From Myxococcales bacterium (GTDB taxonomy: Bacteria; Desulfobacterota; Binatia; HRBIN30): a stretch of DNA of 64,000 nucleotides. Where the stretch lies: positions 1 to 64,000 of the forward strand of contig JBBILD010000015.1 in the NCBI GenBank assembly GCA_037445065.1, read 5' to 3'. The notes beneath the pieces were generated by a model, which was not told the DNA's origin, did no database searches, and saw nothing but the letters and a program-made list of their open reading frames with translations. This document shows, piece after piece, positions 1 to 64,000 of the stretch; position 1 is the first letter of the stretch, and each line of letters starts with the position of its first letter. A program made the position numbers and the translations under genes.

Positions 1-1
1 G

Positions 2-250
2 CCAACGAACACTCCCACACCGACCGCAACTCCGACGAACACGCCGACACCGACACCTACCAACACGCCGACCGAAACCCCCACGGTGACACCAACCTCG
101 ACGCCGACTCGTACTGTATCGCCAACCCGTACGCCGCCGCCGATTCCAGTGATCCCGTCGCCGTCGAGTTCGAGCGGCCTGGCGATGGTCTTTGCCCTTG
201 GCGCCGGGATTCTTTGGATGTTGGCGCGCCGAGCCCGATCTGTACGTTGA
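2..250 (+). CDS. 3' end of a Pro/Thr-rich surface protein with C-terminal motif-TM-basic tail (partial; not in ORF track)
   Basis: Frame from nt 2 reads PTNTPTPTATPTNTPT...RTPPPIPVIPSPSSSSGLAMVFALGAGILWMLARRARSVR, TGA at 248-250; tail matches that of the next gene. Confidence 0.85.
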   Translation, partial: PTNTPTPTATPTNTPTPTPTNTPTETPTVTPTSTPTRTVSPTRTPPPIPVIPSPSSSSGLAMVFALGAGILWMLARRARSVR

Positions 251-302
251 CTCGAACAGCAAAACTCTGCATGAGGGTGGAGAGGAGAGAGGGGTCGAGC
301 GG

Positions 303-1304
303 ATGACGGTGCAGAGTTGGATGGCGCGGATCGTAGAGAGGCGAAAGTGGTGGTGGACTGCGTCGGGAGAGCGATGCAGCGTAGCGGCCCTCTTGTTGCT
401 CGCGACCTGCTCGCTGGTTCAGGCGCAAACGCCGCGGGTTGTGAGCCTGGTTCCGTCCTTTAGCGCGATCAACGTCAGCGGATCGGTGACTTTGGACTTG
501 CGAATTGACGACCCATCCTCAATCACGGGCTATACCTTCGGTATCACATACCCAGCCGCGCTACTCGGCGTCACGAGCGTGACCACTGGAACCGGGTGCT
601 TCAGCGTGCCGAACTTCTCGGTCGACGGCTCGATTTGTTTGACGTTGGCTTGCACCACGCCGCTTACCGGAAGCAACATCACGTTGTTTCAGATTACATT
701 CGTTGGCGAGGCGAACGGACTGGCTCCGGTGTCCTTTGCGGGTACAAGCTGCGGAGGTCCGTCAACGCCGGCTTGCTCACTCGAGGCCGGAGCCGCCTCG
801 GTTCCGTGTACGACCAGTGGAGCGAGCATCCAGGTGGGACCCACTCCCACACCGACGCAGTCCCCAACGCTCACACCCAGCCCCTCGGTAACGCCGACGA
901 ACACAACCAGTCCCAGTCCCACGTTTACGCCTACGGGGACTCCGACAGGCTCGCCCACCAACACCGTTCCAGCGACGAACACCCCCACCGTGTCCCCCTC
1001 GCCGAGCGCGACCCCGTCACCAACGGCGACGGCCTCACCGACCTCCTCGCCCACGTCGAGCCCGACGCGTAGTGCAACGCTGTCGCCGACCGCGTCCTTC
1101 ACAGCGACGCCGAGCCCCACTTCTACCTTGACGCCAACTCTGACGGTGACGCGAACGCCCACAGTCACCAGAACTCCCACGGACACTCCCGTGCGCACAC
1201 CACCGCCAATTCCTGTGATTCCAAGTCCTGCCAGCGGCGCGGGTCTCGCGCTGGCAAGCGGGCTGGTCGCGGCCATGCTGTGGTTGTTGCGGCGCACTCG
1301 CTGA
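303..1304 (+). CDS. Secreted cohesin-like domain protein with Pro/Thr/Ser-rich linker and C-terminal TM anchor
   Basis: Purine-rich RBS before ATG 303; hydrophobic signal ending VQA|Q; cohesin-like pattern (GSVTLDLRI...GYTFGITYP...LFQITF); ~120 aa PT linker; RTPPPIPVIPSP-TM-RRTR tail. Confidence 0.8.
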   Translation: MTVQSWMARIVERRKWWWTASGERCSVAALLLLATCSLVQAQTPRVVSLVPSFSAINVSGSVTLDLRIDDPSSITGYTFGITYPAALLGVTSVTTGTGCFSVPNFSVDGSICLTLACTTPLTGSNITLFQITFVGEANGLAPVSFAGTSCGGPSTPACSLEAGAASVPCTTSGASIQVGPTPTPTQSPTLTPSPSVTPTNTTSPSPTFTPTGTPTGSPTNTVPATNTPTVSPSPSATPSPTATASPTSSPTSSPTRSATLSPTASFTATPSPTSTLTPTLTVTRTPTVTRTPTDTPVRTPPPIPVIPSPASGAGLALASGLVAAMLWLLRRTR

Positions 1305-1366
1305 ACAAACCGAGCGGACTGGCTCTGGGCTGAGTCGGGGCGGGTTGGGCCTTAGGCTACTGGCAT

Positions 1367-2530
1367 CTACAGTCCGACGGAGGAAAAGGCGGCAGGCAAC
1401 GCGCCGATCAGTTCGCGTGGCGTGGTTGCCTCCACCAACAAGGTACAAAAAGGCGCGTACGCACCAATCACGCTGTCTCCCGTGTTCCACCTTTGCTGCG
1501 GCTCGGGGTTGATCCACACCACTGCGTGGCACTGCCCTGCAATCCGCGCAAATGTTTCGCGTTCGGGCGGGCGCCAGTTGTTGCGAGCATCGCCGAGTAT
1601 AAACAGCACTGTGTTGGCGGAAAACCGGAAGGGGTGGCCGGACAAGCTGCGTAGGAGCTTGCCGTAGTCGGAGCGTGCCCCCAAATCGAGTTTTCCGCTT
1701 GGGTACACGGTGCCGTTCGTGAAGTCGATCTCCACCGGAGTATCTACAAACCCGTAGAACTCGGAACGGCGAAACAGCGGGCGCAGGGCGTAAACGAAGG
1801 TGAGAAAAAAATGGCTTGCTGTTGCCACTGAGTGCGAAAGGTCGCAAAGCACGACAAGATCGGCGTGCCTCGGCCTGCGCTTCTGCCAAGCGATCCGGCA
1901 CATGATACCGCCTTGCGCTAGCGACCAGCGGAAGGTCCGGCGGTAGTCCACTCGTCCGCGGTGCGCTGCTGCATACCGGCACCGTAGCCGGCGGGCAAAC
2001 GCACGCGCGAGCCATTCGAGTTCCGACTGCAGCTCGCGCACGTCCTGGACGTCAATGGTCGGGAACGGCCGGTCCAGTACGGTGCGGATCGAGTGCTGCT
2101 TCAGGCCGGGTGATTGTCCTTGTGGGGCTTCTCCCTCGTTGCTCGGGCCCGACTCCTCGGCTTCCCGGCACTGATCGCTCCCACGTAGGTGGTGGATGGA
2201 GGGCAAAGCGCGGTCTTCAGCTTTGCTGCGGCCGAGCAAACTGTTGCCCGGTTGGGGCCCACCTCTGCCACTGGAGTCGCGGGGCGAATCGTGGCGCCGG
2301 CGTTTCCTAAGCTCCTTGGGAGCGGCCGGAAAATAAAGTTCGAACAAGCGCTCGAAAACCGGCAAATCGCCTTTCCGTTTGACAAGTGAAGTGGCCAGCG
2401 CGGCGCGCAAGACGTGCCGTTCGATGCCAAGCAGCGAAATGGCACGAGCTGCGTCGAGCGTTTCTGCTGGACTCGCTTGGATGCCGTGTGCCCGCAGCTC
2501 CTGGAAAAATCGGAACAACCGGCGCTTCAT
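1367..2530 (-). CDS. VWA domain protein, CoxE-like
   Basis: N-term LRAHGI..S..ETLDA; MIDAS-like CDLSHSV; ILGDARNNW; WINPEP..RWNTGDS. Confidence 0.9.
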   Translation of the reverse strand: MKRRLFRFFQELRAHGIQASPAETLDAARAISLLGIERHVLRAALATSLVKRKGDLPVFERLFELYFPAAPKELRKRRRHDSPRDSSGRGGPQPGNSLLGRSKAEDRALPSIHHLRGSDQCREAEESGPSNEGEAPQGQSPGLKQHSIRTVLDRPFPTIDVQDVRELQSELEWLARAFARRLRCRYAAAHRGRVDYRRTFRWSLAQGGIMCRIAWQKRRPRHADLVVLCDLSHSVATASHFFLTFVYALRPLFRRSEFYGFVDTPVEIDFTNGTVYPSGKLDLGARSDYGKLLRSLSGHPFRFSANTVLFILGDARNNWRPPERETFARIAGQCHAVVWINPEPQQRWNTGDSVIGAYAPFCTLLVEATTPRELIGALPAAFSSVGL

Positions 2531-2533
2531 GTT

Positions 2534-3421
2534 TCAGGAGCGTGCAACCTTGTGGCTCTGTGAGAGCAATGAGGGGAACTTCCCGCTCACCGTGTCGAGG
2601 TCCTCATCGTTCTTGAGCAAAACGCCGAGGGTTTGGCGCGTGCGCGGATCCTGGAGCTCGCGGATCCCAAGAGCGAGAAGCGACCGTGCCCAGTCAATCG
2701 CTTCGGCCACGCTTGGGTGCTTGCGCAACTGCAACTTGCGCAGGGTGTGGACGAAACGCGCGACATGCTCGCGCAAGGCCTCGTCCAAATCAGGCACTCG
2801 TACGCGCAGGATGTTGCGTTCGAGTTCAACGGTGGGGAAGTCCAGGTAGAGGTAAAAGCACCGCCGCCGTAACGCTTCGGAAAGCTCGCGCGCGCGATTC
2901 GAGGTGAGGACCACGAGTGGACGCTGGTGCGCCCTGATCACACCGTACTCGGGGATGCTGACCTGAAACTCTCCGAGAAACTCGAGCAAAAACGCCTCGA
3001 ATTCTTCATCGGCCTTGTCCACCTCGTCAATGAGGAGCACCGTACGCCGGGATGCGGTCAGCGCGCGCAGCAGAGGCCGCTCGAGCAGGTAAGCGGGAGA
3101 GAAAATTTGCTCCTCCACTTCCTCCCAGGCCGCGCCACGCAAACGGTCGCTTTGCAGTCGCAGGATCTGTTTGTGGTAGTTCCACTCATAGAGTGCGTGC
3201 GTGGAATCGAGACCCTCGTAACACTGCAGGCGAATGAGTTCGTAGCCCAGTGCCTGACTCAAGGAAACAGCGAGCTGGGTTTTTCCCGCACCCGCCGGAC
3301 CCTCGACCAATAGAGGTTTGTTCAACCGCAGGGCAAGAAAAGTCGAAACTTCGAGCTGGGGCGCGCACAAGTAGCCGACAGACTCGAGCTTGTCGCGCAA
3401 CTGTTCGGGGCGCTCGATCAT
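2534..3421 (-). CDS. MoxR family AAA+ ATPase (CoxD-like)
   Basis: Walker A EGPAGAGKT, RLQCYEGLD, ALYEWNY, Walker B LLIDEVDKAD, ELSEALRRRC. Confidence 0.95.
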   Translation of the reverse strand: MIERPEQLRDKLESVGYLCAPQLEVSTFLALRLNKPLLVEGPAGAGKTQLAVSLSQALGYELIRLQCYEGLDSTHALYEWNYHKQILRLQSDRLRGAAWEEVEEQIFSPAYLLERPLLRALTASRRTVLLIDEVDKADEEFEAFLLEFLGEFQVSIPEYGVIRAHQRPLVVLTSNRARELSEALRRRCFYLYLDFPTVELERNILRVRVPDLDEALREHVARFVHTLRKLQLRKHPSVAEAIDWARSLLALGIRELQDPRTRQTLGVLLKNDEDLDTVSGKFPSLLSQSHKVARS

Positions 3422-3453
3422 AGCCTGCGAAAAAAGGGCGGAGCCGCTCTTCT

Positions 3454-4443
3454 TTAGGCGTGGGCGACGAGCGCAGGAGGCCCCTCAACGCCATCGGCCT
3501 TGTTCGGCCGCCCCTTTTCTAAGATCCGGCGCAAGTGCTGCACGCTGATCGACTTCACGATGCCGGCCTTGACCAACGCTGCGCGCAGCGTCCGCAAGGA
3601 CCATTGCTCCCGCTCCAAACCGAACTGGCGAGGCGAGGTTTCGGCGACTTGCAAGATCGCTTTCCGTACTTCCGTCGTAAACACGCTGGGGCCGTGTCCT
3701 CGCCGCTGCGTTTGTAAGCCCAGCACCCCATGCTGGCGAAACCGCCGTACCCAGCGGCGCACAGCGAGGCGGCCAACGCCGAATCCGGCCGCGACCTCCG
3801 CTTCGGAGAGCCCACTGGCGCGAGCAAGAACGATCCGCGCCCGCTTGGCGGCCTCAGGCTTGCCCTCTTGCGCGAGCTGTTCCAAGCCGGCCCGCGCCTG
3901 CGGTGTGAGCGTCAAGCTCGCTGCCTGGCTGCGTTGCCAGAGCTCTGGCGGCAGCGGCACACCCTGGAGCAGTTGCCGTAGCCCCTCGACACTGATTTGC
4001 CCGACGATTCCGCGGCGCAGCACGTGCGCTTGCAGCCGGCGCAAAGACCAGTGCTCGAATGCCTCTCCCACGTCGCGCGGTGAGTGCACCGCGATCCGTA
4101 CGATCGCATCACGCACTGCTGCATCGAGGCGCCGCTTGCGGGCCTTTCCCGCAGAGGCGTGCGCCAGCCCTGCCAGGCGCCGTCGCTCGAAGCGCCGCAC
4201 CCAGCGACGCACGGTTGCGCGGTCGGCCCCGAGCTGTCGCGCAATTTGCGAAAACGGCCGTCCTTCTGCACGCAGAAGGATCATGCGCGCTCGACGCGAG
4301 TGCGACCCGCTACCTTCAGCCGCAATCCACTCCAGTTCGGCCCGTTCCTCGGCAGTCAAAGCGAAGCGGCTCCCGCGATTGGCCTTCGCCCGGCCTTGCG
4401 CTGGTTCTGCTTCCCGTACCAAACGGTTCCCTGGCTTGGTCAT
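3454..4443 (-). CDS. Protein with two tandem IS630-type HTH DNA-binding modules, no DDE domain
   Basis: Two ~130 aa repeats LT...R..L...RAR..L..A.G......A...G.....VRRWVRRF...GL...SPR..G....WSLR.L...G...IS...LR..L; start at 4443 or up to 4506. Confidence 0.8.
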   Translation of the reverse strand: MTKPGNRLVREAEPAQGRAKANRGSRFALTAEERAELEWIAAEGSGSHSRRARMILLRAEGRPFSQIARQLGADRATVRRWVRRFERRRLAGLAHASAGKARKRRLDAAVRDAIVRIAVHSPRDVGEAFEHWSLRRLQAHVLRRGIVGQISVEGLRQLLQGVPLPPELWQRSQAASLTLTPQARAGLEQLAQEGKPEAAKRARIVLARASGLSEAEVAAGFGVGRLAVRRWVRRFRQHGVLGLQTQRRGHGPSVFTTEVRKAILQVAETSPRQFGLEREQWSLRTLRAALVKAGIVKSISVQHLRRILEKGRPNKADGVEGPPALVAHA

Positions 4444-5071
4444 GGCCGCCGCATACGCTCTAAGTGCCGAGAGCATATACACTTTTTTGGCCACCAGCGC
4501 AAGCAAAACAAAGTTTTTCTCTTACGCCTCGTCCCAGAAGAACAGCGCGAACGAAATCGAGTCCCCCTTGGCTAAGGACACCTCGGGTGCCGCGATCACT
4601 CGGGGGGGCTGGGGCGGTTTTTCCGGCATGCTGGCTCTTTTACGAGGTTTCGTATCGCTCCGTACGATTGTCTGCATGGTCCCTTGTCTCCTCTACGCCT
4701 AACGGATGCAAGGCTGCTGCCAGCGCAGGCTGGCTTGTGAGATCCGACGGGAATTTACCGCCGGGGCGGGCAAAGGGTCGCCAAGAATACGTTTTTTCGG
4801 AATGATGTACGGATTTTTGGACATTCGCTCGAACCCCGGGAGTGACAGAGTCACGCGCCTGGCGGTCCGCGGCGTGCGAGGCGGAGCGCGACTGGCCTTC
4901 AGCAGGAACTGCTGGCGAGGAAAGGCACGAGCTTGGTGACACCATTGGGAGGGTTGGTGTTTGCAACCTCTTTCTGGTCGCGCAACGCCGTCACTTTCCT
5001 GCTCACCCGCTCTTACAGCGACAACCCGGAGCTGAAGGGACAAAGCCGTCGAGGCAGAGACTGTTTTGGAC

Positions 5072-5542
5072 GGCACACCCACCCCAACGGTGGACACCCA
5101 CGCGGAGGGGCAGGTGGGATCACGGTGATGAGGAGCTGGGATGGAAACCGTCGACATCCGGAGACCCGAAGACCGTGGACACCCACTCAAGAGAGACGGG
5201 AAGGAGACGGGTGGACACTCACTATGAGAGGCGAGCGCTGTCGGGGGAGGCGTGAACGGGGAAGGGCACGCCCGGCGGGGCAGATCGTGAGGGCAGCGAC
5301 GCGTATGGGCGGACGCAATGGGTGGACGGAAGGAGGACGGAAGGACACCCACTTTGTGGAGAAGGGAAGGACGGAAGGACTCCTACTTTGCGGTGGTGGC
5401 GCGTGCCTCCCGAGACTGTTTGTCCCGACCGAGTGTGTGGCGCCCCTTGTGGCTGCCCATGGTACATCCCCCCATGGTACATCCATGGACACCCACGTCG
5501 TTGTGGTGCGCTTAGGGCGGGCACCCACTCTGTTGTGGTGCG
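5072..5542. repeat. Cluster of degenerate short direct repeats with GGACACCCAC core
   Basis: Core copies near 5092, 5177, 5213, 5343, 5377, 5487, 5520; 25-bp near-duplicate at 5335-5359 and 5369-5393; CCCATGGTACATCC twice at 5456-5484. Confidence 0.7.
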
Positions 5543-5658
5543 ATCAGGGCAAGGTCCGTCCACCATCGTGTTGCGCATCGTCGCGTCCCCCGGGGGTTGG
5601 GGTTGGCGGGCTCTTGTAGCCATTCGCGCAGGGGGACCGAATGCTGGTGTCCAGGGAA

Positions 5659-5686
5659 CGTAGGCAGGCAAAACGCCTGCCCTACG
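5659..5686. repeat. REP-like palindrome (GTAG type)
   Basis: CGTAGGCAGGC-AAAAC-GCCTGCCCTACG near-perfect inverted repeat bounded by GTAG/CTAC. Confidence 0.65.
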
Positions 5687-5886
5687 AGTGTGGCTAGGCC
5701 GTCGTTTTTAGGAAGGGCAAGCGTACCGACCGCACCGACTGGGTTGCGAGCAGGCTGCCCCCGTCGTCTTCACCGAACTGCGGTTGCGCGCCCACAGTGA
5801 CACCGGCACCGGTCGGGGTGTGATGGACCGGCTGCCGGCCGGTGTCGCTTGTGCGTGGGCAATGGGGACGAGCAGCGTAGGTGCTC

Positions 5887-6546
5887 TTAGCGGCGACCCC
5901 CTTCGGTCTCTCGCAGCAGCCGATCGACGATGTTTGTTGTGCGCTCCGCCGCGCGCTCCGCTGCTTGGCTTCGCTCCACCGCTTGCTCCGCGGCAATCGC
6001 CGCACGCTCGGCCGCAGCCTCCACTCGCGCGGCGAGCTCTTCCAGACTCGGTCGCCTGTCCTGTGCTGCCGGGGGCGGGCTGATCTCAGTTTCCGTGACC
6101 GCAGGTGGTGGGGGAGGGGCAGGGGCAGCCGGCGCCGCCAGTCGAGATTCAATCTCCACGCGCTTACTTACCGGGATTCCTCCCTGGAACTTCACGATGC
6201 CCAGGTTGGGATACGCCTCCTCCAGCGTGTGGGCACGACCGAAGTCGAGTTCCAGATTCGGCCGCAGATAAAAGATGCGCACCTCGTACGCATCCCACGG
6301 CCACTCAGGCCGGATCTCTTGAATCTCCGCGTAGTCGGGGTCGCCATGTTCCGCGAGAGCGCGCGCCAGCGCATCGTTTTTGGCCGCCTCTCTGCGCAGC
6401 CTCGCTTTGTCGATCGCGTACGGCTCTCCGATTTCAGTAATGTACGGCCGTCGTGCAGGTACCTCGCGCCGCACATCTGCCGTGCTTGCCATAGCCGCAA
6501 ACGCCCACCCAGCCGCTAGCAACGTCCATAGTCCCGAGCGCCTCAT
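5887..6546 (-). CDS. Exported hypothetical protein with Pro-rich hinge and Ala/Glu-rich coiled C-terminus
   Basis: GGAGGA RBS before ATG; signal peptide MRRSGLWTLLAAGWAFAAMASTA; globular N-domain (HGDPDYAEIQEI). Confidence 0.8.
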   Translation of the reverse strand: MRRSGLWTLLAAGWAFAAMASTADVRREVPARRPYITEIGEPYAIDKARLRREAAKNDALARALAEHGDPDYAEIQEIRPEWPWDAYEVRIFYLRPNLELDFGRAHTLEEAYPNLGIVKFQGGIPVSKRVEIESRLAAPAAPAPPPPPAVTETEISPPPAAQDRRPSLEELAARVEAAAERAAIAAEQAVERSQAAERAAERTTNIVDRLLRETEGGRR

Positions 6547-6713
6547 TCCTCCGAACACCTCCTGTACCAAGCGAGGCTACGGCCAAGCGCCCCCGCGGTC
6601 AAGGAGAAAGTACACGGCCACAACGACAACCCCGTCTTGCGTCGGCATGCCCATGCAGAGTAGGGAAGCGGCGCCGCATGTTCCGCGCGTGCGGCAGTAA
6701 GGAGAGCGCAGTC

Positions 6714-7733
6714 ATGGCGTACATACCTGCCGAGGAACTCACTTACCAACGCCTTCGCAATTTGGACTTCCAACGCACGCTCTGTCTCCAGTCGGTAAGC
6801 GCCCTCGAAGTCCATGGCCCGCACTTGCCGTTAGGAATGGACCTGTTCATGGCCCGTTGGATGGCAGAAGAAAGTGGGCGGCGCTTTGCGGAACGGCATC
6901 CCGACTGGACAGTCGTGCAAATGCCGCACTTGCCCGTGGGCACCGACGAGCTTCCCGCAGCAGGTTCTATGAACGTGCGGCCTCGCGCGTTGTACCGGTT
7001 GCTGTGGGACCATGCCCGCTCGCTCGTCCGTGCCGGTTACCGCTTCATCGTGCTGACCAACGGCCACGGTGGGCCGCGGCATGCAGCGGCCATTGAGTAC
7101 GTGTGCCAGAAGGCGAGCAAGCGATACGGCGTACAAATGTTTTCGCCCGCAATTGCGGCTTTGCACCGCATCATTACGGGACAGCGATTCGATCGTGTCG
7201 AGGAAATCTTGGGCCGGCCGCTGAGCGAGACGGAGAAGGCCGGACTCGTCGGCGGCGAACACGCTGGCGGCTGGGAAACGTCCTTTGCACTGGCCGCCCT
7301 GCCGGCGGTGGTGGAGACCCAGTGGAAGGAACTCGGTTTGTTGCGGCCGCCCCGGCTCCGCCCCTTGCAAAGGCTCGCCGAGTCTTTGAGCGCCGCGTTG
7401 GAGAAGCGGGGCAGAGACGCAGCCAAGACCCGCGAACTGCTGGGTTCATTGGCCAGCAGCCTCGGCTGGTTGTGTAACGCGAGATACGGATATGGTGGCC
7501 CGCTGGTGACGTACAGCGGCAACCCGTCGGTGGCATCGGCTGAGCTGGGGCGCGCGTTCCGCGAGGTGATGGTGGAGGAGTGCTTGGCCGAGATCGAGGC
7601 GGTGACCAGCGGGAAGAAAGACGCGCTTGCCGTGCGCAGTATTGCTTCGGACCATGCGCTCATTCAGCCAAGCTTTGCTCCGCGCGTGCTCGCGGTTACC
7701 GCGGTGGTGATCGCGCTCCTGTGGTGGTGGTGA
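6714..7733 (+). CDS. Creatininase family amidohydrolase with C-terminal hydrophobic helix
   Basis: Motifs EVHGPHLPLGMD, NGHGG, EHAGGWETS; GGAGAG RBS. Confidence 0.9.
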   Translation: MAYIPAEELTYQRLRNLDFQRTLCLQSVSALEVHGPHLPLGMDLFMARWMAEESGRRFAERHPDWTVVQMPHLPVGTDELPAAGSMNVRPRALYRLLWDHARSLVRAGYRFIVLTNGHGGPRHAAAIEYVCQKASKRYGVQMFSPAIAALHRIITGQRFDRVEEILGRPLSETEKAGLVGGEHAGGWETSFALAALPAVVETQWKELGLLRPPRLRPLQRLAESLSAALEKRGRDAAKTRELLGSLASSLGWLCNARYGYGGPLVTYSGNPSVASAELGRAFREVMVEECLAEIEAVTSGKKDALAVRSIASDHALIQPSFAPRVLAVTAVVIALLWWW

Positions 7734-7748
7734 AACGAGGAGGAACTC

Positions 7749-8699
7749 ATGATTTTCGGCGTGCACACCGGACCCCAGAACTGCACGTACACGGAGTTAC
7801 GGGCGCTCTGGCAGTTGGCTGATCGGCGCGGATTCCACTGGATCTCGGTGTGGGATCATTTTTACCCCGCCATGATCGTGGCGGAAGACGCAAAGGGTCC
7901 GTGCCTCGAAGCGGTGACCACCATGACCGCGCTCGCCAAGGACACGGAAAACGTGCGCGTTGGTTGCTTGGTCTTTTGTATGGCGTACCGTCAACCCGCC
8001 GTGCTGGCCAACGCGATGGCCACACTCGATCACATCAGTGGCGGGCGGGTGGAAATTGGTTTGGGTGCAGGGTGGAGCCAGATCGAATTCGAAGCCTATG
8101 GGATTCCCTTCTTGCCGATTCGCGACCGCCTCGATCAACTGGAGGAAGGCATCCAGGTCATCCGCAGCTTGCTCGAACAGCCGATCAGTTCGTTTGAAGG
8201 GAAACACTACCGCCTGCAAAACGCTCTGTGCGAACCCAAGCCGATGCAGCAGAGGATGCGGTTGTGGGTTGGGGGCATGGGTGAGAAACGGCTGCTGCGC
8301 ATCACCGCTCAGTACGCGGATGGTTGGAACACTCCGTTTGTCAGCCCGGAGATTTACGCCCAAAAGAACCGTGTTCTCAGCGACTGGTGCGAGCGGCTAG
8401 GGCGGGACCCCGCAAGTGTGACCCGCTCTGTGAATCTGGGACTGGTCCTGGCGCGAACAGAAGGCGAGCTGCGGCGCAAGCGCGAGGCGCTCGCCCAGCA
8501 GTTCGGTGCCGCGCTCTCTTTCTTGGAACCTGGGATTCTGATCGGGACCCCAGCGCAAGTGATCGCGCGGATCGAACAGTACCGCAACGCTGGGGCGCAG
8601 TGGATCAACCTCGCCTTGCGCGCGCCGTTCGATCCAGATGCCGTGGAACTGTTCGCGAGCGAGGTAATGCCGGCTTTTTCCGACCCACGTCCTCACTGA
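7749..8699 (+). CDS. LLM class (luciferase-like, probably F420-dependent) oxidoreductase
   Basis: WDHFYP, YRQPAVLANAMATLDHISGGRVEIGLGAGW, VGGMGEKR, YADGWN; strong RBS GAGGAGGA. Confidence 0.92.
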   Translation: MIFGVHTGPQNCTYTELRALWQLADRRGFHWISVWDHFYPAMIVAEDAKGPCLEAVTTMTALAKDTENVRVGCLVFCMAYRQPAVLANAMATLDHISGGRVEIGLGAGWSQIEFEAYGIPFLPIRDRLDQLEEGIQVIRSLLEQPISSFEGKHYRLQNALCEPKPMQQRMRLWVGGMGEKRLLRITAQYADGWNTPFVSPEIYAQKNRVLSDWCERLGRDPASVTRSVNLGLVLARTEGELRRKREALAQQFGAALSFLEPGILIGTPAQVIARIEQYRNAGAQWINLALRAPFDPDAVELFASEVMPAFSDPRPH

Positions 8700-9569
8700 T
8701 GCCGCGGCAGCCGAATCGGTAGTGGCCGTGCAAGAGCTCGCGAAAGCACGACCGCAGGGCGGCCAGGGCGAGAGGGCAGAGACCTCGGGGGTAATGCCCG
8801 CCACCAGAGGCGCAGTAAGGGGGGAGTGCCGGAAGAGGGTGGCGGCGCGTGAGACGGCAGTGGTTCGCCAACGACTAGCGTTGGTACGCAGCGGTGTTCG
8901 AACGTGCCGTATACCCTGGTTCCAGGCCGGGCGTGGTTGTCCCAAGTTCCAGACCCGACGAGCCAACCAGGGCGGGCTGTGCGTTAGATCGGTGGGTGGC
9001 GATGAAGGCGCTCGCGCGGACAGGGCTGGGTTTGCTTGCTGCGCGTTGCCCGCCGAGTCCGTGGTTAGGCATCCGCAAGGGCCGCCCCCAGCCACGGTCG
9101 TCGTGCCTCCCCTGCGTCCACCATTGCTGCGCCTACGTTGCCGACCGTCTCGGTGGGTGACGGAAAGTCGATGCAGTCTTCGATGCGAGGACAGTCGGGG
9201 CTCTGCTCGAAGGACGTTGCCAGACCGGTGGTGTTAGGATCGTCCTCGCGCTCTGGGAGGCAGGTAAGACCGCACAAGGTGCAGGCTCGGGCTTGTGCGG
9301 CAGGCGGAAAAGGATGGTTACGGACGGGCGTGGAAGGGCCTCATCCCCACAAGCTTACGCTCGCGTTGGCAAGTTCGGCTTCCTCCTGCGCTCTTTCGGT
9401 GCCCGCCTTGCGCGGGGGTGATCGGCGACGGGCGCGTTGGTGGAATGGCGAAGCTTGATTCGCGCCGTACCTGGACGAGAATCAGGTTGTGAGTCGGCGA
9501 GATCGTTTCGCTCCGCGCTCAGGGACGGAACTCGAGCGGTCAGGTGAGTCGGCACGAGGAAGGGGAGTT

Positions 9570-10127
9570 ATGAATGCTGACCAGAGAGCGGGCAAAACCG
9601 CAGGGTCTCTACCCCGCGGAGGAGGTCAACCTAGCCCCCGGTATCGGGCCAGCTTTTATCCCATGCGTCTGGGGTTGCTGTGCGTAGGGCAGAACTTCAT
9701 GCCGATTGCTTGGTGGACGCCCGTTTCAAAGCACCCGTTTCGGTTTTTATTGGCGGTGGACCGCAAAAACTACTCCTTGAAACTCTTGCGCGAGAACGGG
9801 GAAGCAGCCTTGTGCTTTTTGCCCTGGGAGGAACGGACGTGGGTGGTGCAGGCTGGTTACCTGACCGGTCGGCGGTGCAGCAAAGCGGAGCGTCTGGGCG
9901 TGCGCTTACGCCCGGCCCACGCATTAGAGTTTACGTTCGTCCCAGAACATGCCACCGCGGTGTACGAGATGCGGGTAGAGGAGCTACTCAGTGACGGCGA
10001 CCATGCTCTCTTCTTCGGAAACGTGCTGCACGCGGAGGGATGCCCAGGAGGGAAGATGTCGCCAATTTTGTTTATGGGTTTCCGGGACTTTGCCACGTTG
10101 GGCCGGACCTGGCGTTGGCCGGGTTGA
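9570..10127 (+). CDS. Flavin reductase-like FMN-binding protein
   Basis: NFMPIAWWTPVS..P, NYSLKLLRENGE, GDHALFFGNV; GGGGAG RBS. Confidence 0.8.
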   Translation: MNADQRAGKTAGSLPRGGGQPSPRYRASFYPMRLGLLCVGQNFMPIAWWTPVSKHPFRFLLAVDRKNYSLKLLRENGEAALCFLPWEERTWVVQAGYLTGRRCSKAERLGVRLRPAHALEFTFVPEHATAVYEMRVEELLSDGDHALFFGNVLHAEGCPGGKMSPILFMGFRDFATLGRTWRWPG

Positions 10128-10151
10128 CGACCTGGTACCCCGGAAAGAGAC

Positions 10152-10965
10152 TTAGGGACCGCCCCGTCCGGGAAAAGAAGAACTGCGTTGCTCCGCTTCG
10201 CGCGCGATCGCGCGCACAAGGTCGCTGAAAATCACGCGGTGAAATGGGTAGAGGAACCACCAGTATCCCAATCCAAGGAGTCCGCGCGGCTCGAAGTATG
10301 CCGTTTGGACGAGTTGGCTCACGCCTTCATCTTTCGGCAGCACCTGCCACTCCAGCCGCGCGCGACCTGGAAGCCGCATTGCGGCCCGTAGCCGCAGAAG
10401 TGCCGGCGGCTGCACAGCCGCCACCCGCCAGAAATCCACCGCTTCTCCAGGCAGGAGTTCGGTGGGATGCCGCCGGCCACGGCGCAGGCCCGGCCCTCCG
10501 ACGAGCCGATCGAGCAGGCCGCGGATCACCCACGCTGCATTCCACACTAACCAACCTCGCTCCCCGCCCAATTGCGAGAACACTTGGAAAACGGCTTCGG
10601 TATTTGCCCGCACCTCGACTGCCCGCACCTCACGGATGACCCCCCTCCGTGTCTCCGAGTTCGAAGCTCCTGCCGACGAGAGCTGCGGACCAACGGGTTT
10701 CGACTGCTCCCAGTGCGGTTCGCTCCACCGCGACCCGCACTGCGTCTCGGTATGACATAGGCTGGACTTCAGGGAAAATCCGCTGCGCTATGCTCGTGTC
10801 GGCGATGAGCGGCGTGAGGATTCCTTCGACGAGTGCCAAGCGCCAGACGGTAGGGGATAGGAGCGACCAAGCCCACCCAAGGGGCCGCTAGCCGGGGGGC
10901 AACACAGGCACCGGGAGTACGAGACGCTCTAGCCCGCGCATCCGGGCGTACTCTTCCATCATGCC
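10152..10965 (-). pseudogene. Truncated, frameshifted YbjT-like SDR/DUF2867 oxidoreductase
   Basis: Consecutive fragments in different frames: MMEEYARMRGLERLVLPVPVL / LAAPWVGLVAPIP / LVEGIL...VETRWS / GGERGW...RRGRRHP..GEAVDFWRV..MRLPGRA.L...PRGLLGLGYW; N-terminal Rossmann part absent. Confidence 0.8.
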
Positions 10966-11020
10966 TTTAACGGCAGGCTTGTGCTCGCCACTTCGGCCGC
11001 TCGGTGGGCAGATGCCTCCG

Positions 11021-11980
11021 TTACTTGATCGCCTGCGGATTGACCGGCGAACCGACGGCGCCGGTAATCGGAAGCGGTGGGGCCACAAAGAGAAATTCGT
11101 ACACACCGTCCTCCGCGCAATCGGTAGCAAGCGCCTCCAGGTCGAAAATCTCACCAACCAGCATCCCCATGTGCACGATTGCAACGCAGTGGAGCGGCTG
11201 AAAGCAATCCGGCGTCTCATTGGGTAGCACTTCCGTACCCCAGGTGTCGGTGGCGTATCCCGCGACCTCGGTGCGGGCAAGCCACTCGGCGCAGCGCAAG
11301 CTCAACCCTGGAGCGGGACCGCCCGCGTACTGTCCCCAGCTTCCCTGTTGGCGGACTTGTGCGATCTGCCCGGTCCGCACCAGCACGATGTCCCCCCGCT
11401 CGATGCGCACCGACTGCCGCTCTGCTGCCGCATCGAGGTCTTCGGGATAAATCGCTTCTCCCGCTTCGAGATACGGCTGGCCTTTCAGGCGCGGAATGTC
11501 GAGGAGGACTCCGCGCGTAACGATGTGCTGGCGCAGTCGGTCGATCGAATTGGCCCGCGCGCCACTGCTCGTTACCCACTCTGGCCCGCGACCGTTGTAC
11601 ATCTTGCCATCGAAAAAAATGTGCGCGAGCGCATCCCATTGGGTGGCGCACTGCAACGGCATGGTCACCGCATCGTCGCAGTAGCGCAGCCCAGGAATGA
11701 AATCCTGCGCCCCCGAGGCAATGTCGCCTCCGTCTTGCAGCATGTAATGCAAGGGGTTCACACGCCCTGCAAAACCAGTTTGTGGTCCTTGCGCATCGAA
11801 CGGAATCGCCAGCGAGAACACCTTGCCGCGGCGCACCAGGCGTGCTGCGGCGACGATTTTCTCCGGCGTGATGTAATTGACTGTTCCGAGTTCGTCGTTT
11901 GCCCCCCATTTGCCCCAGTTCGAGAACTGCGTTGCGAGGCGGCGAACATCCTCGATCGTGAACGTGTGTTGACTCGTCAT
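11021..11980 (-). CDS. Cyclase family (kynurenine formamidase-like) metal-dependent hydrolase
   Basis: NWGKWG..DELGT.N, Q..TQWDALAH, RGVLLD, GDIVLVRTG, GEIFDLE.LA.DC, GAVGSPVNP. Confidence 0.92.
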   Translation of the reverse strand: MTSQHTFTIEDVRRLATQFSNWGKWGANDELGTVNYITPEKIVAAARLVRRGKVFSLAIPFDAQGPQTGFAGRVNPLHYMLQDGGDIASGAQDFIPGLRYCDDAVTMPLQCATQWDALAHIFFDGKMYNGRGPEWVTSSGARANSIDRLRQHIVTRGVLLDIPRLKGQPYLEAGEAIYPEDLDAAAERQSVRIERGDIVLVRTGQIAQVRQQGSWGQYAGGPAPGLSLRCAEWLARTEVAGYATDTWGTEVLPNETPDCFQPLHCVAIVHMGMLVGEIFDLEALATDCAEDGVYEFLFVAPPLPITGAVGSPVNPQAIK

Positions 11981-11995
11981 ACGTTTTCTCCTCAC

Positions 11996-12835
11996 TCACC
12001 GGTGCAGAAAGACCGGGCAGCTCGCATTCCGCAACACGTACTCGGTGGTGCTCCCCAGCACAAGCTCGATGATGCGGCTGTGCCCGTACGCGCCGATGAA
12101 CAGCAGATCGTGCCGGTGTTCGCGCAAGAAATTGGCAATGCGCTCGGGGGCATTACCGGTCTGCTGGAACTCGAAGCGCAGGGAGACCCCGTACGGTCGG
12201 AGGTACGCCTCGGCTTCTGCCAGGATTTTGCGCCCCTGCTCTTCGTCGCGGTTCACCGTAAGCACGGTCAGCGGTAGCTTGAGAGTCGCGCAAAACTCTG
12301 CCGCCGACTGCATCGCGCCGGAAGCCCGCTGGCTGCCGTCGTAGGCGAGCAAAGGATTGGCGATTTCCCGAAACGGTAAGGGGCAGACGAATACCGGCTT
12401 GGGGGAACGCCGGGTGACGTTTTCGGCGGTGCTGCCGAGGAGCCCGGTAACGAACTTCTCGTTGACCCCGCGATGGCCGATGACCACTAGGTCGGCGGTC
12501 TTGGCATTCTCCGCGATCTCGTTGGGCACGATGCCCATGGTGAGGCGGGTGTCGTGGCGCACCCCGGCAGTGGTGGCTTGCGCGCGGAACTCCTCCAGGA
12601 TGCCCCGCCCGCGTTCGTGCAGCACCTCGCGCATTTTCGAGGAAAAGTCGAGGTACGGTTCGAAGCCGAGCGAGCCAGAGATGTCGTGGAAAAACGATCC
12701 CTCGATCGACACGATGTCCACTACATGCAGTCCCACCACCACGGCGTCGAGCTTCTCTGCCAGCCAAATCCCGTAGCGGGCCGCGGTGCGAGAATGCTCC
12801 GAGCCATCGAGGCCGACAAGGATGGTTTTGATCAT
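11996..12835 (-). CDS. Universal stress protein (tandem UspA domains)
   Basis: ILVGLDGS, DLVVIGHRG..LLGSTAE, AYDGS, GAYGHSR..LVLGSTT. Confidence 0.95.
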   Translation of the reverse strand: MIKTILVGLDGSEHSRTAARYGIWLAEKLDAVVVGLHVVDIVSIEGSFFHDISGSLGFEPYLDFSSKMREVLHERGRGILEEFRAQATTAGVRHDTRLTMGIVPNEIAENAKTADLVVIGHRGVNEKFVTGLLGSTAENVTRRSPKPVFVCPLPFREIANPLLAYDGSQRASGAMQSAAEFCATLKLPLTVLTVNRDEEQGRKILAEAEAYLRPYGVSLRFEFQQTGNAPERIANFLREHRHDLLFIGAYGHSRIIELVLGSTTEYVLRNASCPVFLHR

Positions 12836-12871
12836 GGCTTGCTCCTACCACTGGCTTGGCGCGCCCGACAA

Positions 12872-12917
12872 GCGCGGCGCGGCGGTTGAGAGCGGCGCGG
12901 CGCGGCGGTTGAGAGCG
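12872..12917. repeat. Perfect 23-bp tandem duplication in a divergent promoter region
   Basis: GCGCGGCGCGGCGGTTGAGAGCG at 12872-12894 and 12895-12917. Confidence 0.9.
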
Positions 12918-12947
12918 GCGCTGCACCGCGGTAGATTGCGTTCCGTC

Positions 12948-13277
12948 ATGGTGCTGGCAAAGGGCACGCTCCGGAAGGCCCAGATTCGCGACTTGCTCGA
13001 AGAACTCAAGGCAGTGGCAGAGCGCTGCGGTTATTGGGTGCGCGAAGAAAAGCTGCTGCGCGATGTCGGCTACCGAGTGCGCAGCGGCGGCTGTCGCCTG
13101 CGCGAGCGCCGGCTCATTTTGCTTGACCGTGAAGCGCCGGTTCAGGCGCAGCTCGATGCGCTGGTGGAAATCCTCGCCGCAGAGTCGGTGCCAGAGGGCG
13201 AACTAAGCCCGCAAGCCGCTCGGCTGCTCGCCCAGGCCCGGCGACCGCCGCTACGCGCCGCGGGTGCAAGATCATGA
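12948..13277 (+). CDS. Hypothetical protein
   Basis: LLEELKAVAERCGYWVREEKL...RSGGCRL...ILLD; ATGA overlap with the Fur-family gene. Confidence 0.75.
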   Translation: MVLAKGTLRKAQIRDLLEELKAVAERCGYWVREEKLLRDVGYRVRSGGCRLRERRLILLDREAPVQAQLDALVEILAAESVPEGELSPQAARLLAQARRPPLRAAGARS

Positions 13278-13876
13278 AGCGCAAGCCCGCCGCCTCGCTG
13301 CCGGCTGCGGCTCCCGAGTCGGTCGCCGAACGCTTCCGGGTCTTCCGCGAACACCTGCACCGGCTCGGACTCAAATGGACCGCGCAGCGCGACGACATCG
13401 CGCAGGTGTTTTTTGCGAGCAAGCGCCACATCAGCGTCGAGGAGCTGTACCACGCCGTCAAGCGCGTCAACCCGCGCATTGGGTACGCCACCGTTTACCG
13501 AACCATGAAGTTGCTCACCGAGTGCGGCCTGGCCATCGAGAGCCACTTCCTCAACGGGGAGGCTCGCTACGAGAGCACCGAAGGCCACCACCACGACCAC
13601 CTGATCTGCACCGAGTGTGGCACGATCGTGGAATTCGAAGAAGAGCGCATCGAAGCGCTGCAGCGCGAGGTGGCGAAGCGTGCCGGCTTTTTGTTTACTG
13701 GTCACCGCATGGAGCTCTATGGGGTATGCGCCGCGTGCCAAAAGACCGCCCCCACTGAGCGCAGGCGAGGCGAGGAGAAAGGACTCCGCGAAGATGAACG
13801 AGCTCACTCCTCAGCAGGTACAAGCGCTCATCCAGCAGGGCGAGCGGCTCGTGCTGCTGGACGTGCGCGAGCCTGA
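13274..13876 (+). CDS. fur: Fur family transcriptional regulator
   Basis: GLKWTAQR, H.SVEELY, IGYATVYRT, HHHDHLICTECG, C-terminal CAAC; subfamily (Fur/Zur/PerR/Nur) unresolved. Confidence 0.9.
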   Translation: MKRKPAASLPAAAPESVAERFRVFREHLHRLGLKWTAQRDDIAQVFFASKRHISVEELYHAVKRVNPRIGYATVYRTMKLLTECGLAIESHFLNGEARYESTEGHHHDHLICTECGTIVEFEEERIEALQREVAKRAGFLFTGHRMELYGVCAACQKTAPTERRRGEEKGLREDERAHSSAGTSAHPAGRAARAAGRARA

Positions 13877-14111
13877 GGAGGTGGCGGTCGTCCGCCTCCC
13901 CGGCTCGCTCCATATCCCCATGGGCGAGGTGTTCTCGCGCCTGCACGAACTCGACCGCGGCGCGCACATCGTGGTGTACTGCCACCACGGGATCCGCAGC
14001 GCGGCAATTGCCGCGCTCTTGCAGGAGCACGGGTTCGAGCATGTGTCGAACCTGGCTGGCGGCATTGACGCGTGGTCCCAAGCTGTTGATCCGAGCTTGC
14101 CACGCTACTGA
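13794..14111 (+). CDS. Single-domain rhodanese
   Basis: LLDVREPEE, active loop YCHHGIRS, NLAGGIDAWS..VDPSLPRY. Confidence 0.92.
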   Translation: MNELTPQQVQALIQQGERLVLLDVREPEEVAVVRLPGSLHIPMGEVFSRLHELDRGAHIVVYCHHGIRSAAIAALLQEHGFEHVSNLAGGIDAWSQAVDPSLPRY

Positions 14112-14228
14112 GAACCCACACATCCACGCGAGCATCACAGCGAGGTCGGCCGTGCCTTCGCAGCCGCCGCGGGGCGTACGCTTAGCGCCCGCGGGATGTA
14201 ACCTGGAAGGGGGACTGCCCGGATGCTC

Positions 14229-15179
14229 CTACACTGGGAGCCCGGTGCTGTGCGGGAGACCTAGCATGAGATTGAGGTTCTGAATCGCGACTCCGGCAGC
14301 TCCCTTGCCGAGGTTGTCGAGCACCGCTGCCAGCAGCAGGTGGCCTGAAGGGTGCGGAACGATGTGCAGCTCGATCCGATTCGTGTCGTTACATGCGAGC
14401 GGGCTCAGCGTGCGCTCGTCAATCGCGCTTGCCGGTTCGTACGCGGTCACCCGTATGAAGGGCTGATCGCGGTAGCGAGCCGCAAAAATCTCGGCGGCGG
14501 CGTGTGCGGGTACGCGCAGCCAGCGCTCGTGCACGAGGATTTGGACGCGCATCCCGCAGCGAAACGGCCCGACCGCGGGCACGAAGTACGGCTCGGTGGT
14601 GAGCCCGGAGTACCGCATCATTTCCGGGATGTGCTTGTGCACTCGGTGCAGCGCATAGGGTGCTTCGTACGGAAGTTGGATGAGTGGGTCGGCTGGGTCC
14701 TCCCAGCGCTCGATCAAGGCGCGGCCGCCTCCGGAGTATCCGGACAGGGCATGGCACACGAGCGGCTGATCAGCGGCGAGGACCGCGCCTTCCACCAGCG
14801 GCCGAACGAGCAAAACGAAGGCCGACGCGTAACATCCCGGGTTCGCGACCCTGCTCGCGGAGCGGATGCGCTCCTCCTGTTCCGCGCTGAGTTCTGGAAG
14901 CCCGTACACCCAGGCGGGATCCACTCGATGCGCAGTGCTCGCATCGATCACTCGCGTACCCGCCTCTTCTGCCCACTGAGCCGCCTCTCTTGCCGCTTCG
15001 TCCGGTAAGCACAACACGACCACGTCTGCCTCGGCGATGGCAGCCTTGCGGGCCAGCGCGTCCTTGCGCCGCTGGTGGGGTAGGACAATCAGTTCGAGGT
15101 CGCCGCGCCACTGCAGCCAGTCGCGAATCCGCAGGCCGGTGGTGCCTTCTTGGCCATCAACGTAAACTTTGGGCGGCAT
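14229..15179 (-). CDS. argC: N-acetyl-gamma-glutamyl-phosphate reductase (type 2)
   Basis: VYVDGQEGTTGLRI, IDASTAHRV, ANPGCY, SGYSGGGR, LDNLGKGA.G.A.QN. Confidence 0.95.
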   Translation of the reverse strand: MPPKVYVDGQEGTTGLRIRDWLQWRGDLELIVLPHQRRKDALARKAAIAEADVVVLCLPDEAAREAAQWAEEAGTRVIDASTAHRVDPAWVYGLPELSAEQEERIRSASRVANPGCYASAFVLLVRPLVEGAVLAADQPLVCHALSGYSGGGRALIERWEDPADPLIQLPYEAPYALHRVHKHIPEMMRYSGLTTEPYFVPAVGPFRCGMRVQILVHERWLRVPAHAAAEIFAARYRDQPFIRVTAYEPASAIDERTLSPLACNDTNRIELHIVPHPSGHLLLAAVLDNLGKGAAGVAIQNLNLMLGLPHSTGLPV

Positions 15180-15213
15180 GCTCCGGTTCGGATAAACGAG
15201 GGCTCCTCTTCCC

Positions 15214-16602
15214 TCAACTCGGCGGCGCCGCTGGTGGCCGATACCCAGGAGGAGGGAGCTGAGCCGCCACGGTTGCGAGCGCCCGATCCAGGATGGAGAC
15301 GATTTGCTCGAGGTCCTTCCGACCCGCCACCAGCGGGGGGCATAAAGCCAGCACGTCCCCACTGGCGCGCACGATGAGGCCGCGCTGGAGGCATGCCTCG
15401 CGTACCCGTATGCCCACCTGCCAGCCTGTAGGGAAAGGCTTTTTGGTGACGCGCTCTGCCACCAGTTCGATTGCCGCCATGAGCCCGATCGAACGCACGT
15501 CGCCAACGATCTCGTGCTGGAACAAGTTGCGGAGCTGCTCCGCAAAAAACCCTTCGAGTCGGCGCGCCCGGCTCAGCAAGCGTCTCCTGCGCATGAGGCT
15601 CAGGTTCGCGAGCGCCGCAGCGCACACCGCTGGGTGTCCAGAGTAAGTGAAACCGTGATGGAGCGAGAACTCCGGACCGGCATCCACAAAAGTCCGGTGG
15701 ATTTCTTCCTTCATCAGCACTCCGCCGAGCGGCAAGTAGCCGCTAGTGATGCCCTTGGCAAAGGAAATCATGTCGGGAATCACTTTCCAGCGCTGGATGC
15801 CGAACGGATAGCCGAGCCGCCCGAAGCCAGTGATGACTTCATCATAGACCAGGAGGATGCCGTAGCGATCGCAAATCTCGCGAATGCGGGCGTGGTAGTC
15901 GGCAGGGGGCACGATGACACCGCCCACGCCTTGCACCGGCTCGGCGAGAAACGCACCGATCCGGTCGGCTCCCTCCCGCTTGAGCAGTGCTTCCAGTTCA
16001 TCAGCGCAAGCCAGGCGGCATTGTGGGTAGTGCAAGGAGAGGTCGCAGCGGTAACAGTGCGGCCGGGCGATGCGCAGCACGCCGTCGAGGAGCGGCTCGT
16101 AGTGTTGGTGGAAGTAAGGAAGGCCGGTGAGACTTGCTGCTCCAGTCGAAGACCCATGATACGCGCGGTTGAGCGTAACGATACGGTATTTCTCTGGCTT
16201 CCCCTTGAGGCGCCAGTAGAGGCGCACCAAACGAATCACCGACTCGTTGGCCTCCGATCCGCCAGAGGTGAACATCACCCGGGTGAGCCCGCGCGGCGCG
16301 AGTTGCACGATGCGGCGCGCGAGTTCCTCTGCCGGGCGGGAAGAGAACCCGAGCAGCGTAGGGGCGTAGGCCAGGTTGCGCATTTGCCGGTGCACAGCCC
16401 GCGCAATGCGGGCTTCGCCGTGCCCGATGGCCACGTTCCACAGCGACGACATCCCATCGATGTAGCGCCGCCCGTTGCGGTCCCAGACGTAAATCCCGCG
16501 CCCGCGAACCAGTTGTAAAGTGCCGCGCTCAGCGGTGAGCGCGGGCGACGTGAAGCCGTGTACTAAGTGGCGTGCGGCGCCGGGGGTCGCAGAATTTTTC
16601 AT
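15214..16602 (-). CDS. Class III PLP aminotransferase (omega-amino acid/polyamine type)
   Basis: YIDGMSSLWNV..GHG, SGGSEANE, YHGS, EPVQG.GG, DEVITGFGR, AKGITSGYLPLG, HGFTYSGHP. Confidence 0.93.
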   Translation of the reverse strand: MKNSATPGAARHLVHGFTSPALTAERGTLQLVRGRGIYVWDRNGRRYIDGMSSLWNVAIGHGEARIARAVHRQMRNLAYAPTLLGFSSRPAEELARRIVQLAPRGLTRVMFTSGGSEANESVIRLVRLYWRLKGKPEKYRIVTLNRAYHGSSTGAASLTGLPYFHQHYEPLLDGVLRIARPHCYRCDLSLHYPQCRLACADELEALLKREGADRIGAFLAEPVQGVGGVIVPPADYHARIREICDRYGILLVYDEVITGFGRLGYPFGIQRWKVIPDMISFAKGITSGYLPLGGVLMKEEIHRTFVDAGPEFSLHHGFTYSGHPAVCAAALANLSLMRRRRLLSRARRLEGFFAEQLRNLFQHEIVGDVRSIGLMAAIELVAERVTKKPFPTGWQVGIRVREACLQRGLIVRASGDVLALCPPLVAGRKDLEQIVSILDRALATVAAQLPPPGYRPPAAPPS

Positions 16603-16836
16603 TGCCTGACTCCTGTTGCTGCCTTGTGGATTTCGGTTCCTGCGCGTGCCGGTCGAGACCGCAGGCCCGTGTCTCTCTTCGCCGGCTCCTCCCCGCGCAT
16701 CCGCACCCCCAGGCTGGCTTTACGGGAGCTGCGCTGAACTGCGGCACGCGCCCCTTATACCCATTTCCCCGGAAAGATACGAGGGCTGCCGGGCGCTGGA
16801 CGCGATTTTTTTGCGTAGCTCGGGGGACTGCGGTTC

Positions 16837-16866
16837 TTGCCAACACATAGGCACCGATCGTAAAAG
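16837..16866 (+). promoter_or_regulatory. Putative sigma70-type promoter for the leader ORF/TonB receptor
   Basis: TTGCCA-N18-TAAAAG ending 13 nt before ATG 16880. Confidence 0.35.
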
Positions 16867-16879
16867 GGCTTCCACGTTC

Positions 16880-17356
16880 ATGCGGCGCAGGCGCACACAG
16901 CGACGAGTCGGTCTCGCGGTCCTTCTCGCCATGCTGGCGACCTGGGCCGTTTACCCGAATTCGAGGCTGCTGGTGCACCGCCATCCGGGGGGGACGCACG
17001 CACACCTGCACCTCGATCTTGCCAACCCTCGAGCCGCACACGGGGATGCGGAGGGCCAAGCGCTACCGTTTGCCAGCAACGGCGAAGAAGTCGAGCAGTT
17101 CACGGCCCCGGGGCAGCGCACCACTGCGGCCTCGGGACCGGCCTGGAGAACTCCTCTCTCGGACTCGCTCGACACGCACGCACACGTGTTCCACGCGGCC
17201 GTCCTCGAAGCCGCGAATGCGGTGGGGTGGCAGGGCCTGTGGCTGGGTCATCGTAACCCCTTGCTGTGGACCGCCGAACAGGCTGGCTGCGAGCCAGACT
17301 CGGCAATTGCCAATCCGCGCGCTCCGCCACCGCTCGCTCCTGCTGAGTCCATCTAG
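16880..17356 (+). CDS. His-rich leader protein with N-terminal signal/TM and C-terminal RAPP motif (DUF2946/CruR-like architecture)
   Basis: MRRRRTQRR + hydrophobic helix; HRHPGGTHAHLH and HAHVFH; ends NPRAPPPLAPAESI; directly upstream of the TonB receptor. Confidence 0.75.
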   Translation: MRRRRTQRRVGLAVLLAMLATWAVYPNSRLLVHRHPGGTHAHLHLDLANPRAAHGDAEGQALPFASNGEEVEQFTAPGQRTTAASGPAWRTPLSDSLDTHAHVFHAAVLEAANAVGWQGLWLGHRNPLLWTAEQAGCEPDSAIANPRAPPPLAPAESI

Positions 17357-17458
17357 ACGGACAACGCGGTTGGCGGCCGAGCACCGACACCGACGCCACC
17401 GCGTGAGAGAGTGCTGGGAGTGAACCCAGGTGGGGTAAGTGTGCACGCCTGGGGAGAT

Positions 17459-19894
17459 ATGCAGAGGAAAAGCCGGATGCGGATCTGGAGAGAGTATGTA
17501 TGGACCAGTATTGCGCTGCTGCTGGGAGCGGCGGCTTTTGCGAGCACAGCGCAGGAACCGATTGCTGAAACAGAGGCGGTCGGCACGGACTCGGTGCCGG
17601 TGCGCCAGGAGTCGCGTCAGCGGCGCTCAGCGCCACGGCGCCTAGAGTTGGGGGAGGTTCTGGTCGAAGCGCGCAAGCCGCTGAGTTCGGCCTCGTCGGA
17701 GGAAATCCGAGCACGGGATTTCACCATGCGCCCGCACGGGACGTTACAAGAGATCCTAAACAACGTGCCCGGGCTTGTCGTGGCTCAGCACCAGGGTGGT
17801 GGAAAAGCTCCGCAGTGGCTGGTGCGCGGGTTCGATGGGGACCACGGCAGCGACTTCGCGGTGTTTGTAGATGACATGCCCGTGAACCTCGTCTCCCACG
17901 CCCATGGTCAGGGATACGCGGATGTCAATTTTGTCATCCCAGAGACCATCCAACGCTTGCAGTTGTTCAAGGGACCGTATTTCCCGGAATTCGGAGATTT
18001 CGCCAACGCGGGCGCGCTGAAGATCGTGCTCAAAGACGACTTCCCCGAGCCCTTTGCGCTCGCGGAGGGAGGCTCGTTTTCGACGCAGAGGTACGTTCTC
18101 GGTGCGTCACCGCGGCTGGGGCTCTGGACGTCCCTGCTCGCCGCGCAGGCGTACTTTTCCAATGGCCCGTTCCGCGACCCGCAAAACTACGCCCGGTACA
18201 ATGTCTTGGCCAAGGTGGTGCGGAACTGGGACGGAGGCACACGCCTCAGCCTCGCCGGCGGGGTGTATCAGGGCGATTGGGACGCTTCAGGACAAATCCC
18301 GCTGCGCGCCGTGCAGCGCGGTGCGATCGCCTTGCTGCCTGTAGAATTGGTGCCGCGCCCGCCGCAGCGGCCGTTTGACCGCTGGGACGCGATTGACCCG
18401 AGCGAAGGTGGGCGCACGGACCGCGAGTGGCTGCAGCTCCGTTGGGAAGCCATCCCTTCGCCAGAGCAACAGTGGTACGCGACTGCCTGGGCGCAACGCT
18501 ACAAGCTGGCGTTGTTCTCGAACTTCACCTTTTTCAAAGAAACCGGCTTGCGCTTCGTCGCGCGTGGACGCGAAGTAGCGGACGTTGCCGGGGCGGCCTT
18601 CGACCCACTTGCGGCCTACCTGCCAGGCGACGGAATCGAACAGAATGACAGCCGTGTGCTGTACGGTGGGAAACTGCAGTATACGCGGTACGGATTCTTG
18701 CCGACGTCCGCTTTGGCTGCAGTCGAGGATGTGCCAGTGCGGACACGGGTGGCCGTGGAGACCAGGCACGACCACATCCGCTTACAGTTGCATCGGCAAG
18801 TGCGCCGCCATCGTTTCTTCCCGGTCAACGCCGTAGCGGTGGAGGAGCGCTCGCTGTCTGGGTTTGCAGACCAGCAGTGGTTCGTTGGCAAATGGGCCCG
18901 TCTCGAGGCCGGCCTGCGCGGAGACGTGTTCTTTTTCGACGTGCGCGACCGCTTGCCAGCGGGTGTGGGGATTCTTGACCCTCTTACCCAAGCTTGCATC
19001 GGGCAGACCGACCCGAACTTTTGTGCCGTGCCGATCCGCGGCAACACTGTGGACTCGATCGTGAGCCCCAAAGCCAACCTGATCTTGAGCCCCTTCGACT
19101 CTACGGAGGTGTACCTCAACTTCGGCACCGGTTTTCATTCGAACGACGCTCGGAACGCGATTCTGGCGGAAAACTTCCCGCAACTCGCTGGCAACCTGCA
19201 GTCGCCGCTGACCCGCTCCCTGGGCTACGAAATCGGTGCTCGCACTCGCCAGTTCGAAACGCTCGACTTGGGTGCGGCCCTGTGGTTGCTGGATTTGGAT
19301 AGCGAACTCGTGTTCGTCGGCGACGCTGGCAACCAGCAGACCGGGGCAGGTGGTAGCTTCGAGCCTTCCGCTGCTACGAGGCGCTGGGGTGTAGACTTCG
19401 AAGCACGCTGGGCAGCGCGCGACTGGCTGTTCCTGGATTACGACCTCAGCTACGCCGATCCGCGCTTTCGTGCCAGTGGCGAGGCCATTCCGCTCGCCCC
19501 CACCTTGCTGATGAACGGTGGCGTGACCGTGGAGCCGCTAGCAGGCTTCGCTGCTGCCTTGCGCGTGCGCTACTTGGGCGATCGCCCCGCAATTGAGGAC
19601 CGCAGCCTCACCGCACGCGGGTACACGCTTCTCGACTTCCTCGCCCGCTACCGGTGGCGTAACGTCGAGGCGTCCGTCGCCTTCCTCAACTTGCTCGACC
19701 GCGATTGGCGCGAGGCCCAATTTGCGGACACCTCCTGCCTCATTGGCGAACTCCAAGACCCCGACCGCAACCCAGGCACTCCGTGCTCGACTCGCCCCGG
19801 GCTTCAGGGTACACGCGACGACCCGCCCCCAGACATCCACTTCACGCCTGGCAATCCGTTCAATGTGCGCGGTGGAATCACCGTGTACTTTTGA
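17459..19894 (+). CDS. TonB-dependent outer membrane receptor, probably for a metal
   Basis: Signal peptide; plug VPGLVVAQHQGGGKA.Q..VRGFDGDHG, SHAHGQGYAD.NF, KGPY; C-terminal FTPG.PF..RGGITVYF. Confidence 0.95.
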   Translation: MQRKSRMRIWREYVWTSIALLLGAAAFASTAQEPIAETEAVGTDSVPVRQESRQRRSAPRRLELGEVLVEARKPLSSASSEEIRARDFTMRPHGTLQEILNNVPGLVVAQHQGGGKAPQWLVRGFDGDHGSDFAVFVDDMPVNLVSHAHGQGYADVNFVIPETIQRLQLFKGPYFPEFGDFANAGALKIVLKDDFPEPFALAEGGSFSTQRYVLGASPRLGLWTSLLAAQAYFSNGPFRDPQNYARYNVLAKVVRNWDGGTRLSLAGGVYQGDWDASGQIPLRAVQRGAIALLPVELVPRPPQRPFDRWDAIDPSEGGRTDREWLQLRWEAIPSPEQQWYATAWAQRYKLALFSNFTFFKETGLRFVARGREVADVAGAAFDPLAAYLPGDGIEQNDSRVLYGGKLQYTRYGFLPTSALAAVEDVPVRTRVAVETRHDHIRLQLHRQVRRHRFFPVNAVAVEERSLSGFADQQWFVGKWARLEAGLRGDVFFFDVRDRLPAGVGILDPLTQACIGQTDPNFCAVPIRGNTVDSIVSPKANLILSPFDSTEVYLNFGTGFHSNDARNAILAENFPQLAGNLQSPLTRSLGYEIGARTRQFETLDLGAALWLLDLDSELVFVGDAGNQQTGAGGSFEPSAATRRWGVDFEARWAARDWLFLDYDLSYADPRFRASGEAIPLAPTLLMNGGVTVEPLAGFAAALRVRYLGDRPAIEDRSLTARGYTLLDFLARYRWRNVEASVAFLNLLDRDWREAQFADTSCLIGELQDPDRNPGTPCSTRPGLQGTRDDPPPDIHFTPGNPFNVRGGITVYF

Positions 19895-20360
19895 AGTGCC
19901 TGGTTTGCCTCTCCTGAGACGCAGCCGAGCATCGCACCGTGAAAGTGCGGAGCAGCGAGCGATGCGCGGCTAAGGGCACGTGGGACCGAGTACATCGTGC
20001 GAGCGACCCTAGTGATCGCCGCGGGACGAGTCCCATCCGTGAATTGCAAACCACGAACGATATGCCGGGCCCGGCGCGTGGCTGCCGTCGCCCGCGCCGC
20101 AAAGCGGCAACCCGCTGGCTCTCTCGCTCGCGCACCATCACCGTGCTGCCGGACGTGCGTGCGATTCCCGCCCCGGAAAGCGCCGAACGCCTTGCGCCCG
20201 AGAGTCTGCTGTTGCTGCGCAGCGCCTACTGCGGAACTACCTTCTTTGGACACCCACGCTGTGGTCGTCACCGTCGGTGCGAGGATACCCGGCTTGCCGT
20301 GGCTGGTCCGGTTTCATGGGACATTTGCTGCCAGGGGCCGCAACACCGCGCCCCAGTGAG

Positions 20361-20388
20361 CGTAGGGGCGGCCTTTGTGGCCGCCTCT
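20361..20388. repeat. REP-like palindrome (GTAG type)
   Basis: CGTAGGGGCGGCC-TTTGT-GGCCGCCTCT; degenerate relative at ~5436-5458. Confidence 0.65.
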
Positions 20389-20758
20389 GGTTTTGCTGTT
20401 ACGTCGTTTCGATCGAGCATGCGGTGATACTGGCGCTGCCGTAGCTAGGGGATTGTGGTCCCGCCACCACGCTCTCGCGTCACATCCATGTTGTGGAGGT
20501 CCCGTGGGCACCTCGTGTTTGGCGCCTGCGGGGAGCATGCGGGCCGCGCGCCGACGTTCCTGGCTGAAACGCCTACCATAGCAACCCTGGGTTGCTCCGA
20601 TCGTGTGTGTGGAAACCGCGTTGGTGGAGGAGGACGGGCGGCCGGCGGTGCAGTCTTGAGAACTCCAGCGGAAACTGAAGGTACAGCTCGCTTTCTCGAC
20701 CAGTACTTTCCTTGTGCATTGCTAGCCAGCCCTGCCCTCTGTTAGCGCTTCTTCGACC

Positions 20759-22231
20759 ATGAGCGACACACAAAACGCGCCCGTGCCGCGATTGTTAGGG
20801 ACGAGCCCCATTGAGTTCTTCTCGCGCCACTTCGGGCTCGAGGAGCCGGTCTTGATCCAAGGTCTGGGCACTGCGCTTGCGCGGAAGGCAGATTACGCGG
20901 ACCTGTATTTCGAATTTCGCGCCGTCGAGGCCATGAGCCTCGAAGACGGGGCAGTCAAATCGGCATCTCGGCACGTAACGCACGGAGTTGGCGCGCGGGT
21001 CATAGCCGGCGAAAAAACCGGATACGCTTATTCCGACGACGTGAGCATCGAGAGTCTACAGTTGACTGCTCGCACGGCGCGCGCCATCGCCCAAGAGGGT
21101 GGTGCGGCACCCACGCTCGCGGTGCACGTGCCGCCCCTAACACACGATCTCTACCCGGTGGCCCATCCGCCGATCGAAATCGAGGCCGAGCGCAAGGCCC
21201 GCTTGCTCGAAGAGATCGATACCGAAGCGCGCCGTTTCGACCCTCGCATCCGCAACGTTATCGCCAGCATTGCAGTGGAGCACAAGCTGGTGCTGATTTT
21301 CACGGCCGAAGGGCGGCTGGTCGGCGATGTGCAGCCGCTGGTGCGCCTGCAGGTGACTTGTATTGCTGAGGAGCAGGGTAACCGCCAGCAAGGCAGTTAT
21401 GGCGGGGGCGGACGGGTCGGCTTCGAGTTTCTGTTGGAAGACCAACGCTACCTGCGTTTTACGCGCAAAGCTGCCGAACAAGCCGTCCGGAACCTGTCTG
21501 CCGCAGAGGCCCCGGCGGGTGAGATGACCGTCGTGCTGGGTCCTGGCTGGCCAGGCATTTTGTTGCACGAGGCCATTGGCCACGGGCTCGAGGGCGACTT
21601 TAACCGCAAGCAGGTCTCTGCGTTTTCCGGACTTCTCGGACAGCAGGTTGCTTCACCGCTGTGTACGGTCGTTGACGACGGTACACTGCCGTTTCGCCGC
21701 GGCTCGCTAAATGTAGACGACGAGGGCACGCCAACTGGCCGCACCGTTGTGATCGAGAAAGGCATCCTGTGCAGTTATTTGCAGGACCGGCTCAATGCCC
21801 GCCTCATGCGCATGCCGCTTACCGGCAATGGACGGCGAGAATCGTTCGCTCACATCCCCTTGCCGCGCATGACCAACACCTTCCTGCTGCCCGGAGAAGA
21901 CGATCCCGACGAGATCATCCATTCGGTCGACCGCGGCCTTTACGCCGTGTACTTTGGCGGTGGGCAGGTGGATATCACCAGTGGCAAATTCGTCTTTTCC
22001 GCCAGCGAGGCGTACTTGATCGAAGGAGGCAAGATCACCCGCCCAGTGCGCGGAGCCACCTTGATCGGCCACGGTCCCGAGGTGCTGAAGCGCATTTCCC
22101 GCGTGGGGCACGACCTGCAGCTCGACGAAGGCATCGGCACCTGCGGGAAGGAAGGCCAGTCGGTCCCGGTGGGCGTGGGTCTGCCCACGGTACGGATTGA
22201 CGGCCTGACCGTGGGAGGCACGCGCGTATGA
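20759..22231 (+). CDS. tldD: Metalloprotease TldD
   Basis: GPGWPGILLHEAIGHGLEGDFNRK, DDEGTP, TGNGRRES, PRMTNT, GTCGKEGQSVPVGVG.PT. Confidence 0.97.
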   Translation: MSDTQNAPVPRLLGTSPIEFFSRHFGLEEPVLIQGLGTALARKADYADLYFEFRAVEAMSLEDGAVKSASRHVTHGVGARVIAGEKTGYAYSDDVSIESLQLTARTARAIAQEGGAAPTLAVHVPPLTHDLYPVAHPPIEIEAERKARLLEEIDTEARRFDPRIRNVIASIAVEHKLVLIFTAEGRLVGDVQPLVRLQVTCIAEEQGNRQQGSYGGGGRVGFEFLLEDQRYLRFTRKAAEQAVRNLSAAEAPAGEMTVVLGPGWPGILLHEAIGHGLEGDFNRKQVSAFSGLLGQQVASPLCTVVDDGTLPFRRGSLNVDDEGTPTGRTVVIEKGILCSYLQDRLNARLMRMPLTGNGRRESFAHIPLPRMTNTFLLPGEDDPDEIIHSVDRGLYAVYFGGGQVDITSGKFVFSASEAYLIEGGKITRPVRGATLIGHGPEVLKRISRVGHDLQLDEGIGTCGKEGQSVPVGVGLPTVRIDGLTVGGTRV

Positions 22232-23595
22232 ACGGCAGAGCGGGAAGCACACCAGCGTTGGCCGATGTGGCGGAGCGTTTGCTCACCTCCGCTCGGCGCT
22301 GCGGGGCGACCGACGCGGACGTCGTGGTCGTGGAGGGTTCGCAGCTTGAAGTGGCCGTGCGCCAGGGAAACGCCGAGAGAGTGAAACAGGCGCGGCAGAA
22401 GCACGTGGGCTTGCGCGTCTTTGTTGGTCGGCGCAGCGCCGTTGGCTCGAGCGCCGATTTTACTGCGGACCAACTGGAGGAACTCGCCGACCGTACGGTT
22501 CAGCTCGCCCGTACGTGTGCGGAGGACGAAGCAGCCGGCTTGCCCGCCCCGCACGTACTTGCTCGCGAGGTGCCCGACCTGGCACTGTTCGATCCGGGGC
22601 TGCTCGAGGTAGACGCAAGCCGCGCTCTAGAATGGGCAGGGCGCGCGGAACGAGCCGCTCTTCAAGCTGATCCACGCGTTCGCAACTCCGAAGGGGGGGA
22701 GTGCTCGATCCACACTGGGGAAGTGTACTATGCCTCTACTGCCGGTTTCGCTGGCGGGTACCGTGACTCGAGTGTGTCGCTGGTGGTCATCCCGGTAGCT
22801 GAGCAAGATGGCGCCATGGAGCGCGACTTCTGGTACGCTGCCAGCCGCCACCTGACCGACCTTCCGGCGCCAGAGGAAATCGGAGCCAAGGCGGCAGCGC
22901 GCGCTGTGCGCCGGCTCGGCGCGCGGCGCGTAGCCACTTGCGAAGTTCCCGTGGTATTGGACCCGGAGACCGCCTCGAGCCTTCTTCGTCACTTGGCGAG
23001 CGCGGTATCCGGATCTGCGATTTACCGGGGTATGTCCTTTCTGGCGGGGCGGCTGGGCGAACGCATTGCTCCCTCGTTTGTGCGCGTGACCGATCATGGC
23101 CGCCTGCCGCGTGCGCTCGGGTCAAAACCGTTCGACGCCGAAGGCCTGCCGACCCGCCGTACGGCGGTGGTAGAGGAGGGTGTGCTGCGATCGTACTTGC
23201 TCGATTCGTACTCGGCCCGCCGCTTGGGACTCGAGAGCACCGGGAACGCGAGCCGCTCTGCCGCCACGGCTCCCGCACCCGCGCCCACGAACTTCTTTCT
23301 CGAGCCTGGGGAACTGTCACCCGAACAGATTATCGGCTCGCTGACGCGCGGCTTTTATGTGACCGAACTCATTGGATTTGGTGTCAACCTCACCTCCGGT
23401 GATTACTCGCGCGGCGCGGTCGGCTTTTGGATCGAGAGGGGGGAACTGGCCTACCCGGTGCACGAGGTGACCATCGCGGGTCGCTTGCAAGAAATGTTGC
23501 TTGCCATCGAAGCGGTGGGCAATGACCTGGAGTTCCGCCGCTCGGTGGTTGCGCCCACACTTTTGATCGGCAAGATGACTGTGGCAGGAACTTGA
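22228..23595 (+). CDS. pmbA: TldE/PmbA family protein
   Basis: PFDAEG.PT, STGNASR, GVNLTSGDYSRGA.GFWIE.G, EVTIAG; ATGA overlap with tldD. Confidence 0.95.
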   Translation: MNGRAGSTPALADVAERLLTSARRCGATDADVVVVEGSQLEVAVRQGNAERVKQARQKHVGLRVFVGRRSAVGSSADFTADQLEELADRTVQLARTCAEDEAAGLPAPHVLAREVPDLALFDPGLLEVDASRALEWAGRAERAALQADPRVRNSEGGECSIHTGEVYYASTAGFAGGYRDSSVSLVVIPVAEQDGAMERDFWYAASRHLTDLPAPEEIGAKAAARAVRRLGARRVATCEVPVVLDPETASSLLRHLASAVSGSAIYRGMSFLAGRLGERIAPSFVRVTDHGRLPRALGSKPFDAEGLPTRRTAVVEEGVLRSYLLDSYSARRLGLESTGNASRSAATAPAPAPTNFFLEPGELSPEQIIGSLTRGFYVTELIGFGVNLTSGDYSRGAVGFWIERGELAYPVHEVTIAGRLQEMLLAIEAVGNDLEFRRSVVAPTLLIGKMTVAGT

Positions 23596-23646
23596 GCGGA
23601 GAGCCGCAGGGTGCAGCGCGCACGCCGCGTTCGGGTTGTTGGGTGG

Positions 23647-24291
23647 ATGCGTCGGGTCGGGCTAGCGGGTGGGCTAGTTGGCATGAGTTTGGTGGGCGGT
23701 TGCGGTTGGTTTGCTTCCCGCACGGGAATCGAAGCGCGTCTTGGCGCACGGGAAGAGGGGATCGCCTCGTGGTACGGGCCAGGGTTCCATGGCCGCTTGA
23801 CGGCCGCCGGCGAGGTGTTCGACCAATTCGAACTCACCGCCGCGCACCCCTCGCTGCCGCTTGGCACGCGTGTGCTGGTCACCAACTTGCAAAACGGGCG
23901 CTCCGTGGAAGTTCGCATCAACGACCGCGGTCCATTCGCACGCGACCGCGTGATTGACCTTTCCTACGCTGCCGCCCGCGCCCTCGGCATGATCGGCCCG
24001 GGTACAGTGCCTGTCCGCCTCGAAGTGGTGGGTTGGAGCGCGGCGCGCAGCTCTGGGGGGCGCTACGTGCTGCAACTCGGCACCTTTCGTGACCGGCGTG
24101 AAGCCGAGCGCCTCGTGCGAGAACTCTCTCACCTCTCTGCCCGCGGCTACGTCGTTCCCATGCGCGTCGGCAATACGACGTATTACCGCGTGCGCGTGGC
24201 CGTGGCTGGCAACCACGCCACCGCCCGCCGCCAGGCCCAAGCCTTGGCCCGGAAGGGAGTTGCGCCGGTGGTTCTGGTGGAGCGGGAATGA
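23647..24291 (+). CDS. rlpA: Septal ring lytic transglycosylase RlpA-family lipoprotein with SPOR domain
   Basis: Lipobox [49 protein letters not shown]-like YVLQLGTF...YYRVRV. Confidence 0.92.
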
Positions 24292-24929
24292 CCGTACGCG
24301 AGGCACGCTCCAACGTTTCTCGAGCGGTCCTCTTGGAAGCCGCCATCCTCCTGGCGGTGACCCTGAGCGTTGCCCTCTCCCTGCGCTTCTCTGCTGCCTG
24401 GCTCCTGGTTCCCTTGGCCTGGCTCGTCTGGTGTCGCCGCAATTTAGAGGAGTTCGGCCTCAAAACGAGCGGGTTCGGTTCGGTGCGCTTCCACCTGTTT
24501 CAATTTACCGGAGTTTTCGCTCCCTACCTCCTTGGGCACTTCGCGTATGGCCGCCTTTGGCAAGGGAGGGTGTTTACCCTCGCGTTCCCGGCAGAGTTCC
24601 TGGCGCAAATTCCGGAACAAATCCTGGGCATCGGTCTCGCTGAGGAGTTTTTCTTCCGCGCCTACTTGCAGACGCAGCTCGATCGCTTCTTCGGTCATCG
24701 TTGGTCGCTGCTAGGCGCTCGCCTGGGCTACGGCTGGCTGGCGAGCGCCACAATCTTTGCGCTCTGCCACATTTTTTACGGCGGGCCGGCCCGGTTGGTC
24801 ACCTTTTTCCCAGCCTTGTGGTACGGGTGGTTATGGGCTCGCACCGGAAATGTGTTCGTCCCCGCTTTCTACCACGGCACCAGTAACCTTCTTATGATGA
24901 TCATGTTGACGAGCTTCCGTCCGACGTGA
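24288..24929 (+). CDS. CPBP glutamic-type intramembrane protease, myxosortase-like
   Basis: Multi-[40 protein letters not shown]. Confidence 0.85.
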
Positions 24930-25152
24930 AACTTGTGACGCTCGGTGCCGCGCTGCGGCACTTTGCCTGCTTTTGGCACGTTGCGGGACGTATTTCGGCA
25001 CCGGGCGTTGCAAAAGTGGCACGCGGCGAAGACGTTCTTTGCGCAAACGGCAACGCACCCGGCGAAGCCTCCGAATTGCCATATCGCTTACCTTCTTCGC
25101 TCTCTGGCCCAGCCCTTGCAGAGCGTTAGCGTCGCTGCCCAGGAGTCGAACG

Positions 25153-26271
25153 ATGCCGATGGACATCACCCAGCTTTTGACCTTTGCTCATCGAGAGGGA
25201 GCTTCGGACGTGCATCTGTCTTCCGGCGAGCCCCCCATGGTGCGGCTGCACGGAGACATGAAACGCATCGAGCACCCGCCGCTCACAGCCGAGGAAGTCC
25301 ATGCCATGGTGTTCGACATCATGACGGACTCCATCCGCAAGCAATTCCAGGAAACCAACGACGTGGACTTTTCGTTCGAGCTGGGGGACGTGGCCCGCTT
25401 CCGGGTCAACGTGTTCCGGACTCGCAAGGGCGAGGCGGCCGTGTTCCGCACCATCCCGACCAAAGTGATGACCATTGACGAACTCGGCCTGCCGCCCGTG
25501 ATCAAGGAAATCTGCCAAAAGGAAAAAGGCCTGGTGCTGGTCACCGGCCCTACTGGTTCGGGGAAGTCCACCACGCTGGCGGCCATGATTGATTACATCA
25601 ACGAGACCTACGAGGGTCACATCCTTACCATCGAGGACCCGATCGAGTTTGTGCACAAGTCCAAAAAGTGCCTGGTCAACCAGCGTGAGGTGGGTCCGCA
25701 TACGATGTCTTTCAACGCCGCCTTGCGTGGAGCCTTGCGCGAAGACCCAGACGTGATCCTGGTGGGCGAGATGCGTGACCTCGAGACGATCTCTCTGGCT
25801 TTGACGGCAGCGGAGACCGGTCACCTGGTGTTTGCCACCGTGCACACCTCGAGCGCACCGAAAACCGTGGACCGCATCATTGACGTCTTTCCCGCTGCCC
25901 AGCAAGGGCAGATTCGCGCCATGTTCGCCGAATCGATTCAAGCGATTATTACCCAAACGCTCGTGAAGAAGCGGGCCGGGGGGCGCATCGCCGCGCTCGA
26001 AATTCTCATTGGCACGCCCGCGGTACGCAACTTGATTCGCGAAAACAAGATCCACCAGTTGCCCTCGGTGCTGCAAACGGGTCAGGCTTGGGGCATGCAG
26101 ACGCTGGATATGGCCTTGCTCGACTTGGTGGCGCGCGGGCTGGTGACCAAAGAAGAGGCGCAGTCGCGCACCCTCACGCCGAATCTCTTCGGTCCGGACA
26201 CGGTAGGCAAGGGCGACGGCCGGCCCTCGCCGAGTACGCTGCGCACGTCACGTCCGTTCGGAGCGCGGTGA
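25153..26271 (+). CDS. pilT: Type IV pilus retraction ATPase PilT
   Basis: MDITQLL, GPTGSGKSTT, TIEDPIEFVH, ALREDPD, VRNLIRENK, GMQTLD. Confidence 0.96.
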   Translation: MPMDITQLLTFAHREGASDVHLSSGEPPMVRLHGDMKRIEHPPLTAEEVHAMVFDIMTDSIRKQFQETNDVDFSFELGDVARFRVNVFRTRKGEAAVFRTIPTKVMTIDELGLPPVIKEICQKEKGLVLVTGPTGSGKSTTLAAMIDYINETYEGHILTIEDPIEFVHKSKKCLVNQREVGPHTMSFNAALRGALREDPDVILVGEMRDLETISLALTAAETGHLVFATVHTSSAPKTVDRIIDVFPAAQQGQIRAMFAESIQAIITQTLVKKRAGGRIAALEILIGTPAVRNLIRENKIHQLPSVLQTGQAWGMQTLDMALLDLVARGLVTKEEAQSRTLTPNLFGPDTVGKGDGRPSPSTLRTSRPFGAR

Positions 26272-26299
26272 AGGGAGCCCAGCGGGAGGAAGCGAGCCC

Positions 26300-27463
26300 A
26301 TGCCGGATATCCGCGAATTGCTGAGCGAGATGGTCGAGCGGAACGCTTCCGACCTTTATCTCACCGTGGACAGCCCTCCCATGTTTCGAGCGGAGGGGGT
26401 AAACCAGCCCTACGGCAACACCCCGCTCAGCGCGCGCGAAGTGGAGTTGTTGGCCCAAGCGCTCATGACCGATCGTCAGCGCGCCCAGTTCGATGAGAAA
26501 CTGGAAATGAATCTGGCCATTGCCTCCGAGCGCTTGGGGCGCTTTCGGGTCAACCTTTACCGCCAGCGCGGTGCGATCGGCGTGGTGATCCGGCAAATCA
26601 AAACCCGCATCCCCACGCTCGATGAACTCGGTCTCCCGCCGGTGCTCAAGGCAATCGCGCTCAGCAGGCGCGGCTTGGTGTTGGTCACCGGCGCCACAGG
26701 CTCGGGAAAGTCCACCACCCTGGCCGCCATGATTGACTACCGGAACGAGAACTCCACCGGCCATATCCTGACGATCGAAGACCCAATCGAGTTCATCCAC
26801 AGCCATAAGAAGTGCATTGTGAGCCAGCGCGAGGTCGGCTTCGACACCGTTTCCTTTAACGAGGCGCTACGCAACACCCTGCGGCAAGCACCGGACGTGA
26901 TCTTGATCGGCGAGGTGCGCGATCAGGAAACCATGGAGGCGGCGATCACGTTCTCCGAGACCGGCCACTTGTGCCTTGCCACCTTGCACTCCAACAACGC
27001 GAACCAGGCGATCGAGCGGGTCATGAACTTCTTTCCTGCTTCCCGCCATCCGGAGATCTTCTTACAGTTGTCGCTCAACCTGCGCGGCATCATCTCGCAG
27101 CGGTTGGTACCGGGGGTGGATGGCAAGCGCGTGGCGGCGCTCGAGATCCTGATTGACACTCCTTACGTGAAGGAACTCATCAAACGCGGTGAGATTGACA
27201 AGCTCAAGGAAGCGATGGAGGCCAGCACGCAGGAGGGGGGGCAGACGTTCGACCAAGCCCTGTACGATCTATACGCTGCCGGCCGCATCAGTGAGGAGCA
27301 GGCGCTTGCCAACGCCGATAGCGCCAACAACTTGCGCATTCGCATCAAGCAGTTGGAGATTGCGCGCCGCCACCCCGTGCAGCGCAAGACCGCTACCTTC
27401 GCGGATACCTCGGGGATCCGCATCGAAGGCATGCCACCAGGTGCTCCGGTGCGGAAATGGTGA
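26300..27463 (+). CDS. pilU: Type IV pilus ATPase PilU
   Basis: GATGSGKSTT, LRQAPDVI, LHSNNANQAIER, LSLNLRG, ADSANNLR; follows pilT. Confidence 0.93.
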   Translation: MPDIRELLSEMVERNASDLYLTVDSPPMFRAEGVNQPYGNTPLSAREVELLAQALMTDRQRAQFDEKLEMNLAIASERLGRFRVNLYRQRGAIGVVIRQIKTRIPTLDELGLPPVLKAIALSRRGLVLVTGATGSGKSTTLAAMIDYRNENSTGHILTIEDPIEFIHSHKKCIVSQREVGFDTVSFNEALRNTLRQAPDVILIGEVRDQETMEAAITFSETGHLCLATLHSNNANQAIERVMNFFPASRHPEIFLQLSLNLRGIISQRLVPGVDGKRVAALEILIDTPYVKELIKRGEIDKLKEAMEASTQEGGQTFDQALYDLYAAGRISEEQALANADSANNLRIRIKQLEIARRHPVQRKTATFADTSGIRIEGMPPGAPVRKW

Positions 27464-27489
27464 CGCGTTCGACAAACTAAGAAGGGGGG

Positions 27490-27560
27490 CCACCGCCCGC
27501 GCCAAGGCGGTGGGTGGGCCGGGAAGAGAGCCTCTGGATCGAAGGAGCGGCGAGGCTCTC
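27490..27560. terminator. Two hairpins between convergent pilU and cutA
   Basis: CCACCGCC/GGCGGTGG (27490-27513) and GAGAGCCTC/GAGGCTCTC (27526-27560); no clear U-tract. Confidence 0.45.
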
Positions 27561-27579
27561 TCCCGGGCCACTCGAAGGT

Positions 27580-27912
27580 TCATCGAGCGTTACGCCCGAG
27601 CACTTGCAAGACCCAAGCGAGATATGGCGGTGAACCTTCTTGTACGGGAAGCGCGAGGACCTCGGGAACTTGATACGAGTGGTGATGCTCGACAAAGTCG
27701 CGCAGCGCTGCGAAGTGGGCGCGGCTGGTTTTGGCAATCAGCAGCCACTCCTCGGAGCGTTCCGTTTTTCCTTCCCATTCGTAAATCGAACGAATGGGTC
27801 CGGCCACGTTCACGCAGGCGGCAAGCCGCTGCTCGACAAGCTGGGAAGCGAGCCGTTCCGCTTCCTCGCGGTTGGGTGCGGTCACCAACACCACAACGAC
27901 CTCTGCGCTCAT
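27580..27912 (-). CDS. cutA: Divalent-cation tolerance protein CutA
   Basis: LVEQRLAACVN, SIYEWEGK, HHSYQVPE, YLAW. Confidence 0.95.
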   Translation of the reverse strand: MSAEVVVVLVTAPNREEAERLASQLVEQRLAACVNVAGPIRSIYEWEGKTERSEEWLLIAKTSRAHFAALRDFVEHHHSYQVPEVLALPVQEGSPPYLAWVLQVLGRNAR

Positions 27913-28976
27913 GCGCTAGCCTCCGTTTCTTCGTGCCGCCGCTTCCAAGCGACCACCAAGGCACGGTAATCAATGACCGGTTCGTGCAGCGGGTGGGGCA
28001 GCACGACGCGCGGCGCTTGCCGCTTGCCCGTCACCCGCTCGCGCAGCCAGCCGATCAAGCGCTCGGGTAGTGGGCGCCGACTAGCCACGAGCAGGCCGGC
28101 ACGAGCGAGACAGCGTTCGATCTCCGCCCGTACGGCCTGATGCAAGTGACCGCGCCGCTCGATGTCGGCGAGCGAGTTGCAGAGCCGGCGGGGCTGGTAG
28201 GCGGCCTCTTCGAGCAGCGCCTTGGCAACCGCCTCCACTCCGGCCAGGTCGAGATGGCCATCTTGGTACAAGCAGCACGCAGTCTGGAAGTAATTGAACG
28301 TGGGAACCATGCGCGCGCCAAACGGTTGGAAGAGCGCAGGCGGGGTGCGGCGTTCGAGATTGATGTAAATCCGCTCGACCGCGTCTGCCTTCGGGACCGC
28401 GGCGGCGAGTTCCACAGCCGTCTCGATCAGCTCCGGATCCACGCCGATTGCCGAGAGGATCTCCGGCAGCTCTTCGCTGCGCACGCGCCCGCCCAGGATG
28501 TCCGCGTACAGCGAGTAAATGACGGGATCGGACTCCCAGTCGTCGCCGAACAAGATTTCCTGCGCTTCAACCGGTTCTTGCGGGCGTTGGCGCAAAAGTT
28601 GCGTGAGCTTGTACCCGACTTGCTCGCGCAAATTGCGGAAGCGGCCGCGCATGATGTTTTGCAACTGGTTCTTAAAAGTGATGCCGTCGTACTCGATTCC
28701 ATCGAGGGCGAGCTTTTCCTTGATTGCGCGCGCAATTTGCGGCGGGCTGGCGGAGATAAAGTACACACGCACCGGGCGCTTTTGCTCCTGCGCTACGCGC
28801 CGCAAGTGGCGAATGAGCGGCACCACGCCCGGTACCGCCACCTTGTCCTCCGGTTTCTCGAAGGGGATGGTGACCAGGCCGCGCAGGGTGTGGAAGTCGC
28901 TTTTCAGGTAGGTCTTGTCCAAGTCCCAGCGCAGCACCAGTGGATGGTGCGACAAAAGAGCTTTTCCTCTCGCCAC
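27909..28976 (-). CDS. HAD-like DxDxT phosphatase-domain protein (App1-like)
   Basis: RWDLDKTYL, FISASP, LFGDDWESD. Confidence 0.75.
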   Translation of the reverse strand: MARGKALLSHHPLVLRWDLDKTYLKSDFHTLRGLVTIPFEKPEDKVAVPGVVPLIRHLRRVAQEQKRPVRVYFISASPPQIARAIKEKLALDGIEYDGITFKNQLQNIMRGRFRNLREQVGYKLTQLLRQRPQEPVEAQEILFGDDWESDPVIYSLYADILGGRVRSEELPEILSAIGVDPELIETAVELAAAVPKADAVERIYINLERRTPPALFQPFGARMVPTFNYFQTACCLYQDGHLDLAGVEAVAKALLEEAAYQPRRLCNSLADIERRGHLHQAVRAEIERCLARAGLLVASRRPLPERLIGWLRERVTGKRQAPRVVLPHPLHEPVIDYRALVVAWKRRHEETEASA

Positions 28977-28979
28977 AGC

Positions 28980-29990
28980 TTACTGCTCCACCAGCGCTCG
29001 GATCTCGCGTACCACGTCATCGCGCACCCCTTTGGCTGCTACCTTGACCGCATTGGCAATGGCGCCTGCACTGGAGCGGCCGTGCGCTTTGATGGCGAGA
29101 TGTTCAAAGCCAAGGATCGGCGCGCCACCGTACTTGGTGTAATCGGTGAGTTCGCGCAGGCGCGCGATCCCACTCTCCATTACCCGAAGGCCGAGTTTAT
29201 ACCGCCAGCTCTCGCGCGCGGCTCCGCCAGCCATTTCGGCAAGCAACTCCGCGAGACCCTCGAGCAACTTGAGTACGATGTTCCCGACGAAGCCTTCGCA
29301 CACGATTACGTCGGCCTTGCCTTTGACCAGCTCGTGTCCCTCCACGTTGCCTGTGAAGTTGATGCCAGGCAAGTGCTGCAAGCGGAGGAATGCTTCCACC
29401 AGCGTGTCGCCCCCTTTGTTTTCTTCGCTGCCCATGTTCAGCAGCGCCACTCGGGGGCTCGGCACTTTGGAAATGCGCTTGGCGTACGCACTGCCCATCA
29501 GCGCAAATTGCACGAGTTCGGTTGCACCGCAGCGCACGGTGGCCCCGACGTCGAGTAAGAGGGCGAAGCGGTCTTGCCCCGGGTACTCTGTCTGCCGCGG
29601 GTATACCGAGGCCAGGGCCGCACGGCGGATTCCAGGCAAGGTGCGAAAGAAGCGCGCACAGGCGAGCACCGCCGCTCCCGTGTTTCCAGCAGTGACCAAC
29701 GCATCCGCCTCGCCTTTGGCTACCAACTCCGCGGCCACACACACAGACGCCCTCGATTTGTTGCGGATGGCGGCGTGCGGCTCCTCCGCCATGCCGATCG
29801 CCTCCGGCGCATGGTGGATTTGCAGCGTCTCTGGCCGGTACTCCTGGCGTTCGAGCAGCGGCTGGATTTGCTTTTGATCCCCTACAAGCACGAGTTCGAT
29901 CTCGGTCTCGCGGGAAATTTGCGCCGCGGCCTTTACCGCCTCGAACGGCGCAAAGTCGCCTCCCATGGCATCCAGCGCGATCGTCGGCAT
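28980..29990 (-). CDS. plsX: Phosphate acyltransferase PlsX
   Basis: IALDAMGGDFAP, VTAGNTGA, LLNMGSEENKG, VCEGFVGNIVLK..EG, YGGAPILG, KAHG.S; GGAGG RBS. Confidence 0.93.
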   Translation of the reverse strand: MPTIALDAMGGDFAPFEAVKAAAQISRETEIELVLVGDQKQIQPLLERQEYRPETLQIHHAPEAIGMAEEPHAAIRNKSRASVCVAAELVAKGEADALVTAGNTGAAVLACARFFRTLPGIRRAALASVYPRQTEYPGQDRFALLLDVGATVRCGATELVQFALMGSAYAKRISKVPSPRVALLNMGSEENKGGDTLVEAFLRLQHLPGINFTGNVEGHELVKGKADVIVCEGFVGNIVLKLLEGLAELLAEMAGGAARESWRYKLGLRVMESGIARLRELTDYTKYGGAPILGFEHLAIKAHGRSSAGAIANAVKVAAKGVRDDVVREIRALVEQ

Positions 29991-30838
29991 GGCAACCTCC
30001 TTTAGCAAAAGCGCAAGGGCCACCGGCCTCCTCTTGAAGAACCGGTGCACAAGGGCCCGCACCCCGATCCTGCTCGTCGCGAGGGCGAAAGGGCGAACCG
30101 CAAATCGCGCGCGGCATGATTCTCTGGTCAACCCCCAAGCGGGATTTGCAAACGGCCCCAAACATCGGAGCGGTTGCGGGGGCGGTTGCGGGGAGAGCTG
30201 TACATTTGACCCTCATCGAAGGTGATGGTTGGCGATGTTCGGGAACGCTTAGGGAGTAGAAGCTCGCTTTGCCGGGGCACCCACCTTGACGAGCCGGCGG
30301 ACGTACGCGCGGCGGTGCATGGTTCCGTTGCCGGGGACCATATCGCCAGAGCCCTGAAGAGCGGGGTTCTCGGGACGTGTCGGGAGGACGTTCTGGGATA
30401 CCCACTGTGCGATCACGTCCGCGCGGCGGGCCGGGCTGCTGCCCGCGGTCAGAACAGCGAGCGACCAGAAGCGAGCGACGATTCATCAGCGGCAAAGGGC
30501 GGATGGTGGGTTTCGAGCGGATACGAAGGCTGCCAGTGCGCCCTAGCGTTCCCGCCACCACGCGACCACCTCGCATCCATGTGCTCCGTGGGACACCCGA
30601 TGTTTCCCCTGGCACGAGGGATGGCAGATTGTGGTCGTGTGGCCGACCACTGCCCCTGATCCAGTCGAGGGCACGCATGTGGTTTTCCGGCTCCGGATCG
30701 GGGTGATGTCCCGGTGCTCCGGGTGGATTCGCCTGATGGCAAGGATGCTCCGCAGGACCTCGGATGGAGAATCTTCTGATGGCGATGCCGGAGCGCTGCG
30801 GGTGCGTCGAGCAGACTGGACAGTGGGACAGAAGCGAG

Positions 30839-32305
30839 TCAGGGTATCGCGTCGCTAAGGCGGATCGCTGGCCACTTGTCCGCGAGCCTTCCCTGCCAGC
30901 GGAACGGGAAGCGCACGCCCTGGGTCCCCGAGACTGCGGCTTCCGCGCAGGGCGGTAAGGATGCAGCCGCCTTGCAGAACGCGTGAACCAGCGGTTCATC
31001 GAGGCGCAGTTCGAGCTGTAAATCCACCTCGGCCGGGGCAACAGTCCAGCGGCCGCTGCCAGTCAAGGCAAAGCCCGGGCCTGTGGCCGAACCGTGCTGC
31101 AATCGTACGCCGCCGTCTTCGAGTTCCCAGCTAGCCTCGGCGCGGCGCACGTAGGAACGGGCGCGGACAAGGAGTTCGGGGAAGGCGTAGCGGAGTTCGT
31201 CCGGCAAGGCCGGCACTTGCGGATCGCGTGCGCGCAAAGCAGTGAGGAGGAGCCCGTAAAGCACATTCGTCTGGCCGACGCGCAGTTCTTCCACCGACAA
31301 GGTGCCGTTCCCTTGCGCCTCATCGAGGGGAAAGCTGCCACGCTCTCCCTGGCGAAGGGGAGCGACCGGAATCCGCAGGTTGCCGCGAAGGGACACTCTG
31401 CCGGTGACCAGCCCGCGGAAGTCGAGAAAGAAGTCGTTCACGAGTGGGGCAAGCTGGGCGTGTTCGAGGGCGAAGGCCAATTCCGCGACGCCATGCGGCT
31501 CCGCGGCCGCTTCAGGGGGCCGATGTGCCACGCGCACCGACAAGTTTGCGCCAGCGATGCGGCCAGAACCGGAGGCAGAGCGAAGCATGCCGTTGCGGAG
31601 GAATTCCAGCTCGAGCGGAGCGAGTTCCAGCAAGACGTCTTCTCCCAACAAAGCGGCTCCCCGGACGGTGAGAAGGAACTGGCCGCTTGTCAGCTCATCC
31701 CAGGTCGCGCTGAGATCGAAGCGCCGCTCTTGCTCGCCGTGTACCCCGGTCGCACGGAAGCGCAGGCTCGCAGGAGGTCGCTGTTCCCACTCGGTGCGAG
31801 AGAGTCGCACGAGCCGCTGGGGGGCGGCGCCTGGGGGAACCCGGGTGAGGGCGGCTCCCTCGATGGACCCCGCTGTGAGCCATGCGGGAAGTGCCCCATG
31901 ATGCGCGAAAGCGAAGGCGAGTGCCTGGCCAGCCCAGGTCCAAACGCGCGCCGCGTCGTCTTCTACGTCGGAGTGGGGTTGCCACTCGACGTGCAGGTCG
32001 TTCAGCGTGGCCCGCAAGGACGCCTGGTGGCGGCGCAGGGAAGCCCAGGGATCGAGGGATAGCCGCGCCGCGGCCAGGTGGATCCCCATCCGTCCCGTAC
32101 CATTCGGGAAGTCGGTGGCTAACCGTTCGATGCGCAGGTGTGGCCAGGGAAAGGCAACGAGAGCCAGCTCCGCGGTCACGCCGTGCGCGTGCAGCCAGGC
32201 ACGAAGATCCGCGGCAGTGGCACGCAGCCAATGCATCGTGGCGACAGCGGTTGCACTGGCTGCCAGAGCCAGCAGCACGGCGGCGAGCAGGGTAAGCTTG
32301 CGCAT
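30839..32305 (-). CDS. AsmA-like envelope protein
   Basis: N-terminal TM anchor; beta-rich body; C-terminal L.G.G.W....VDLQL and PFRWQGRLAD pattern. Confidence 0.6.
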   Translation of the reverse strand: MRKLTLLAAVLLALAASATAVATMHWLRATAADLRAWLHAHGVTAELALVAFPWPHLRIERLATDFPNGTGRMGIHLAAARLSLDPWASLRRHQASLRATLNDLHVEWQPHSDVEDDAARVWTWAGQALAFAFAHHGALPAWLTAGSIEGAALTRVPPGAAPQRLVRLSRTEWEQRPPASLRFRATGVHGEQERRFDLSATWDELTSGQFLLTVRGAALLGEDVLLELAPLELEFLRNGMLRSASGSGRIAGANLSVRVAHRPPEAAAEPHGVAELAFALEHAQLAPLVNDFFLDFRGLVTGRVSLRGNLRIPVAPLRQGERGSFPLDEAQGNGTLSVEELRVGQTNVLYGLLLTALRARDPQVPALPDELRYAFPELLVRARSYVRRAEASWELEDGGVRLQHGSATGPGFALTGSGRWTVAPAEVDLQLELRLDEPLVHAFCKAAASLPPCAEAAVSGTQGVRFPFRWQGRLADKWPAIRLSDAIP

Positions 32306-32396
32306 TGCCGGAAATTGGGGCTTCATGCTGGCGAAGGCGCCGGTGCCGTGCAAGGGATCGCGGCCCGACCCAACACAGGCAGGAGGCCAACCAGCG

Positions 32397-33197
32397 ATGA
32401 AGTACGAGCACATCGAAGTCACGCGAGAAGGATGGATTGTGACCCTGAAGCTCAATCGTCCCGAGACCCGCAATTCCATGACCCCGGCGATGGGCGATGA
32501 GATTGCGCACGCGGTAAGCGAACTCAAAAAAGACGCGGCCGTGCGGGTGGTCGTTGTACGCGGCGCAGGAAAAGCCTTTAGTTCGGGCGGCGATCTGGGG
32601 ATGCTGGCTCGTGACACTGGGCTAGTAGCTGGGGGCGAGGGGCCAACGATGGCCGGCTCGCCACGCGACTTTTACACCCGCTTCCTGTCCATCACGGAAC
32701 TTCCCGTGCCAACGATTGCCGCAATCAATGGTCACGCCATCGGGGCAGGCCTGTGCTTGGCTTTGGCCTGCGACCTCCGGATCGCAGTGCGCAGCGCCAA
32801 AATGGGGCTCACCTTTACCCGCTTGGGAATCCATCCGGGCATGGGTGCCACGTACTTTCTCCCGCGCTTGGTCGGCACCTCGCGCGCCTGCGACTTACTG
32901 TTTACCGGGCGCGTGTTTGGCGCGGAGGAAGCGGAGCGGCTCGGGATTGTCAACCGCGTGGCTCATGAGGACGAGTTCGAGGCTGCCACGCGTGCTTGGG
33001 CGCAGGAAATTGCATCTGCGGGCCCAATTGCAGTACGGTTGGTGAAACGAGCGATTTATCGGGGGGTCCACCATTCGTTAGCGGAGATGTTAGACTTCGA
33101 GTCGTTGCAGCAAAGCTGGACCTTTACCACGGAAGATGCCCGCGAGGGCCTGCGGGCGATGATGGAAAAACGGCAGCCCCAGTTCACGGGCAAGTAG
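32397..33197 (+). CDS. Enoyl-CoA hydratase/isomerase
   Basis: LNRPETRNSM, AFSSGGDL, AAINGHAIGAG, LGIHPGMG, KRQPQFTGK. Confidence 0.95.
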   Translation: MKYEHIEVTREGWIVTLKLNRPETRNSMTPAMGDEIAHAVSELKKDAAVRVVVVRGAGKAFSSGGDLGMLARDTGLVAGGEGPTMAGSPRDFYTRFLSITELPVPTIAAINGHAIGAGLCLALACDLRIAVRSAKMGLTFTRLGIHPGMGATYFLPRLVGTSRACDLLFTGRVFGAEEAERLGIVNRVAHEDEFEAATRAWAQEIASAGPIAVRLVKRAIYRGVHHSLAEMLDFESLQQSWTFTTEDAREGLRAMMEKRQPQFTGK

Positions 33198-33206
33198 GAG
33201 GCACGC

Positions 33207-34004
33207 GTGGCAAGAGGAGAGGCGGGCAAGAAGAGGGCGTTGGTCACCGGAGCATCGGCCGGGATCGGCCAGGCATTCGCGCGGCGGCTTGCGCGTGATG
33301 GCTATGACCTCATTTTGGTGGCGCGCGATCAAGCGCGGCTGCAGGAACTCGCTCGCGAATTGGAAAGCGGGCGCGGGATCACGGCTGAGGTGCTGGTGGC
33401 GGACCTGACCAAACCCGAACCGCGCAAGCGGGTAGAGCAGCGCATTGCCGAATCGCACTTGAGTTTGCTGGTGAACAACGCTGGCTTCGGTACCGTAGGC
33501 CCCTTCTACCGCCTGGACCCAGATCGGGAAGAAGAGGAGATTCGGCTCAATGTGATCGCGCTCGTGCGCCTGGCTCGCGCAGCGCTGCCGGGAATGCTGG
33601 AACGGAACCACGGCGCGATCATCAATGTGTCTTCGGTAGCGGCATTTCAGCCAACACCGTTCAACGCCACCTATGGAGCGACCAAGGCATTCGTGAACAG
33701 CTTTACTGAAGCACTGGCGGAGGAGATCCGCGGGAGCCAGGTGCGACTCCAGGCGCTGTGCCCCGGGTTTACCCGCACTGAGTTCCAAAAGCGTGCGGGG
33801 ATTCGCGAGGTGCGGGTGCCTTCCTTCGCATGGATGACCCCAGAGGAGGTGGTAGACGCCTCGCTCGCTGCACTGCAAAGGGGGCAGCTGATTTGCGTGC
33901 CGGGGTGGTCGTACAAAGCGCTCACGCACGTGACCGGGTGGGCACCCCGCGCTTTGGTGCGGCGGATCAGCGGTGCGTTGGGGCGGTCGTTCGGTCAGGA
34001 GTGA
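33207..34004 (+). CDS. Short-chain dehydrogenase/reductase
   Basis: TGASAGIG, NNAGFG, YGATKAFV, LCPGFTRTEF. Confidence 0.95.
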   Translation: MARGEAGKKRALVTGASAGIGQAFARRLARDGYDLILVARDQARLQELARELESGRGITAEVLVADLTKPEPRKRVEQRIAESHLSLLVNNAGFGTVGPFYRLDPDREEEEIRLNVIALVRLARAALPGMLERNHGAIINVSSVAAFQPTPFNATYGATKAFVNSFTEALAEEIRGSQVRLQALCPGFTRTEFQKRAGIREVRVPSFAWMTPEEVVDASLAALQRGQLICVPGWSYKALTHVTGWAPRALVRRISGALGRSFGQE

Positions 34005-34028
34005 GCCGCGGCAACACGAAGCCGAGCG

Positions 34029-34067
34029 ACCCTCCTCTCGCTGTGGGGGCAGGGGCGAGAGGAGGGT
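34029..34067. terminator. 13-bp perfect stem-loop after the SDR gene
   Basis: ACCCTCCTCTCGC-N13-GCGAGAGGAGGGT, 24 nt after stop; short U-tract. Confidence 0.55.
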
Positions 34068-34547
34068 TGAAGGCGAAACGCCTTCTCGCTCGGACAACTG
34101 GCCACAAACTCATCAGGCTCGTGCAGAGGAGTGGCGGCAGAATCACACGGCCCGCGCGCGGCAAGATACAAGCAGGGCCACCTTCTTACCGGTTGTACGG
34201 TTGTAGTCGACCCTCTCATTCGGCTGCCGCTCTGTTCAGTTTCCTCCACCACCACTCCCGCGACCTCACACCGGCGCCGGCACCTGGTTACCTTTACCGA
34301 GCGCACACTTGCGCTCGGAGAAACCAGCGGCGGACCGCCTTCACTGCGCCGCTTGTACCCCTGCCGCCACCCGAACGCAAGCGCGGGGAGCAACGAGCGT
34401 GGCATTTCGAGAACAGATGGCGAATAGTTTGGTTGCCGAACGGGTCTCGACTCAAAGTGAAGCTGGGTCCTCCGTGGCGGGAACCAGCTTAGTATAACGC
34501 AAGTAGCGTGGACGATGTGGCGATGCGCGGTGTCGTAGGACTCAAGC

Positions 34548-36962
34548 ATGAGCGGAAAGAGGATTTGGCTGGCGAGCGAAGGCGGGTATTTTGGCGAGTG
34601 GGCAACCGACGCTTTTGGCCTCCCCTGTTTTGACGTGCGGGTGCAAACCGGTCGGGGCGAGCTGGTTTTGCCCGACCGCGATGCGCGCCGGATGTGGCAT
34701 CAGGTGGGAAACGACCGGGTAACGGCGATCGCGCACGTGGGCGGGTGGACCAATGTGTACTTTGCTGACCGTGGCTTTGCGCGCTGGGGAGGCGCCCGCC
34801 CCGAGCGACGGGAGCAGCTTGGAGGCATGTGGCGGTGTGTGTCGGGTTCGAACCGCTGGGATTGTCTCTCTCCGACCTCCGAGGTGCAAACGCGATGGGG
34901 GATGGGCTACGCGGAGTGGAACGTGCGTGCTGGTCCCTTCGAGGTCCGGCGGCAGGTTTGGGCACCGTTTGGTGACCTGCCCGCCGTGTGTGTGGATGTC
35001 GAGGTCGGTGCTTTGGCGAGCGGAAGCTACGAAGAACGCTGGCCGCTCCATTGGTATCCGCTCTTCCTCGGCTTGCTCATGAGCCGCTGGACACCACCTC
35101 CGCCCCATCACAACGCCAGCAAGCGATGGTTGTGGCGGGCTATGTTCGCGGCTTCGAGTGCGATGCGCTGGGGGACGGAGCGCCTGCGCCAGGCGCTCGC
35201 CCGGCGGCTCGAGGTGCGTGTCCTGCCTTTGGACGAACTCAGCGCGCCAGGGCTAATGGCAGTATTCCTCTACCGTGGCCCCTTTCGGCCGCGTTCGCCA
35301 GAGGCGCCTTCGTTTTTGGATGGTTTCCCCAAGTCCCTCTTCCTTCTTGTGTTGTCCGGGCGAGCCCGTCTGAGCAACGCTGCTGCACCCCCAGCGTTCG
35401 TGGCCGAGGCGACTCTCGAAAAAGGCCACACGGACCGCTTTCGTTTTGCCCTTGGTTGTGGGGAGAGGGCGGCGATCGGTGAACTCGTAGCCGAGCTCGG
35501 CAAGGCGAGCTTGGAGAGCACGGCTGCACGTTGGAAAGAGCAGCTTCAGGTCGTGCTGCCGGAAGCCCCTTGGCTCGCGCGCGAACTCGAGTGGCACGGA
35601 TACTATTTGCGCAGCGCCCAAGTGCGAGACGACTACTTTGAGGCCACCGTGCTGCCACAGGGCTCCGCCTACGGTTTTGTGCACGGCTTGCACGGAGCGA
35701 TCCGCGATTCTGCCATTGCCACAGTGCCGCTGATCTTTCTCCACCCTGCTAGTGCTCGGGACAACTTGCGGCTCATGATGCGCATGACCGCCCCGGACGG
35801 CAGCATGTTCTACGGCTACACCGGATACGGGAAGTGCGTCTCCGTGGGAGTGCACAAGGCGCCTACGGATCTGCCGCTGTTTTTCTTGTGGGCGCTGAGC
35901 GAGTACGTGTGGGCCACCGGAGATCATGCCTTCCTGGAAGAATTGGTGCCGTTCTATCCAAAGCACCTGCAGGCCGTCTCGACCGTCCGCGAGCGGGTGC
36001 GGCTGGCGTGGCGTTACGTGCGCGATCGCGTGGGTTGTGGCGAGCACGGGATGCTCCGTGTCGGCAGTGGCGACTGGAGCGACCCGATCTCGATGATGGT
36101 ACGAAACCGCTTCGCGTTCCGAAGGCGCGGCGAGTCTGGGTTCAACACCGCGATGGCCTTGTATGTGCTGCCGCGCGCCGCAGACTTACTAACGCCGACA
36201 GATCCGCAGGAAGCGGAAGAAATCCGCGCCTTTGTGGAGAGACTGCGCGCGGCCATGGAACGCGCGTGGACGGGACGCTGGTTCCTGCGCGGTTGGGATG
36301 GTCAAGGCCGCCCGCTCGGCGAAGAACATTTGTTCCTGGATGCGAACGTGTGGGCGCTGATTGCGAAGGTGGGCGATGCGCGGCAGCGCTCGCTGCTAGT
36401 TGCCCACATTCACGAGAAGCTGGACGAACCCTCGCCCATCGGAGCGTGGATTCTGGACCGGCCCCACCCTGTGCGCGGCGGGGCGCTCCCCGAGGGGTGG
36501 GATTGCAACGGCGGGGTTTGGGCAGCAATCAACGGGCTTCTCACGTGGGCGTACGCGTTGCACGATGTGGAGTTGGCCTGGCGCAGCTTGCAAAAGCAGT
36601 CGCTCGCTTGCCACGCCCGCACGTACCCTCACGTTTGGTACGGCATCTGGAGCGGCCCGGATGCATACAATGCGGACTACGCCCACCGGCCCGGAGAAAC
36701 CTTTGTGCATCCGGCCACACCGATGGCGGAGTTCCCGGTGATGAACTCCAATGCGCACGCGGCTCCCTTGCTCGCCCTCTTGCGCCTTGTCGGGATCGAG
36801 ACCGGGCCGGACGGGATTCGCATTCAGCCGCGTCTGGTCGGTCGCGGAGCCTGGTCTTTGCGCACGCCGCTGCTGCAAGTGGAGTGGGATGGCTCTGAAC
36901 TGCGAACCTTTACCGCGTCCATTGCTGGGCTTGCCGTGCACCCTCCGGAACGAGGGGCGTAG
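34548..36962 (+). CDS. GH94-like glycoside phosphorylase/hydrolase, (alpha/alpha)6 type
   Basis: WHQVGND, HGAIRD, LRVGSGDWSD, GES.FNT, WTGRWFLR, NGGVW. Confidence 0.75.
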   Translation: MSGKRIWLASEGGYFGEWATDAFGLPCFDVRVQTGRGELVLPDRDARRMWHQVGNDRVTAIAHVGGWTNVYFADRGFARWGGARPERREQLGGMWRCVSGSNRWDCLSPTSEVQTRWGMGYAEWNVRAGPFEVRRQVWAPFGDLPAVCVDVEVGALASGSYEERWPLHWYPLFLGLLMSRWTPPPPHHNASKRWLWRAMFAASSAMRWGTERLRQALARRLEVRVLPLDELSAPGLMAVFLYRGPFRPRSPEAPSFLDGFPKSLFLLVLSGRARLSNAAAPPAFVAEATLEKGHTDRFRFALGCGERAAIGELVAELGKASLESTAARWKEQLQVVLPEAPWLARELEWHGYYLRSAQVRDDYFEATVLPQGSAYGFVHGLHGAIRDSAIATVPLIFLHPASARDNLRLMMRMTAPDGSMFYGYTGYGKCVSVGVHKAPTDLPLFFLWALSEYVWATGDHAFLEELVPFYPKHLQAVSTVRERVRLAWRYVRDRVGCGEHGMLRVGSGDWSDPISMMVRNRFAFRRRGESGFNTAMALYVLPRAADLLTPTDPQEAEEIRAFVERLRAAMERAWTGRWFLRGWDGQGRPLGEEHLFLDANVWALIAKVGDARQRSLLVAHIHEKLDEPSPIGAWILDRPHPVRGGALPEGWDCNGGVWAAINGLLTWAYALHDVELAWRSLQKQSLACHARTYPHVWYGIWSGPDAYNADYAHRPGETFVHPATPMAEFPVMNSNAHAAPLLALLRLVGIETGPDGIRIQPRLVGRGAWSLRTPLLQVEWDGSELRTFTASIAGLAVHPPERGA

Positions 36963-37749
36963 CGGAGCGGCACCTGCGGGACGCGTGAAGCGAGTTGCGA
37001 GAAAGGCGGAAGGTCTTCAACGAGACTTCCTCAGCGGGTGGGAAAAAGGACCGTACACGGCCTCCGCCTATCGAACCACGACACGTCTTTGCTGGGCAGC
37101 CACGTTCGACGGATGAGGCTGGTCTGCCGGAACGGGTCTGTGTCGGCGACTGACTCCAAGCAGCGTTTGCACGGATTGGGGTCCAGGTCAGCCGCGGTTG
37201 GGGCAAGAAACCCACCGCTGCCTTAGCTGCAACGTGTGTGCGCACGCACTCGCGCCTATCGTTTTCAGGCCCGGTGGGCACTTGCCATTGTTCCTAGTGA
37301 GAGGCTTTGAGGACACTCGAGAACTCGGGCTCGGAAACTTACGCTTTTGACTCCGGTGGATTGGAGGGAGACCCGGCGGGCTCACCTCCGGTTCCGCTGA
37401 TTGATGCGCAACGGGGTCTTAAGTTGAGTGCCCTGGGAACTTCACTGCCGAGGCGCGTTCCTCTCGCTTGTGCCGGCGACTTCGGGGGCAAAGCTGTGAC
37501 GGGGTGGAGCGGGGAGCCTGGCGCGATCGCAACGATGGCAACAAGAACGTGTGACAGACGGGGTGCGTTGCGAGTAGGGAGGTTTCACAGAGTGTATCGT
37601 CCGCGAGATCCCCGTGGGTTCGAGATCCATTTCGTGGACTTGAGGATTCGCAAGCCTGCATTGTGCGAGACATCGGGATAAGGGAGGCGCAGTCCTGGTG
37701 CAGGCAACCATTCTCGTAGGGTGCGCGCTTGCGAGAGGAGAAAGGCACC

Positions 37750-38745
37750 ATGGACTGCAAGTGGATCTGGGTCGTGATCGGCCTGCTTTTCGTGGGCCCG
37801 GTGTGCGTGCAGGCCGCGGCAGCACAGCGCCCCGCGGTTGCGCTTGGGGTAGAGAAGGTCTCTTTGGTCGGCAGCCGCCGTGCGTCAGGACAAACTACGC
37901 GGATCGCCAACCGCTCGCCGTCTTCTGCAGAGGCCAGTGCGGGCAAGGCCGGGGAGGCGCGCTTTAGCGAGCCGCCGGTCCCATTGCAGGCAGCCATCTC
38001 GAAGCGGCTCGGGCAGGAGCGAAGCGGCTACGCCGCCCAGCAGCAACGCACCGTGGCAGGGCTTCTCCCGCGGGTGCGCTTTGCCAATGTGGCACACGGG
38101 CTGAGAGCGGCGCACGACGGGCAGAGGTTGCTGGTGGAAGCGGGAGAGAGCTGTGCGTGGGGGCTTTCCAGGCCGCGGCTGGGTTGCCGTGCGGTTGGGG
38201 CGGAAGAGACGCGTTGGCAGAGAGTCGGGAGAGCTACAACGCAGCGGCTCGAGGTGAACCAGGTCGAGTGGGAGCGGTGTGCCGGCAGGGCGCGGGTCCG
38301 GGAAGCGGGTGCGGAACGGCCCCGCGGAATTGCAGCAAAGGTTTACGCTGGAGGGGGCGCCCGAGGGCTGCAGAGCGGGGGCGGAAGAAGTGGTGGTGGA
38401 GCTGGCTGTTCCTGGGACAGGTAAGAGCCTGGCGGTGGGGGTGGAAGCGAGTAAGCGCGCTGTGGTGGTGAAGAGAAGGGGCGAGGAGCGGGTCGTGCTG
38501 CGCTTCGGGGGGCTGTTTGCGTACAAAGGAAAAGGGAGGGAACTCCGAGCGTGGATGGAGGCCCGGGAGGGAAGCCGCCTGCGGCTAACCGTGGAGATGG
38601 CAGGGGCGGAGTATCCGGTGCTGATCCCCTTTTGCAGCAGGCCAAGCTAACTGCCTCGGACGGCGCAGCAGGTGGCTGGTTCCGTACCTCCGCTGCCATT
38701 TCCGGGGACACGGTGGTGGTAGGGGTGCTGGGGCACGACATTTCC
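37750..38745 (+). pseudogene. Decayed secreted FG-GAP-repeat (beta-propeller) protein
   Basis: Signal peptide at 37750; pieces in three frames: LQAAIS..LGQ / NGPAELQQRFTL..RELRAWME..AEYPV / DPLLQQAKLTASDGAAG.WF..S.AISGDTVVVG, then similarity lost. Confidence 0.7.
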
Positions 38746-39025
38746 GTGGACAGCCACTTCGTGTGGCTCCAGGTCCCCCGCGCGCACTCTCGGGGTCTCG
38801 TGGGCGGGTACGGGCGGCTGCGCGCCCATGACAACGGATTGGTGCACGGCGGTGCGACGGCTTGTATGGCCGAGCGCGACTCGCCAGTCGGCCTTTGCGA
38901 CCCCCGTGGGGGGAATCCACCTTACGGACCAACGAACCTCCCAGGCCCGGGTTCCCTGCCGGCCGGGTGGGAAGAGAAGCAGCGCTAGCCCCTGCTTCTA
39001 GGCGAAGAAGGGGCGGCCGCGAGAC

Positions 39026-39796
39026 TCACGCAGGGGGGCGGCGGTGGCCTTCGTACATCCGCAAGGCGAAGGTACCGGCCGGGTGCGCGCGGAGTTCCGT
39101 TACGACAGCACGGGTCGTTTCAGGGAGGTCATCCGGCCCAGGGAGCTTGGCTCCATACTGCACAGGGAAGAGTACGATGGCGCACATACTGGCGAAGGTC
39201 AGGTCGGCCGCGGTGAAGTGCTCACCCGCGAGGAAAGGGCGGCCGTCGGAAAGCCGCTGCGCGACCTCTGCAAACACTTGGCGGATCCTCGCCTCGCTGA
39301 GGCGGATCTCGGCAGGGTGGATTCGGAAGTGCCGCTCTACGACGCGGCGCGCGAGCCGGTAGCCAGCGCGGAGGGCCAGCGCCTCGTACCACGGTGCCCC
39401 CTGGTTGTTGAAGCGGAGCAAAAGGCGTGGGTGCGGCAGCAGCCAAGCGTATGCGACCCACCGAGTGTCGATGCCGAGGACCTGGGTGAACAACGGTTCG
39501 AGCGCCACGACGCCCTCCCGTTCTTTGGGCTCATCGGGGTAGAGCCGCCGATGTATTGGGGCAGCCGAGTCGGCCCAGCGGACAATCGCGTGCGAGTCGG
39601 GAAAAGTCCCGGCATCGGTTTTGAGTACCGGTACCGTTGTGCCACCTCCGGCTCGTCGCACGGCTCGGCGGTGGAAGATCTGGAGGTGGCGTTCCTCGCG
39701 GTACCGGACGCCTGCCCAGTCCAATGCCCAGCGCGCCCGCTCGCAGTAATGGCTGAGAGGAATCGTGTAAAGAATTGGCGGGGATGATGGCGCCAT
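39026..39796 (-). CDS. Glutathione S-transferase family protein
   Basis: IPLSHYCERARWALD, TVPVL, DSHAI, LSDGRPFLAGEHFTAADLTFA. Confidence 0.92.
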   Translation of the reverse strand: MAPSSPPILYTIPLSHYCERARWALDWAGVRYREERHLQIFHRRAVRRAGGGTTVPVLKTDAGTFPDSHAIVRWADSAAPIHRRLYPDEPKEREGVVALEPLFTQVLGIDTRWVAYAWLLPHPRLLLRFNNQGAPWYEALALRAGYRLARRVVERHFRIHPAEIRLSEARIRQVFAEVAQRLSDGRPFLAGEHFTAADLTFASMCAIVLFPVQYGAKLPGPDDLPETTRAVVTELRAHPAGTFALRMYEGHRRPPA

Positions 39797-40324
39797 TCGC
39801 CCCCACCATTACGCCGGATCGTGGACGGCGGCAACAGCTTTACCTTTACCGGGGCCACGGACGCACGCCGTGAATTCACCCGTGCACAGGAGCGAGCCAG
39901 CCTGCGAGAAACGCTGGCCTTTTCCTCGGCATCGTTCGGGTGCCGAGTCTTTTTGCGCCTCTTCCGGGGGCGGTGTGGTGCAGCGACTCGCGCGTATCTT
40001 AGAAACTGGCACCGGCGGGCTGCGGCCAACAGGCATCGTTGCCGCTTGCAGAGCAAGGGTGCGTCCGGCGTTGGGATGCCCCTGACCGCAGACGCTCGAG
40101 GCGGATGTGCCGCAGGATTGCACCGCGCTCCAGACGGTTGCTGAGCTGAACACGGGTGCGAAGCTGGGCGCCAGCGCCGTGCCCGCTCGCGCCTTTGGTG
40201 CCGCAAGGTCTGGCTGCCTCGGGTCCGGTTGGTCAGCTTCTGGAGGTCTCCTCCGTGCGGGAACACGCGCTGGAAAGCTGCTCTGTCTTGCCCGAAGGCG
40301 AGGTTGCACAGTAATGTGAGCCCG

Positions 40325-40762
40325 ATGCAGCCGTCAAGCAGGCCTTCCGAATCAGTGGTTTCCATGTTGAACCAAGCCTCGGAGGGCCGTTTGCCCGCTT
40401 TGTTCGGAATGCGCGTGACTGCCGCCGAGCCGGGGCGTGTAGAGGCGCGAATAGACCTCCAGCCCCACCATCTGGCTCCGAACGGCTACTTGCATGCCGC
40501 CACCGTCATTGCCCTCGCCGACACGTGCTGCGGCTACGGAGCCTCCATCTCGCGTCCCCAGGGGGCCACCGGGTTCACGACGATCGAGCTGAAAACAAAC
40601 TTCATCGGTACTGTCCGTGAAGGCGCCATCGAGTGCACGGCGCGGCTAGTTCACGGCGGCCGGACCACACAGGTGTGGGACGCCGAGGTGCGCGACGCAG
40701 CCGTGGGTCGAACGATTGCCCTCTTTCGCTGTACGCAGTTGCTTCTTTACCCGGCTCCCTGA
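40325..40762 (+). CDS. PaaI family hotdog thioesterase
   Basis: APNGYLHAATVIALADT.CGYG, FTTIELKTNF, HGGRTTQVWDA, ALFRCTQ. Confidence 0.92.
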   Translation: MQPSSRPSESVVSMLNQASEGRLPALFGMRVTAAEPGRVEARIDLQPHHLAPNGYLHAATVIALADTCCGYGASISRPQGATGFTTIELKTNFIGTVREGAIECTARLVHGGRTTQVWDAEVRDAAVGRTIALFRCTQLLLYPAP

Positions 40763-41230
40763 GGCGCCGCCTTGCGTGTGCTTACTGACGCCCAGCCTGA
40801 GTAGAGTCTCGCTCAGCGGCGCACGTATGGGAAGTGTTGGTGTGCAAGGGCTCTCAGGACGATCCTTTAGGCGGCCAGGGTCAGCAGAGAAGCAGCCTGT
40901 GGCCAGCAGGAGCACCGCGGCTGGAGCTCGCGGTGCGCCCCTCCGCACGACGCGAGTGTGGAGAGAACGGCCGGATCGCGGTGGACGCGCTCGCGCCGGC
41001 GGATAGAGGTCCGCGAAGCACGGGTCGGGCTCATGTGGGTGTTGGTAGAGCCGAGGACGTTCCCGACACCGCTAGCGGTGAACGGCTCGTCTAGCGTTCC
41101 GGATTCGGGGTTGGGGAATCGAGGGGGCGGTTCGGGTGACGGACTCGTCTGCGTACGGAGCGCCGATCGGTATACCCCGGTTACAGCTCCTGCGGCCCAA
41201 GGTGCACGGTCGCGAACCGACTCTTGCGTC

Positions 41231-42256
41231 TCACGCGGCGAAAACGCAGTTTCTGCCCTCTTCGAACGGGAGAGAGGCTAGGAACGAACGGATCTGCCAG
41301 CGTGCCGGTGCACCCGCGACGGATACCACAAGCGGGTACTCGGTAAAGCGATGCAGGTGCTCGGGAGGAATGAACCAGCAGGGGGGAGGCGCATGCCGAA
41401 GCCGCCCGGGGTGAATCTCCACGATCGCGCGCGCTTCTTTTCCGCAAGCTTGCAAGGCTCGGCGCAGAGCGCGGCCGGTCTTCCCGTATCCCCACAACAC
41501 GTACTCAGAATGGCTGCGCAAGAACCCGCGCGCGAGAAAGTGCGCTTTGCAACGCACGATCGCGCCTTGGCTATAACGGGGATGGCAATGGCGGGTTTGC
41601 CCAGGGTGGAGGCGCCACAGGCACAAGCGGCGGGGCACGCTGCCGATTTGGTACCCGGTGCCGAGCAAGCGCAACACGAGGTCGTAATCCTCCGGCCACG
41701 GGCAAGTGCGGTAGCCAAGGCGGTGCAACACTGGCGCTCGGGCGAACAAGGCGGGGTGTGCGATCGGGCACTCGATAAAGGCCTCGCGGGCGATGTCCGC
41801 TGGGGAGAGAAGGCCATTCAGCCAGAGTTCGTATGCGCGGTAGCCGTTACCGAGTGCGCGGCGTGGAAAGAGGCGAACTTGGCATCCGACCGCGGCCAAG
41901 TCGGGCTCGCTGGCAAGCATCTCCGCCTGTAAGCGCAAGCGCTCGCGGTGGGCGAGGTCGTCGGCGTCGAGCCGTGCCACGTACTCGCCGCGGCATTGCC
42001 TAAGGCCGAATTGCAGCGCCGCGGGGAGACCTTGTGCTTGCCGTGCGAAGACGCGCAGGCGGGTTTCGCTCCGCGCCCAGTAGCGGGCAACTTCGAGCGA
42101 GCCGTCGCTGGAGCCGTCGTCTACGGGCACGCATTCCCAGTCGCGCAGGGATTGACGTCTGAGGCTTTCCAGCGTGGCTGGCAGGGTGCGCGCGGCGTTG
42201 CGCACGGGCAGTAGGACGGACACCAAAGGTCGGGGCGGTGCACTGAGGATGACCAC
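41231..42256 (-). CDS. Family 2 glycosyltransferase
   Basis: VSVLLPVRNA, VDDGSSD, ARLDADD, EDYDL. Confidence 0.92.
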   Translation of the reverse strand: MVILSAPPRPLVSVLLPVRNAARTLPATLESLRRQSLRDWECVPVDDGSSDGSLEVARYWARSETRLRVFARQAQGLPAALQFGLRQCRGEYVARLDADDLAHRERLRLQAEMLASEPDLAAVGCQVRLFPRRALGNGYRAYELWLNGLLSPADIAREAFIECPIAHPALFARAPVLHRLGYRTCPWPEDYDLVLRLLGTGYQIGSVPRRLCLWRLHPGQTRHCHPRYSQGAIVRCKAHFLARGFLRSHSEYVLWGYGKTGRALRRALQACGKEARAIVEIHPGRLRHAPPPCWFIPPEHLHRFTEYPLVVSVAGAPARWQIRSFLASLPFEEGRNCVFAA

Positions 42257-42420
42257 GCGCGTTCCGTATCATCGTGGGCCAGCCGGGCAAGCCGGGCATC
42301 CTGGCGGAAGCCCACGCGCTCGCGCCTGCGTACAGGCTCGGTCGCTGCACGAAGGCGAGCAGCTTGGAAACCGCATGCAGCGCGTTTTGCTCGGCACCCG
42401 CCCATGATAGACGCAAACGG

Positions 42421-43347
42421 ATGACAGATGAACCGCTGGTGGTGCGGCGCGATCCGCGTCCCTTTGGCCGTTCCGCTCTGCGAGTGTTCCCACTCGCCTA
42501 TGGGTGTTGGCGGTGGAAGCGGGGCGATCTGCGCCGGGCGCGTGACTGCGTGTTGGCAGCGGTAGAGGGCGGAATCGAGCTGTTCGACCTCGCCGACGTT
42601 TACGGGGGTGATGGCGCGGTCGAGGAGCTGTTCGGCAAAGTGCTCCGGGAAATTCCCGACCTGCGGCCGCGTATCTACATCGCGACCAAGGGAGGCATGG
42701 TTCCGGGAGAGCGCTTCGATACCAGCCCGGGCTACCTTGCGCGCGCTGTGGAAGGATCGCTCCGCCGGCTCCAGTGCGAACGGATTGATCTCTACCTGCT
42801 GCACCGGCACGATTTCCTGACCCATCCGGAAGAGACGGCGCGCGCCTTGGAGCGACTGTGCACCGAAGGGAAGGTCTGCGCAGTTGGAGTGTCGAACCAC
42901 ACACCGGCGCAATTCGATACGCTCCAGCGGTTTCTTGCGCGGCCTCTCGCAGTCCATCAGCGCGAGTGGAGCTGCGTTTGGCCGGCACCCCTGGAAGATG
43001 GCACACTGGAGCAGTGTTTGCTCCAGCAGGTCGGGTTCCTGGCGTGGGGCCCACTGGCTGGGGGAAAATTGCTCCTCTCCGATGCCGACATCGCGCGCCA
43101 GAGGGAGGCCGACCGATTGCGTGCCGTGATCGCTGTACTCGATAGGATCGCTGAAGAGCAACAGGTGGTGCGGGCAGCCGCAGCGCTGGCGTTTTTGATG
43201 GTGCATCCGGCGCAAGCAGTGCCCATCATCGGTACCACCCGCCCGGAGCGGATTCGCGAAATCAGCCGAGACGTGTTTCGCACGCAGCTCAGCCGCGCGG
43301 CCTGGTATGCGATCTTGCAGGCTGGGATGCGGCGCAAGTTGGTGTAA
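42421..43347 (+). CDS. Aldo/keto reductase
   Basis: LAYGCWR, FDLADVYG, ATKGG, SLRRL...IDLYLLH, GVSNH, AWGPLAGG, PIIGT. Confidence 0.93.
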   Translation: MTDEPLVVRRDPRPFGRSALRVFPLAYGCWRWKRGDLRRARDCVLAAVEGGIELFDLADVYGGDGAVEELFGKVLREIPDLRPRIYIATKGGMVPGERFDTSPGYLARAVEGSLRRLQCERIDLYLLHRHDFLTHPEETARALERLCTEGKVCAVGVSNHTPAQFDTLQRFLARPLAVHQREWSCVWPAPLEDGTLEQCLLQQVGFLAWGPLAGGKLLLSDADIARQREADRLRAVIAVLDRIAEEQQVVRAAAALAFLMVHPAQAVPIIGTTRPERIREISRDVFRTQLSRAAWYAILQAGMRRKLV

Positions 43348-43363
43348 GCAGCAGAGGCCAGGG

Positions 43364-44407
43364 TTAAAGCACAGCCAACGTTGCGAATGCGCCGATCACA
43401 TGCTGCGGCTGAATCGCGGTCAAGCACTCGTAGTGACCGAAGCGACAGGTACGGGCGAGGCAAGGGCTACATGGTGGTGGTTCGTACAACACCTGAGTGC
43501 GCGCCCCTTGCGGCGCGGTGCGCGTCGGGTTGGTGGAGCCAAAGATGGTCACGGTCGGCACGCCGAGCGCGGCGGCCAGGTGAGAAGCACCTGAGTCGTT
43601 GCCTGCGTACGCGCACAGCAGGCTCAGAAGGGCCTGGAGTTCCCCGACCGAAGTTTCTCCCGCGAGTACGGTGGCCTGACCTTGTGGCAGCGCCTGCAGG
43701 AGTCTCTCGCATAAGCCGCGCTCCGCGCTCGTGCCGAGGAACACGATGCGCTTTCCCTTGGCTGTCAGGTGGTTCGCGAGTTCCCGCCAGTGTGCTTCGG
43801 GCCATTGCTTGGCTGGACCGTATGCGGCTCCGGGCGCGAGGCCAACGACGGACTCGCTGCTGCCGAGACGCTCTTCGAGCACCGCACGCATGCGACGGAC
43901 GTGCGCTGGGTGGGGAGAGAGCGGCGGCGGCGACGTGGGGGTAGGCGCCGCCACGGTACGTTGCACCAATTCGAGCCAGGCGTGCCGCTGGTGGCGGGTG
44001 GGATCGTTGGTCGCAACCGGGACTGCCCGTGTGAGCAGCCAGGACCTCCCTTGAGCGCGTACCCCAGCACGCTGACGCACGCCGCCCAGGTACATCCACA
44101 AGGCGGCGGAGAAGCTACGCGGGAAGGCAACGCCCAGATCGAAGCGGCGTACGCGCAGCGTGTACACGATCTCCCAAAGATCACGCAGGGCGCGGCTCCC
44201 GCCCCGCGGTGCAATGTATGGTAGCACCTCGTCCACCCAAGCGACCCCATCGAAGAACGAGGCCAATGGCGAATGAACGAGGACCGATAAACGCGCCTGC
44301 GGGTAGGCACAGCGCACGGCCCACAGGGCTGGCAGGCTCATGACCAGGTCGCCGAGCCAATTGACCTCTTTGACGAGAATGCGGCGGGGAGCTGGCAGGA
44401 TTGGCAC
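43364..44407 (-). CDS. waaF: Lipopolysaccharide heptosyltransferase II (GT9)
   Basis: NWLGDLVMSLP, APGAAYGPAKQW, NDSG..HLAAALG, FGSTNP, CSPCL.RTC.FGHYECL. Confidence 0.9.
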   Translation of the reverse strand: MPILPAPRRILVKEVNWLGDLVMSLPALWAVRCAYPQARLSVLVHSPLASFFDGVAWVDEVLPYIAPRGGSRALRDLWEIVYTLRVRRFDLGVAFPRSFSAALWMYLGGVRQRAGVRAQGRSWLLTRAVPVATNDPTRHQRHAWLELVQRTVAAPTPTSPPPLSPHPAHVRRMRAVLEERLGSSESVVGLAPGAAYGPAKQWPEAHWRELANHLTAKGKRIVFLGTSAERGLCERLLQALPQGQATVLAGETSVGELQALLSLLCAYAGNDSGASHLAAALGVPTVTIFGSTNPTRTAPQGARTQVLYEPPPCSPCLARTCRFGHYECLTAIQPQHVIGAFATLAVL

Positions 44408-44420
44408 GGCGGTATGAGAA

Positions 44421-45380
44421 TCAGTTCACGACGTGAATGGAATGACCGGACAAAAAAGCGCGCACGTTGCGCACTGTTTCCTGCATCAAGCGGCGGCGAG
44501 CGGCGAGGCTCGCCCAGGCGATGTGCGGGGTAATAATGCAGTTGCGCGCGTTGCGCAGGGGGTTGTCCGGGTGCATGGGCTCGGCACTGAGTACGTCCAG
44601 CCCCGCCCCCGCAATCCATTCCTCGCGCAGCGCTTGGGCCAGTGCTGTTTCATCCACCAGCCGGCCTCGGGCGGTGTTGATGAGAAAGGCAGTGGGCTTC
44701 ATTCGGCGCAGAATCGAGGTGTTGACCATCCATTCGGTCTCGGCCGTGAGAGGGCAGTGCAGGCTCACCACGTCAGCCGCGGCGAAGAGTTCCGTGAGAG
44801 AAACGAAGCGCGCGCGGGCCAGCTCATTTTCTGCGGGGCGCTTGCGGCTGGTAACCAGCACCTCCATCCCGAAAGCGCGGCTCAGTTCCGCTACGCGGCG
44901 GCCAATGCGTCCAAAGCCCACGATGCCCATACGCAGACCCGCGAGCTCGAGGGGCGCGCGGTACCAGAAGGAAAAATCAGGACTGCGAATCCAGGCGCCC
45001 GCGTGCACGGCGGCATCGTGCTCTTTGAGATGTTGGGTCAGACAGAGCAGGAGCGCGAAGACGTGCTGCGCCACCGAATCGGTGGCGTACTCGGGCACGT
45101 TGGAAACCGGAATGCCGCGAGCGCGTGCCGCACGCGTATCGACCAGATCGTAGCCGGTGGCCAATACGGAGATGAACTTGAGCCGCGGCAATTGTGACAA
45201 TGCGGAAGCGGGGAGGGGGGTTTTGTTGGTCAGCAGGATGTCGGCGTCGCGGGCACGTTCGAGCAGCGCTTCAGCCGGGGTACGGTCGTAGACCGCGAGA
45301 TTGCCGAGCGCGGCGAGCGCATCCCAGGGATTGTCGCCCGGGTTTACGGTGTATCCGTCGAGCACCACGATTTGGGTCAT
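44421..45380 (-). CDS. D-2-hydroxyacid (glycerate/hydroxypyruvate-type) dehydrogenase
   Basis: IVVLDGYTVNPGD, GFGRIG, SLHCPLT, INTARG, TPHIAWA. Confidence 0.92.
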   Translation of the reverse strand: MTQIVVLDGYTVNPGDNPWDALAALGNLAVYDRTPAEALLERARDADILLTNKTPLPASALSQLPRLKFISVLATGYDLVDTRAARARGIPVSNVPEYATDSVAQHVFALLLCLTQHLKEHDAAVHAGAWIRSPDFSFWYRAPLELAGLRMGIVGFGRIGRRVAELSRAFGMEVLVTSRKRPAENELARARFVSLTELFAAADVVSLHCPLTAETEWMVNTSILRRMKPTAFLINTARGRLVDETALAQALREEWIAGAGLDVLSAEPMHPDNPLRNARNCIITPHIAWASLAARRRLMQETVRNVRAFLSGHSIHVVN

Positions 45381-45437
45381 CGCTGTGCCTTTTCGTGCAA
45401 CGATTCCGCAATGAGAAGGGCGAGGCCGGTGCCGCGG

Positions 45438-46622
45438 TTACACTCGCTCCAAGGCTTGCGCGAGGTCGGCGATGAGGTCGTCGGCGTCTTCGATTCCGAC
45501 CGAGTACCGCACCAAATTGTCCTTGATCCCGATTTGCAACCGTTCCTCGGTAGTGAGTTCGTAGAAGCTCATGAGGGCTGGTTGCTCGATCAGGCTTTCC
45601 ACCCCGCCCAGCGACGGTGCGATGCGCGGAATCCGGCAGGCATCCACCAGGCGTGAAGCGGCGTGGAGGTCGCCCTTGACTTCGAAGGAGACCACGCCCC
45701 CAAAGCCTTTCATCTGGCGGCGCGCGATCTCGTGCTCCGGATGGGAAGGGAGGCTGGGGTAGTAGACTCGCTCCACTTTGGGGTGGCGGTCGAGAAATTC
45801 CGCAATCCGCGCAGCGTTCTCGTTCTGCCGCTGCACGCGCAACGCGAGCGTTTTTAGGCCCCGGATCAGCAAGTAGGCTGCAAAGGGGTCGGCCACAGCT
45901 CCGGTGATTCCCTGCAAGTCGCGAATTCCCGAGATGAGTTCCTCGGAGCCCAACACGACGCCAGCGAGCAAGTCATTGTGCCCGCCCAAGTACTTGGTGG
46001 CGGAGTGGATGACTAAATCGATGCCGAAGTCCATGGGCCGCTGGTTGATCGGAGTGGCGAACGTCGAGTCAATAATGGTTTTGACCCGATGGCGCCGGCC
46101 GATGTCCGCCACACGCTCCAGATCCAAGATGCGGTTGTACGGGTTGGTAGGAGATTCACTGAAGATGAGCCGGGTGGTGTGTCGCACCGCCTCTTCCATG
46201 CGTACGTAGTCGCCGGCGGGAACCGTGGACACCTCTACCCCGTAGCGGCGCAACACCTGATGCAAGAACTGGCGGGTGCGCCGGTACGCGTCATCGGTAA
46301 CGACGACGTGCGCGCCTTTGGAAAGCATGGCGAAGAGCGTCGTCGTGATGGCTGCCATGCCGCTCGAAAAGAGCAGTGCGTCTTCGGCTCCTTCGAGTGC
46401 GGCGAGTTTGCGTTCCGCCACACGCTGGGTCGGATTGCCGTAACGACCGTATTCTTCACGTTGGATTCGCCCTTCGAAGTGATCGGCGATTTCCGCTGAA
46501 TTCGCGAAGGTGTACGTAGCCGTTTGCACGATCGGCTCGGTCATGGCATTGGCCAGCTTGTGCTTGGCTTCGCCGCTGTGAACGGCTTGTGTGCTCGGGC
46601 CAGGGGATTTTGGTTCGTTCAC
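45438..46622 (-). CDS. metB: Cystathionine gamma-synthase, plant-like
   Basis: EYGRYGNPT, ESPTNP, DSTFATP, HSATKYLGGHND, IAPSLGGVES, GIKDNLVR. Confidence 0.85.
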   Translation of the reverse strand: MNEPKSPGPSTQAVHSGEAKHKLANAMTEPIVQTATYTFANSAEIADHFEGRIQREEYGRYGNPTQRVAERKLAALEGAEDALLFSSGMAAITTTLFAMLSKGAHVVVTDDAYRRTRQFLHQVLRRYGVEVSTVPAGDYVRMEEAVRHTTRLIFSESPTNPYNRILDLERVADIGRRHRVKTIIDSTFATPINQRPMDFGIDLVIHSATKYLGGHNDLLAGVVLGSEELISGIRDLQGITGAVADPFAAYLLIRGLKTLALRVQRQNENAARIAEFLDRHPKVERVYYPSLPSHPEHEIARRQMKGFGGVVSFEVKGDLHAASRLVDACRIPRIAPSLGGVESLIEQPALMSFYELTTEERLQIGIKDNLVRYSVGIEDADDLIADLAQALERV

Positions 46623-46623
46623 C

Positions 46624-47973
46624 TCAGGCCTCCATCAGTCGGACTTTGTCAGCGAAGCGGCGAATCGCGTCTACGACTTTGCGCACATCCGCTGCGATCT
46701 CGAGCGGGTGGTTGGCGTACTTGGGTTTGATCTCGGGGATTTGCCCGAGGTGATAGGCAGTTTTTTGCTCGGAAAACTTGAGGCCGTGGGCGGTCGAGAT
46801 GACCACCACTCGCTGGTTGCTACGGATGACTTTCCGCTCCACCAGCTTGCGGAACACGGCCAGGGCTACGCCCGTATGGGGGCAGTTGAACATTCCCGTG
46901 CGGTCCGCCAGTGCCGCTTCATCGGCAAGTTCGCTTTCCGTCGCTTGCTCGACGACTCCATCGAACTGTTTCAGCACGCGGATGGCGCGCTTGTAACTGA
47001 CCGGGTTTCCGATCTGGATGGCGCTTGCCAGTGTTTTCTTTGCCTGCACAGGTTCGAAGGTTTCGAAGTTTTTGAGGTAAGAAAGATAGAGCGGGTTCGC
47101 ATTGGCCGCTTGCGCCACAGCGATGCGCGGCAGCTTTTGGATGAGGCCCAGCTCCTTCATCATCAAGAATCCCTTGCCTAGGGCGCTGACGTTGCCCAGG
47201 TTACCCCCCGGAATCACCACCCAGTCCGGGACCTCCCAGTCGAACTGCTGCACGAGTTCGATGGCAACGGTTTTTTGCCCCTCTAGGCGAAGGCTGTTCA
47301 TCGAGTTCGCGAGATAGACCGTTTTTTCCTTGGTGATTTCTTGCACCAAGGCCATGCAACCATCGAAGTCGGTGTCCAGGCTCAGGACGAGTGCACCGTT
47401 GGCAATCGGTTGGACGAGCTGGGCGGGAGAGACCTTGTTGCGTGGCAGCAACACTACAGCCGGAATCCCGGCAGCGGCACAATAATTGGCAAGAGCGGCA
47501 GAGGTGTCACCGGTCGAGGCGCAGGCGATGGCAGCGATTTGCTGGCCTTCCGCGATCATTTGTTTGACGACGGAAACGAGCACGGTCATGCCCAGGTCCT
47601 TGAAGGAGCCAGTGTGCGAGTTGCCGCATTGTTTGACCCAGAGGTCCTCGACGCCGAGCATCTTCCCGTAGCGTTCTGCCCACAACAGGTTCGTCCCACC
47701 TTCGTAGGTGGAGACGATGTTCTCATTGTCCAGGAAGGGAACGACCCACTCTTTCTTGCCCCAGACCCCAGAGCCATACGGGAACTCATTCCGGCGGTAG
47801 CGTTCGTCGAACAGCTTCATCCACGCGGCGGGCGAGCGACGGCGCAGCGCTTCGATGTCGTGCTGGACATCCAAGAGATCCCCGCAGGTCGGGCAGCGGT
47901 AGATGATCTCGAACAGGCTGAAGCGTGTGGGGCAACCATTGATGCACTCGAACCATGCACTGTACTCGCTCAT
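46624..47973 (-). CDS. thrC: Threonine synthase, plant-like long form
   Basis: [67 protein letters not shown]. Confidence 0.95.
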
Positions 47974-48224
47974 CGTACTTGTCTCCCGTGACTTGAGCTG
48001 GCGCCGCTGCAACCTCGGGATTCGATCGCGCCTAGGCGCAACCCCATGCGATGGCGGAGCGGAAACTACTTGTCAACCGGCGTGACAGTGTGATGGATTG
48101 GGCTTTCAGTTTGACTTTCCCTGCGCTTCGCCCTACGAGGGCGGCTGCACATTGTGGGCGCGTTCGGATTCCAAGGTTGACTAACGTAAGCGGAAGGGGA
48201 AAGAAGGCCCGGGACGGGAAGACA

Positions 48225-49358
48225 ATGAGAGCTCGCAACTTACTCGTGAAAATCGTGCTCGTGGGGTTGGTATGGGTTGCTGTGCAAGCAGGGGCGCAGA
48301 CGACGAGCGATCTGGCCTGTTCGGGAGGGCCGCGGGACGGCCAATCCTGTCAGGGTGACGACGATTGTTTTGTTTCCTGCCCGACTTCGTTTGGTGCCTG
48401 CGTGGTTGTCCAAGGCGTGTGTGACGGCGGAGACTTCGACGGGTTTCCCTGCGATTGCCCCGGGGGGCGTTGCGTGGGAACAGGTGCGAGCGGTACCTGT
48501 CAGGGAGGAGCATTCGCGGGAGACTCTTGCCGCACGGCGGACGGCGAAGGGAACTGTGGAACGGGTAGCTCGTGCGTCGGCACGCAAAGGGTGTGCGTGG
48601 CCGGGAATTTCCGCGGTTTTGGTTGCTTGCGCAACACCCATTGCGAGGGCGCGAGCTGCGCCTCGACCGGGCGTTTTTGTGACGGCGGCGATTTTTCCGA
48701 CTTTTCGTGTGCCGTTTCCGCAGATTGCAACTTGCCCACGCCGCAGACCACCCCAGGAGTGTGCCGTACGCCGGATTTCGGCTGCGCCGCGGTGACTCCC
48801 ACGTTTACGCCGAGCCCGCGTTTTACCGCAACGTATACGCCAGTCACGCCGACGCTGCCGCGTTCACCGACCGCATCGGCGACGCCGAGAGCAGACACGC
48901 CCACCGCAACGGCGCGGGTTGGTACGCCCACGAGCATACCCCCGAGAAGTCCCGCTACCAGAACTCCGACCGCGGGCGCTGGCACGCCCACGCCCACCAT
49001 TCCCAACAGCACCGTCCTGATAGCGCCCGCTTCCCGTGGCTCAGAGGTGCTGATGGTGGATCGTCCCGAGAGCGTGCCGCTGACCGGTACCATCACCCGC
49101 ATTGGCAATCAGCGGGTGTGTACGCAGTTCATTCGGCGGGCCGGTTCGAACGAGATAGCGATCAATCCCGCGGTGAGCGAGGATGTACCGGCCGGGACGG
49201 TAGTGGTGTTCGGACCCTGCGGGGTGCGCCGAGAGTTCGTGCAAGAAAGCTGTGCTGTGGCTCCTGGGACGGGTAAGCCGTGGGGTTGGCTTGGTGGGGT
49301 AGGCGTGGTGTGGTTTGTGCGGCGCCTGCGGCGGACGAGGCGGAAACCGACCGTTTAG
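48225..49358 (+). CDS. Secreted Cys-rich repeat protein with PT linker and Cys-TM-basic tail
   Basis: Signal ending AGA|Q; about five CxGGxxxGxxC modules; PT linker; ends ESCAVAPGTGKPWGWLGGVGVVWFVRRLRRTRRK. Confidence 0.85.
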   Translation: MRARNLLVKIVLVGLVWVAVQAGAQTTSDLACSGGPRDGQSCQGDDDCFVSCPTSFGACVVVQGVCDGGDFDGFPCDCPGGRCVGTGASGTCQGGAFAGDSCRTADGEGNCGTGSSCVGTQRVCVAGNFRGFGCLRNTHCEGASCASTGRFCDGGDFSDFSCAVSADCNLPTPQTTPGVCRTPDFGCAAVTPTFTPSPRFTATYTPVTPTLPRSPTASATPRADTPTATARVGTPTSIPPRSPATRTPTAGAGTPTPTIPNSTVLIAPASRGSEVLMVDRPESVPLTGTITRIGNQRVCTQFIRRAGSNEIAINPAVSEDVPAGTVVVFGPCGVRREFVQESCAVAPGTGKPWGWLGGVGVVWFVRRLRRTRRKPTV

Positions 49359-49781
49359 GCGAGGCTGTTGCAGCGGCGGAGCGACGGAGGAAAAGTCGGC
49401 GCCGCTGCGCGCTTCCACTGGATCAGCTTTCGTGGCCCAAAAGCGGCCCGCGCACCCACGTCGAACCGTGTTCCTCCGAACGATGCGTTCCGGTGGCCCG
49501 GAGAGAGTTTCCTGCCCCAAGCTGAGCGTGTGGACTGCGGACGCCGGCTGGTCGTTTGGGCTTGGTTGAAGTATCCGTACGTGTTTTGCTGGCCGCCCCA
49601 TGGGTGCTTTTGGTGGCAGCCGTGGCGCACTCTGGTGTGCACAAATCTCTGCGCCTCCCTGGGGGAATGTTACTCCCCTCCTCTGGTTCAGCACGGCGCC
49701 TGTGTTGGCGTTGTAGGGTCCAAGCGCGGGGGAGTACCGGCTACCGACGGTGAAAGCCCCGCGACCAACGCGAGGAGCAGT

Positions 49782-51056
49782 TCACGGTGCTGGGTGGAAC
49801 TCTGGGCGTGGGGTGGGTTGGGGAAGTTGGCCACCCACCGCCCGCTCGACATCGAAGCGAGCAAGGTGCAAGGATTGCAGGGTTTCCACGTAGTCTTTTT
49901 GGATTTCCAGCCATTCGATTCTCTGATTCAGGAGGTCGGTTGTACCAGCTTCGTCGCGGCGCAGCAGGCGTTCTTGAAGGCGGACGTTTTCTTCGGCCAG
50001 GGGAAGCAACGTGGTTTGGAATAAGTGCACCTCTCGCTGGGCAAGTTCGTAAGCGCGACCTGCTTCTCGCACTTCCCGCTCTACCTGCCGGCGAAGATCT
50101 TCCAGCTGAGCCGCCAGACGGACCCGCTGTGCCGTTGCCTCTTGGAGGTCAGGTTCTTTGGTTTGGAACAAGGGCAGGGAAACGCCCACGTCTCCGCCAC
50201 CAAAGTCGTTATTTTCGAAGCGGGAGTAGGATCCCGAAACGGTAATATTGGGGATTCGCTCTCTGCGCGTGACCTCGATTTGCGCTTCCGCAGCCGCGAG
50301 GGCGTGTTCGAAGGCTTGCAAATCAGCGCGGTTCCCTTGCGCGGCGCGGACCAGTTCCGTGATCGCGGGGAGTTCGAAGGACACGGGGTCCAGGTTCCCC
50401 ACCAATTCCAGTTCGCCGCTCGGCTCGATATCCAGGAGACGCCGCAACGCATCCACTTGGCTCGCGAGTTCTCGTTCTGCCGCCCAAAGCTCGCGCTCGT
50501 AGCGGGTTGTTTGCAGACGTAAGGTGTTTGCCTCGATCCGCTCGGGAAGGGTTGCCTGGCGGGGCTGTGCAATCTTTGCCAGGTTTTTTGCGAGGTCTAC
50601 TTGCTCCGATAGAAGGCGAGCCCGCTCCCGTTGGGCAATGGCACGCACGAAGGTGGACTTGACCTCGGCCACAAGCGCGACTTGTTTCTGCTGCAGATTC
50701 GCGTGCTCCTGCTCCAGGTTGTGTGTAGCCGCTCGCATGCGAGGCTTACGCTGTCCGGCCACCTCGATCTCTTGCGAGAGGAAAGCGAAGTAGTTCGGGC
50801 GCCCTCCGGTTTCGGCGCGCCGAGATGCGCCGACACTCAGGAAGGGGTTGCTCGGCAGGAGAGCCGAAGAGCGGCGCACAGCCGCGGCAGCGACTTCGAG
50901 TTCTTGAGCCGAGGCGCGAAGATCCAGGTTGAACTGGATCGCGCGTTGCACGGCTTCTTCCATGGTCAGCCGCAGTGGTTCTGCCATAGCCCCGACCGGG
51001 GTTATGGCCACGAGGAAAACGATTCCAGTGGCGAAGAGAGACCAGGGACTCGACAT
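49782..51056 (-). CDS. TolC family outer membrane protein, CzcC-like
   Basis: Signal peptide; LPSNP, LSQEIEVAGQR..R, RADL, RERIPN, VSLPLF, LLPLAEEN. Confidence 0.88.
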   Translation of the reverse strand: MSSPWSLFATGIVFLVAITPVGAMAEPLRLTMEEAVQRAIQFNLDLRASAQELEVAAAAVRRSSALLPSNPFLSVGASRRAETGGRPNYFAFLSQEIEVAGQRKPRMRAATHNLEQEHANLQQKQVALVAEVKSTFVRAIAQRERARLLSEQVDLAKNLAKIAQPRQATLPERIEANTLRLQTTRYERELWAAERELASQVDALRRLLDIEPSGELELVGNLDPVSFELPAITELVRAAQGNRADLQAFEHALAAAEAQIEVTRRERIPNITVSGSYSRFENNDFGGGDVGVSLPLFQTKEPDLQEATAQRVRLAAQLEDLRRQVEREVREAGRAYELAQREVHLFQTTLLPLAEENVRLQERLLRRDEAGTTDLLNQRIEWLEIQKDYVETLQSLHLARFDVERAVGGQLPQPTPRPEFHPAP

Positions 51057-51161
51057 AGCGGCGCCTTGTTAAACGAGACTCGAGGCCAGGGAAAGACAGA
51101 AAAAAGGGCACGCGGTGAATTCACCGCGTGCCCTTCGAGATACAAACGAGATCGTTGGCTT

Positions 51162-51464
51162 CTACTTATGCGGCTTATGGGGCTTGTGCGGCTTGTGGGG
51201 ACGCAGCACCGTGGGCGGGCGAACCGCCTTCTCGGGCCGCTCGGGTTGGACGTGCGGCTTGTGCGGTTTGTGCGGCTTGTGCGGGCGCTGCACTGTGGTC
51301 GGATGCTGTGGCCTTTCCGGCCGCTCTGGCTGCACGTGTGGCTTATGCGGCTTGTGTGGCTTGTGTTGCGCGAGTGCTCCTTGCGCGACAGGCAGGGCCA
51401 TGAAGGCGGCAGCTCCTAGCGCAGCCACAAAGCCTCGAGTTACCCTCCACAGTTTTTCCGGCAT
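51162..51464 (-). CDS. Small secreted His-Lys-Pro repeat protein (100 aa)
   Basis: GGAGGGAG RBS; signal ending ALA|Q; mature part is two 28-aa HKPHKPHKPHVQPERPE.. units plus terminal HKPHKPHKPHK. Confidence 0.8.
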   Translation of the reverse strand: MPEKLWRVTRGFVAALGAAAFMALPVAQGALAQHKPHKPHKPHVQPERPERPQHPTTVQRPHKPHKPHKPHVQPERPEKAVRPPTVLRPHKPHKPHKPHK

Positions 51465-51575
51465 GACTCCCTCCCCGTTTTTCTGAACCTTTCTCACCCG
51501 ACCGTTATCTGAAATCACGCAGCAGGCTGTTACCTGAATCGTGTACCCGTTGTCAAGAAGGTTTCGCAAGATTTT

Positions 51576-51818
51576 TTATTTTTCTGGCCCGTCGCCATCG
51601 GCCCCGGGTTCCTCGACCCAAATCAGGTGCGCCCCGCAGTGTAGGCAGAGAGCGTCGAGGTACGTAACGCCGTTCACGCTCCCGAGGGGGAAGCGCTGCC
51701 GGTGCTTGCGCCCCGCGACGTCCTCACAGCGGTGGGTGACAAGCCGCCCCTTACCACGGACCGCAACCCGGGTCGCTGGGCCAGGGTTGATCGGGCTGAA
51801 GGTTACGACGAACGCCAC
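51576..51818 (-). CDS. Small (80 aa) putative metal-binding protein
   Basis: GAGGAGG RBS before GTG overlapping metF end; HRC and CLHC motifs. Confidence 0.6.
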   Translation of the reverse strand: MAFVVTFSPINPGPATRVAVRGKGRLVTHRCEDVAGRKHRQRFPLGSVNGVTYLDALCLHCGAHLIWVEEPGADGDGPEK

Positions 51819-52693
51819 GGTTCCTCCTCGAGAAGTTGTGCCAAAATCGCGCGTGTGGCGGGAGACTGATTGAGCGTATAAAAATGGATGCCTGGCGCCC
51901 CGTGCTGCAAAAGGCCCCGGCATTGCTGCAGCGCGTGCTCGATTCCCACTTGCCGCACCGCGTTAGGATCCCCGTCGGCAGCGCGCAAACGGTGGTGCAA
52001 TGGCGCCGGGATTGTGGCGCCACACATTTGCGTGAAGCGCTCGATTTGGGAGAGGTTGGTGACCGGCATGATCCCGGGAATAATCGGCACAGTGATGCCG
52101 CGGCGGCGGGCCCTGGAGACGAACGAGTAGAAGAACTCGTTGTCAAAGAAGAGTTGCGAGATGAGAAAGTCCACCCCGGCGGCAACTTTCTCGCTCAGGT
52201 GATCCAGGTCTGTTTCGAGGTCGGGGGCCTCGATGTGGCCCTCTGGGTAGCAGGCTCCTCCCAGGCAAAAATCGAAACTCTCAGAGCGAATGAACTGCAC
52301 GAGTTCGCGGGCATAACGGAAGCCATCCGGAGGCGGCTCGAAACGCGGTTGGTCGCGTGGGGGATCACCGCGCAAAGCGAGCACGTTTTCGATGCCGCTT
52401 GCCTGCAGGCGCTCCAAAATCGAGCGCAGTTGTGCGCGGCTGCTGCCGACACAGGTGAGGTGAGCCATGGCCTCGAGACCGAGGTCGTGCTTGATGCGGG
52501 TGACGAGTTCGACCGTTTTCTCGCGCGTGCTTCCGCCCGCACCGTAGGTGACCGAGACGAAGCTCGGGCGCAACGGGCGCAGTTGCTCGATGGTGGCGAA
52601 CAGCGCCTCCTCGCCCGCGGCGGTCTTGGGGGGAAAAAACTCGAACGAGAACACTGGCGTTTGCTGGTTGCTGAGGAGGTCCCGAATGCGCAT
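51803..52693 (-). CDS. metF: 5,10-methylenetetrahydrofolate reductase
   Basis: SFEFFPPKT, SVTYGAGGSTR, AHLTCV, LALRGDPP, YPEGH, QLFFD, HFYTLN. Confidence 0.97.
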   Translation of the reverse strand: MRIRDLLSNQQTPVFSFEFFPPKTAAGEEALFATIEQLRPLRPSFVSVTYGAGGSTREKTVELVTRIKHDLGLEAMAHLTCVGSSRAQLRSILERLQASGIENVLALRGDPPRDQPRFEPPPDGFRYARELVQFIRSESFDFCLGGACYPEGHIEAPDLETDLDHLSEKVAAGVDFLISQLFFDNEFFYSFVSRARRRGITVPIIPGIMPVTNLSQIERFTQMCGATIPAPLHHRLRAADGDPNAVRQVGIEHALQQCRGLLQHGAPGIHFYTLNQSPATRAILAQLLEEEPWRSS

Positions 52694-53151
52694 GGAAGGC
52701 GAGTCAAACTAGTCAAAACCGAGGGCTCCAGGCAATCTCACCGCGTTCTAGAGAGGTCGAAACTCCACCGGGCTTGACGGAAAGGGCCCAAATTCGCCAT
52801 GGGAAACGTTCGTTCCGAAGACTAGACTGATCGCAAAAGACATATTGGCTCCCGTCCCGACGAGGGGAGCTGCGATTTTTGCTGAACGTTTGTGGAATCC
52901 GGTGGAGATGACCAGCGGCGGCGCGAGGACGAGGAGAACTCCAGCCAAGATGGAGCGGGAGACCTACGCGCTGCAGGAGGCCGTGCGGTTCTCGCAAGAA
53001 CCGTACTCTGCGTGGCTCGCGCGGTGGACCGCAGCCGCCCCCAAGGGCGGGGCGCGGAACTGCGCGCGGTTGGTTGGCAGGCAGGGACTCGGGGCGTGCC
53101 GTTGTGCGAGAAAGAATTGCAGCTCCCGAGCGGGAGAGCCGAGGAAGATTC

Positions 53152-55668
53152 ATGGCCAAAGTGATGTTGATCAACGTGACGCACGCGGAGGAAAGCCGCG
53201 TTGCGATCGTCGCGGACGGAACTTTGGTTTCGTTCGAAATCGAGTCGTTCAACCGCGAACACCTCAAAGGCAACATTTATAAGGGCGTGGTGCAGCGGGT
53301 CCATCCCGCGCTGGAGGCGGCCTTTGTTGATATCGGGGCAGAGCGCGACGCGTTCCTACCTCTCGACGAAATTTGCTTCCGCAATCTGCCTCATCCGGTA
53401 CGGGCCAGCGGGAATGGGGAGCGCCGGCGGCCGCGGATCCAGGACGTCGTCAAGCCCGGAGATGAGCTGCTTGTACAAATCGTCAAGGAGCAGTTTGGGA
53501 GCAAGCCGCCGACCCTGACCACGTTTTTCTCTCTGCCAGGCCGTTTCTTGGTGTTGCTGCCCGGTTCTGACGAAGCAGGCATCTCGCGCCGCATCGAGGG
53601 AGCGGACCGCGTACGCGTGCGGGAACTGGTCGAGAAACTCCAGCCGCCGGAAGGGTTCGGAATCATCGTTCGTACGGTCGTTGGCTTCGACCCTGGGCTG
53701 GCCGACTTGCAGCGTGACTTGACGTACTTGCTCCGGCTTTGGGAACGCATCCAACAGGTAGCCCAAAGTAAGCGTGCCCCCGCGCTGGTGTACCGCGAAC
53801 ACGATCTAGTGCTGCGTAACATCCGCGATTACTTCACGCCGGACATCGACGAAATCTATGTGGACAACGAGGAGGTGTTCGAAAGGGCGCGGCAATTTCT
53901 GCGCGACGTGCTGCCGGAAAAGGAACACGCTCTCCGGTTGTACCAGGGCGACAAGCCGATTTTCTCGCAGTTCAACATCGAGTCGCAGATCGAGTCGATC
54001 TACAAGCGGCGCGTGCCGCTTAAGTCCGGCGGCTACATCGTGATTGACGGCACCGAGGCACTGACGGCCATTGACGTAAACTCCGGGCGGGCCACGCGCG
54101 GTGCCAACCAGGAAGAGACAGCCTTTCGCACCAACCTCGAGGCGGCGGTGGAAATTGCGCGCCAGTTGCGGTTGCGCGACGTGGGTGGCCTGATCGTGAT
54201 TGACTTTATCGACATGCGCAACCCGCAGCATATCAGCGAGGTCGAAAAGGCCCTGCGGACCGCGATGTTCGAAGACAAGGCTCGCCACGAAGTGGGTCGC
54301 ATTTCGCACTTTGGCTTGCTGGAAGTTTCGCGCCAGCGGCTCCGCCCCGCGGCGACCGCAACGACCTACGTCACTTGCCGGATGTGCGACGGCTACGGGC
54401 TCGTCCGCACCACCGAGTCGGCAGCGCTGGTGGCGTTGCGGAAGGCGCATAACCGAGTGGCACAGGGAGATGTGGGGAGCCTCAAAGTTTCTCTGCCGAC
54501 CGACGTGGCGATGTATCTTTTGAACCAGAAGCGGGAGGATTTGGCGCAGCTTGAGCGCCGGTATGGGGTGAAGATCTTGGTGCAAACGCGTGAGGACCTC
54601 ATGCCGCACCAATGCGAGATCGAAGTGAAGGCGCGCACAGAGACCGCGGCTTCGGAGGTCACCCCGCTTCTGCGCTTGGGCGGAGTGGCGGCACCGGCAG
54701 CGGCTGTTTCCCCGGCGAAGGGCGAAGCTGCAGTAGAACAGGAAGTGACGAACGCCGCGTCACCCCCAGAGTCCGAGCCTGCTACTAGCGGTGCCGAGAA
54801 CGTAGCAGCCGGGAGCGGGCAAGAGGCGCCGGAACGAACGGCGCGCAAGCGGCGACGGCGCGGCCGGCGACGCGGCCGCGGGCGGCTGGCGGCCGAATCG
54901 CTGCAGGTAATGGTCCAAACGCTCGCGGCGCATGTGCCTGGATTGGCTGAACGCGGGAGCAGTGGAGCGCCGGATGCGTTTCCCTGCGAGGCGGAACGGA
55001 CGGTCTCGACGGATGCCAGCGTGCTGATCCACGCGGCCCAATCCCCAGTTACGAGTGGCGCGGCTGTCCAAGAGGAGAGTTTCGTGCCAATGACGGTGTC
55101 CGTGGTGTCTGGGGCGGGAGCGACTCCGCATTCGGAGGCGATCGTGATCGAATCCTCGCCACAGGCCGCAGCGGAGCGACGAACGGAATCCGATACCGGC
55201 TTTGCGCGCGCAGGCGGCGAGACTGGTGTGTCGCTCGAGCCGGGGTTTTCCGATCAGCGAGCAGAGGAAGCCGGTGGGGCGCCGGGACCGAGCGAACCGG
55301 AGCACGGTGTACGAGCAAGTGAGGAGCCCGCGGGTGGTGAGGAGGCAGGGGCACAGGCGGGAGAGGTTGTCAGCGCACCCGCCCGTGAGGCAGGAGAGAA
55401 GGTCCCGGCACGTTCTCGACGGGCTCGAGCGGGTAGGGGTGGCGTGAGAGGCACTGGGGAAGAGAAACCCGCCAAGTCCCAAGGCGCTGCCCGCAAGCAA
55501 CAAGGTGGGGGCGGGTCTCGTCAGACGCGGACCAAAGCGTCTGCTGAGCAAAAGAAGAAGAAAGCCACTGCGACGAGGCGCTCGCGTGCAACTGCGGCGA
55601 AGAAGCGCTCCTCGAAAACGGCGCGCTCCGGAGCACCGGATGGCGGGCTTCCGGATTCCGAATCGTAA
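53152..55668 (+). CDS. rne: Ribonuclease E/G family protein with long disordered C-terminus
   Basis: KGNIYKG.V..V.PALEAAFVD, IDVNSG, RQLRLRD.GGLIVIDFIDM, CRMCDG; Arg-rich and Lys/Arg-rich C-terminal tracts. Confidence 0.93.
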   Translation: MAKVMLINVTHAEESRVAIVADGTLVSFEIESFNREHLKGNIYKGVVQRVHPALEAAFVDIGAERDAFLPLDEICFRNLPHPVRASGNGERRRPRIQDVVKPGDELLVQIVKEQFGSKPPTLTTFFSLPGRFLVLLPGSDEAGISRRIEGADRVRVRELVEKLQPPEGFGIIVRTVVGFDPGLADLQRDLTYLLRLWERIQQVAQSKRAPALVYREHDLVLRNIRDYFTPDIDEIYVDNEEVFERARQFLRDVLPEKEHALRLYQGDKPIFSQFNIESQIESIYKRRVPLKSGGYIVIDGTEALTAIDVNSGRATRGANQEETAFRTNLEAAVEIARQLRLRDVGGLIVIDFIDMRNPQHISEVEKALRTAMFEDKARHEVGRISHFGLLEVSRQRLRPAATATTYVTCRMCDGYGLVRTTESAALVALRKAHNRVAQGDVGSLKVSLPTDVAMYLLNQKREDLAQLERRYGVKILVQTREDLMPHQCEIEVKARTETAASEVTPLLRLGGVAAPAAAVSPAKGEAAVEQEVTNAASPPESEPATSGAENVAAGSGQEAPERTARKRRRRGRRRGRGRLAAESLQVMVQTLAAHVPGLAERGSSGAPDAFPCEAERTVSTDASVLIHAAQSPVTSGAAVQEESFVPMTVSVVSGAGATPHSEAIVIESSPQAAAERRTESDTGFARAGGETGVSLEPGFSDQRAEEAGGAPGPSEPEHGVRASEEPAGGEEAGAQAGEVVSAPAREAGEKVPARSRRARAGRGGVRGTGEEKPAKSQGAARKQQGGGGSRQTRTKASAEQKKKKATATRRSRATAAKKRSSKTARSGAPDGGLPDSES

Positions 55669-55747
55669 CGCGTCTTCCGCCGATGATCTGCCCCCTGAGC
55701 TGGGCAGGGCCTCTCAGGGTCTACCCAGCCCAGGCAGTGGGCCCTGT

Positions 55748-56536
55748 TCAGAACGTGGGGCCGTTATTGTGGCAGAGAAAGCCGTCTCGCGGCTTTGGCT
55801 GGCAAACGATTTGTTCGTCAATCCCGTCGTCGCCGATGCTTAGGCACATTTGGAACACGACGCTGAAGTATCCAGGGGGAAACTGCGGGGTGTTGTACTG
55901 GAATTGGAAAATGTAGCCGGGACCGACTTCTTTTGGGCGCACACGGACCCAACCCTCCGGTGCTTCCGCGATCCAGCCGGCTCCGTCCCTCCGAAAGACC
56001 AAATCCGTCATGCGAGCCACCACGATACCGTCCTTGTCCGTCAGCGAGAACGATCCGATTTCGGTGTCGGGATCAATGCCGTTTGAACGCCGATCGAGGC
56101 GAAACTCACCCGGTTTATTCGTGATGATCGGGATCGAGGCCGGATAGTTGTAGTACACTTGGCCAATCTTGTTGCCGGTTCTGCATGCCGGGGGCTGCGG
56201 GCAGGTTACGGGCACACCCGGACAACCCTGAGCCCCGATGACGGCGGTTGGGGTGGCTGTTGCGGTTGCGGTGGGAACTCCGCCGGGAGCACCGGTACTG
56301 AAGGTTGGGGTCGGGGTCGCGGGTGGGAGGATGGTTTGCCGCGGGCCCGGTGGCCGGGTGGGACGTGGAATTCGCGTTGGGCGTGGCTTCGGCGTCGGCC
56401 GAGGAGGCCGCACTACGCGCCGGGTCGGTTGCGACTGTGCCTCCGTGCTTTCCGCACGGACTAGGATGAACCCTGGCGCGAGAACGAGAAGCGCGCCCGG
56501 AAGCAGTTTGCTCCAATTTCTGAACCTGCCTCGCAT
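55748..56536 (-). CDS. Secreted protein with Pro/Arg/Thr-rich N-region and Cys-containing beta domain
   Basis: AGGAGG RBS; hydrophobic signal; RPPRPTPKPRPTR..TATATPT; C-terminal FQMCLSIGDDG..IVCQPK..FLCH. Confidence 0.8.
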   Translation of the reverse strand: MRGRFRNWSKLLPGALLVLAPGFILVRAESTEAQSQPTRRVVRPPRPTPKPRPTRIPRPTRPPGPRQTILPPATPTPTFSTGAPGGVPTATATATPTAVIGAQGCPGVPVTCPQPPACRTGNKIGQVYYNYPASIPIITNKPGEFRLDRRSNGIDPDTEIGSFSLTDKDGIVVARMTDLVFRRDGAGWIAEAPEGWVRVRPKEVGPGYIFQFQYNTPQFPPGYFSVVFQMCLSIGDDGIDEQIVCQPKPRDGFLCHNNGPTF

Positions 56537-57530
56537 TGCGTCCCTCCTGCTGGAAGTTGCTGCTGGATACACGGTTACCCGGCGCAACACAAGACGAAAA
56601 GCTCTCGCTTCGCCGGTTGATGTATTGGAAAAAGTGCTTGCGGTTCGCGGGGAGTTTCTGTGCGGTGGAGGCTGGGGCTGGCATACGGAATCGAACGATG
56701 GACTCCGAACCCACGCGCGCCTGCTCCGGTAGTGGGTTCCTGGTCCGCAGTGTTCTCGCCACCTAGCAATGGCGTCAGCGAGAACGCGCGCGACGGGAAG
56801 CGGTAGGCTGGGTTGTGGATGGCCCCCGCCACGCCAGTCCTCGCAGAGGCAGCGCACCTGTGCGCTTTTGAGGTATGAAAAAGGAGCTGTGGCGCGCTGT
56901 TCGACTCGGGACGCTGCTTCTCAACTGGAGCGGAAGAGCAACTTGCAGCCGGCCACGCGGGGACGAGGGCAAATAGGACGCTCCACTTGCGGGCTCGGAA
57001 AGCGGCCAGCCACTCACCTGGGGCCGTGCAAAGAGTCGAGAGGAATGCCCAAACTTCGAAGCCTTCACCATCCAACAAGTTGCATGTTGCTGAATGTTGT
57101 CGGAGACGTGCGGCGTCTGGACGCAGCACGATCCTGGCAGCGATTCCGAGCAGGGAGGAGGGCGGCATCGGGAGTCGGGAGTGGCCCCGAGGCTGTGTGC
57201 AACACCGTGGAACCTGGCTCGCTCCCGAGGTCGGCGAACGGTCAGGCTGTGCGGCCGAGAGAGCTGCAGGAGAACGTTCGCTAGACAAGCCCCGCTTCGC
57301 GGTTTGAAGCGGGGAGCCGCGTCGAACGTTGCCGGCTTTGGTCTCTGTGCTGTGCTTTCTATGGCGGTGCCGGAGGCCAATGCAGCCGCTTCGCAGGATG
57401 TTGAGGTAACGAGCGGTGCCGCAGGGGCGGAAAGCAGAGACATCATGGAATCCGTTCGACTTGTGTACTTTCCCGCGGCCTCTCTCTGCAGAGACACCAA
57501 ACGAGGGCTCGCAGATTTTTCTATTTGTGC

Positions 57531-57576
57531 TGTCAAGGAAAGTCCGTTGACAAACTTTGCTAACGGGCGGCATAAT
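57531..57576 (+). promoter_or_regulatory. sigma70-type promoter overlapped by a TGTCAA-N10-TTGACA inverted repeat
   Basis: TTGACA (57547-52)-N18-CATAAT (57571-76); TGTCAA at 57531-36; AGGAGG RBS at 57614. Confidence 0.7.
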
Positions 57577-57628
57577 CCGGCTTGCTTTGGCAGGCGAAGG
57601 GGGCTGCCGGGCAGGAGGTCGACACGTG

Positions 57629-60397
57629 ATGCCACGGACGCTAATCGCTCGGGGTCATTGTACAGTCAGAAAGCCCGTGGAACGCTCTTGGCTTGTGGTG
57701 GTGGGGGCAATGATTCTTTGGCTCGTCGCCGCCCCCGGTCCGGTGGAGGCGTTCAACTGTGGCGGGCGGCAATTTCAGTTCATCACGGTTTCGCCGTCCT
57801 CGGACATTGTGTCGGCTCAGGCAACATACACGGTGAGCGGGCAAGTGCCTTCGCTGGACGGGTGCGACATTGGAACCGGTACGAACTTCAGCATTGTTTT
57901 TCCCGGTACCACGGATACAGCCACGGTCACGAGTGGCACGGTCAACGGAGTTCCGATCGCGGTTTGGGGCACGCGCTCCGGTCCAAACCTGACGTTCCGT
58001 AGTCCCGTGGTGATCCCGAACAACGCGACTTTCACCATTGTCTTGAACGTTGTCACGAACGACTCGACCCCAGGCAGCAAAACCCTAACGATGTCGGCGA
58101 GCCCGGTGCAAAATGGCAGCATCGGTGCGACCACATCCAGCCCGTATACTCTGTCCGTTCCGACTCCCACGTTTACCCCGACATCTACTCACACACCGAC
58201 CGTGACCAACACGCCCACGGAAACACCAACTCTCACTCGGACTCCGACTCATTCAGTCACACCAACGGTTACGCACACGCCCACCCGCACCCCCACTCCG
58301 ACGCAGACCCCGACGCCGGGGTTCTGCACCTTGCCTTTGGCGGAAAACAACTGCGTACCCGGAGGGGGCCCGCGGGCTACGGACTGTTTTCTCGAGTGGC
58401 TCCCAACTCCCGTGCCGAAGCGCGCCCGGAACGGCCTGCCCACGCGAAAGCTCGTTTGTTACGAGGGCGACCGGCGTTGCGACGCAGACTCGGATCTCGA
58501 CAACGGCTCCTGCCAGGTGCGGATGCGGCTTTGCATCAACAATGCGGACCCGCGGCTTTCGACGTGTGTGCCGAGCGACGTGGACACAGCGGAAGTACGC
58601 GGCCCCAACCCGGCTCGCCTACGTGATCAAGCGGACACGAACAACCTGAACACTCTCGAGTTTCACCTAGGGATGGGAGGTCTGGGCCTCAATGTTTGGC
58701 GGCCCAATGCCCAAGTGTTCGTGGGCGCGGCGAACTCGGAAGCGAACGCCTGCACCGGCCTCATGACGATGGAAGTACCGTTGCACCGCCGCAGTGGAGG
58801 AGGCTTGTCGGCGGGGCGCAAACGGTTTCGGCTCAAGGTGACAGCGTCGAGTGGAAAGGTGGATCGGGACTCGTTCACCGTCGAATGTCGCCCGAGCACC
58901 TGCGGCGATGGGCGGGTGCAAGGGGACCACGAATCCTGCGACGATGGCAACCGCATCAACGGCGACGGCTGCGATCAAGGCTGCCAGATTGAAGTGCCTG
59001 CCTCTCCAACCCCGACCCATACGGCAACGGAGAGTCCCACGCCTTCACCTTCACCCGAACCGACGAACACCGCGACCGCCTCTCCCACTGCAGCGGGGCC
59101 TACGGCTACCGCGACCGATACTCCCACAGTGACTCCCACACCAACGATTACCAATACTCCCGGCCCGCAGGTGTGCGGCAACGGCGTGGTGGAGGGCGAC
59201 GAGGAGTGCGACGACGGCGGCATTTGCGTGGGTGGGGACAACGCCGGAACCGCCTGCACCGGTGAGGATCAGTGCATCGGCAACGGAGTGTGTATTTCCG
59301 GCACTCGCATCGGCGTGGCATGTGCATCGGATGCAGATTGCCCGGGTAGCGAGTGCGTACACTGCCGCACCTTCGGGGGCGATGGCTGCGCTGCGAACTG
59401 CACCTTCGAGCGTCAAGTGCAGGCGCCGCTAGGCGTGGGCACCGGAGCACGCTTGTTCAACGAAACGTTCGCTGTCAACCCACTCAACCTGAACATCACC
59501 GGCCGCCAAACCATCACCTACGGCAAGGAGCGCAACGGCCAGATTCCCATCGTGATCCGCGCCGAGGATAGCCAGCTCGATCAAATTTCGGTTTCGGTGC
59601 TCGCTTGCGCGTGCGTGCGCACAGTGGAGGCCAAGACTTGCGGTGGCACGCTGTTCGAAGCGGATGGAGTCACGCTGGCGGTGAACTGTTCGTTGGAAGA
59701 TAACTGCGCTGCGCTGGGTAAGCCGCCGTGTGCACCCCTGCACGGTCCTGGTAACGCCGCCTCGGGAATGATCTTCTGCGACGGCCTCGCCGACGGTGCC
59801 AACATGTTCTGGCAGCAGGATGCAGGCGGAACGCCCCCACCGCCCCCGCCGACCCCGCCTCCCGGCTCTGGTCCGCCGGAGATCACCTTCTTCGATCCAG
59901 GGCCGGCCGGCTCTGCGATCCTCCTCACCACGGTGCGCATTGGGAACGTGAGCGGTGCGTGTCCGATTGTGCCAGTGACGCCGCCGCCTTCGCCTACACC
60001 GAACGTGTATGGTCCGGACGGCTTGTTCTGCACCGACGACGATCCGGAGTCCTCGCGCGGCAATCCCAACACGATTCCGCTCCTCACCGGCAACGTGGCG
60101 GTGCAGATCAACAACCATTACCATTCGGTCCGCCGGAGGCCGGAGTTCATCCCTGCCACGCCTCCGGCCACCACTGCGGGTATCCCGTTCGACTGTGCAG
60201 CGCTGCTCTCCGAAAACCCGACGGTATTCGGGTCTGGGATTGCCGGCGGGTTCACGGCGTTGAACCAGCCGGTGTTGGGCGACTTGGTGGTGGTGAACCA
60301 GTTCCTGTACGTGGTTACGCCGACGCCGAGCAACACCCCGCTGCCGACGTTTACCCGTACACCCACTCGTACCCCCACGCGCACCCCCAGAAGATAA
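57629..60397 (+). CDS. Large secreted modular protein with Myxococcus-type Cys-rich repeats and PT linkers
   Basis: Signal ending VEA|F; CGDG....ESCDDGN..NGDGC...C and CGNG.VE..EECDDG repeats; CxGG modules; three PT-rich tracts. Confidence 0.88.
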   Translation: MPRTLIARGHCTVRKPVERSWLVVVGAMILWLVAAPGPVEAFNCGGRQFQFITVSPSSDIVSAQATYTVSGQVPSLDGCDIGTGTNFSIVFPGTTDTATVTSGTVNGVPIAVWGTRSGPNLTFRSPVVIPNNATFTIVLNVVTNDSTPGSKTLTMSASPVQNGSIGATTSSPYTLSVPTPTFTPTSTHTPTVTNTPTETPTLTRTPTHSVTPTVTHTPTRTPTPTQTPTPGFCTLPLAENNCVPGGGPRATDCFLEWLPTPVPKRARNGLPTRKLVCYEGDRRCDADSDLDNGSCQVRMRLCINNADPRLSTCVPSDVDTAEVRGPNPARLRDQADTNNLNTLEFHLGMGGLGLNVWRPNAQVFVGAANSEANACTGLMTMEVPLHRRSGGGLSAGRKRFRLKVTASSGKVDRDSFTVECRPSTCGDGRVQGDHESCDDGNRINGDGCDQGCQIEVPASPTPTHTATESPTPSPSPEPTNTATASPTAAGPTATATDTPTVTPTPTITNTPGPQVCGNGVVEGDEECDDGGICVGGDNAGTACTGEDQCIGNGVCISGTRIGVACASDADCPGSECVHCRTFGGDGCAANCTFERQVQAPLGVGTGARLFNETFAVNPLNLNITGRQTITYGKERNGQIPIVIRAEDSQLDQISVSVLACACVRTVEAKTCGGTLFEADGVTLAVNCSLEDNCAALGKPPCAPLHGPGNAASGMIFCDGLADGANMFWQQDAGGTPPPPPPTPPPGSGPPEITFFDPGPAGSAILLTTVRIGNVSGACPIVPVTPPPSPTPNVYGPDGLFCTDDDPESSRGNPNTIPLLTGNVAVQINNHYHSVRRRPEFIPATPPATTAGIPFDCAALLSENPTVFGSGIAGGFTALNQPVLGDLVVVNQFLYVVTPTPSNTPLPTFTRTPTRTPTRTPRR

Positions 60398-60718
60398 GTT
60401 CTAGGCCGGGAACAAGACCGCGCCGCGCCAGACCAGGCGCGGCGCGGTCCGCGGCCGGAGGCGGGCACGCCTGTGCTGCGGGGCCCTGTAGAGCCCCGGC
60501 TTGCCCCCAGTGCGTAGTTCCTCACCGCGAATCGTGCCAGCGCGAGGCAGGGTTGAGAGGACGGGAGCACTCCGGGTGATGACCCGGGGGTAAGCGTTGC
60601 TTTCGCTGGGTTGGTGGAACTGGCGCTTCGGTGGTCCCGACAGACGTTTGCACCCGCACCGGGCTTACCTTTCAACGAAGAGGGTGCTTCGCGGTTTGCC
60701 CCCCACCGGGGCGCCGGA

Positions 60719-62182
60719 TCAGTACTGGAGACCAGTAATCTCGCGGCCCACAGCACGACTCAGTTGTGCCACAGCCACGTTGAAGTCGTGCACAGCGCGG
60801 AAATAGTCCGTGGATGCTTCCGTGTACGAGCCGAGGCCTTTGAAAAGTTCCTCGGCTTCCCCGATCCCGAGGTCGAAATTGCTGACCGTCAACACGAGCA
60901 GTGCTCGGCCCGCCCTGCGGCCCTCTTCCGCGGCTTTCATTGCTTCGCGCGCTTGCTCCACCTCACCGTAAGCTTTGCGGATCTCGAGCTGGAGCCCGCT
61001 CAATGCAGCACGTTGTTGCGCTTCGAGGCGGGCGAGTTCTGCGCGCGCTTGCTCGACTTTGGCGTTCGTGTTCCAGAAGTCGAGTTCCCATTGCAGGCCC
61101 AGAATGCCGACCGGACGGGCGAAGTTGAAATCTTCTTGCGCAAAGGGGTTCCGCTGGGTCGTGCGGTTCGGAGCGATGCCGTATTGGAAGCCAGTGCTCA
61201 GAAACACGGTCGGAAGGAGGTGCGCCTTTTCGAACTCTACTTTGGCAGACTGCGCAGCGATTCCCCGTGCCAGTTGTTGGGTTTCCGGGCGCTGGCGCAG
61301 TCCCTCCTGTAGATATTCTCCCAGCGGACCGAGTTCGATCTGCACGGGCTGGAGCCTGCGGTCCGCAAGCCGAATGGGGCTGCGCACGTCGAGACCGATA
61401 GCACGCGCTAGGGCGCTCCGCGCGAGACCTGCCGAGGCACGCACCTCCGCCACGCCCTTGGCCAGCTTCGCTCTCCCGGTTTGGAGCTTGAGCAGGTCAA
61501 TCTCAGTGACGCTGGTAGATCCTGCGGCAAGCCGCTCTTTCACCTTGGAAACGGCTTTATCCATGTTGTCCAACATCTCGTCGAGCACGGCGCTGAGCTG
61601 GTCTGCCAGCAGCACCCCGTAGTACAGTCGCTTTACATTCAACACCACCTCTGCTCTGCGCGACTCGCCCTGGGCGCGTTGGGCTTCGAGCCCGTTTTGG
61701 GCAGCTTCGAGCGCTGCCGCAAGCTTCCCGAACGTCCAAAGCGGGATGTTGAACATCACCTCGAGCTGGGTAAACGGACCCAAGTTCCGCAGCACAGACT
61801 GCCGGTTCTGCTTCGGTGGGTCGAGGATGTCGCCTTTTGCTTCGGGGACGAAGCCGAGAACTTGCTTGTACTCCGCCTCGCCCCAGCGACCCGCGCTAGC
61901 TTGTGCAAGCTGGGCACGGGCGGCCGCAATCTCGGCAGCCGCCATCTGGAGATCCGGATCATGCGCGAGCGCGGCGCGCACGCAGGTCGCGAGGTCGTAC
62001 TCCGGTTCCCCACTGTCGGCGAGGCACAGGGTGGCAGCAAACAGAATCGCGCTAGCGAATCCGAGGAAACGCGCCGGGCGCCGACATTGGGTGCGGCTGC
62101 CCGCTTCTCCAGTGCGCAAATCCGCATTGCGTGCGGAATTTGCATAGAGCAGCGAAGCGCATGTGTGATTGCGTTCCTTCAT
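60719..62182 (-). CDS. TolC family outer membrane protein
   Basis: PLWTFGKL..A, VKRLYY, RPE..QL, LPTVFL, FNVAVAQLSRAVG; start uncertain. Confidence 0.88.
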   Translation of the reverse strand: MKERNHTCASLLYANSARNADLRTGEAGSRTQCRRPARFLGFASAILFAATLCLADSGEPEYDLATCVRAALAHDPDLQMAAAEIAAARAQLAQASAGRWGEAEYKQVLGFVPEAKGDILDPPKQNRQSVLRNLGPFTQLEVMFNIPLWTFGKLAAALEAAQNGLEAQRAQGESRRAEVVLNVKRLYYGVLLADQLSAVLDEMLDNMDKAVSKVKERLAAGSTSVTEIDLLKLQTGRAKLAKGVAEVRASAGLARSALARAIGLDVRSPIRLADRRLQPVQIELGPLGEYLQEGLRQRPETQQLARGIAAQSAKVEFEKAHLLPTVFLSTGFQYGIAPNRTTQRNPFAQEDFNFARPVGILGLQWELDFWNTNAKVEQARAELARLEAQQRAALSGLQLEIRKAYGEVEQAREAMKAAEEGRRAGRALLVLTVSNFDLGIGEAEELFKGLGSYTEASTDYFRAVHDFNVAVAQLSRAVGREITGLQY

Positions 62183-62242
62183 ACGCAAGCCCTTTTTTCC
62201 CTGCAGCGAATCTGCTTCAAACACGCTCCGCTCGTGGAAACA

Positions 62243-63268
62243 ATGGGAAGTGCGATGAGTACCCAGGCTGTGCCTGCCACGCGCGAACTCCCAGTCGCCG
62301 TGGGGGCGGGTCCCGAGCCAGTGCCTGGTGGGCGCCCGGAGGTGGCCCTCTCGGTGCGCGGCCTGCGCAAGGTGTATGGGAAGACAGTCGCTGTGCACGA
62401 GCTTTCGTTCGAAATCAGCACCGGTGAGGTGTTCGGACTGCTCGGCCCCAACGGCGCTGGGAAAACCACCACGATTTCCATGATCGCCTCGCAGCTTCGC
62501 CCGACAAGCGGTGACGCCCTGGTGTTCGGTCACTCCGTCTTACGCCAAACCCGTAGGGTGCGGGAACTCATCGGACTCGTACCCCAAGAGGTGTCCGTGT
62601 ACCCGCAACTGACCGCGCGCGAGAACCTCAAATTTTTCGGCCGCATGTACGGGGTCACGGGAGCCCAGCTCGAGCGCAAGGTGGACGAATTGCTCGAATT
62701 GGTCGGCCTCGACCAGCGCTCGGCCGAGGCGGTAAGCCAGTTTTCCGGAGGGATGAAGCGGCGCCTGAACCTTGCCGTGAGTCTGGTGCACAGCCCTCGC
62801 TTGCTCCTGCTCGACGAGCCGACGGTGGGCGTCGACCCGCATTCGCGCGAGAAGATTTTCACCATTGTGCGCGAATTGCGCGATCGCGGAATCGCGATTT
62901 TGTACACCACCCATTACATGGAGGAGGCCGAGCGCCTCTGCGACCGCTTGGCCATTATGGACGAAGGCAAGATCATCGCCCTCGGCCCCTTGGTGGACCT
63001 ACTGGCAGAAGCCGGGTGCTCTGAAGTCGTGCAGATTCGCGGCTTGCCACCGCGTGCGGACCTGAGTGCGCTACAAACCCTGCCCGGTGTCTGCCGGGTC
63101 GAGGTGCACGTGGGTGAGACACGCCTATTCGTGAATCGCGCTGCGCGCTTACTCGGACCGCTGCATCAGTTTCTCGGCCGCTTCGGCGATCAGGTCATGG
63201 TCGAGATTGCTCCCTTGAGTCTCGAGAATCTGTTTCTCCAACTGACTGGAAAGGAGCTGAGAGATTGA
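62243..63268 (+). CDS. ABC-2 type exporter ATP-binding protein
   Basis: GPNGAGKTT, FSGGMKRRLN, LLDEPTVGVDP, TTHYMEEAERLCD, SLENLFLQLTGKELRD. Confidence 0.95.
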   Translation: MGSAMSTQAVPATRELPVAVGAGPEPVPGGRPEVALSVRGLRKVYGKTVAVHELSFEISTGEVFGLLGPNGAGKTTTISMIASQLRPTSGDALVFGHSVLRQTRRVRELIGLVPQEVSVYPQLTARENLKFFGRMYGVTGAQLERKVDELLELVGLDQRSAEAVSQFSGGMKRRLNLAVSLVHSPRLLLLDEPTVGVDPHSREKIFTIVRELRDRGIAILYTTHYMEEAERLCDRLAIMDEGKIIALGPLVDLLAEAGCSEVVQIRGLPPRADLSALQTLPGVCRVEVHVGETRLFVNRAARLLGPLHQFLGRFGDQVMVEIAPLSLENLFLQLTGKELRD

Positions 63269-63876
63269 TGCGCCGGATCATCCCGTATGCCGCCGGGTTG
63301 GGGCTGTGGGTGCTGTGCGTGCTGCCGTGCGCAAGCCATGCGGAAACGCCCTTAGAGCGTACCCGCCAAGTGCTCCAAGAAGCACGGCGCATTGTGGATA
63401 GTGACAAAGCTCACAACGAGAAACTTGCCGATCTTTCCCTCTTACTGCGCGACTTCCTCGACACGGACACGATGGGAAAACAGGCTCTCGATCGGCACTG
63501 GGAACGGTTTACGCCTGAACAGCGGCGGGAGTTTTTGCAGCTTTTCCGCGAGTTGTTCCAGCGCACGTACGTGCAGAAACTCCTGCTGTTCGAGAAGCCT
63601 GACTTTGCATACGTCGGCGAGCAGGTGAACGGCGAGCGCGCGCACGTGGACACGAAAATCATCACACCGCGTGACGAGTTTTTGGTTGCTTACGACCTGG
63701 TGCTCGCTGGCTCGTCGTGGAAGGCAGTGGACATCAAGATCGAGGACCTGAGCCTAACAGTGAATTTTCGTCGCCAGCTGGATCGCCTGCTGCAAAAGGA
63801 AAGCCCCGCGGAGCTGCTCGCACGCATGCGCAAGCGCTACGGGCCTGGGGGCCAGGGAAACGAGGAAGACCTGTGA
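63268..63876 (+). CDS. MlaC/Ttg2D (HpnM-like) periplasmic lipid-binding protein
   Basis: Signal ending SHA|E; D...MGKQALDRHW...TPEQRREF..LF..L..RTY, W..VDI.IE..SL..NFRRQ; TGATG coupling. Confidence 0.85.
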   Translation: MRRIIPYAAGLGLWVLCVLPCASHAETPLERTRQVLQEARRIVDSDKAHNEKLADLSLLLRDFLDTDTMGKQALDRHWERFTPEQRREFLQLFRELFQRTYVQKLLLFEKPDFAYVGEQVNGERAHVDTKIITPRDEFLVAYDLVLAGSSWKAVDIKIEDLSLTVNFRRQLDRLLQKESPAELLARMRKRYGPGGQGNEEDL

Positions 63877-64000
63877 AGCTCTTGCGCGTGATGCTCAAAG
63901 ACCTGCGCTTGATCGTGCGCGACCGCTCCGCGTTGGTTTCGCTCTTGGTCGTGCCGATCATCATTATTCTCGTGGTGGCAGAGACACAGTCCGAAATCGG
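63873..64000 (+). CDS. ABC-2 exporter permease, 5' part (partial)
   Basis: GTG start overlapping previous stop; MKLLRVMLKDLRLIVRDRSALVSLLVVPIIIILVVA. Confidence 0.8.
   Translation, partial: MKLLRVMLKDLRLIVRDRSALVSLLVVPIIIILVVAETQSEI

Follow-up and report, generated by a model that had tools for sequence, protein, structure and literature searches.

The window, that is, the whole stretch of 64,000 nucleotides analysed here, opens contig C15, which belongs to a 3.79 Mb genome of 97.7% completeness. Two genes at its beginning end in the same kind of tail (Table 1). Because the contig start cuts gene 1, this gene is visible only as a Thr/Pro linker followed by the tail. No contig end overlapping the start of C15 or the end of contig C29 was found in a search for the 5' part of gene 1; the ends of C45, C10 and C28 carry similar Thr/Pro repeats, which allow no assignment to gene 1. 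Public contigs offered no usable extension beyond the window start, and the one that spans positions 48-1500 without any difference may be the assembly's own source. Five passenger families found in relatives (nine queries) had no tblastn match in the genome at E ≤ 1e-5. Another Thr/Pro-linker secreted protein, Cys-rich and repetitive, is encoded at window 57677-60397 (forward strand), and its paralogue on the small contig C46 is 89% identical over 387 aa.

Table 1. Features of the two tailed genes at the window start, and exosortase and short-tail loci elsewhere in the same genome (C numbers are contigs).
Feature	Position	Strand	Basis or remark
Gene 1, 3' fragment: Thr/Pro/Asn linker and sorting tail	2..250	+	5' part lost at contig start
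Core signature of tail 1, IPVIPSP-SSSS-G	143..178	+	Sequence, tail alignment
Tail 1 predicted membrane helix (179-226), Arg cluster, stop	179..250	+	Hydrophobicity
Gene 2, 333 aa if the start is ATG 303 (inferred)	303..1304	+	Signal peptide, cohesin-fold domain, linker, tail
Likely Sec signal peptide of gene 2, ends VQA	303..425	+	Judged by eye
Cohesin-fold domain of gene 2	426..842	+	Structure model, Foldseek
Thr/Pro/Ser-rich stalk of gene 2	843..1193	+	Sequence
Core signature of tail 2, IPVIPSP-ASGA-G	1209..1244	+	Sequence, tail alignment
Tail 2 predicted membrane helix (1245-1289), RRTR, stop of gene 2	1245..1304	+	Sequence
C29-type exosortase, own copy	C29:25223-25765
Own-genome short IPTL-type tails	C12:37179-37256, C20:17429-18022, C29:3-707, C38:2-1318, C9:133860-134756

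Gene 2 has ordinary GC3 (0.72, against a median of 0.73), and no promoter-like site was seen in window 1-1500. Its passenger domain (139 residues) is predicted to adopt the cohesin β-sandwich fold. The model has a pLDDT of 97.1 and its best Foldseek match (E 6e-9) is to cohesins; the leading matches include type I and non-cellulosomal cohesins at TM 0.74-0.79. The Pfam cohesin model PF00963 gave 14.8 against a cut-off of 24.1, and residues 22-160, used as a query, found no homologue at E ≤ 1e-3 among 339 candidates.

The motif copies at 128-163 and 1194-1229 both translate to RTPPPIPVIPSP, identical at all 12 residues, while 9 of the 12 codons differ, by 11 nt in total and every change silent. 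The first-pass annotation had read this pattern as selection on the peptide. Translation bears out the identity and, since none of 200,000 simulated sets of 11 random nucleotide changes spared the peptide, selection on the motif is well supported. Downstream of both copies come SxxxG, then 15-16 hydrophobic residues that include LWxL, and finally an Arg cluster next to the stop codon, so that the layout recognised earlier (motif, transmembrane helix, basic cluster) is indeed complete at both C termini.

Within this genome the two tails stand alone: the pattern IP[VIA][IV]P[STA]P fits nothing else in 66,012 six-frame ORFs, and a tail HMM scored them at 64 and 54 bits, with the next match at 10.8. 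Alignment of 45 tails gave the consensus xTRPPIPVVPSPTSPAGLxMIxGLGxxxxWxLRR. The conserved core is [IV]P[VL][VI]x[ST]PxxxxG, then helix, then Arg. Its Gly is invariant in 77 of 77 tails; its two prolines are fixed by the pattern used for selection, which two further HMM matches failed. Of the 12 identical residues, RTPP falls on the side of the linker and can be done without, the Thr/Pro linker being absent from 19 of 136 carriers.

No curated CTERM model reaches its cut-off on these tails. The IPTL-CTERM model (TIGR04174) gave 10.7 bits for the tail of gene 2 against a cut-off of 20.5 and did not match that of gene 1; it matched two of the 45 aligned tails (best E 0.21), and in 51 genomes no long-tail position was among those where it scored above cut-off. 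PF18203, also an IPTL model, supplied the only Pfam match, a weak one (one of 45, E 0.0036). The IPTL-CTERM spacing, [IV]P-x-x-S-x-x-G, is exceeded by exactly four residues in 138 of 154 proteins, and these tails are called long below. VPXXXP-CTERM (TIGR04143) matched more of the tails than any other model (10 of 45, best E 5.4e-5), and its best score in 51 genomes was 20.4 against a cut-off of 30. MYXO-CTERM (TIGR03901) gave tail 1 between 12.6 and 14.2 bits against 20, and all 66 long tails checked lack a motif Cys. The tail alignment contains neither PEP nor LPXTG, and no PEP-CTERM domain model matched any of the 45 tails. PIP-CTERM (TIGR04173, cut-off 30) and PVV-CTERM (NF051874, cut-off 27) did not match the window tails at E ≤ 10; the latter matched three of the 45 (best E 0.6). 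The first-pass annotation held that the motif belongs to no recognised class, and the comparison with existing CTERM models agrees, since none gave a passing score. The long tail is an uncatalogued signal: no curated model names it.

The tail caps many unrelated exported proteins. A search of 1.84 billion representatives gave 114 clusters at E ≤ 1e-3, and the tail HMM matched 163 of 164 fetched proteins, in 162 cases within 15 aa of the C terminus. For the 136 carriers with an N-terminal part of at least 100 aa, these parts fell into 21 groups not linked by BLAST (sizes 50, 27, 14, 14, 11 and smaller); signal peptides of carriers were judged by eye. Passengers with named domains include ice-binding, SdrD_B, DUF11, TSP_C and HYDIN-Ig proteins, and representatives of the five largest groups had no Pfam match. 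The commonest passenger domain (locus L002:520-1290; 50 of 136 carriers) has a confident all-β model, made from a relative (pLDDT 93), for which Foldseek found no match at E ≤ 1e-3 among solved structures; the best Z, 6.8, was to Ig-like adhesin domains and is not significant. By these sequence comparisons the tail is a mobile C-terminal module.

This modularity bears on the suggestion that the shared tail is a remnant, left in adjacent paralogues by duplication or gene conversion, and takes no part in sorting. Most copies do form a tandem pair in one locus, often of paralogues, and a genome holds only one to four. However, the silent sites of the window's two copies have diverged while the peptide was preserved, tails also occur on unlinked genes on other contigs, and the tail is better conserved than the domains it caps, which come from unrelated families. 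Confinement to full-length paralogues, named at the outset as an outcome that would count against a sorting signal, fails because 21 unlinked domain groups carry the tail. The remnant reading is, on this comparison of sequences, largely refuted and seems very improbable.

The tail is restricted to one order. Its profile found 105 copies in 46 of the order's 52 genomes, between one and four in each. In a sample of the class, with 29 candidates scored per genome and a profile trained on this order, tails were found in 36 of 38 genomes of the order and in none of 213 genomes of other orders. A sample of 301 genomes from the phylum yielded matches in two genomes of the order and to one weak frame; the latter (G305), the lone phylum-level match outside the order, was rejected as chance, being a 78-aa frame of 21.9 bits without an Arg cluster. 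The tail is thus supported as order-specific and lineage-restricted within the sampled class. Nearly all carriers are named 'hypothetical protein' at source, and one carries the NCBI label Margulisiibacteriota.

A candidate enzyme follows the tail through the order. The window's genome has two exosortase-family genes, on contigs C29 and C20. The C29 enzyme carries the family signature (TIGR04178, 46.4 bits against 23), and its residues C91, R132 and H148 are invariant in 17 of 17 enzymes of its type. Of the order's 52 genomes, 49 carry this type, each in a single copy. It forms its own clade, which broadly follows the families; its profile scored order orthologues at 127 bits or more and reached at most 93 in 16 matching genomes outside. 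The exosortase H model (XrtH, TIGR04177, cut-off 86) was the best model for four of five C29-type enzymes scanned, at 69-84 bits, and gave 80.6 for the window genome's C29 enzyme and 81.2 for its C20 enzyme. Exosortase H has an associated membrane protein (NF041730) alongside IPTL-CTERM, and the gene after the C29-type enzyme is similar to it (25.4 and 30.3 against 35).

Of the 52 genomes, 44 have both tail and C29-type enzyme, two the tail alone, five the enzyme alone and one neither; as related genomes are not independent, this co-occurrence within one order amounts to roughly a single evolutionary event. The tail-only genomes are G031 (97% complete) and G554 (83%). Among the positions listed, 13 of 37 genomes (11 of family f1 and two of f3) have the C29-type gene no more than 20 kb from a tail, many of the unlinked cases being on short contigs. 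Linkage was seen only in these two families, not in f2 or f4; in f4 the distance is 149 kb in one genome (G039) and 1.24 Mb in another (G027). The end of C29 has the order enzyme, partner, metalloprotease and 5'-truncated surface protein, and the window has tails, VWA, AAA and HTH protein. These are the left and right flanks of a single locus in four relatives (G008, G018, G020 and G006), and from gene order C29 is taken to join C15; no overlap in sequence was found.

The protein encoded at window 3454-4506 (reverse strand) is IS630-like by two model matches, a best stretch of which spans only positions 1-107 of the model's 299. With such short coverage it resembles a tandem of HTH modules that lacks a catalytic domain. 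Syntenic counterparts at 55-60% identity are present in five of 20 fetched loci, from three genera, and the protein is possibly a domesticated regulator.

Might another exosortase clade, for example the C20 type, or any of them, read the tail instead? Each of 51 genomes has two to five exosortase-family genes, the C20 copy is as near to XrtH as the C29 copy, and G031, in which no C29-type enzyme was found, has two tails and a true exosortase H. The positions argue otherwise: no tail is present within 20 kb of any of the 73 other exosortase copies, and in 19 regions centred on other exosortases there was no long-tailed gene, with an IPTL-type gene in one. Reading by another clade is accordingly improbable. 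Other clades (such as G000 C20:26531-27013 and loci L198-L216) sit in housekeeping neighbourhoods, usually with their own downstream membrane gene, and the true exosortase H of G031 (C60:2563-3287; 92.6 against 86) directly follows an IPTL-CTERM protein.

Processing by a protease of another kind is hard to credit. The genome has two CPBP protease genes, one of them 23 kb from the tails (window 24288-24929, forward strand, overlapping rlpA). This one, however, is myxosortase-like (Mrt_core 94.4 against 100), and the genome supplies it with Cys-type MYXO-CTERM substrates, a kind to which the long tails, with no motif Cys, do not conform. For a rhomboid protease, the best rhombosortase score (TIGR03902) in the genome was 22.8 against 84. 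There is also no PF04203 (sortase) match in this 97.7% complete genome. The co-occurrence profile proposed by the first-pass annotation, covering exosortase, rhombosortase and CPBP proteases, hence singles out an exosortase-H-like enzyme, and cutting by a CPBP or rhomboid protease would be most surprising. Window 48051-49358 (forward strand) encodes a Cys-rich protein whose tail is of the MYXO-CTERM type (23.2 against 20); judged by sequence, it and the myxosortase-like CPBP protease are a second, separate sorting system of this genome.

IPTL-CTERM is reportedly paired with exosortase H (TIGR04177), a pairing ascribed to Haft et al. 2012, and the long tail resembles an IPTL-type tail with four residues added. 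Global hhalign comparison with 24 Binatia IPTL-type tails needed a gap of exactly four residues (E 0.0013), pairing IPxx with [AIV]Pxx and SxxGL with SxxGL; this profile match, to which the helix contributes a large part, is weak, with an HH probability of 7% in the global and 49% in the local alignment. On an HMM of the Binatia IPTL-type tails the 45 long tails had a median of 11.9 bits, which rose to 19.1 when the four residues were omitted, against 2.4 bits for a control of 227 proteins with a C-terminal helix. Most tails of both kinds (63 of 66 long, 12 of 18 short) have a distance of 16-17 from Gly to the first Arg or Lys, and the gap between the two kinds is bridged by short forms like APAASPAGL. 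The window's own genome also has short IPTL-type tails (Table 1), one of which passes TIGR04174 at 35 bits, in a gene region split by rough gene calling.

Both kinds of tail cap the same kind of protein. Homologues of the gene 2 cohesin occur at the same locus across the order, and 28 were aligned. By eye, except for three that pass TIGR04174 (in G002, G489 and G506), six end in a long tail, ten in an IPTL-type tail and five, all of one genus (g9), in a dockerin-like sequence; the ends of the other seven are internal, truncated, untailed or unclear. The nearest homologue of the window cohesin (50% identity, in G007) has an IPTL-type tail, and the IPTL-tailed cohesin of G506 is 62% identical to the long-tailed one of G035. 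A single clade of the six long-tailed domains was rejected (p-AU 0.00012; quick tree, group labelled beforehand). As the ends are mixed and the long-tailed proteins form no single clade, long and IPTL-type tails have been interchanged on more than one occasion in this type of protein. Such repeated exchange is as expected if both tails do the same job, and forms our strongest argument, drawn from sequence relationships. In genus g9 (L031:10175-12613, L042, L045, L131 and L132) the cohesin counterpart is about 800 aa long and 45-49% identical, and the dockerin-like end stands in place of a membrane tail.

An uncleaved membrane anchor would be a simpler reading of the same tail. The Pro-rich motif would then be structural or serve binding, whether by capping the helix rigidly, by ending a glycosylated stalk or by touching the exosortase-associated membrane protein, and IPTL-type proteins of the locus would be the only substrates of the nearby exosortase. 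In keeping with this, the motif continues the Thr/Pro stalk, the tail fails every curated CTERM cut-off, IPTL-type substrates in the same locus could account for the linkage, and the cohesin slot tolerates different anchoring modes, since genus g9 has a dockerin-like end there. However, the linkage of enzyme and tail persists in five genomes without an IPTL match above cut-off (G008, G018, G020, G024 and G026), and stalkless proteins too have acquired the motif together with the helix and Arg cluster. To our knowledge plain anchors rarely hold a fixed spacing from motif to helix in unrelated proteins. We regard an uncleaved anchor as unlikely.

The reading that we favour, and hold to be probable, is that the tail is an order-specific IPTL-type signal, longer by four residues, which is likely to be cut by the single-copy exosortase-H-like protease of the C29 type and to leave its passenger anchored at the surface. 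Read from sequence, it appears to be a real, unnamed variant of the IPTL/exosortase H kind, for which cleavage is predicted. It would work like a signal of that kind, yet by curated tests it is not a member. Of the lineage-specific sorting class first proposed, a lineage-specific, modular tail of sorting type survives, with no occurrence in 213 genomes of other orders and no curated model. Its independence as a new class was not borne out, given the IPTL-like build with four added residues, the exchange with IPTL-type tails and the exosortase-H-like enzyme that tracks it.

By analogy with the ArtA/PGF-CTERM and PEP-CTERM systems, a carrier would be exported via Sec and retained in the inner membrane by its helix and Arg cluster. 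The exosortase would cut near the motif, remove the helix and attach a lipid or other anchor, and the Thr/Pro stalk would project the domain outward. The predicted cohesin of gene 2 would serve, through putative binding, as a tether for secreted proteins with dockerins that the same locus encodes. Neighbours of the tandem pair are a divergent NHL-repeat protein (with a weak dockerin match), a metalloprotease or a cohesin-like gene.

A wider proposal can be offered only tentatively, and we rather doubt it: tail and C29-type enzyme may be a dedicated, vertically inherited pair that installs the major envelope proteins (an S-layer-like or stalked coat) of the whole order, with the outward-facing domain swapped for unrelated folds between lineages and one small exosortase reading two motif lengths. 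Position, long Thr/Pro stalks and a tail that hardly varies are constant features of the tandem pair, and the tail is retained where the passenger family changes between lineages. By analogy, a major-coat role for the tandem pair is plausible.

Our literature search, which had most subscription journals outside its reach, found no published description of the long tail and no paper treating exosortase and IPTL together; what it covered on IPTL-CTERM or exosortase H is sparse. IPTL, XrtH, VPXXXP, Binat, PIP-CTERM and XrtX do not occur in the main text of the 2023 myxosortase preprint. An uncatalogued sorting signal now gains a named candidate enzyme, and about 100 'hypothetical' proteins of an uncultured, widespread lineage become likely surface proteins. 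The natural swaps of long and short tails on near-orthologous cohesins suit tests of a little-studied system. If one small exosortase does read two motif lengths, they would be a natural swap series for mapping signal recognition and cutting.

The class of mechanism is already known, and several systems can be set beside the one described here. VPXXXP-CTERM with archaeosortase B is an archaeal system with few substrates and the enzyme nearby. It shares with the long tail a Pro just before xGL and differs in spacing (VPxxxP, against VPxxxxP in the long tail); the archaeosortase B model (TIGR04144) gave the C29 enzyme 46.2 against a cut-off of 150. For PGF-CTERM and archaeosortase A, Haloferax is the experimental model of cleavage and lipid anchoring (PMC7157517), and for PEP-CTERM the exosortase has a Cys/Arg/His triad (bioRxiv 10.1101/2023.06.07.544157). 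Both share with the present system a tripartite tail after a Thr-rich region and a Cys/Arg/His membrane protease. In contrast, the long tail has neither a PGF nor a PEP motif, and their enzymes have eight helices and at least 20 substrates per genome, whereas here an enzyme of about 180 aa has few. Compared by tail type, not by passenger homology, the IPTL-tailed S-layer protein mela_00855 of Methylomirabilis lanthanidiphila (PMC8671808) is an exported diderm protein of about 300 aa and shows that such tails can cap a major envelope protein, although its own tail is a classical IPTL-CTERM. Its C-terminal peptides were missed by mass spectrometry, for which the authors also blame poor detectability.

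IPTL-CTERM itself shares with the long tail the layout of motif, helix and Arg cluster, the [IV]P start, the SxxG[LV] end and the same spacing from Gly to Arg, and the two interchange on homologous cohesins. The long tail differs in its four extra residues (consensus PSPT) and second conserved Pro, in being far less variable than the local IPTL tails, and in its confinement to one order, at 1-4 copies per genome and mostly in one locus. A likeness on the enzyme side is probable: in this order of Binatia an XrtH-like gene, below the XrtH cut-off, is followed by an XrtH-associated-like one.

Follow-up and report, generated by a model that had tools for sequence, protein, structure and literature searches.

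To our knowledge, the only metal-sensing leader peptides that have been worked out are CruR and CutF, both of which are Cys-based and both of which sense copper. CruR (Bp2923) of Bordetella pertussis, a DUF2946 protein, has its CxxC motif 45 residues ahead of RAPP; altering this distance impairs regulation and the signal peptide is dispensable for it (PMC9426467). Arrest at RAPP has been demonstrated in vitro for CruR (PMC12992588). CutF of Rhodobacter capsulatus, another member of DUF2946, senses periplasmic copper through a CxxxC motif and has PPP as its stall site; the metal induces stalling, and the stall melts a stem-loop over the RBS of the next gene (10.1101/2025.02.05.636593).

A study published in 2025 in EMBO J provided a bulk catalogue of small ORFs that carry signal sequences and RAPP or RGPP motifs and that lie upstream of TonB-dependent receptors (PMC12992588). 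According to the passages covered, RAPP and RGPP are proven arrest motifs and RSPP is partly permissive, all of them being depleted from proteomes, and upstream of TonB-dependent receptors RAPP ORFs show a ~30-fold enrichment relative to AAPP ORFs (5450 vs 722). Within the same passages, CruR and some Streptomyces examples are the only members tested, and the sensed signal and the release of the stall are left open for the thousands of RAPP/RGPP leaders surveyed (PMC12992588). Receptors of this type are also subject to classical metalloregulation: NikR represses the nickel TonB transporters FrpB4 and FecA3 in Helicobacter pylori (PMC3856676).

The locus described here lies in a window (the whole stretch of DNA that was analysed) of 64,000 nucleotides. 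It comprises a His-rich leader ORF and a TonB-dependent receptor gene, with the following features.

16880..17356, + strand: leader ORF (uORF), 158 aa plus stop; it has homologues and also occurs upstream of related receptors
16880..16954, + strand: basic n-region and hydrophobic segment (residues 1–25), predicted signal peptide or signal anchor
16976..17011, + strand: His motif 1, H-x-H-x-G-G-x-H-x-H-x-H (residues 33–44); all 15 aligned sequences share H33, H35, H42 and H44
17063..17080, + strand: L-P-F-A-S-N block (residues 62–67), nearer relatives only, invariant in 7 sequences
17177..17185, + strand: His motif 2, H-A-H (residues 100–102), invariant in 15 sequences
17186..17317, + strand: spacer of 44 residues, fixed in length and free in sequence by the alignment and the spacing counts
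17260..17345, + strand: C-rich, G-poor, rut-like stretch over the putative arrest site
17318..17329, + strand: R-A-P-P, putative arrest site; all 15 aligned sequences keep R147, P149 and P150, with A, G or S at position 148
17330..17356, + strand: tail of eight codons and the TAG stop; the tail has 1–9 residues in relatives
17357..17458, + strand: G-rich intergenic region with no intrinsic terminator
17459..19894, + strand: TonB-dependent receptor gene, the putative regulated gene, with Plug and TonB beta-barrel matches

The leader ORF starts at ATG 16880 and stops at TAG 17354–17356. The traits that a sequence-only reading of this DNA had listed are all present at 16880–17356, i.e., 158 codons, a basic N-terminus (MRRRRTQRR) followed by a hydrophobic stretch of 16 residues (10–25), ten His (residues 33, 35, 40, 42, 44, 54, 100, 102, 105, and 124) and one Cys (Cys137, which is Ser at the same position in the homologue P0003). 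R-A-P-P (codons CGC GCT CCG CCA) is indeed found at 17318–17329, eight codons ahead of the stop. The receptor gene, which had been placed ~100 nt downstream, starts on the same strand at ATG 17459, 102 nt past the leader stop (ATG 17477 is a possible alternative start).

The leader is a real, conserved gene. Its GC content by codon position (0.75/0.56/0.73) follows the pattern of the window's real genes (receptor gene 0.67/0.48/0.75), unlike a possible 5' extension to TTG 16616 (0.61/0.64/0.65), and ATG 16880 as the start is supported by the distant homologues of the leader, which share a basic M-R-x-x-R N-terminus. Codon-position GC, the existence of homologues and the conserved position before receptors rule out a chance ORF. 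Of the 354 other window ORFs of at least 100 aa, 3 carry a terminal R[AG]PP, as do 8 of 2512 ORFs of 57 control loci, and the pattern of His, 43 or 44 residues, and a terminal R[AGS]PP is found in none of the latter 2512; when ORFs down to 60 aa are admitted, a single loose chance match appears (L069). NCBIfam gave no match for the leader, and the clusters nearest to it in the ESM Atlas are unnamed hypothetical proteins, with DUF2946 absent among them.

According to an AlphaFold2 model with a mean pLDDT of 52 (below 50 for residues 49–144), the leader would not be a folded protein but a largely disordered chain. Residues 2–24 are modeled as a helix (pLDDT > 90) and His motif 1 as a beta-hairpin with strands at 28–34 and 41–47; the basic and hydrophobic layout of the N-terminus is common to every leader homologue.

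A profile search against 1.84 billion representatives retrieved four distant small homologues, all with the same motifs and a C-terminal RAPP (P0004, E = 3e-15; P0005, 5e-8; P0007, 7e-6; P0008, 5e-4), and the family is rare in the protein sets searched, with two close and four distant homologues. P0006 (441 aa, repetitive, matched in 5 stretches, E = 4e-7) was excluded from the alignments as an unrelated acidic repeat protein. An HMM derived from those homologues matches the ORF directly upstream of the receptor in five loci (L001, E = 3e-12; L002, 3e-10; L011, 3e-5; L010, 1e-3; L013, 4e-3). A genome search by pattern plus tblastn, starting from a 4-sequence leader alignment, gave no confirmed locus; this route is too insensitive for short, fast-evolving leaders, as these were later found upstream of receptors.

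Identity in an alignment of 15 leader sequences is 17–34% (85% for one row) and nine columns are invariant, which correspond to H-x-H-x6-H-x-H, the second H-x-H and R-x-P-P, so that by this alignment the conserved residues are those predicted to be functional and no others (His, R, P, P). Synonymous codons vary at all nine positions, with both CAC and CAT used at each position of His motif 1. No Cys column is conserved across these 15 sequences, and the L-P-F-A-S-N block is lost from this wider alignment. The distance from the last His to the Arg of R-x-P-P is 43 residues in 18 sequences and 44 in 5 (23 of 23 sequences), whereas His motifs 1 and 2 lie 34 to 61 residues apart, depending on the sequence. 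The CxxC-type ORFs of the fetched loci have 45–46 residues between CxxC and RAPP, and the fixed 43/44 spacing, compared with 45 in CruR (PMC9426467), supports the earlier proposal that His clusters take the place of CxxC. The leader diverges fast compared with its receptor (21 vs 71% identity between the window and L001). Extra poly-His inserts are present in the leader relatives L008, L009, L013, and L067, and two Myxococcota loci have Q[GA]P-stop endings, again at a distance of 43 residues.

The relatives of the window receptor are 96–50% identical to it and several of them are named Candidatus Binatia. In 16 of 22 loci from Binatia-like bacteria and Myxococcota, and in none of 57 proteobacterial loci, the receptor gene is preceded by a same-strand ORF ending in R[AG]PP (15 loci) or RSPP (1 locus), and all leader-bearing receptors fall within one clade of the receptor tree (support 100). 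Conservation of signal-HxH-R[AG]PP ORFs before orthologous receptors, which had been proposed as a check of the arrest idea, was thus observed in the receptor's own clade (16/22) and is confined to it with respect to the distant relatives (0/57). The leader is dispensable, since 4 of the 22 clade loci are without it (L003, L004, L005, and L058); in three of these four a PadR, TonB or anti-sigma gene is found upstream. Two terminal-RAPP ORFs (L041 and L061) overlap the receptor start, are devoid of His or signal features and were treated as chance occurrences. The distant leader homologue P0008 and the receptor P0011 (80% identical to the window receptor) may be neighbors, as both have a longest contig of 35315. 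Among solved structures the receptor has no near relative, PqqU and YncD matching best (E ~5e-12 over part of the barrel), and no TonB remnant was found in the gap after the receptor gene.

Membership of the leader in DUF2946 was examined with the family HMM (PF11162), as the sequence-only reading had advised, and with a profile-profile comparison. The window leader is not matched at E ≤ 1 and none of 21 leader relatives is matched significantly (best, L067, E = 0.86), whereas four true CxxC-RAPP ORFs of the fetched loci, used as positive control, are recognized (E = 3.6e-6 to 1e-3, two above the curated cut-off). With hhalign, the alignment of the 15-sequence His family to the four DUF2946 ORFs, a small sample, is confined to 12 columns at RAPP (probability 0.5%, E = 0.12). 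These comparisons exclude the leader from DUF2946; it has no CxxC and its lone Cys is not conserved. As it matches neither the HMM nor the profile, it is regarded as a His-ligand analogue of CruR that stands outside DUF2946. The earlier statement that no characterized example of this form is known stands in that no His form has been characterized; on the other hand, the 2025 catalogue covers the class and lists a member of the His family (PMC12992588), a supplementary entry (MBM4256116.1, GCA_016874775.1) with the same HxHAGGxHxHxH and HWH-43-RAPP layout. The passages and supplement parts covered of that source do not describe the His family, its spacing, the receptor clade or the nickel link.

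On these grounds, and by analogy with CruR, we consider with moderate confidence that the leader is a cis-acting ribosome arrest peptide in which His residues serve as metal ligands. We infer that the ribosome stalls and that metal is bound, and likewise the direction of the switch, a role for Rho and the sensing compartment; the events would proceed as follows. The ribosome that translates the leader would pause at R-A-P-P; if the CruR toeprint (PMC12992588) applies to the putative arrest, its P site would hold Pro149 and its A site Pro150. At this point the second H-x-H, ~45 residues back, would be just leaving the exit tunnel and the N-terminal His hairpin would already be outside the ribosome. 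When the metal is absent the pause would last and the downstream receptor gene would be transcribed and translated. When the metal, most likely nickel, is present, it would be bound by the His ligands and the nascent chain would compact; the pull from this compaction would end the pause, the leader would be completed and receptor expression would drop. As in cruR, this drop would most likely come about through termination by Rho, here within the C-rich 3' part of the leader and the sequence between leader and receptor gene. If the N-terminus is exported co-translationally, the membrane might lie between the two His motifs during the stall, and a joint binding site would therefore be harder to explain.

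Several sequence features bear on the coupling between the putative stall and the receptor gene. The layout is operon-like, as no terminator-like site separates leader and receptor. Between roughly -200 and +50 nt relative to the Arg codon, C exceeds G in 12–17 of 17 loci, and this skew may simply follow from the codons for Pro, Ala, Arg, and His. The region 17290–17490 folds no more stably than its shuffled versions (z = -0.26), the intergenic regions of the loci share no conserved block, and forcing the footprint of a stalled ribosome open changes the unpaired probability of the receptor RBS by -0.21 to +0.10 in 18 cases with no trend, the footprint test being crude. Fold, footprint and intergenic conservation thus give no support to an RBS-unmasking model of the SecM or CutF kind, and coupling of the stall to the receptor is without direct sequence support because the stalled ribosome does not consistently free the RBS. 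There is no inverted repeat (operator) in 16590–16890 and no sigma-70-like promoter in 16400–20200. Rfam gave no match of note for 16400–17700 at E ≤ 1 (a CRISPR-repeat model only, E = 0.13, minus strand) and none for the whole window at the gathering score.

Two other functions for the leader product have to be weighed. A working exported or membrane-anchored His-rich protein of the envelope that binds metal (a chaperone, a buffer or a receptor partner), with RAPP being incidental or tuning translation, would agree with the signal-like N-terminus, the many His, the poly-His inserts of L008, L009, L013, and L067, an operon common with an uptake receptor and the LPFAxN block of the nearer relatives, which has no obvious role in arrest. 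Such a protein would not be expected to be mostly disordered, as the leader is in the AlphaFold2 model, nor to be conserved only in its His motifs and RxPP; the second HxH is held at 43/44 residues from RxPP while the region upstream varies by tens of residues, and a set distance from ligand to C-terminus serves no purpose in a binding protein. Considering also how strongly ordinary proteins avoid RAPP and RGPP, as stated in the covered part of PMC12992588, we regard this explanation as distinctly unlikely. The fixed distance speaks as well against an arrest peptide that monitors export in the manner of SecM, ApdA or ApdP, in which the pull of Sec releases the pause and the His take no part in the switch: such a model would leave no role for the six invariant His, of which two stand at a fixed distance from RAPP. 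Monitoring substrates likewise combine a localisation signal at the N-terminus with RAPP at the C-terminus (PMC12992588), but the downstream gene encodes a TonB receptor and not a Sec or YidC component, and the signal peptide can be dispensed with in CruR (PMC9426467); an export monitor appears very improbable.

A metal-responsive arrest peptide, the reading preferred here, leaves the choice of the metal, which is probably nickel judging from the gene neighborhoods of related receptors. The window receptor belongs to the same pattern-retrieved family as the NikR-linked proteobacterial receptors, in a sister clade to them at 26–33% identity, and of 57 proteobacterial relatives, 16 have NikR next to the receptor gene (Pfam confirms fifteen of these, the remaining one being identified by phmmer only). 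NikR-type loci also hold NicO (three loci), [NiFe]-hydrogenase (one) and urease genes (one), and one of them has an RcnR/CsoR-family repressor and a CDF exporter. With respect to the Ni/Co/Zn guess of the sequence-only reading, these neighborhoods speak indirectly in favor of nickel. DUF4331 and a partner gene are common to the clade loci and the NikR-type loci, and neither the window nor any of the 22 clade loci contains a NikR homologue. TonB-receptor substrates can change at distances of 26–33% identity, and Zn, Co, and Cu(II) are also bound by His-rich peptides. The same mechanism with copper (as in CruR and CutF), zinc or cobalt as the metal would accord with the copper response of all characterized metal-sensing leaders, with the ability of His clusters to bind Cu(II), Zn, and Co, with a gene for a FUR-family regulator 3 kb upstream in the window and with a weak match (E = 0.014) of one leader relative to the ZIP family of zinc transporters, owing to its His-rich loop; moreover, a copper site of three His plus Met has been predicted in a Streptomyces RAPP leader (PMC12992588). 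However, the leaders conserve neither Cys nor Met (Cys137 being Ser in P0003), PepSY_TM, PCuAC, YcnI, and CopC were not seen beside the receptors of the clade, and the genes that adjoin 16 of the 57 receptor relatives are nickel genes (NikR, NicO, urease, hydrogenase). In addition, L013 has a His-type leader together with a CxxC-type leader, the latter before a different receptor, which suggests a division of labor between metals. We therefore judge a metal other than nickel to be unlikely.

Taken further, the leader could be the first nickel-sensing arrest peptide, the modular design could have been built at least twice and the Q[GA]P-stop endings could represent a third solution, with stalling at termination; we put this forward tentatively and consider it rather doubtful as a whole. 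If true, the leader does in Binatia-like bacteria and Myxococcota the job that NikR does for homologous proteobacterial receptors, and the module consists of a signal, a ligand motif, 43–46 residues and R[AG]PP, realized in unrelated sequences with Cys for copper (DUF2946) and with His for nickel; nascent chains at the tunnel exit would then be general, re-programmable metal sensors. The His family offers a clean test case, with six invariant His, a rigid 43/44 spacing, one receptor clade and nickel as candidate ligand. Its spacing nearly equals that of CruR despite unrelated sequences, and what is at stake is whether nascent chains that compact on ligand binding at the tunnel exit represent a general and portable principle of sensing, and whether a translated leader can substitute for a classical metalloregulator (NikR) in little-studied phyla.

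Of the systems introduced above, CruR resembles the leader in that both are small ORFs with a signal-like N-terminus heading a TonB-receptor operon, both have a metal-ligand motif (putative in the leader) at a fixed distance before a C-terminal RAPP (45 vs 43/44), and both have a C-rich, G-poor 3' part and an intergenic region of ~100–160 nt. They differ in the ligands, CxxC in CruR and predicted His (HxH-x6-HxH plus HxH) in the leader, in the absence of a PepSY_TM gene after the window receptor and in the metal, which is probably not copper here. CutF shares with the leader export (predicted for the latter), a metal motif, a C-terminal Pro-rich stall site (putative here) and control of the next gene after transcription (proposed here); unlike the leader, which precedes an uptake receptor, CutF controls a detoxifying oxidase, and the window leader shows no consistent RBS-masking structure. 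The leader fits the catalogued RAPP/RGPP class in being small, in having its motif 8 residues from the end and in lying co-oriented just upstream of a TonB-dependent receptor, and as to the localisation signal of this class it has a basic n-region and a 16-residue hydrophobic stretch, in which a cleaved signal and an anchor are not distinguished. The window receptor and FrpB4/FecA3 are alike as outer-membrane TonB receptors under negative, metal-responsive control (proposed here), but control of FrpB4/FecA3 is transcriptional, through the DNA-binding NikR, while near the window receptor there is no NikR and a translated leader is found instead. Finally, ApdA, ApdP, and SecM (RAGP) have the same arrest motif layout, with an N-terminal export signal and a C-terminal stall (putative in the leader). 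The genes downstream of these peptides are sec or yidC, and it is the export machinery that releases them, whereas the leader precedes a receptor gene and its conserved His mark a putative ligand-sensing module.

The histidine-rich ORF is a real feature of the window and was found as the sequence-only reading had described it, with 158 residues, ten His, one Cys, a C-terminal RAPP and a TonB receptor gene downstream. Listed below are the elements concerned and, in addition, the three further window ORFs (read stop to stop, 100 aa or longer) with R[AG]PP among the last 16 residues.

16880–17356 (+), leader ORF, ATG at 16880 to TAG at 17354–17356, 158 residues
17318–17329 (+), R-A-P-P of the leader, eight codons ahead of the stop
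17459–19894 (+), receptor with TonB Plug and beta-barrel, starting 102 nt past the leader (alternative start 17477)
29363–29692 (+), other R[AG]PP-ending ORF
7040–7663 (−), other R[AG]PP-ending ORF
38346–38921 (−), other R[AG]PP-ending ORF

The leader begins with MRRRRTQRR followed by a 16-residue hydrophobic stretch, and its His residues include HRHPGGTHAHLH (residues 33–44) and HAHVFH (100–105). Its codon-position GC is high/low/high, as in the window's real genes, a pattern absent from the 5' extension to 16616; no match was found in Pfam or NCBIfam. An AlphaFold2 model from a 15-sequence alignment (mean pLDDT 52) contains a confident N-terminal helix (residues 2–24), a hairpin of moderate confidence bearing the first His motif (strands 28–34 and 41–47) and disorder from residue 49 to 144. 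The three other R[AG]PP-ending ORFs all lack the His spacing and have probably arisen by chance in GC-rich sequence.

Among 5.8 billion proteins, a word-indexed search found only two close relatives of the leader (94% and 85% identity). Four small proteins (148–161 aa, 29–37% identity) were added by a full HMMER scan of 1.84 billion representatives; a fifth match, the repetitive 441-aa protein P0006, was dropped. All four distant homologues have a basic and hydrophobic N-terminus with HxH-x6-HxH directly behind it and keep LPFAxN, the second HxH and the C-terminal RAPP, and the lone Cys is not conserved. The sole invariant columns among 15 aligned sequences (17–34% identical to the window's protein, one row 85%) are H33, H35, H42, H44, H100, H102, R147, P149, and P150; since synonymous codons vary at each of these residues, it is the peptide, rather than the RNA, that is under selection. 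The two His motifs are separated by 34 to 61 residues. The last His precedes the Arg by 43 residues in 18 sequences and by 44 in the other 5, a spacing that holds in 23/23. Leaders from Myxococcota differ in their upstream part (LHAxxH ... HGxGSLxH) and retain the His at exactly 43, and their profile aligns with that of the other leaders over the C-terminal module only (57 columns, E 2e-4, probability 44%). The receptor of L001, a related locus, is 71% identical to that of the window, the leader only 21%. Judged from these comparisons, the leader is a gene of a small, fast-evolving family whose conserved features are exactly those that a sensor-plus-stall device would require.

No locus was confirmed when the leader alignment was used as query against one genome per species. 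The receptor as query gave 79 loci, the best 80 of 149 confirmed relatives being retained. Within this best 80 of 149, 22 loci belong to the receptor's own clade (Binatia-like, 'delta' or Myxococcota genomes; receptor 35–71% identical) and 57 are proteobacterial (26–33% identity, two loci reaching 38% and 44% in their best aligned segment). An ORF ending in RAPP or RGPP lies immediately upstream on the same strand in 15/22 clade loci; one further locus (L006) has an RSPP ending, two (L014, L023) retain a His-rich upstream ORF ending Q-G/A-P-stop, and four (L003, L004, L005, L058) are without such an ORF, with PadR, TonB and an anti-sigma gene found upstream in L003, L004 and L058. No leader-type ORF precedes any of the 57 proteobacterial receptors. 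The sequence-only reading had proposed to look for a conserved signal-HxH-RAPP ORF ahead of orthologous receptors, and such an ORF with R[AGS]PP is thus present in 16/22 loci of the clade and 0/57 outside it. RAPP-ending ORFs in L041 and L061 overlap the receptor start and look like chance. In a FastTree phylogeny of 72 receptors every leader-bearing receptor falls in one 20-row clade (support 100) and 52 proteobacterial receptors make up the other side, eight rows with internal stops in raw translation being omitted (L007, L013, L024, L032, L037, L058, L073, L079). Among ORFs of 100 aa or more, terminal R[AG]PP occurs in 8/2512 from the 57 control loci, in 3 of the other 354 from the window and in 17/1059 from the 22 clade loci, where 14 of the 17 are the leaders themselves.

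The Q-G-P-stop ORF of L014 (4411–4881) and the Q-A-P-stop ORF of L023 (4236–4697), both from Myxococcota, end exactly at the R-G/A-P-P site of the others, again with the conserved His 43 residues upstream; they may be variants stalling at termination on Pro-stop, or decayed leaders.

The neighbourhoods of the receptor clade are uninformative on the metal. TldD/PmbA downstream is common to the window, L001 and L002, the upstream genes being aminotransferase/argC in the window and L002 and Usp and cyclase genes in L001; a TonB gene follows the receptor in L002, L006, L007, L010, and L011, and ExbB in L007. Among the proteobacterial relatives (best 80 of 149), 16/57 loci contain a NikR gene (Pfam NikR_C in 15, phmmer only in L020), divergent and immediately upstream of the receptor in 12 of the 16. 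Further nickel-related genes in these loci encode NicO nickel permeases (L017, L022, L026), [NiFe]-hydrogenase subunits (L017), urease alpha, UreF and a UreG-like GTPase (L018), and an RcnR/CsoR-family repressor with a CDF exporter (L079). NikR-repressed TonB nickel transporters have been described in Helicobacter (review, PMC3856676). NikR is found in 0/22 clade loci and is absent from the window. Because NikR and nickel genes adjoin the relatives and NikR is missing from the clade, we take the leader to stand in for NikR in this clade, with nickel as its likeliest ligand, an extrapolation that spans 26–33% identity and the deep split of the receptor tree. Zn, Co and Cu(II) are likewise bound by His clusters; nickel is offered as a testable candidate.

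DUF4331 and a partner gene adjoin the receptor in NikR-type (L050, L069) and leader-type (L010, L011) loci and are candidates for a periplasmic/outer-membrane partner in the same uptake pathway. DUF4331 lies at L010:787–2769, L011:1234–3729 and L069:7022–8572 and occurs also in L050, L053, L063, and L058; the unnamed partner (product of about 400 aa) recurs beside the receptor family. HisG and a HisZ-like histidyl-tRNA-synthetase paralogue (ATP phosphoribosyltransferase, histidine synthesis) adjoin NikR and the receptor at L019:1699–3836 and L028:2073–4195 (−); they may be mere neighbours or hint at a nickel-histidine complex as substrate. In the window, a FUR-family regulator gene (13274–13873, +), followed by a rhodanese-domain gene (13617–14108), lies 3 kb upstream of the leader; as L001 does not show this linkage to the receptor, the regulator is probably unrelated. 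The 860 nt between receptor and tldD (19895–20758) contain no convincing ORF, Rfam match or tRNA, and no remnant of a TonB gene such as lies behind the receptor in L002 and other loci. The start of the window has mobile-element-like content, namely an ORF at 3457–4506 (−) with transposase-like helix-turn-helix domains (HTH_32, HTH_29, HTH_23), adjoined by AAA and VWA(CoxE-like) genes at 1370–3421.

As to how a stall would reach the receptor, no terminator-like hairpin was found between the two genes, and the intergenic region is neither conserved nor unusually structured. When the footprint of a stalled ribosome is held open the receptor ribosome-binding site is not consistently exposed, and an unmasking mechanism of the SecM or CutF type (the latter a copper leader of Rhodobacter capsulatus) is given no support by this test. 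In 12–17 of 17 loci, C exceeds G over a stretch that begins about 200 nt ahead of the Arg codon and ends 50 nt past it, after which the skew reverses. A rut-like region covered by the stalled ribosome, as in cruR, would fit this pattern, and so would the mere abundance of Pro, Ala, Arg, and His codons. Because codon usage would explain the skew equally well, control of the receptor through Rho-dependent termination within the leader's 3' part and the intergenic stretch, as for cruR, is the preferred model and not a result. In this model the metal would compact the nascent chain some 45 residues from the peptidyl-transferase centre and so release the stall. A small zinc-finger domain that folds close to the tunnel exit can free an arrest peptide in a zinc-dependent manner, which would be the physical precedent for such a release. 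Stalling, metal binding, polarity, the role of Rho and the sensing compartment are all proposals.

According to Roy et al. (2022; PMC9426467), CruR, a DUF2946 protein, is the first gene product of the cruR-bfrG operon of Bordetella pertussis and has a signal peptide and a CxxC 45 residues ahead of a C-terminal RAPP; expression of the downstream receptor requires the RAPP, copper repression requires the CxxC, spacing changes affect function, and the protein acts through Rho-dependent termination within a C>G region. According to a later study (EMBO J 2025; PMC12992588), ribosomes translating CruR in vitro arrest at its RAPP, the P and A sites being occupied by the two Pro codons, RSPP is partly permissive for arrest, proteomes are depleted of RAPP and RGPP, and small RAPP/RGPP ORFs with localisation signals are enriched ahead of TonB-dependent receptors (5450 RAPP vs 722 AAPP, about 30-fold). 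Its supplementary list contains at least one ORF of the present layout ahead of a TonB receptor, MBM4256116.1 (HDHAGGEHAHVH ... HWH-43-RAPP), which the portions of the article seen do not discuss; a full-text literature search found no publication on a His-type or nickel-linked RAPP leader.

The DUF2946 model, the comparison suggested by the sequence-only reading, matched neither the window ORF nor 21 relatives. That the test had power is shown by four CxxC-46-RAPP ORFs of the alphaproteobacterial loci retrieved, all of them matched by the model. When the His family was compared with these four in hhalign, the alignment covered the RAPP tail only (probability 0.5%), and membership of DUF2946 is thereby ruled out. 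The four ORFs lie directly 3' of a NikR-linked receptor.

L019:7075–7458, DUF2946 ORF, CxxC-46-RAPP
L020:7099–7491, DUF2946 ORF, CxxC-46-RAPP
L024:7619–7849, DUF2946 ORF, CxxC-46-RAPP
L028:7081–7464, DUF2946 ORF, CxxC-46-RAPP

In L020 and L019 this ORF is itself followed by another TonB receptor gene, which places neighbouring receptors under two different kinds of metal control. L013 carries its His-type leader and, a few kilobases away on the other strand (11555–11869, −), a CxxC-45-RAPP ORF without a match to the DUF2946 HMM, ahead of a second operon of TonB receptor, TonB and ExbB. Both designs can therefore serve different receptors within a single genome.

As far as sequence analysis reaches, the initial reading as a whole is supported. 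The leader would belong to the recently catalogued class of RAPP/RGPP leaders preceding TonB receptors, a class already known; what is new is the putative use of His ligands outside DUF2946. Like CruR and the DUF2946 ORFs, it follows the plan of signal, ligand motif, 43–46 residues and R[AG]PP, for which convergence, or divergence too deep to be recognised, is the best reading; unlike in CruR, its putative ligands are His, and the comparison supports a His-ligand, non-DUF2946 counterpart that would work in a CruR-like manner.
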